NCBI RefSeq assembly: GCF_000009705.1
Contig: NC_003272.1
Location: 5,610,001 to 5,642,000 of the forward strand
DNA: 32,000 nucleotides
Source of the DNA: Nostoc sp. PCC 7120 = FACHB-418
GTDB lineage: Bacteria > Cyanobacteriota > Cyanobacteriia > Cyanobacteriales > Nostocaceae
Direction: 5' to 3'
Shown one piece after another: positions 1 to 32,000 of this stretch. Under the pieces are notes generated by a model. The model was not told where the DNA came from. It searched no databases and saw only the letters and a list, made by a program, of their open reading frames with translations. The position numbers and the translations under genes are program-made. The first letter of the stretch is position 1, and the number at the start of each line of letters is the position of its first letter.

Positions 1-7551: not shown

Positions 7552-8550
7552 CTATTGATGGCGCTTCTGATGCCATTGCCAGGCATGGGAAACGATATCT
7601 TTGATTGATGAGTATTGGGGTTGCCAGCCAAGAATTTTTCTGGCTTTCTCACCACTACCAATGAGACTTGGGGGATCTCCAGGACGGCGATCGCATTCTT
7701 CAACGGTTATGGGTAATCCTGTGACTTGTTCACCAGCCGCAATTACTTCTCTGACTGAGAAACCTTGGCCATTACCCAAATTAAAAACTTCGCTATCTCC
7801 ACCTTTTAATAAATATTTCAATCCCAAAACGTGGGCATCGGCTAAGTCGTTAACGTGAATATAATCCCGAATACAAGTGCCATCGGGTGTGGGGTAATCA
7901 GTTCCGAAAATGGAAATAAATTTACGTTTGCCTAAGGCTGTTAGTAGTACTAAAGGAATTAAATGAGTTTCGGGGTTGTGATCCTCACCTAGCAACCCAT
8001 CAGGATTAGCACCAGCCGCATTAAAGTAACGGAAACGGACTGATTTCAAACCATAAGCCACATCAAAATCCGCCAGTATCCTTTCCACCATTAACTTAGT
8101 AGCACCATAAGGATTAATGGGGTTTTGGGGATGATCTTCGGGAATAGGAACAGTTTTTGGCACTCCATAAGTGGCACAAGTGGAAGAAAAGACAAACTTA
8201 TTAATTGAAGCAGCCAGCATCGCTTCTAATAACGTCAATGTGCCTAAAACATTATTGCGATAGTATTTGGCAGGATCACTCACAGATTCGCCTACATAAG
8301 CGTAAGCGGAAAAGTGCATTACTGCATCAAAATGGCGTGATTTAAATAACTCATCTAATAAAGGGCGATCGCCTGTATCACCCACCACCAATTCAACTTG
8401 TAAAACTTTTTCTACTAAATCACGATGTCCATAGACCAAATTATCTAGTATCACCACGTCATAACCTGCTTGCTTGAGAGCCAGGACAGTGTGCGAACCA
8501 ATATATCCTGCTCCCCCCGTTACCAAAATGCTGGGCTTTCCAGGCGACAT
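7552..8550 (-). CDS. galE: UDP-glucose 4-epimerase
   Basis: 332 aa. ILVTGGAGYIGSHTV Rossmann motif, SSTCATYG and YGATKLMVE (YxxxK), with overall GalE-like length and sequence. Confidence 0.9.
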   Translation of the reverse strand: MSPGKPSILVTGGAGYIGSHTVLALKQAGYDVVILDNLVYGHRDLVEKVLQVELVVGDTGDRPLLDELFKSRHFDAVMHFSAYAYVGESVSDPAKYYRNNVLGTLTLLEAMLAASINKFVFSSTCATYGVPKTVPIPEDHPQNPINPYGATKLMVERILADFDVAYGLKSVRFRYFNAAGANPDGLLGEDHNPETHLIPLVLLTALGKRKFISIFGTDYPTPDGTCIRDYIHVNDLADAHVLGLKYLLKGGDSEVFNLGNGQGFSVREVIAAGEQVTGLPITVEECDRRPGDPPSLIGSGEKARKILGWQPQYSSIKDIVSHAWQWHQKRHQ

Positions 8551-8847
8551 AGTTTTTCCTTTTGAGTTGACAACTACTCAATTAATTTAGCAAGAAAGGT
8601 AGAAAGTACTGTGCTGAGTAATGAGTGGTGAGTACCCAATTCCCAACCCCCAGAGTATTAATAATCTGGAAAATTATAAATATTAGACCCAGTGTGGAAA
8701 AATTGCACTAAAATCACTACGACGGTGGTCTTTTGTGTGAGGGTTGAAGTATTTTATGTCAAATGCTGCAATTACAGTTGAGGCTAAAATAAATCCACTT
8801 CGCAAAACCTCTAGGCTCACTGCAAAAGGAGATTTGAGAGTAAATCT

Positions 8848-9546
8848 ATGTTTTTACTGTTAAGCCGGGTACTGCTGTGGTTACTGATTGGTACTATCGT
8901 ATACTCACTGTTCCAGCGATTTTATCCTTCCGGCACTTTTGCTGGCAGATTAGTCTTAGTGATTGTGTTGATAGTCATAGCTTTGTCGTTCATTAATCCC
9001 AACGAACCAGCTGTGGCATCTTTGTGGCGGTTAATATCCTTTCCACTTAAGCCTTTAGGAGCATCGGTTTTGATGATGATGTTTGCTGCCCAAAAAATCA
9101 AGGGTGGTGGCATCGATAAACCCGGAGGATATCTCGTAGGCTGGGCATTGACTATTTTGCTGTTTGCAAGTACGCCAGCGATCGCCTACTTCTTAATTAG
9201 AGCGCCATTGGCAACGGGCGCAATGATTCCCAGTTATCAACTCATGTCATCTGCCCCATCAGAAACATTGGTAGCATTGGCACAACCAGCCAACCAAACA
9301 CCAGTTTCCGATATCTTGGGGGACACTATTTTACCTAGCCCAGAACTAGGACGGGCAACCATAGCTTTCAACCCTTTAAATAGCCAAATTCCCCCCTATT
9401 TGTTGCAAAATCCTCAACAAATCCAGGAACGAGGGCTACGCCTGGAAGACTTTGTACCCAGTGCTGCAACACTGCAACTGACAACACAAGTCTGGGAAAG
9501 CTACCTCAATCAAGTTTACTTTTTCTTACGTGGTCGCCAGACATAA
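8848..9546 (+). CDS. hypothetical integral membrane protein
   Basis: 232 aa with ATG start. About four N-terminal hydrophobic helices are followed by a Pro/Gln-rich soluble tail. No family was recognised. Confidence 0.6.
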   Translation: MFLLLSRVLLWLLIGTIVYSLFQRFYPSGTFAGRLVLVIVLIVIALSFINPNEPAVASLWRLISFPLKPLGASVLMMMFAAQKIKGGGIDKPGGYLVGWALTILLFASTPAIAYFLIRAPLATGAMIPSYQLMSSAPSETLVALAQPANQTPVSDILGDTILPSPELGRATIAFNPLNSQIPPYLLQNPQQIQERGLRLEDFVPSAATLQLTTQVWESYLNQVYFFLRGRQT

Positions 9547-9604
9547 GGGTAAAATAAGTATCTTGAAAAAGAGAACAGGGGCTAGGGACTAGAAAAAAGT
9601 AGAG

Positions 9605-9636
9605 GAGCAGGGGAGCAGGGGAGCAGGGGAGCAGAG
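9605..9636. repeat. 8-nt tandem repeat GAGCAGGG x3 plus a degenerate unit
   Basis: Units are GAGCAGGG, GAGCAGGG, GAGCAGGG, GAGCAGAG. The reverse complement of the same repeat occurs at 29134-29165. The flanking 9660-9750 carries CCCCAGT/CCCCAAT (STRR1-like) remnants. Confidence 0.8.
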
Positions 9637-9759
9637 GTGAAGAAATTTTACTCGGCACTCTCCACTCAACATTCTCCACTCACTAGTCCCCAATTCCCAG
9701 TCCCGTTCGGCTGACGCTCACGGCGGAAGCCCAGTCACCAAACCCCAGTCCCCCAATTC

Positions 9760-11511
9760 ATGACAAAATCTCGACGAATTACTAAACTTGCTGCTTATCT
9801 GCGTCCCCATTGGCGGGAAGCAGCATTGGGCATCCTGGCTTTGTTGTCTGTCAATGGGCTGGGTGTTTATATCCCTTGGTTAATTAGGGGTTGTGTTGAA
9901 CTACTTGCTACCAACTTTAGCTGGAATCAAATATTACGTTACGTAGTAATTATTATCTTGCTTAGTTCTGCCATGTTGCTCATCCGTATGGCTTCGCGGA
10001 TTTGGTTATTTGGAGTGGGTAGACAAGTAGAATTTGACCTTAAACAACGGATTTTTGAACATTTACTCAAGCTAGAACCAGCTTATTTTGCTACCAATAC
10101 AATTGGTGATTTAATTAGCAGAGCGACTAGTGATGTCGATAATGTCAGGCGCTTATTAGGTTTTGCGGTCTTAAGTTTGGCCAACACCCTATTTGCTTAC
10201 GTTCTTACCTTACCTGTCATGCTAAGAATTAGTGTCGATTTGACACTCGCAGCTTTGGCAGTCTATCCCTTTATGTTTGTTTTAGTTAATTTATTTAGCA
10301 ATCGTTTACGTCAAGAACAGGCAAAAGTACAAGAACAACTCTCTGACATTAGTGAGCTGATTCAAGAAGATATTAGTGGCATCGCTTTAATTAAAATTTA
10401 CGCCCAAGAAGAAAACGAGCGGCGCGCTTTTGCCCAACAAAATCAAAAGTTATTAGGGGTTAACTTGGAACTAGCCAAAAGTCGTAATATTCTGTTTCCT
10501 CTAATTGGGGGTTTAGCCAGTCTGAGTTCACTAATAGTTATTTGGTTGGGAACATCACGAATTGCGGAGGGAACCTTAGCTGTTGGCGATTTTTTGGCGC
10601 TTCTCATATACATAGAACGTCTAGTCTTTCCCACAGCGCTATTAGGTTTTACGATTTCTGCTTACCAACGGGGTGAGGTGAGTGTAGATCGTTTGGAAGC
10701 TATCCTCAGCGTAGAAGCTAAAATTCAAGATGCTGATGCAGCCATACATTTAGAATTAGGTGAGGTAAAAGGGGAATTAACCGCCAAGAATCTCAGTTAC
10801 ACTTATCCGGGTGTTGAAAACCCAGCTTTGAACAAAGTTAACTTTACTATTGCTCCTGGGGAAACTGTGGCGATTGTAGGAGCAATCGGTTCTGGTAAGT
10901 CTACCTTAGCTAATGCCTTGCCCAGATTGTTGGAAGTTGCTCCAGGACAATTGTTTTTAGATGGGCAGGATATTACTCAGATAGCTTTGGCCGATTTACG
11001 TAGTGCGATCGCTTATGTTCCTCAAGATAGCTTTTTATTTAGTACCACAATTAAAAATAATATCCGCTATAGCGATCCTGTCAGTCCCCCAGAAAATGTA
11101 GAGTATGTTGCTAAACTAGCTCAAATCCATCCCGAAATTATTAATTTTCCCCAACAGTATGAAACTATCGTGGGAGAACGTGGTATTACCCTTTCTGGCG
11201 GTCAAAGACAACGTACTGCACTAGCTAGAGCAATGTTAGTTAATGCTCCAGTCTTAATCTTGGATGATGCCCTCTCTAGTGTGGATAATCAAACAGCTAC
11301 ACAAATTCTCAATAATCTATCTAGTGGTACTGAACGTAAGACTGTAGTTTTTATCACTCATCAACTTTCGGCGGCGGCAGCAGCAGACCGGATTTTTGTC
11401 ATGGATAAAGGGCAAATTGTCCAGGTGGGTAATCACTTGGAACTCTTGCAGCAAGCAGGTCTTTACCGGAAATTGTGGAGCCAGCATCAGGTGGCAGAAT
11501 TACTAAGTTAG
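9760..11511 (+). CDS. ABC exporter half-transporter (fused permease plus ATPase, MsbA/MdlB type)
   Basis: 583 aa with six N-terminal TM helices. Walker A GAIGSGKST, Q-loop VPQDSFLF, signature LSGGQRQR, Walker B VLILDD (Asp where the catalytic Glu is usual), H-loop FITHQL. Confidence 0.9.
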   Translation: MTKSRRITKLAAYLRPHWREAALGILALLSVNGLGVYIPWLIRGCVELLATNFSWNQILRYVVIIILLSSAMLLIRMASRIWLFGVGRQVEFDLKQRIFEHLLKLEPAYFATNTIGDLISRATSDVDNVRRLLGFAVLSLANTLFAYVLTLPVMLRISVDLTLAALAVYPFMFVLVNLFSNRLRQEQAKVQEQLSDISELIQEDISGIALIKIYAQEENERRAFAQQNQKLLGVNLELAKSRNILFPLIGGLASLSSLIVIWLGTSRIAEGTLAVGDFLALLIYIERLVFPTALLGFTISAYQRGEVSVDRLEAILSVEAKIQDADAAIHLELGEVKGELTAKNLSYTYPGVENPALNKVNFTIAPGETVAIVGAIGSGKSTLANALPRLLEVAPGQLFLDGQDITQIALADLRSAIAYVPQDSFLFSTTIKNNIRYSDPVSPPENVEYVAKLAQIHPEIINFPQQYETIVGERGITLSGGQRQRTALARAMLVNAPVLILDDALSSVDNQTATQILNNLSSGTERKTVVFITHQLSAAAAADRIFVMDKGQIVQVGNHLELLQQAGLYRKLWSQHQVAELLS

Positions 11512-11595
11512 TAATTTCTCTGTAGCATCTTTATTTACAAAATTTTATACTTGCCATGTAAATTATCGTAGTGAAGTATACTTTGGCAGTATTTA

Positions 11596-13002
11596 ATGTT
11601 AGAATTTATACATAATATTTTTGCAGATAATTTATTTATCCCCCACGGCCATTGCTACCTGTGGCAGCCTGGATTAGTTTGGTTACATTTACTTTCAGAT
11701 TTTCTCATCGCTGTTGCCTATTATTCCATCCCCATCACTCTGATTTATTTTGTGCGTAAGCGACAAGATTTGCCTTTTAAATGGATATTCCTACTATTTG
11801 GGGCGTTCATTATCTCTTGTGCTACGTCCCATGTGATGGAAATCTGGACACTTTGGCATCCAACCTATTGGTTGTCTGGTTTCATGAAGGCAATCACCGC
11901 TTTTATTTCTATATATACAGCCATTGTCCTTGTACCCATAGTTCCTCAATTATTAGCTTTACCTAGTCCCGCACAATTAGAAGCTGCTAACAACCAACTC
12001 AAAATCGAAATCATCGAGCGCAAAACAGCAGAAGCAGCTCTTTTACAAATTAAAGCAGACTTAGAAAATAGAGTTGAGGAACGCACCAATCAGTTACAGC
12101 AAAGTATGTTGGCATCTTTGGCTACAGCTGCTAAAGCTAAAGACCAGGCAGAAAAACTGCAAGTCGCTTTGAACGATTTGGCTAACGCTCAAGTCCAACT
12201 GATTCAAACAGAAAAAATGTCTTCTTTGGGTCAATTAGTTGCGGGTATTGCCCATGAAATTAATAACCCAGTTAATTTTATCTACGGTAATATTCATTTC
12301 ATCTATGAATATACCAAAGATTTGTGGCAACTAATTATTCTTTATCAGCAATGCTATCCTGAACCTGCTTGGGAAATTGCAGCTTATACACAAGAAATTG
12401 ATCTTGATTTTGTACAAAATGATTTTGCAAAAATTTTAGCCTCTATCAAGAATGGAGCCGAGCGCATTCGGGAAATAGTTTTATCTTTACGCAATTTTTC
12501 TCGCTTGGATGAAGCGGAAATTAAACAAGTAGATATTCATGAAGGTATTGATAATACAATATTGCTCCTAAAAAACCGCTTAAAAGGTCAGGGCAAACAT
12601 CCAGATATTGAAGTCGTTAGAGAATACAATAACTTACCTCTAGTCGAGTGCTATCCTGGGCAACTGAATCAAGTATTTATGAATATCCTGACCAATGCTA
12701 TTGAAGCAGCAAAGGAATCAGTGAACAATCCGCTAATTCGGATTCAGACTGAGGCTCTAGATAGCGATCAAGTGATGATTCAGATTTCTGATAACGGTTG
12801 TGGTATGACGGAGGAGATAAGAAATAAAATTTTTGATCCTTTCTTCACAACTAAACCTATTGGTTCAGGCACGGGTCTAGGGATGTCAATTAGCTATCAA
12901 ATTATAGATAAGCATGGTGGAACCCTAAAGTGTGTTTCTGCTCCCAATGAAGGGACTGAGTTTATCATTTACATCCCAACTCGCCTCAAGTCTTCTATAT
13001 AA
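11596..13002 (+). CDS. sensor histidine kinase with N-terminal ETR1-type ethylene-binding (Cu-dependent) transmembrane domain
   Basis: Residues about 30-120, LLSDFLIAVAYYSIPITLIYFVRKRQDLPFKWIFLLFGAFIISCATSHVMEIWTL, align closely with Arabidopsis ETR1 [54 protein letters not shown] as I recall it. This includes the Cys (11818-11820) and His (11830-11832) equivalent to ETR1 C65/H69. A coiled coil follows, then H-box AHEINNP, N-box NILTNAIEA, G1 DNGCGM and G2 GSGTGLGMS. Confidence 0.85.
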   Translation: MLEFIHNIFADNLFIPHGHCYLWQPGLVWLHLLSDFLIAVAYYSIPITLIYFVRKRQDLPFKWIFLLFGAFIISCATSHVMEIWTLWHPTYWLSGFMKAITAFISIYTAIVLVPIVPQLLALPSPAQLEAANNQLKIEIIERKTAEAALLQIKADLENRVEERTNQLQQSMLASLATAAKAKDQAEKLQVALNDLANAQVQLIQTEKMSSLGQLVAGIAHEINNPVNFIYGNIHFIYEYTKDLWQLIILYQQCYPEPAWEIAAYTQEIDLDFVQNDFAKILASIKNGAERIREIVLSLRNFSRLDEAEIKQVDIHEGIDNTILLLKNRLKGQGKHPDIEVVREYNNLPLVECYPGQLNQVFMNILTNAIEAAKESVNNPLIRIQTEALDSDQVMIQISDNGCGMTEEIRNKIFDPFFTTKPIGSGTGLGMSISYQIIDKHGGTLKCVSAPNEGTEFIIYIPTRLKSSI

Positions 13003-13137
13003 GAATCCAGTTTCAGTTGTCAGGTGTTAACAGAAGAGACTTTATATACAACGTCTGTACCCCTGTTTCCCATGAGATGTTAGTTGTTTTGATTGCCAGG
13101 GAAGTATAAGGTATCAAAAAACTACTTGTGCATCTTT

Positions 13138-13788
13138 ATGTTAACTACATCCATACCTACTGCTGTCAGAAAGTTACAGCATCGTCACCTGGGAGCGATC
13201 GCAGCTTTAATACTAATTAGTTTATTAAGCTCTGTAAGTGGATTATCTCTGCATCATCAAATAACTAATGGCTGGGATGGTTTTTTATGGGGTGTGGCTG
13301 ATCCGGTGCTGCACCTCGACAGTTTAGCAAGGATCTTAGGCATTGGCTTAATCTCAACAGGCATTGTTCATGGTTCATTCATCACCATGTCTTTTGTCTT
13401 AGCATCCATACTGGGCATACTTACACATTTATCGACGTTCCATTTACCAGGTGCAGAAATAGCGATCGCCATTTTTACTATTGGCTTTGGTGCTATGTTA
13501 GTCATGCCCTATCGACCTAACTGGCTGGTTGTAGTGATCTTGGGAGCGATCGCTGGTTTGTTGCAAGGCTACGTTTCTGGACAAGCTATCAACGGGATTG
13601 ATATCATCTCCCTGCTTACCTATACTTTAGGCTTCGGTTTAACTCAGTATGCAATCGCCACTAGCACCAGACGACTAGTTAGCGATAGTCTATCCACCAT
13701 TGTTCGTTTTGTAGGTTTTGCTTTTATAGCGATCGGTTTTGTATTTTGCGGTAACTTCATCAATTTTTTAGGGGCTGGTAATTTTTAA
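13138..13788 (+). CDS. HupE/UreJ-like membrane protein (putative metal transporter) with an atypical signature
   Basis: Polytopic, about 216 aa from ATG 13138; the track's 13093 start is a TTG. GFLWGVADPVLHLDSLARILGIGL corresponds to the HupE/UreJ motif GFxHPxxGxDHLLAML, but the canonical His residues are shifted or replaced. Confidence 0.6.
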   Translation: MLTTSIPTAVRKLQHRHLGAIAALILISLLSSVSGLSLHHQITNGWDGFLWGVADPVLHLDSLARILGIGLISTGIVHGSFITMSFVLASILGILTHLSTFHLPGAEIAIAIFTIGFGAMLVMPYRPNWLVVVILGAIAGLLQGYVSGQAINGIDIISLLTYTLGFGLTQYAIATSTRRLVSDSLSTIVRFVGFAFIAIGFVFCGNFINFLGAGNF

Positions 13789-14028
13789 CATATCTCACGG
13801 GGTGCAATCTTCGCGCCCCTACTAGTCCATCGAATCGTCATTTCCAACTATTAATATTAAAGTTTAGAGAAATTGGATTATATGTAACCTGTACTCTGTT
13901 AAGATTCACCATTGGGGTATTCGCTATCAGTCTTGGCGCTACTGCCCATCCCGCCCCTCAAACCTTTGTCCGTCCGCCTAAGACTGATACCGCTACTGGT
14001 GACAGGCCGATGTTATATCTGGAGTTCT

Positions 14029-15309
14029 ATGTCTTTTTCTCATCTCGGCTTGTCCAATGAAATTATCAATGCTGTTACTGAGTTGGGGTACACCAAACCC
14101 ACACCCATCCAGATGCAGTCTATTCCTGCTGTCTTATCAGGACGAGATTTGCTAGCTGGCGCTCAAACTGGAACTGGGAAAACTGCCAGCTTTACTCTCC
14201 CCCTCCTACATTTATTATCCCAAGATAGTCTTAAAAGCGCCTCCAATGCTTCCTCACCCATTCGGGCGCTAATTCTTACCCCGACTCGTGAACTCGCCGC
14301 ACAGGTGGAGTCAAGCGTGCGTGACTACGGCAAGTACTTGAAGCTGAACTCAATGGTGATGTTTGGTGGAGTCAGCATTAATCCCCAAAAACAGCGTTTA
14401 AAGGGTCGTGTAGATATTCTGGTTGCTACCCCAGGGCGACTGCTAGACCATGTGCAGCAGGGAACGGTAAACCTTTCACAGATTGAGATTCTGGTGCTGG
14501 ATGAAGCCGACCGGATGTTGGATATGGGCTTTATTCGTGATATCCGTCGTATCCTCTCCCTGTTGCCCAAACAGCGACAAAACTTGCTATTCTTCGCTAC
14601 ATTCTCAGACAAAATCAAGGAACTCGCCGCCGGTCTACTGAATCGCCCGCAGATGATCGAAGTAGCACGCCGTAACGTTACAGCCGATACTGTGACACAA
14701 AAAGTCTACAAAATAGAGCGCGATAGAAAACGAGATTTACTGGCTCACCTGATTCGGAAAGATAATTGGTATCAAGTACTAGTATTTACTCGTACCAAGT
14801 ATGGTGCTGACCGTCTAGTTAAACAATTAGGCCATGAGCGCATTCAAGCTCTAGCTATCCACGGTAATAAGAGCCAGTCGGCGCGTACCCACGCTCTGGC
14901 AAAGTTCAAAAATGGTAGTTTACAAGTTTTAGTAGCAACTGACATTGCTGCACGAGGACTGGACATCAGCGAATTGCCTTATGTGGTCAATTTCGATTTG
15001 CCCTATGTACCAGAAGATTATGTTCATCGTATTGGTCGCACTGGTCGCGCTGGTGCATCAGGTGAGGCTGTATCGCTGGTGAGCGCCGATGAATATCATT
15101 TGTTGGCAGATATTGAAAAACTGATTGAAAAGCGATTGCCTTTTGAATTGGTAGCGGGTATTGGAGCTAATTCCCAAGCTAAACCCGAACCAACTCAGGA
15201 TGAACGCAAGCAAAAACCCAAAGATAGTCAGCATCAGCCTCGCTCTGCTGCTCAAGGTGTGCCAAAGAAATCAGGGAAAAAACGTTTAACTAATTCTGGA
15301 AAAAGGTAA
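14029..15309 (+). CDS. DEAD-box ATP-dependent RNA helicase (RhlE/CrhR-like) with a basic C-terminal tail
   Basis: Q-motif GYTKPTPIQ, motif I AQTGTGKT, Ia [30 protein letters not shown] at 14021-14024 precedes ATG 14029 (MSFSHLGLS...). The track's TTG start at 13912 adds a non-helicase 39-aa extension. Confidence 0.92.
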
Positions 15310-15333
15310 TACGTACAAAAGAAAGTATGAAAA

Positions 15334-15360
15334 ACTCTACCCACAAGGGGGTAGAGTTTT
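15334..15360. terminator. hairpin terminator between the convergent helicase and sugar-transferase genes
   Basis: ACTCTACCC (15334-15342) pairs with GGGTAGAGT (15349-15357). It is flanked by AAAA upstream and TTTT downstream, so it could act in both directions. Confidence 0.7.
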
Positions 15361-15381
15361 CGGTAATGGGTAATGGGTAAT
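15361..15381. repeat. 7-nt tandem repeat GGGTAAT, about 3 units
   Basis: The sequence is CGGTAAT GGGTAAT GGGTAAT, the same unit as the array at 29066-29100. Confidence 0.8.
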
Positions 15382-15425
15382 TTATGAGAGCCAAGATTAC
15401 TCAATCGTTAGTATGAGCGATCGCT

Positions 15426-16103
15426 TTAGAAGGCTCCGACTCTAGCGACGATAACGTAAATTGTTTTACCAATCAGTAGGAGGTCGTATAGAGGATGCCA
15501 ATTATTTTGATATTGCAAATCTAAATCTACTATCTGTTCAAAGTCTTTCACATGAGAGCGTCCGTTAACTTGCCATTCGCCGGTTAAGCCAGGCTTGACG
15601 TTTAATCTTTGCCAGTGGCGGTCGTTATATTTGGCTACTTCATCAGCAGTGGGTGGACGTGTTCCGACTAAACTCATGTCACCCATGAGGACGTTCCAGA
15701 ATTGGGGTAGTTCATCTAAGCTAGTGCTACGCAATAAACGCCCCACTTTAGTTACACGAAAATCGTTTTTATTTTTAAAGATCAGTCCGTCTGCTTCGTT
15801 ATCTACTAAGGTTTTCAGTCTCTCCGCGTCATTCACCATCGAGCGAAACTTCCAAATGTGGAAGGGACGACCCCGAAGACCATAGCGCTCTTGAGAAAAG
15901 AAAATTGGGCCTGGACTATCGAGCTTGATAGCGATCGCAATTGGTAAGAATGCGATCGCTAAAATTCCCAATCCCACTAAGCTGCCTAAAATATCTAAAC
16001 AACGTTTGAACTTAGATTGCGCTGAGGGATGCGGCATAAGCCCGAACTCCCAATCCTTATAAGTAGTACCTTGCAAGACGCTTTGTAATTGTGTTTGATA
16101 CAT
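15426..16103 (-). CDS. undecaprenyl-phosphate sugar phosphotransferase (bacterial sugar transferase, WbaP/ExoY C-terminal type)
   Basis: One TM helix, then SPGPIFFSQERYGLRGRPFHIWKFRSM...DELPQFWNVLMGDMSLVGTRPP, characteristic of PF02397-type transferases. ATG 16103 (MYQTQ...) is preferred over the track's GTG 16157. Confidence 0.85.
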   Translation of the reverse strand: MYQTQLQSVLQGTTYKDWEFGLMPHPSAQSKFKRCLDILGSLVGLGILAIAFLPIAIAIKLDSPGPIFFSQERYGLRGRPFHIWKFRSMVNDAERLKTLVDNEADGLIFKNKNDFRVTKVGRLLRSTSLDELPQFWNVLMGDMSLVGTRPPTADEVAKYNDRHWQRLNVKPGLTGEWQVNGRSHVKDFEQIVDLDLQYQNNWHPLYDLLLIGKTIYVIVARVGAF

Positions 16104-16656
16104 GGTACGTTTTCTAGCCGAATGCCTAACAGAAAGGGTAAGAACACTGAGTTTCACTCAAAATATAAACTCATCTTCATCAAAGACTCGGACATTTTAC
16201 GGTATATTTACGTAATCTTCATCAACATTCTGGGGATCATGAAGTTTTATAAATTTAAAATAAAGAGAAATAAATATTTCATGAGGAGGATGGTTAAAAC
16301 ACAATAATATGTATTAAAAATGCCTATAGTCGCAAATAATGTTACCAGGCGATCGTATGAGTGAAAAATCTCAACTTCATCTGATAAAAATTAAGTCCAG
16401 ATAGACATCCCTAAGCAAGGATTCTCTTACCAAGATCAAATGCAGGTGACAGATACAAGGTAAAGCAATTAAACTAGCTCAACTATCATTGAAGTTGCAA
16501 AAATTCTTCTACCATTTGCCAGAAGCAGCTATCAATAAAATCATCAATAGTATGAAAAGAGCATTTATATAAAGCTGTATTTGTTCGACTAGATTAGTCA
16601 ATTATTAATATCCATAAATTACTAAAATTCTCTCTTACAATCGGGGTAGTCAAGAA

Positions 16657-16962
16657 ATGGTTGCATCTGGAGTCGAGGTAAAAATTAGTCGTCTAGAGTC
16701 CATTGTGGAGCAAATAGGGGAAGCAGTATTATCTACTACTGAAACCATTGAACGTCTGGCAGAAAGAGTGGAAAATCTGAGTTGCCAAGTAGAAGCACAA
16801 GGAAAACAACTACAGCAACAGGGATATCAAATTTTTGCATTGTGTGATGCAGTGCAGAGCCTCGCTGAATCTCAAGATGATTCCTTACAAAAACTCACAC
16901 AACTAACACAAACTTTAGATAGACTGACTTCTTTAATTCAAGGAGAGGATGAAGAGATGTGA
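16657..16962 (+). CDS. hypothetical acidic coiled-coil protein, 101 aa
   Basis: ATG start and heptad-like Leu/Gln/Glu-rich sequence. It stands isolated in a roughly 1.2-kb AT-rich gap. No family was recognised. Confidence 0.45.
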   Translation: MVASGVEVKISRLESIVEQIGEAVLSTTETIERLAERVENLSCQVEAQGKQLQQQGYQIFALCDAVQSLAESQDDSLQKLTQLTQTLDRLTSLIQGEDEEM

Positions 16963-17001
16963 GAAATAATTGCTAAATCTTTCAACAGAGATACGAACAC
17001 A

Positions 17002-17023
17002 GAGACAAAATATCTTTTGTCTC
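17002..17023 (+). terminator. hairpin downstream of the 16657-16962 ORF
   Basis: GAGACAAAA (17002-17010), loop TATC, TTTTGTCTC (17015-17023). No clean T-run follows, so this is a weak call. Confidence 0.3.
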
Positions 17024-17224
17024 CACATTCATCTTTCATCTTTATAGGAAGTTTTAGCGTTGCAGAGTTGTGGAATACATGAAAATTTTAGCCAGTAGCA
17101 GCGCATCTGTATCTTAATTTATGATATTAATTTTCAGGACAGACGCGCTATTACAGAACTTTTTTAACCTTGGACTCCTATTGTATGTAAGGGACTTCCA
17201 GATAAAAAATATCCAAAATGTAGC

Positions 17225-17279
17225 GTGCGTCAGTGCGATAGAACCTAAATATACTCAGAAATCATTCATACTGACGCAC
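17225..17279. repeat. long-loop inverted repeat GTGCGTCAGT...ACTGACGCAC downstream of folE
   Basis: 10-bp arms at 17225-17234 and 17270-17279 with a 35-nt loop. The right end runs into CACCCTAC, a motif shared with the 25635-25689 element. Confidence 0.6.
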
Positions 17280-17338
17280 CCTACCAAATAATCAATTTCG
17301 GGTAATTTATCTTTTGGTGTTCCCTAAGTTTTGGTTAT

Positions 17339-17989
17339 TTAGTGAAAATTAGCATTGTGTCGTACCAAATTCATAAACTCTTCACGAGTACGAGCATCTT
17401 CCGCAAATACACCACGCATTGCACTAGTAACAGTCCAAGAACCAGGCTTTTGTACACCGCGCATCACCATGCACATATGAGTTGCTTCTATTACCACTGC
17501 TACCCCTTGAGGTTTGAGTAAACCTTGCAGTGCATCAGCAATTTGTAGTGTCAGACGTTCCTGTACTTGTAAACGTCGAGCATACATCTCACAAACTCGC
17601 GCAATTTTAGATAACCCTATCACCTTACCGTTAGGAATATAGGCAACATGAGCGCGACCAATAATTGGTAAAATATGATGTTCGCAAGAACTGAAAATGT
17701 CGATATCCCGAATCAATACCATCTCATTGGCATCTTCTGTAAATACTGCACCATTTAACAGTTCATCCAAGGATTCATTATATCCCTTAGTCAAAAACTG
17801 CAAAGCTTTTACAACTCGCTTAGGAGTATCTAGCAAACCTTCACGGTCAGGATTTTCCCCTAATCCAATTAGTAAAGTACGCACAGCCTGTACCATTTCT
17901 GCTTCTGTGACAGTTGGTGTTTGCTGAGTAGATAAAGATGACACCATCTGAGCAGCAGAAACTGTATCGGGACGAATCGATAAAGTCAT
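17339..17989 (-). CDS. folE: GTP cyclohydrolase I, type IA (FolE)
   Basis: 216 aa. The SSCEHHILP and [11 protein letters not shown] motifs (the Zn-ligand Cys/His/Cys of FolE-IA) and QERLTxQIA are present. Confidence 0.92.
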
Positions 17990-18087
17990 GTTATTTCGTT
18001 TAGTTGGTAGAGATTGTGAGTTAGTTAATAGTTAGAGATTGGCAAAAATCTATTAACTGAATTGTTTGATTACTTAACACTTCTTAA

Positions 18088-19149
18088 TCATACCAAACAA
18101 TTGTTAAGTTGTGTATAAATTTGATTAGTATTTAATTTTCTACCAATGAAAACCAATTGGTTCTTAGGTAAAGTATGCCATTCATCAGCGTGTAAGTTAT
18201 AACGAGGCCCACTCAGTTGAAATATATGGCGTAACTCACTATCACTAAACCACAAAATACCCTTAGCACGGAAAACATTCTGAGGCATTTCTTCTGTGAG
18301 AAAATTCTCAAATTTATGAACATCAAACGGCCTATCAGACTGAAAAGATACTGAAACAAATCCATCATTGTCTAAATGATGAGAGTGGTGTTCATGATGA
18401 TGTTTATGCTCATGATGGTCATGGTCATGGTCGTGTTCATGGCTATGATGTTCATGATTATGTTCGTGAGCATCTTCTGCATCATCAGCAGTATAATCAT
18501 CTTTTGGGGTTAAACCAACACCTAAAATTAAGGGTAAAGCCACTTCACCATATTTTGTATGTAGGATTCTTGCACTATCTTTGACAGTTTGGATATAGTC
18601 TTCTAATGCTTGAATTTTTTCTGAAGTAGCCAAGTCTGTTTTATTCAGAAGAATAATGTCTGCATAAGTAAGTTGTTTTAAAGCAGCTTCACTCTCGAAA
18701 TGATTTGGTTCAAAGGCTTCCGCATCTACGACTGTCAGGATTGAGTCGAGATTGGTCAAATCCCGAAGCTCTGTACCTAAAAACGTTAAAATAATGGGCA
18801 ATGGGTCAGCAACACCGGTAGTTTCAATAACTAAATAATCGATGCGTTCTTCTCGTTCCAAAACCCGATAAACAGCATCAACTAAACCATCATTGATAGT
18901 GCAGCATATACAGCCATTACTCAGTTCGAGCATATCTTGGTCTACAGACACTAACAACTGGCTATCAATATTAATATCACCGAACTCATTGACGAGAACA
19001 GCAACTTTTAAATCATGCTTATTTTTAAGAATTTGATTGAGTAGAGTTGTTTTACCACTGCCTAAAAAGCCAGTAATGATTGTAACTGGCATTCCTCGTT
19101 TGGGAATTTCAGGAATTATGTTTGTTGTTTCTGCGGTTAGGGTATTCAT
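18088..19149 (-). CDS. COG0523/CobW-family G3E GTPase metallochaperone with a His-rich insert
   Basis: P-loop GFLGSGKTT, CxCC motif GCICCT, NKTD. The His-rich stretch HEHNHEHHSHEHDHDHDHHEHKHHHEHHSHH is encoded at about 18376-18468. A CobW C-terminal domain follows. Confidence 0.92.
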   Translation of the reverse strand: MNTLTAETTNIIPEIPKRGMPVTIITGFLGSGKTTLLNQILKNKHDLKVAVLVNEFGDINIDSQLLVSVDQDMLELSNGCICCTINDGLVDAVYRVLEREERIDYLVIETTGVADPLPIILTFLGTELRDLTNLDSILTVVDAEAFEPNHFESEAALKQLTYADIILLNKTDLATSEKIQALEDYIQTVKDSARILHTKYGEVALPLILGVGLTPKDDYTADDAEDAHEHNHEHHSHEHDHDHDHHEHKHHHEHHSHHLDNDGFVSVSFQSDRPFDVHKFENFLTEEMPQNVFRAKGILWFSDSELRHIFQLSGPRYNLHADEWHTLPKNQLVFIGRKLNTNQIYTQLNNCLV

Positions 19150-19259
19150 AGGGTGATGAGATGTTTGTGAACTATGAAATCAATGACGCTGTTGAATAAT
19201 TGTGGCTATGTACGTATATTCAACTTCAGCAATCTGCTTAAGGATTTTGTATTTGTAAA

Positions 19260-21098
19260 TTACTTCTTGGCAATTATAGTTTCTCGTAAGTGATTTGTCA
19301 GATCATTTAAATTAATCGCTCCCAAATCACCATTTGCTCTAGTTCTTACACTTAAATTTTGATTTTCCACTTCTTTTTTACCTACGACACCAACCACGGG
19401 AATCTTTTCTAACTCTGCTGTACGAATCTGCTTTCCTAAACGCTCGCCACTGATATCTATTTCGACTCTAAATCCATCTTTTTGCAAAGCTATGGCAACA
19501 GATTCTGTATATCCTCTCACATCGTCGCTCACAGGTAATAATCTTATCTGTACTGGTGCTAACCATAAAGGAAAATCACCTGCATAATTCTCAATTAAGA
19601 TGCCGAAAAATCGTTCCAAAGAACCAAAAATCGCGCGATGAATCATAATTGGTCTTTGGCGACTACCATCAGTAGCAATATATTCCATATCGAAACGTTC
19701 AGGTAAATTAAAATCTACCTGAATAGTGGAACATTGCCAGAGACGACCAATAGCATCTTGAATTTTGATATCAATTTTAGGGCCATAAAAAGCACCACCA
19801 CCTTCATCAACAATATAATTCCAGCCTTTAGCATCCAAGGCTTGTCTTAAGGCTGATGTGGCTAGTTCCCAAACTTCATTATTTCCTACTGATTTATCGG
19901 GACGGGTTGAAAGATTAACCTCATAATTTTTAAAACCAAAATCTGACAAAATATGTTCAGTGAGATTTAAAACTCCTAAAATTTCATCAGCGATTTGATG
20001 AGGTAAACAAAAAATATGAGCATCATCTTGGGTAAATCCTCTGACCCTCATCAAACCATGTAGCGCCCCTGAACGTTCATAACGATAAACAGTGCCTAAT
20101 TCAGCCCATCTTAAGGGTAATTCTCGATAAGAATGTAATTGATGTTTATAAGTGAGGACATGAAAGGGACAATTCATAGGCTTAATTTGATAAGCCTGAT
20201 TTTCCACTTCCATTGAGTCAAACATATTCTCTTGATAGAAGTCAAAATGACCAGATGTCTTCCATAAATCGAGGTTGGCTACATGAGGTGTGTAGAGTAA
20301 TTGATAGCCAGATTCTAGATGACATTTTCGCCAATAATCTTCAATGATGTAACGAATACTCGCGCCTTTGGGATGCCAAAAAACTAAACCACCGCCAGCT
20401 TCCTCTTGAATACTAAATAAGTTTAGCTCTTGACCCAACTTTCTATGGTCGCGGCGTAAAGCTTCTTCTCTTTGTTTGAGGTAAGCCTCTAGTTCTGCCT
20501 TTGTTTTCCAAGCTGTGCCATAAATGCGTTGTAGTTGGGGCTTGCTTTCATCGCCTTGCCAATATGCACCGGCAATGTTTAATAGTTGGAAACTATTGGG
20601 GTCAATTTCACCAGTAAAATTAATATGCGGCCCAGCGCACAAGTCCCACCAATAGTTACTGGCTGGTTTGACATCTGCAACAAACAAGGAAGATTCTGGT
20701 GTGCTGGTGTCAGGGCTACCAATAAAGTAGCGGGTGATGGTTTCTTCTGGGGGGATACGGTCTAAGATTTCTAACTTGTAAGGTTCGTTTAACTGAGCGA
20801 TTTCGGTGCGGATTTCTTCTCGTTGCACCTCTTCGCGGATTATTGGCAGGTTGGCTTTGATGATGCGCCGCATTTCTGCTGCAATTTTGCCCAAGTCATC
20901 GGGAGTGATGCTGATTGGACAATCGAAGTCGTAGTAAAATCCGTTGTCTGTCACTGGGCCAGTTGCTACTTTTGTCCCTAGAAATAACTTCTGTACTGCC
21001 ATCGCCATGATGTGGGCGCAGGTGTGACGAATCCGCACAAGTTGCTCGCTGTTGTGCTGGTCTAAGTCTCTCTGGGACTGGGTTAAGGAACTGACCAT
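19260..21098 (-). CDS. thrS: threonine--tRNA ligase (paralog embedded in a zinc-responsive-looking operon)
   Basis: 612 aa. Editing-domain motifs HTCAHIMA and WWDLCAGPH are present. Class II core has MNCPFH, QDDAHIFC and HRAIFGSLERF (the Zn-ligand Cys/His/His positions are retained). An anticodon-binding domain is at the C-terminus. No N-terminal TGS domain is present. Confidence 0.93.
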   Translation of the reverse strand: MVSSLTQSQRDLDQHNSEQLVRIRHTCAHIMAMAVQKLFLGTKVATGPVTDNGFYYDFDCPISITPDDLGKIAAEMRRIIKANLPIIREEVQREEIRTEIAQLNEPYKLEILDRIPPEETITRYFIGSPDTSTPESSLFVADVKPASNYWWDLCAGPHINFTGEIDPNSFQLLNIAGAYWQGDESKPQLQRIYGTAWKTKAELEAYLKQREEALRRDHRKLGQELNLFSIQEEAGGGLVFWHPKGASIRYIIEDYWRKCHLESGYQLLYTPHVANLDLWKTSGHFDFYQENMFDSMEVENQAYQIKPMNCPFHVLTYKHQLHSYRELPLRWAELGTVYRYERSGALHGLMRVRGFTQDDAHIFCLPHQIADEILGVLNLTEHILSDFGFKNYEVNLSTRPDKSVGNNEVWELATSALRQALDAKGWNYIVDEGGGAFYGPKIDIKIQDAIGRLWQCSTIQVDFNLPERFDMEYIATDGSRQRPIMIHRAIFGSLERFFGILIENYAGDFPLWLAPVQIRLLPVSDDVRGYTESVAIALQKDGFRVEIDISGERLGKQIRTAELEKIPVVGVVGKKEVENQNLSVRTRANGDLGAINLNDLTNHLRETIIAKK

Positions 21099-21110
21099 AT
21101 TAATAAATAA

Positions 21111-21125
21111 TGAGAATCGTTATCA
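21111..21125. promoter_or_regulatory. Zur/Fur-type 7-1-7 box immediately upstream of thrS
   Basis: TGAGAATCGTTATCA matches TGATAAT-N-ATTATCA at 12 of 14 positions and lies 13 nt upstream of the thrS ATG (21098). Confidence 0.55.
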
Positions 21126-21209
21126 TGTTAGCGCAAAAAGGGGCGGATTGGGAATGACTATAAAAACGTCAAAGTTATGATTTCTTTGACCCCTACACCC
21201 CCTCAACTT

Positions 21210-22442
21210 TCAGCTGGCTTGTACTCCGGTGATGCTGGGGGAAAAAGCTATGCTTGGTTTAGCTATGGCAGGGACGATTTTTTCACAGGCCATTCTTGCG
21301 CCTGATAAGTTGCGTGCTGTTGGCCCTACTTGTAAAGCTGCCAAACCGCCCATGATAAATAATTCGCAGCCAGGCCAACGTAGACAAGTATCTAAAACTG
21401 GTAAACCTTTAACTATGGGAATAGGGTAAGCGACGAGAACATCTTTTAATAAGGGTTCATGGGTGACATCGAATTTAGTACCTGTGGAAAGCCAAATATA
21501 ATCGCATTCATGGTGACTACCATCACTACATTCGACTTGCCAATTTTTGCCGAGCCATTGGGCTTTGAGTATTTGACAGTTTTCGTCAATTTTGATGTTA
21601 CCACTACGGACTTGTCGTCTTATTTGGGTAGCGATCGCCGGAGTCATGGAACCACCATTTCTAGCTTGCTGAATCGTCGTCCAGCGTTGTTCCCAATCAG
21701 ATTGAGCAAAAAAGTCTTTGAGATACTTTGGCCCCAACCATCCTGGTTCTGCATCGAATAACTTTTCTGTTAACTGTCGCCGCATCATTAACTGAACCTT
21801 CGCACCGTGAGAAATCGCACCCACAGCCAAATGTCCGCTAGTTAACCCACCACCCACAATCAAAATTCTCTTCCCCATTAACGACAATTTTCGTAAATCA
21901 ATGGTTTGTGAGTGGCAAATTCTCTCTTGTGGGTATGGTGTCTGAATCTCGTTTACCCAAGTCGGGATTTGACGTTGAGCGCTACCAGTAGCCAACACTA
22001 CCCGTCTTGCTGTTACCTTCTGCCCATCTTGTAAACTAAGGCAAAATTGGGGACGCAGATGATGAGGAATGGGTTCAATTTTGGTAACGGCTAAAGGAAT
22101 GACTCGCTCTTGTAACTGCCAAACTCGAACCACATCTTGGCAAAAATCCTCGAATAATTGTGTCCCTGGTAAATCATAGGGGGGAAATAACTCATGAGGA
22201 CGAGATTCAGCGAATTTCCGTAAAGCAAAGGGGTTGGGGTCTGGATGATGAACTGCGGGCGATCGCAAATGGGGAATTTCCAAAGCTGCAAATTGCTGAT
22301 TCCAGCCACTCATCCATCTACCACTGGGGTCAAATACCAGAAATTTCCCCCTCAGAGACTGCCGTTTTTGCAGTAGATGGGTAGTCAAAGTTAGAGCATG
22401 AGGCCCTGCGCCAACAATAGCTAAGTCGGTTTTTTTGGTCAT
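21210..22442 (-). CDS. FAD/NAD(P)-binding oxidoreductase, lysine/ornithine N-monooxygenase-like (SidA/IucD fold class), function unknown
   Basis: 410 aa. N-terminal dinucleotide motif DLAIVGAGPHALT and a second motif ILIVGGGLTSGHLA. The overall two-Rossmann layout resembles class B flavin monooxygenases. Call is by eye. Confidence 0.7.
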   Translation of the reverse strand: MTKKTDLAIVGAGPHALTLTTHLLQKRQSLRGKFLVFDPSGRWMSGWNQQFAALEIPHLRSPAVHHPDPNPFALRKFAESRPHELFPPYDLPGTQLFEDFCQDVVRVWQLQERVIPLAVTKIEPIPHHLRPQFCLSLQDGQKVTARRVVLATGSAQRQIPTWVNEIQTPYPQERICHSQTIDLRKLSLMGKRILIVGGGLTSGHLAVGAISHGAKVQLMMRRQLTEKLFDAEPGWLGPKYLKDFFAQSDWEQRWTTIQQARNGGSMTPAIATQIRRQVRSGNIKIDENCQILKAQWLGKNWQVECSDGSHHECDYIWLSTGTKFDVTHEPLLKDVLVAYPIPIVKGLPVLDTCLRWPGCELFIMGGLAALQVGPTARNLSGARMACEKIVPAIAKPSIAFSPSITGVQAS

Positions 22443-22443
22443 T

Positions 22444-22471
22444 TTGTTAGTTGTCAGTTGTCAGTTGTTAT
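22444..22471. repeat. 7-nt tandem repeat TTGTCAG-like, 4 units
   Basis: TTGTTAG TTGTCAG TTGTCAG TTGTTAT, in the 59-nt spacer between hemB and the flavoprotein gene. Confidence 0.75.
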
Positions 22472-22501
22472 TTGCCCCCCTTGCCCCTCTGCCCTCCACG
22501 T

Positions 22502-23518
<1,017 letters not shown>

Positions 23519-23527
23519 TCACAAGAT

Positions 23528-23542
23528 TGATAACCATTATCA
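23528..23542. promoter_or_regulatory. Zur/Fur-type 7-1-7 box upstream of hemB (head of the operon)
   Basis: The minus strand reads TGATAATGGTTATCA, 13 of 14 matches to TGATAAT-N-ATTATCA. It ends 15 nt upstream of the hemB ATG (23512) and overlaps TATGAT/GATAAT -10-like hexamers. Confidence 0.65.
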
Positions 23543-23580
23543 TAATGGAAGCCGTTCATTTTGTGTTGTAGGAACGCTCA

Positions 23581-23611
23581 GATCCCCGACTTTTTTAAAA
23601 AGTCGGGGATC
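23581..23611. repeat. perfect 31-nt palindrome of the GATCCCCGAC family; probable terminator of the two-component operon
   Basis: GATCCCCGACTTTTT-T-AAAAAGTCGGGGATC, 14 nt downstream of the kinase stop codon (23625) and upstream of the hemB promoter region. Confidence 0.85.
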
Positions 23612-23624
23612 TATGAACTCGTGC

Positions 23625-24740
23625 TTATGCTAAAGGCAAACAAAAGCGGAACGTGCTGCCAATACCTAGTTCACTATCTAGATGAATTTCGCCACTTTGT
23701 AGTTCTACTAGGTGTTTAGTGATAGTTAAGCCAATACCTGTGCCACCGGAGTGGCGATCGCGCGATTGATCAGCTCGCCAAAAACGCTCAAATACATGGG
23801 GTATATCCTCGGAAGCAATACCAATACCTGTATCAATCACAGCAATCCAGAGTTGCCTGTTTTCTGTCCATGTACGGATAGTAATTGAACCTGTTGTAGT
23901 ATAACGGATGGCGTTACCTAGCAAGTTGACTAATATTTGTTCTGTGCGATCGATATCTGCTAATACAAGAGGCATTTGGGGTGTCAATTCCGCAAGTAAT
24001 ACTGGGCCATCCTCTAACAATTGATCGCTAAATCTTTCAACTAAAGACTCTAATAAAGGATATAAATTGACAGACTGTATTCTAATAGGTAAATAACCAG
24101 CTTCTGCCTTCGATAATTCTTGTAAATCGTTGACTAATCGTTCTAAACGTCTAGTTTCTTTCGCCAAGCGCCGATAAACCTCTGGGGATGGTTCAATTTC
24201 ACCATCGGCAAGTTCTTCTAAATAACCACGCACAACTGTTAACGGTGTGCGTAGTTCATGAGTCATATCACCTATCAGTTCCCGCCGTCGTGCTTCCACC
24301 CCTTCCAAACTGGCAGCCATGCGGTTAAAACTCGTACCCAAGCGATTGAGTTCGGGGATGTCAGACAAAGGTAGCCGCGCTTGTAGATGACCAGCAGCAA
24401 ACTGTTGAGTTATTTGTTCCATCTCAGTTAATCGCTGCATAATCCTTTTAGAAACCCAGTAACTCAAGCCTCCCGCAGCCGTGCTACCGACTAAGACTGA
24501 CCAAATAGTGCTGCTGCGCCAAGCTATCTCAAACCCTTGGACTAAATCTGCACGAACATTAATTAAATTCACCCCTTCACTTTCCAATCTTTCTAAGTGC
24601 AGGACAAAAAAGCGGGGCGACGAAACTTTACTAATAATGACAAGACTAATTAATCCCACTATCATCACCACTAAGTGGGAGACAAACAAGCGGGATGCTA
24701 AAGGTAGGGATTTTGTCCAACGCCAACCTTTTTTAATCAT
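23625..24740 (-). CDS. two-component sensor histidine kinase (2 TM, HAMP, HisKA, HATPase_c)
   Basis: 371 aa. H-box MTHELRTPLT, N-box LLGNAIRYT, G1 DTGIGI, G2 GGTGIGLTI. The extracytoplasmic loop between the two TM helices is short. Confidence 0.9.
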   Translation of the reverse strand: MIKKGWRWTKSLPLASRLFVSHLVVMIVGLISLVIISKVSSPRFFVLHLERLESEGVNLINVRADLVQGFEIAWRSSTIWSVLVGSTAAGGLSYWVSKRIMQRLTEMEQITQQFAAGHLQARLPLSDIPELNRLGTSFNRMAASLEGVEARRRELIGDMTHELRTPLTVVRGYLEELADGEIEPSPEVYRRLAKETRRLERLVNDLQELSKAEAGYLPIRIQSVNLYPLLESLVERFSDQLLEDGPVLLAELTPQMPLVLADIDRTEQILVNLLGNAIRYTTTGSITIRTWTENRQLWIAVIDTGIGIASEDIPHVFERFWRADQSRDRHSGGTGIGLTITKHLVELQSGEIHLDSELGIGSTFRFCLPLA

Positions 24741-25453
24741 GCGGAAATTACAGGAGAGTCTTCAAATTTATAGCCAACTCCGACAACAGTTTTAATAAAA
24801 CTGGGATTGGTGGGATCAGGTTCAATTTTTTTCCTGAGCCTAGCTACATGAGTATCTACAACACGCTCATCACCAAAAAAATTATCTCCCCACAATTTGT
24901 CAATTAGTTGGGTACGGTTCCACACTCGCCCAGGATTGCTGACAAAAGTGCTTAATAAATTAAATTCTAAAGTGGTTAAATCTAAAGCTTCTGGTTGATG
25001 GGAATCTATTTGACGACTGGCAGTTCGTTGGTCTAAATCTACTATAAAGTGTTGAGTCCGATTTACCTGATTTTGTCCCCCTTGACGTAAGCTGCGCCGT
25101 AGAAGCGCCCTGACACGCGCCACCAACTCTCTAGGGCTGAAGGGTTTAACCATATAGTCATCAGCACCCGTAGACAAGCCGATTACCCGGTCTATTTCCT
25201 CACCTTTAGCTGTGAGCATTAGTATATAAGGGTCTTTTGCCCCAGGTTTCTGGCGAATTCTCGCGCAAACTTCCAACCCATCCAGCCCAGGAATCATCAG
25301 GTCTAGGATGATTAAATCTGGTGGTCGTTCGTGAAACATTTGTAGAGCATTGATCCCATCGCGGCTAGTCCGACAGGAAAAGCCCTCTTTTTCTAAAGAA
25401 TGTTGAATTAACTGAGCAATTTCTGATTCATCCTCAACAATTAGAATGTCCAT
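24737..25453 (-). CDS. OmpR/PhoB-family response regulator
   Basis: 238 aa. Receiver domain (DLIILDLMIPGLDG, MLTAKG, KPF) plus a winged-helix C-terminus. Its stop overlaps the kinase start (ATGA at 24737-24740), implying translational coupling. Confidence 0.92.
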   Translation of the reverse strand: MDILIVEDESEIAQLIQHSLEKEGFSCRTSRDGINALQMFHERPPDLIILDLMIPGLDGLEVCARIRQKPGAKDPYILMLTAKGEEIDRVIGLSTGADDYMVKPFSPRELVARVRALLRRSLRQGGQNQVNRTQHFIVDLDQRTASRQIDSHQPEALDLTTLEFNLLSTFVSNPGRVWNRTQLIDKLWGDNFFGDERVVDTHVARLRKKIEPDPTNPSFIKTVVGVGYKFEDSPVISA

Positions 25454-25634
25454 TTTGACGTAAGGTACGCAGCGTAATTTCTTTGGTTGTTATTTTATTC
25501 CAGCAACTGCAAGAGTTCTGATAGTAATTAATTTAACACTTATGTTTTTAGTTCTACTTGAGCTAGATATAGCTTTTAGGTTATCAAAGAAAAGCAGAGG
25601 GTAGAAGGGATGAATCAATTCAAAATTCAAGACA

Positions 25635-25689
25635 GTAGGGTGGGCAATGCCCACCATATTAAGGTTTTAGTGGGCATTGCTCACCCTAC
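25635..25689. repeat. nested palindromic element: two inverted 20-nt copies of GTAGGGTG(G/A)GCAATGCCCAC
   Basis: Copy 1 is at 25635-25654 and the inverted copy 2 at 25670-25689, with a 15-nt spacer. Each arm itself contains the palindrome GTGGGCA-N-TGCCCAC. It lies downstream of the labA-like stop (25712) and is a likely terminator. Confidence 0.8.
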
Positions 25690-25711
25690 GTATATTTCTA
25701 ACTTTTAAATC

Positions 25712-26422
25712 CTAAAGATTAGAATTAGATAATGTTCGATAGCCATATCCTAGATGGGAATCCTTTTGGATATATTGTTTAATGCTATCGAGGTCAATAA
25801 AGTAGTCGGCGACATCAATTAAACAGTCGTTAGTCATTGTTCGTAAACTGACGACTTCTACACGAACCCCGGTACTACTGACTGCGTTGACTGCGTATGC
25901 TAAATCACCATCACCGCTAACCAAGACGGCTGTATCATAATGTGGTGCTAAAGTGATCATGTCTACAGCAATTTCTACGTTCAAATTTGGTTTTTTGTTG
26001 TTATCTGTGACTTGGAGTTCTTTGGTGACAACACGATAACCGTTACGGCGCATCCAAAAGAGAAAACCTTGTTGCTTATCATTGGTACGTTGACGTGTAG
26101 GAGTTGGTCGAGACATATCAACTCCGGTGTAGAAAAATGCCCGTAATAATCTGGAACCCGCAGTTAAACGACAAAGTAATTTGAGGTAATCGATTTCAAT
26201 ACCAAGTTGTAAAGCGGCTTGAAATAGATTAGCACCATCGATGAAAATAGCTACTCGACCTCGATTTAAGTCATTAGTAATAGATACATCATTTCTAGGT
26301 TCTCGCTGCCTAGAAACTTCATGCTTGCTACCATTTTTTATCTGTATTTTTGTCGGTAAATGCGGTTCTTCCGCTTGGTGGTGATATGAATTTTTTCCTT
26401 TCGTAAAACTGGAGTTAGTCAT
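25712..26422 (-). CDS. NYN-domain (LabA/DUF88-like) protein
   Basis: 236 aa. VAIFIDGANLF...YLKLL...RAFFYTG...VEIAVDM...AVLVSGDGDLAYAV is the LabA-like PIN/NYN pattern. A roughly 55-aa basic/His-rich N-terminal extension is present. Confidence 0.8.
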   Translation of the reverse strand: MTNSSFTKGKNSYHHQAEEPHLPTKIQIKNGSKHEVSRQREPRNDVSITNDLNRGRVAIFIDGANLFQAALQLGIEIDYLKLLCRLTAGSRLLRAFFYTGVDMSRPTPTRQRTNDKQQGFLFWMRRNGYRVVTKELQVTDNNKKPNLNVEIAVDMITLAPHYDTAVLVSGDGDLAYAVNAVSSTGVRVEVVSLRTMTNDCLIDVADYFIDLDSIKQYIQKDSHLGYGYRTLSNSNL

Positions 26423-27145
26423 TGAGTCCTCTGGATTTTAAATCTGGCGAAGCGTTTGAGGCAATAGACAATAGACCATCTGTGCTGATAAATCAGCAAA
26501 ACAATAAATGATATTCAGTCACTTGAAATACACTCAAATTGGTCTAACTGTGTAGATTTCAAAGTTTAACGACCCAGAGTATTAAACTCTTTTCAGGAAA
26601 AGTTTTACGAGATATCCCCTCTGCCTATAAATATGCTGTTCATCTCTTACCACTACAGCACATCAACTTGCCATAAAAGGCAAGCGATTGAGAGGGAGAA
26701 TAGTTTGCTGTGATGGTCAACCAAAGCATAAGTCATTGGCATCTCTTCTTATTGTATATCTGACTTGAAAAAGAGTTACATTAAGCTAATATGTATATAT
26801 TCATGTTGATTCACTGACAAAAATAAATTACTATTTAATCTTTAGTAATGTACAATGTATTATTAAAGTTTCTAATTTAATTTAGAGAATATATTGGTAA
26901 TATTGGTGAAAAAATATTAGGTATTTAGTACCTTTTTAGTAATAATTATGGAGTTTAAATATTCAGTGATTATGTACGGTTCGTTATAGAGTATGGTTAA
27001 GATTAATTTAATACTAGTATTTTGATTTTTGTACTGCTAATTACAAATCAACTTAACCTTCCTTGCGCCTTCAGATGGAGGGGAGATATGTAATTTCAAA
27101 GTTAAATTTAAATTACAGACTAGTCCACAATCAGATGTCTTTGCT

Positions 27146-27184
27146 AATCACCTTTGAGGTATAAAATCCAGAGGTGATTTTTTT
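27146..27184 (+). terminator. strong plus-strand rho-independent terminator with no annotated plus-strand gene upstream
   Basis: AATCACCTTTGAGG (27146-27159) pairs with CCAGAGGTGATT (27168-27179), at least 11 bp, with loop TATAAAAT. Including the last stem residues, the T-run is 7 T long. The reverse orientation lacks a T-run. Confidence 0.6.
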
Positions 27185-27197
27185 CATAGATACCCTA

Positions 27198-27228
27198 GAT
27201 CCCTGACTTTGTAAAAACGTCGGGGATC
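27198..27228. repeat. imperfect copy of the GATCCCCGAC palindromic family
   Basis: GATCCCTGAC-TTTGTAAAAAC-GTCGGGGATC, with one G-T pair in the stem. It lies about 50 nt downstream of the ABC stop codon (27279). Confidence 0.8.
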
Positions 27229-27278
27229 TGAACACCCGCAGTCTGCCAGATTATTACCAATTACCAATTAATAATAAG

Positions 27279-29063
27279 TTATTGTGTTGTTGCTGCCCCT
27301 AATTGGAGTGCGTAAAGATTAGCGTAAATACCTTGCTGGCTGACAAGTTCTGCATGAGTACCCCGTTCTATGATTTGCCCTTGCTGAATAACCAATACTT
27401 GATTAGCTTGGGTGACAGTGCTGAGACGGTGGGCAATAACAAAACTGGTGCGACCTTGTAATAAACGAGCGATCGCATCTTGTACTAGAGCTTCTGTACG
27501 GGTATCTATACTACTAGTTGCTTCGTCAAGAATCAAGATGCGGGGGTTAATTAATACGGCACGAGCAATACTAATGAGTTGTCTTTGTCCTTGGCTGAGA
27601 GGCGCGCCCCGTTCACCCAATTTGGTTGTGTAGCCTTGTGGTAGTGAAGTGATAAACTCATGGACGTTTGCCATTTGTGCCGCCGCTTCAATTTCGGCTT
27701 GAGTGGCATAAGGCGCACCAAAAGCAATATTTTCGGCAACAGTACCGCTAAACAAAATATTATCTTGCAAGACAATGCCAATCTGACGGCGGAGACTGGC
27801 TTGAGTCACACTACGCACATCAACGCCATCAATTTTTACTGCACCGTCAGACACATCATAAAAACGCAATATCAAGTTAATAATTGTTGTTTTGCCTGAG
27901 CCTGTTGCCCCTACTAATGCCACCATTTGTCCTGGATTAGCCTGTAAATTCACTCCTTTGAGGACTAGTTGTTCTGGGTTATAACCAAATTTGACATTCT
28001 CGAACGTCACCTTGCCTTGAATAGCAGGCATTTGGGTGGCGTTTGGTGCGTCGTTGAGTTGGGATGGTTCATCTAGTAAGAGGAAAATTCGCTCTAATCC
28101 GGCAAATGCAGATTGAGCTTGGGTGTAAAACTGACTGAGAATTTGGATGGGGCGGAAGAATTGCTGGACGTAAAGTAAAAATGATGTCACTACACCTACT
28201 GTAGCTGCACCTGTCACAGCAAGATAACCACCATAGGCAAGGACACCTGCTGTAGCTAGGGTGTTGAGAAAATCAATTGATGGTAAAAATGCTGCCGTAA
28301 TCGCCACAGCCTCAACGTTGGCATCACGATTAGCGGCGTTGAGAATGTCGAATTCTGCGATGTTGAGATGTACCCGATTAAAGGCTTGGGCTTCTCACAC
28401 ACTGCCAATGTCTTCTTCTAACTTGGCGGAAAGTTCTCCGATGGTTTGTCTGGTGACGCGAAATTTAGTCCTAGCCCACCGGGCAAATAAGCTGGTGGTA
28501 AAAATCATCAGAGGGACGACTAGGTTACTTAACAAACCAAGTTGTAAATTAATAGAGAGCATAGCAATGACAATACCCACCAAACTGAAGGTATTACCTA
28601 GCATTTGTGCCACTGTTTGCCCAAAGGCTTGATTAACAGTGTTGACATCATTTAGCAGACGACTCATTAAATCGCCGGCTTCACTACGGTCAAAAAAGCT
28701 GAGTGGTAAACTCTGAATTTTAGTAAAAATGTCTTGCCTCAACTGAGCCAGTAATCGCTGCATAATCCAGCCGACGCGAATAACTTGCCCACGGATTGCC
28801 CAGATACCAAAACTATAATTTAGCCCTAATAATACTAATAACAGTAGTAATCCTTGTAAATTCCCTTTGGCTATCAGGTTATCAACTGACCAACCCAGTA
28901 AAAACGGCCCGATCGCCTGGGTGGCAGCGCCAGTTAATACTAAACTCAAAGCAATGGGAACTTCTTTGCGAAAGGGACGCAGGTATTGTAAGAAGCGTCG
29001 TAAGGTTGAAAGTTGCTTAGTTGCTTGTTGCTCGGAGGCAATAACTGGGGCTGGAGTTCTCAT
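27279..29063 (-). pseudogene. ABC exporter half-transporter (consensus-site subunit of a heterodimeric pair) interrupted by one in-frame TGA
   Basis: Track ORFs 28395-29117 and 27279-28307 are in the same frame. My read-through gives ...LEEDIGSV-TGA(28395-28397)-EAQAFNRVHLNIAEFDILNAANRDANVEAVAITAAF..., a continuous ABC TMD sequence. The NBD has GATGSGKTT, LSQGQRQ, ILILDEAT and IAHRLST. The probable start is ATG 29063 (MRTPAPV...); the track's upstream extension merely translates the GGGTAAT array. Confidence 0.75.
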
Positions 29064-29065
29064 GG

Positions 29066-29100
29066 GGGTAATGGGTAATGGGTAATGGGTAATGGGTAAT
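29066..29100. repeat. 7-nt tandem repeat GGGTAAT x5 in the 64-nt spacer between the two ABC genes
   Basis: Five exact units at 29066, 29073, 29080, 29087 and 29094. Confidence 0.9.
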
Positions 29101-29127
29101 GAGTTAGGAGTAAACAATCATTACTTC

Positions 29128-30939
29128 TTATGTCTCCCCTGCTCCCCTGCTCCCCCGCTCCTCTGCCTCCTGTCTCTTCTTCACCTGAGATTCCAAAATC
29201 GCGCCGTAAAGTGGGCTAGTTTGCATCAATTCCTCGTGAGTACCTTGGGCTGCTAACCGTCCTTTATCTATGAGAAAAATGCGATCAGCGTTCTTGACTG
29301 TGCTGATACGTTGAGCCACAACAAAGGTGACACAAGCTTTTTGCCGCATCATGCTATCCAGTTCGGCTTGTATTTCGGCGGCGGTTTTGGCATCGACAGC
29401 CGAGGTACTATCATCCAAGATCAAAATACTGTAATCGGTGAGGAGGGTGCGGGCGATCGCTATGCGTTGCTTTTGTCCACCAGATAAACCTACGCCACGT
29501 TCACCAACTATGGTTTCGTAACCATCGGGCAGGCTCATAATAAAATCATGAATTTGAGCAGTTTTCGCTACTTCCATCACCTGTTCTAATGATGCTTTAG
29601 GTTTGGCGTAGGCGATATTTTCGCGGATGGTTCCCGAAAATAGGGTGGTTTCTTGAAATACAATGCCGATGTGCTTTCTCAGGCTGTTGAGGGTGAAGTC
29701 TCGCACATCCTGCCCATCAATGCGAATTGCGCCTTTGGTGACATCATAAAAGCGGGGAATCAGGTTCATGACGGTACTTTTTCCGGAACCTGTCATGCCT
29801 AAAATGGCTATTAATTCGTTAGGTTTAGTTTCAAAGGAAACATCTTTGAGGGCTTCTGTAGCTGCACCAGGATAGCGGAAAGACACATTTTCAAAGGTGA
29901 TTCTACCACCACAAGTTTCAAAGGGAATGGCATCAGCGCGATCGCGGATTTCTACTGCTGCATCTACAACTTCATAGACTCGTTGAGCAGAAGCGGCTGC
30001 TTGGGCGATCGCTGGTGCAGCAAAGCCAATCAGTAAAATTGGTTGCAAAATTAATATGAGATAGGCGTTAAAGGCTACTAGTTCACCAATAGAGAAAGTA
30101 TTACCAATCACCTGCGCCCCACCATAGCCAAACACCGCCAGGGTTACCAAGTTACTCAGTAAAAAGATAAATGGGAAGGTATTACGAATGGCGCGAATTG
30201 TCTTCATGTTAGCCGTAACAAGGGCATCATTCAGACCTGTATAACGTGACCTTTCCGCCGACTCCCGCACAAAAGCTTTAACTACCCTGATACCAATCAG
30301 ATTCTCTTGCAATACAGCATTTAGGTCACTCAGCTGCTCTTGTACTTGCCGGAACAGTCGGTCATTTTGAGTGATGAATCGCGCCATTAACCACCCTGAC
30401 ATGGGTACTACTGTTAAGGTAATTATTGCTAATTGCCAATTCATGATTAGCAAAATTACGGCTGCACTAATCAACGTCACTATTCCACTAATCACCTGAA
30501 TCAAACTAGTACCGATAAAAGTACGAATTTGCTCAATATCACTAGTGACACGGGTTAAGAGTTGAGAAGTTTGTGACTGGTCATGATAGCTAAAACTGAG
30601 ATTTTGAATCTTGCTAAAAATCTTGTTTCGCAATTCATAGGCTACACCTTGGGAAGCCGCCTCTGCCAAATAACTTTGACCAAAATTAAACACACCACGA
30701 GCGATCGCCGCAACTACCATCCAGGCAGCACTGTAAAGCACTATCTGTAAGTCTTTCTTGACAATGCCCTGATCAATTCCCCAGCGAAATAGTTGGGGCG
30801 TCACCGCATTCGCCACCGTCAACAGCAAAAGACTAAACAAAGCCCCCAGCGAAATCAATCTATAATTCCGCAAACTCTCCAATACACGCCCAATTGCCTG
30901 CATTGATGAGTTTTCCTGAAGTTCTGATTGTGGAACCAC
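29128..30939 (-). CDS. ABC exporter half-transporter (degenerate-site subunit of a heterodimeric pair)
   Basis: 603 aa with six TM helices. Walker A GMTGSGKST, canonical signature LSGGQKQR, Walker B ILILDD (Asp instead of the catalytic Glu), H-loop position VAQRIST (Gln instead of His). The track start is GTG 30939; ATG 30903 (MQAIGRV...), preceded by GGAAA, is an equally plausible start. Confidence 0.88.
   Translation of the reverse strand: MVPQSELQENSSMQAIGRVLESLRNYRLISLGALFSLLLLTVANAVTPQLFRWGIDQGIVKKDLQIVLYSAAWMVVAAIARGVFNFGQSYLAEAASQGVAYELRNKIFSKIQNLSFSYHDQSQTSQLLTRVTSDIEQIRTFIGTSLIQVISGIVTLISAAVILLIMNWQLAIITLTVVPMSGWLMARFITQNDRLFRQVQEQLSDLNAVLQENLIGIRVVKAFVRESAERSRYTGLNDALVTANMKTIRAIRNTFPFIFLLSNLVTLAVFGYGGAQVIGNTFSIGELVAFNAYLILILQPILLIGFAAPAIAQAAASAQRVYEVVDAAVEIRDRADAIPFETCGGRITFENVSFRYPGAATEALKDVSFETKPNELIAILGMTGSGKSTVMNLIPRFYDVTKGAIRIDGQDVRDFTLNSLRKHIGIVFQETTLFSGTIRENIAYAKPKASLEQVMEVAKTAQIHDFIMSLPDGYETIVGERGVGLSGGQKQRIAIARTLLTDYSILILDDSTSAVDAKTAAEIQAELDSMMRQKACVTFVVAQRISTVKNADRIFLIDKGRLAAQGTHEELMQTSPLYGAILESQVKKRQEAEERGSRGAGET
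29134..29165. repeat. 8-nt tandem repeat CTCCCCTG (reverse complement of the 9605-9636 repeat) inside the 3' end of the ABC CDS
   Basis: Units are CTCCCCTG, CTCCCCTG, CTCCCCCG, CTCCTCTG. On the minus strand they are translated as the C-terminal tail ...EERGSRGAGET-stop. Confidence 0.8.
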
Positions 30940-30986
30940 TGGAATTTATCCCTGATATCTTTTAAAAATTATCACCTACAAAGGTT

Positions 30987-31016
30987 AAAAAAAGACCCCC
31001 GGTGGTTAACCGAGGG
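30987..31016 (-). terminator. minus-strand rho-independent terminator located upstream of the ABC operon start
   Basis: The minus strand reads CCCTCGG-TTAACCA-CCGGGGG-TCTTTTTTT: a 7-bp GC-rich stem with one mismatch, then 7 T. It sits 48-84 nt upstream of the candidate ABC start codons. Confidence 0.55.
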
Positions 31017-31125
31017 ATTCTGCAAGTCTGTATGGTCGCACAAAGAACATTCGTGAACCTCAGAATACCAACCTGGTAATTATCAAATGTGCCAAATTGC
31101 CAAAATTGGCAGGTAAGCTATTCTG

Positions 31126-31237
31126 CTGTTGACTGTTGACTGTTGACTGTTGACTGTTGACTGTTGATTGTTGACTGTTGACTGTTGACTGTTGACTGTT
31201 GACTGTTGATTGTTGACTGTTGATTGTTGATTGTTAA
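31126..31237. repeat. STRR-type heptamer array, 16 units of CTGTTGA (complement matches STRR3 CAACAGT by cyclic permutation)
   Basis: Counted unit by unit: 12 CTGTTGA, 3 TTGTTGA, 1 TTGTTAA, contiguous with no spacers. Confidence 0.95.
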
Positions 31238-31381
31238 CAGCCCTTATTAGTAGTTATGCAATTTAGACACGTATTAGCTTAGGGACAAATCAATCCCTAA
31301 TCCCTTTTTTGTAACTGATGCCCAATTGTCAAGAGCTTTATGTAAAATTTTAGGTAAAGAAATGTTTCTTGGCTTACGGGA

Positions 31382-32000
31382 ATGAAACGCATCGTTTTGA
31401 TTGCTGGATTTGAATCATTTAATGCTGACTTGTACAGAAAGGCTGCCTTTTTGGCTAATTCTCGCTGTGCTGATTTAGATATTCGTGTGTTTAGCGATCG
31501 CGATATTACCAGCAAGCGCCTAGAAGTGGAAGCGGCATTGCAAGGCGCGGATGTGTTTTTTGGTAGCCTACTATTTGATTATGACCAAGTTGTGTGGTTG
31601 CGCGATCGTGTTTCCCAAATTCCTATCCGCTTAGTATTCGAGTCAGCCTTGGAGTTGATGAGTTTAACTAAGCTGGGTGCTTTTGCCATTGGTGATAAAC
31701 CAAAGGGAATGCCCAAACCTGTTAAATTTATTCTCGACAAATTTAGCAACGGACGAGAAGAAGACAAACTTGCTGGTTATATTAGCTTTTTAAAAATCGG
31801 CCCCAAACTCCTCAAATTCGTTCCCGTGCAGAAAGTCCAAGACTTACGCAACTGGTTAATTATCTATGGTTATTGGAACGCCGGCGGCACTGAAAACGTG
31901 GCTGCTTTATTTTGGACACTAGCAGAAAAATATTTAGATTTAAAAATCGGTGACATTCCCCCACCAATCGAAACCCCCAACATAGGTTTATTGCATCCCG
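31382..32000 (+). CDS. chlH: magnesium chelatase subunit H family protein (ChlH/BchH, CobN superfamily), N-terminal 206 aa; continues beyond the window
   Basis: Frame is open from ATG 31382 to the window end; it is not in the track because no stop lies in the window. MKRIVLIAGFESFNADLYRKAA...GADVFFGSLLFDYDQVVWLRDRV...KLGAFAIGDKPKGMPKPVKFIL...LLKFVPVQKVQDLRNWLIIYGYWNAGGTENVAALFWTLAEKY parallels the N-terminal domain of cyanobacterial ChlH as I recall it (LKVVYVVLESQY...ANLFIASLIFIEDL...[37 protein letters not shown]). Confidence 0.75.
   Translation, partial: MKRIVLIAGFESFNADLYRKAAFLANSRCADLDIRVFSDRDITSKRLEVEAALQGADVFFGSLLFDYDQVVWLRDRVSQIPIRLVFESALELMSLTKLGAFAIGDKPKGMPKPVKFILDKFSNGREEDKLAGYISFLKIGPKLLKFVPVQKVQDLRNWLIIYGYWNAGGTENVAALFWTLAEKYLDLKIGDIPPPIETPNIGLLHP

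Follow-up and report, generated by a model that had tools for sequence, protein, structure and literature searches.

An ETR1-type ethylene-binding domain joined directly to a histidine kinase in Nostoc sp. PCC 7120: a putative ethylene sensor from a widespread cyanobacterial orthologue group

Gene and domain architecture

A histidine kinase that carries a plant-type ethylene-binding domain (EBD), with helices alone between this domain and the kinase core, raises the question of whether it senses ethylene and by which route it might pass the signal on. Such a gene is present in the 32,000-nucleotide stretch of Nostoc sp. PCC 7120 = FACHB-418 analysed here (contig NC_003272.1, positions 5,610,001 to 5,642,000; in the following the window, with all positions counted from its first letter). 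Ethylene binding has been confirmed for receptors from Arabidopsis, tomato and Synechocystis (PMC10266040). Catalogues of cyanobacterial proteins with an ETR1-type EBD have appeared in the literature from about 2002 onwards.

The start of the kinase ORF (Table 1) is supported by the nearly invariant Met1 among 42 orthologues. The locus tag of the gene in Anabaena/Nostoc sp. PCC 7120 is probably alr4716, because FraI, encoded two genes upstream, is alr4714 (232 aa); the name alr4716 is not mentioned in the searchable literature. An identical protein is encoded in at least 24 contigs, and the nearest relatives are 93–94 % identical.

Table 1 Features of the kinase gene and of its neighbours (positions in the window)
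Feature	Position	Strand	Remarks
fraI (septal nanopore formation protein)	8848..9546	+	NCBIfam NF052600 equivalog, 372 bits vs cutoff 225
ABC exporter (fused permease/ATPase, MsbA/SmdA-like)	9760..11511	+	Pfam ABC_membrane + ABC_tran
EBD histidine kinase gene	11596..13002	+	complete ORF, ATG start, 468 aa
Pre-TM1 motif F14-I-P-H-G-H-C20-Y-L-W23	11635..11664	+	predicted to face periplasm/lumen, conserved
ETR1_N (ethylene-binding domain, EBD)	11674..11961	+	residues 27–122, Pfam PF25487
Helix-1 binding residues D35, Y42, I45, P46 (= ETR1 D25, Y32, I35, P36)	11698..11733	+	invariant in alignment A1 and in the 42 orthologues
Helix-2 residues I72, C75, H79 (= ETR1 I62, C65, H69)	11809..11832	+	C75/H79 = predicted Cu(I) ligands
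All-helical linker	11968..12210	+	residues 125–205; AF2 helices 125–174, 181–253
DHp (HisKA) dimerisation and phospho-acceptor domain	12211..12510	+	residues 206–305; Pfam HisKA from residue 211, E=7.5e-9
Catalytic ATP-binding domain (HATPase_c)	12511..12981	+	residues 306–462; Pfam match 356–462, E=3.7e-26
HupE/UreJ-family metal permease	13138..13788	+	Pfam PF04955, E=2e-16; 216 aa

The sequence-only reading had described a histidine kinase with a plant-type EBD but devoid of a PAS or GAF module, and this agrees with the Pfam profile, which consists of ETR1_N, HisKA and HATPase_c only; neither PAS nor GAF nor HAMP was found in the 468-aa protein at E≤1. The ETR1_N match covers profile positions 2–97 of 97 with 148 bits (cutoff 27; E=1e-43). 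Three transmembrane (TM) helices of the EBD (residues ~25–55, 62–87 and 91–112) are indicated by three hydropathy peaks as well as by helices of the AF2 model, and the basic loop between TM1 and TM2 (RKRQDLPFK) fits an N-out/C-in topology, as in ETR1.

The kinase core appears complete. Its H-box (A-H220-E-I-N-N-P, nt 12253–12270) resides in the first of the two flanking DHp helices predicted by AF2 (181–253 and 270–305), and all ATP-binding boxes are intact: N (NILTNAIEA, 363–371), G1 (DNGCGM, 399–404), F (FDPFF, 413–417) and G2 (GTGLGM, 425–430). Sequence matches in the PDB include CckA, ZraS and other kinase cores, and NCBIfam places the kinase in an NtrB/AtoS-like subfamily. The AF2 model, a monomer of moderate confidence (pLDDT 70.8), displays three N-terminal helices, long helices running through His220 and an α/β catalytic domain; no globular insert is visible, and residues 125–305 form helices only. 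When the EBD by itself was compared with PDB sequences, no solved structure covering this domain was retrieved, even at E≤10.

The putative copper/ethylene site

Alignment with a plant ETR1-type receptor (BLASTP, MAFFT) is gap-free in this region with a constant offset of +10, such that C75 (nt 11818–11820), H79 (nt 11830–11832) and D35 correspond to C65, H69 and D25 of ETR1. The proposed placement of the Cys/His pair at the ETR1 C65/H69 positions is thus confirmed. The plant reference was a database entry annotated as ethylene receptor (P0121), which is 98 % identical to the N-terminus of AtETR1. Overall identity to ETR1 amounts to 42 % over 95 residues (E=4e-24). For the first 54 aligned residues a hand count yielded 27/54 (50 %), so that the earlier estimate by eye of 50–60 % over about 55 residues was fair, with the true value at the bottom of the given range.

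In the 2006 work of Wang et al., residues required for ethylene binding reportedly include Y32, I35, P36 and I62. From this list of ETR1 residues, Y42, I45, P46 and I72 of the Nostoc protein are taken here to be binding positions, presumably acting together with D35, C75 and H79. All seven presumed positions are invariant across plants, GeiEtr1/2 of Geitlerinema and the 42 orthologues, as judged from one alignment of plant and cyanobacterial sequences (A1) and a second one of the orthologues (A2). Coordination of copper by C65/H69 of ETR1 and a role of D25 have been described (PMC10266040), and a total of seven binding residues is confirmed in the literature (PMC11819568 reports seven as conserved in AzoEtr1). 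The exchange D25N lowers the affinity of ETR1 100-fold (PMC11971883). The D35 position is occupied by Asp in 42/42 orthologues, and Asp rather than Asn at this site would predict high-affinity binding with slow release.

The region ahead of TM1, which precedes the start of the Pfam model at residue 27, is likewise strongly conserved: F14, P16, H17, G18, C20, L22 and W23 are invariant in the 42 orthologues. C20 is the single Cys before TM1, whereas plant receptors possess the C4/C6 pair for the disulfide-linked dimer; it may possibly form a dimer disulfide or serve as a metal-capture site. Cyanobacterial receptors have one Cys in the N-terminal region, which may fulfil the role of the plant pair (PMC6682694). 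With a mean column conservation of 0.83 among the 42 orthologues, the EBD is the best-conserved region of the protein.

The same site might instead serve a Cu(I)-based sensor of copper itself, of redox state or H2O2 acting at the Cys/His pair, or of another small copper ligand, with ethylene binding being incidental. The invariant His-Gly-His-Cys ahead of TM1 would suit such a function, the N-terminus of ETR1 has been implicated in H2O2 signalling via reactive Cys residues (PMC3546692), and the role of ethylene binding in cyanobacteria was for a long time in doubt (PMC4479046). However, conservation extends beyond the copper ligands to all seven presumed ethylene-binding positions, and EBD-dependent ethylene responses are known from Synechocystis and Azospirillum, ethylene responses also from Geitlerinema. 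A sensor for something other than ethylene is therefore considered unlikely, though it is the most probable of the alternatives.

Linker, signal transmission and related receptors

Between EBD and H-box, no Pro or Gly occurs from residue 126 to 211, and the linker contains an S-helix-like segment with an RVEERT motif (159–164). A coiled coil had been proposed for positions ~11970–12200. Continuous helices are indeed predicted here, but a simple heptad test revealed no excess of periodicity over shuffled sequences in most windows tested, so that a coiled coil is plausible rather than demonstrated. The linker is also the least conserved region (0.53; gap fraction ~0.46 at residues 141–180 in A2). 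Many orthologues comprise 422–437 aa and have ~53 linker residues fewer (Cys-to-H-box spacing of 92 vs 145), which contradicts the claim that the wiring in PCC 7120 is the simplest possible one; across the group, this spacing varies naturally between 92, 120 and 145 residues.

Taken together, the protein is probably a homodimeric, membrane-anchored sensor histidine kinase with the ETR1-type EBD as its only input module, relaying an ethylene/Cu(I) signal to His220. Cu(I) would be held within the three TM helices by the helix-2 residues C75 and H79, aided by D35 of helix 1, and ethylene would bind to the copper. The ensuing shift of the helices could be passed via a conserved LPSPAQLEA hinge and the S-helix-type linker (residues 125–205), uninterrupted in the model, to the DHp helices, and thereby alter autophosphorylation of His220 by the catalytic domain with its intact motifs. 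The phosphoryl group would then be handed on to a response regulator whose gene lies at another genomic site. Judging by plant receptors and SynEtr1, ethylene would most likely reduce kinase output; in Synechocystis, ethylene lowers the transcripts of CsiR1 and slr1214, while phosphorylated slr1213 raises them (PMC6682694).

The phospho-acceptor itself is not strictly conserved. The position of His220 is occupied by His in 38 of the 42 orthologues and by Tyr in the other 4, including the positional orthologue P0063 from the syntenic locus of Nostoc sp. NIES-3756; the output of the group may thus not depend strictly on His phosphotransfer. Substitutions in the G1 box (D to N, G to E) are found in 6–7 of 42. 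One orthologue (L066) is truncated (331 aa), and degenerate kinase motifs occur in some others, e.g., L030.

The truncated and the degenerate orthologues could suggest that a domain fusion has left behind a gene in decay or without function. For the gene of PCC 7120 this is very unlikely: its ORF is intact, the protein recurs unchanged in the above contigs and in 93–94 % identical form in close relatives, and the invariant binding residues lie in the region under strongest conservation.

As judged from its sequence, the protein is an ordinary member of a known and widespread cyanobacterial orthologue group, and its layout is common. More than 100 protein clusters (Nostocales, Microcoleus) display ETR1_N, HisKA and HATPase_c only, and the EBD is wired directly to a kinase in ~45 of 72 EBD genes, these having been parsed from 80 of the 417 EBD-encoding stretches in species-representative genomes; three kinase classes are represented (assigned by phmmer and Pfam classification). 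Several genomes harbour two or three EBD genes. The impression of an unusual layout can therefore not be upheld, nor can that of a new one, given that public precomputed annotation already places PF25487 on an identical protein. Reviews (secondary sources) mention Anabaena homologues without GAF and describe such sensors as abundant in filamentous cyanobacteria. As a discovery, the protein carries little weight, the domain having a Pfam family and the identical protein its annotation.

The closest studied relative is GeiEtr1, a putative ethylene receptor of Geitlerinema sp. PCC 7105 (PMC6682694, Allen et al. 2019). Its sequence and that of GeiEtr2 were machine-read from the supplement of that paper with a few visible errors, the HGHCYLW motif of GeiEtr1 having been corrected by eye. 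The EBD block shares 52 % identity over residues 1–152, among them the PHGHCYLW lead-in and the seven presumed binding positions, and the block of linker and kinase 45 % over 336 residues, with an AHExNNP H-box, a long DHp insert and an FDPFFTTKP F box in common. Neither protein has a receiver domain, and the genes grouped with GeiEtr1 include no response regulator (PMC6682694). GeiEtr1 differs by a GAF domain of ~145 residues inserted between two helical linker segments, exactly where the two blocks join; by sequence, the Nostoc protein equals GeiEtr1 minus its GAF domain. Moreover, Geitlerinema is a host with demonstrated ethylene responses, whereas the Nostoc protein is known here from its sequence.

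SynEtr1/UirS (slr1212) of Synechocystis sp. PCC 6803, compared by description rather than by alignment, is likewise a histidine kinase with a three-helix EBD at its N-terminus. It differs in possessing PAS and a bilin-binding GAF domain (cyanobacteriochrome), which render it bifunctional for light and ethylene, and in its pathway regulators slr1213 and slr1214, the genes of which adjoin slr1212; the Nostoc kinase has no linked regulators. SynEtr1 is known to bind ethylene and to mediate physiological effects of it (PMC6682694, PMC11819568, PMC10266040). In AzoEtr1 of Azospirillum brasilense (Carlew et al. 2025, PMC11819568), the EBD is also followed by a histidine kinase without receiver domain, and its first 130 residues bind ethylene saturably (PMC11819568). 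In contrast to the Nostoc protein, however, this proteobacterial receptor has a PAS domain between EBD and kinase and a response-regulator gene directly downstream.

With the subfamily 1 receptors ETR1 and ERS1 of Arabidopsis, the Nostoc protein shares the EBD fold, the key residues (at the identity given above) and a histidine-kinase output with conserved His; with ERS1 also the lack of a receiver domain. Plant receptors differ by a GAF domain after the EBD (PF01590 in the plant homologues) and by their two N-terminal Cys for disulfide dimerisation, as opposed to no GAF and one Cys in the Nostoc protein, which also belongs to a different kinase subfamily. Signalling of the plant receptors proceeds via CTR1 and EIN2 and depends little on His-kinase activity (PMC10266040).

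None of the studied bacterial receptors (SynEtr1, GeiEtr1/2, AzoEtr1) has its sensor wired straight to the kinase. Considering this and the genetic tractability of Anabaena PCC 7120, the 468-aa protein represents a convenient minimal system for studying how ethylene binding within the membrane would be translated into altered kinase activity, with a helical linker alone between the putative copper/ethylene site and the His. It is also a candidate for the still missing experimental structure of an EBD, and the linker-length (92, 120, 145) and His-to-Tyr variants of the group provide ready-made natural comparisons.

Genomic neighbourhood and signal output

The kinase gene is part of a conserved block. 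In 14/14 syntenic loci, fraI is the first gene of the block and located upstream of the kinase gene; the ABC exporter, all NCBIfam matches of which remained under their cutoffs, directly precedes the kinase gene in the 14 loci and here ends 84 nt before its start. The HupE/UreJ permease gene starts 135 nt past the kinase stop and is found downstream in 12/14 loci. A scan for promoters and terminators yielded sites no more frequently than in shuffled sequences, the two intergenic gaps being free of them, and Rfam had no match in the window, including the region upstream of the HupE gene.

The metal permease directly downstream would be in accord with a sensor of copper or redox state rather than of ethylene. 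However, the HupE linkage is limited to one orthologue group, being absent from the other EBD classes and from Microcoleus. For the same reason, a general role of HupE as specific provider of the EBD cofactor was rejected.

One may speculate that fraI, the ABC exporter, the EBD kinase and HupE/UreJ form a Nostocales-specific module, in which the permease supplies the metal of the sensor and ethylene controls the formation of septal nanopores, cell–cell communication or hormogonium behaviour. Given that the phospho-acceptor His is missing from some positional orthologues, the output might even bypass canonical phosphotransfer. Such a module is rather improbable; if it existed, a plant hormone would be tied directly to the multicellular behaviour of symbiosis-competent cyanobacteria, and the kinase-dead subfamily-2 receptors of plants would have a bacterial counterpart.

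In agreement with the orphan status assigned by the sequence-only reading, no response regulator is encoded within ~10 kb on either side of the kinase gene, nor beside it in the 14 syntenic Nostocales loci. The sole response regulator of the window (24737–25453, minus strand) has a HAMP-HisKA kinase of its own as partner (23625–24740, minus strand). A different situation is found for HisKA_3-class kinases with a directly wired EBD, such as that of locus L015 in Nostoc sp. 106C. These share the succession of EBD, helical linker and kinase (~411 aa) devoid of PAS and GAF, but their kinase is NarX/DegS-like, and genes for a NarL-type regulator and a single-domain receiver follow, forming a complete two-component operon; the HisKA-class kinase of PCC 7120 has no such partners nearby.

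The missing linked regulator would be explained if the protein signalled mainly without canonical phosphotransfer, i.e., in a plant-like manner by contacting other proteins or by assembling into hetero-oligomers with EBD paralogues or further kinases. Plant receptors form higher-order complexes and have been suggested to signal to one another by conformational changes (PMC10266040). The His-to-Tyr and G1-box substitutions as well as the genomes with several EBD genes would fit this as well. Such a mode of output is nevertheless improbable for the kinase of PCC 7120: kinases without a linked regulator are common in Anabaena, this protein retains His220 together with all catalytic boxes, and the great majority of the orthologues retain the His.

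Domain organization and predicted ethylene site

The kinase of the window belongs to the proteins with an ETR1-type ethylene-binding domain (EBD). The Pfam model ETR1_N (PF25487, "Ethylene receptor 1-like, N-terminal domain") matches residues 27–122 over profile positions 2–97 of 97 (148 bits vs. a gathering score of 27, E = 1e-43), and C-terminal to it lie HisKA, starting at residue 211, and HATPase_c (356–462), with intact H, N, G1, F and G2 boxes. As the sequence-only reading had stated, no PAS or GAF domain intervenes: Pfam models for PAS, GAF and HAMP do not match the protein even at E ≤ 1. The C-terminal 340 residues group with NtrB/AtoS-like kinases without reaching an NCBIfam equivalog cutoff, and sequence matches in the PDB are restricted to the kinase core (CckA, ZraS, others).

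Hydropathy analysis reveals three hydrophobic stretches. An AlphaFold2 monomer model (input, a 42-sequence alignment; mean pLDDT 70.8) predicts sensor helices at residues 25–55, 62–87 and 91–112, followed by a short hinge near an invariant L-P-S-P-A-Q-L motif, long helices at 125–174 and 181–253 (including His220), a small helical insert preceding helix 270–305, and an alpha/beta catalytic domain (310–461). An N-out/C-in topology as in ETR1 would fit the basic TM1–TM2 loop. The model places no globular element between sensor and DHp, and Pro and Gly are absent between residues 126 and 211; the linker contains an RVEERT motif, as is typical of signalling helices. Since its heptad signal did not exceed that of shuffles in most windows of a simple heptad test, the linker is termed all-helical here rather than a demonstrated coiled coil.

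Ahead of TM1 and outside the Pfam model lies the motif F-I-P-H-G-H-C-Y-L-W (residues 14–23; window positions 11635–11664, forward strand), in which F14, P16, H17, G18, C20, L22 and W23 are invariant in all 42 cyanobacterial orthologues. The motif, missing from plant receptors, could be a putative extracytoplasmic metal-capture or dimerisation site.

A database query with an ETR1 N-terminal sequence retrieved plant proteins named "ethylene receptor", and the best match (P0121; 98 % identical to the query) is taken as the ETR1 reference. BLASTP aligns residues 1–130 of the window protein with P0121 at 42 % identity over 95 residues (E = 4e-24), pairing residue 33 with ETR1 residue 23 at an ungapped offset of +10 across helices 1 and 2. 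By hand count, 27 of the first 54 aligned residues are identical to ETR1 (50 %), about as estimated by eye before (50–60 % over about 55 residues). Because the offset is constant, D35, Y42, I45, P46, I72, C75 and H79 map to ETR1 D25, Y32, I35, P36, I62, C65 and H69, respectively; the sequence-only reading had set the placement of C75/H79 at C65/H69 as its own refutation test. When the protein is aligned by MAFFT to receptors of two angiosperms, a liverwort and a charophyte and to GeiEtr1 and GeiEtr2 of Geitlerinema, all seven positions fall into invariant columns; they are likewise invariant in the 42 orthologues.

The full list of these seven required residues is reportedly that of Wang et al. 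2006, and papers on EBD receptors agree that the required residues number seven. C65/H69 are copper ligands and D25 has a role in high-affinity binding (PMC10266040). The aspartate at the D25 position predicts high ethylene affinity; that the EBD rather senses copper, redox or another ligand appears unlikely. The best-supported reading is a Cu(I)/ethylene-sensing kinase, in which a putative Cu(I)/ethylene site would sense ethylene, the signal would travel along a continuous helix to His220, and the output would pass to a regulator encoded away from the kinase locus. By analogy to plants and to SynEtr1 (slr1212) of Synechocystis, ethylene probably lowers kinase output.

Occurrence of direct-wired EBD kinases

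Joining of EBD and kinase by a helical linker alone (direct-wired) is not unusual. Protein search yielded at least 100 clusters with precomputed Pfam ETR1_N, HisKA and HATPase_c only (423–517 aa), from Nostoc, Anabaena, Calothrix, Tolypothrix, Fortiea, Gloeotrichia, Microcoleus and others, and relatives with inserted PAS are a minority among the top matches. A sequence-pattern scan over a genome set with each species represented once detected 417 EBD-encoding stretches. Eighty loci were retrieved, and 72 proteins could be parsed from them; about 45 of these are complete and direct-wired, with lengths of no more than 520 aa, and the remainder are long PAS/GAF/GGDEF/REC/Hpt proteins. Among the 45, the window's type accounts for 22 (including a truncated one), a second HisKA type for 14 and a HisKA_3 type for 9, assigned by Pfam for one representative per class and by length and phmmer pattern for the others. 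Within the window's type, the distance from the predicted copper-ligand Cys to the H-box is discrete (92, 120 or 145 residues); since the window protein has the long form (145), its wiring is not the "simplest possible" claimed before. The sequence-only reading was thus right on anatomy and overstated rarity and simplicity. Successive linker lengths differ by 28 and 25 residues, which could shed light on helical register in signal transmission.

The separate HisKA_3 class (ETR1_N, HisKA_3 and HATPase_c, about 411 aa, no PAS/GAF; loci L015, L028, L039, L043, L047, L048, L049, L063 and L067, also L023 and L026) is consistently followed downstream by a NarL/GerE-type response-regulator gene and then a single-domain receiver gene, forming a putative complete minimal ethylene two-component operon. 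At two other loci (L020, L025), short paralogues of the window's type, 435 aa in length, have a REC-GGDEF response-regulator gene about 270 nt upstream, a hint of c-di-GMP synthesis as a possible output of this kinase type.

GeiEtr1 is an EBD-GAF-kinase (PMC6682694). Window residues 1–152 share 52 % identity with it and residues 140–461 share 45 % with GeiEtr1 298–623, the GAF region sitting exactly at the join of both blocks; the window protein is in effect GeiEtr1 without GAF. SynEtr1 differs by a photosensory PAS/GAF region, with regulators slr1213 and slr1214 acting in its pathway, and AzoEtr1 of Azospirillum, which binds ethylene with its first 130 residues (PMC11819568), by a PAS domain and by having a regulator gene downstream. 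ETR1-like Anabaena proteins without GAF or receiver domain have been described (PMC4479046), outputs of bacterial EBD proteins range "from simple to complex" (PMC7700396), and 1,221 EBD sequences were compared (PMC10266040). Since, in addition, the window protein itself already carries a public precomputed Pfam ETR1_N annotation, the direct-wired ethylene-sensor kinase is already known as a prediction, and its main value is that of a convenient minimal model.

Four of the 42 aligned orthologues (P0053, P0063, P0078, P0111) carry Tyr in place of the phospho-acceptor H220, one being the syntenic protein of Nostoc sp. NIES-3756, and G1-box changes occur as well (D399N in 7/42, G403E in 6/42). These substitutions suggest a non-canonical output without phosphotransfer, a reading that seems improbable for the window protein. 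Altered orthologues also stand at loci L030 (with degenerate G boxes), L036 and L066 (truncated, 331 aa). The altered orthologues resemble kinase-dead subfamily-2 plant receptors, and such natural kinase-dead forms are a modest lead. A functionless relic is very unlikely for the window gene because of the conservation of its product.

Gene context

Features in the window and at two further loci
Feature	Coordinates	Strand	Remarks
fraI	8848–9546	+	232 aa; NCBIfam equivalog of FraI; two genes upstream of kinase
ABC exporter, MsbA/SmdA-like			upstream of kinase, ends 84 nt before it
EBD histidine kinase	11596–13002	+	ATG start, 468 aa
HupE/UreJ-family permease	13138–13788	+	starts 135 nt past kinase; moderate Pfam match only (E = 2e-16)
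DEAD-box RNA helicase	13912–15309	+	between hupE and sugar-transferase gene
Sugar transferase			downstream of helicase
HAMP-HisKA-HATPase kinase	23625–24740	-	start overlapped by OmpR-type regulator
OmpR-type response regulator	24737–25453	-	sole response regulator in window
REC-GGDEF regulator, locus L020	2193–3257		upstream of short paralogue
REC-GGDEF regulator, locus L025	3160–4224		upstream of short paralogue

FraI of PCC 7120 is alr4714, with 232 aa (PMC12421839). Counted on from this gene, the kinase is probably locus alr4716, a tag not found in the searchable literature. The order fraI, ABC exporter, EBD kinase is kept in at least 14 further Nostocales loci (L005, L006, L008, L009, L012, L014, L018, L019, L030, L034, L035, L036, L045, L066), with hupE next in 12 of them. 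None of the 14 has a receiver-domain ORF within 4.5 kb of the kinase; the absence of an adjacent regulator, correctly noted for the window, is therefore a conserved trait of the orthologue group. In Microcoleus the orthologues have an unrelated gene context, likewise without regulator, and the fraI-ABC-kinase-hupE block is absent from them and from other EBD classes. The conserved block is a modest lead; no mention of its link to the EBD kinase was found in the FraI paper (PMC11351039). Promoter and terminator scans were uninformative. The OmpR-type regulator is an unlikely partner, forming a self-contained two-component pair with the HAMP kinase.

No NCBIfam model matched the HupE/UreJ permease. 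At the place of the family's His-rich signature in TM1 it reads A-D-P-V-L-H-L-D-S, and therefore its metal specificity may differ from that of the family. Rfam matched nothing in the window, including any cobalamin or other riboswitch upstream of hupE. The helicase is by position probably crhC/alr4718; Nostoc sp. PCC 7524 and NIES-3756 have none at the equivalent position, which points to local insertion or to a loss.

A gene run at 17339–23512 (reverse strand) encodes GTP cyclohydrolase I, a CobW/COG0523 GTPase, threonyl-tRNA synthetase, a flavin oxidoreductase and delta-aminolevulinate dehydratase; it resembles the Zur-regulated cluster of zinc-starvation paralogues that has been described in Anabaena PCC 7120. 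The gene at 5559–6830 (forward strand) encodes 423 aa in which a DsbD_2 membrane domain, of the type found in cytochrome c biogenesis, is joined to a transmembrane domain resembling that of ferric reductases; the end of this gene is overlapped by a 228-aa ORF without Pfam family, and the pair also occurs in Nostoc sp. PCC 7524.
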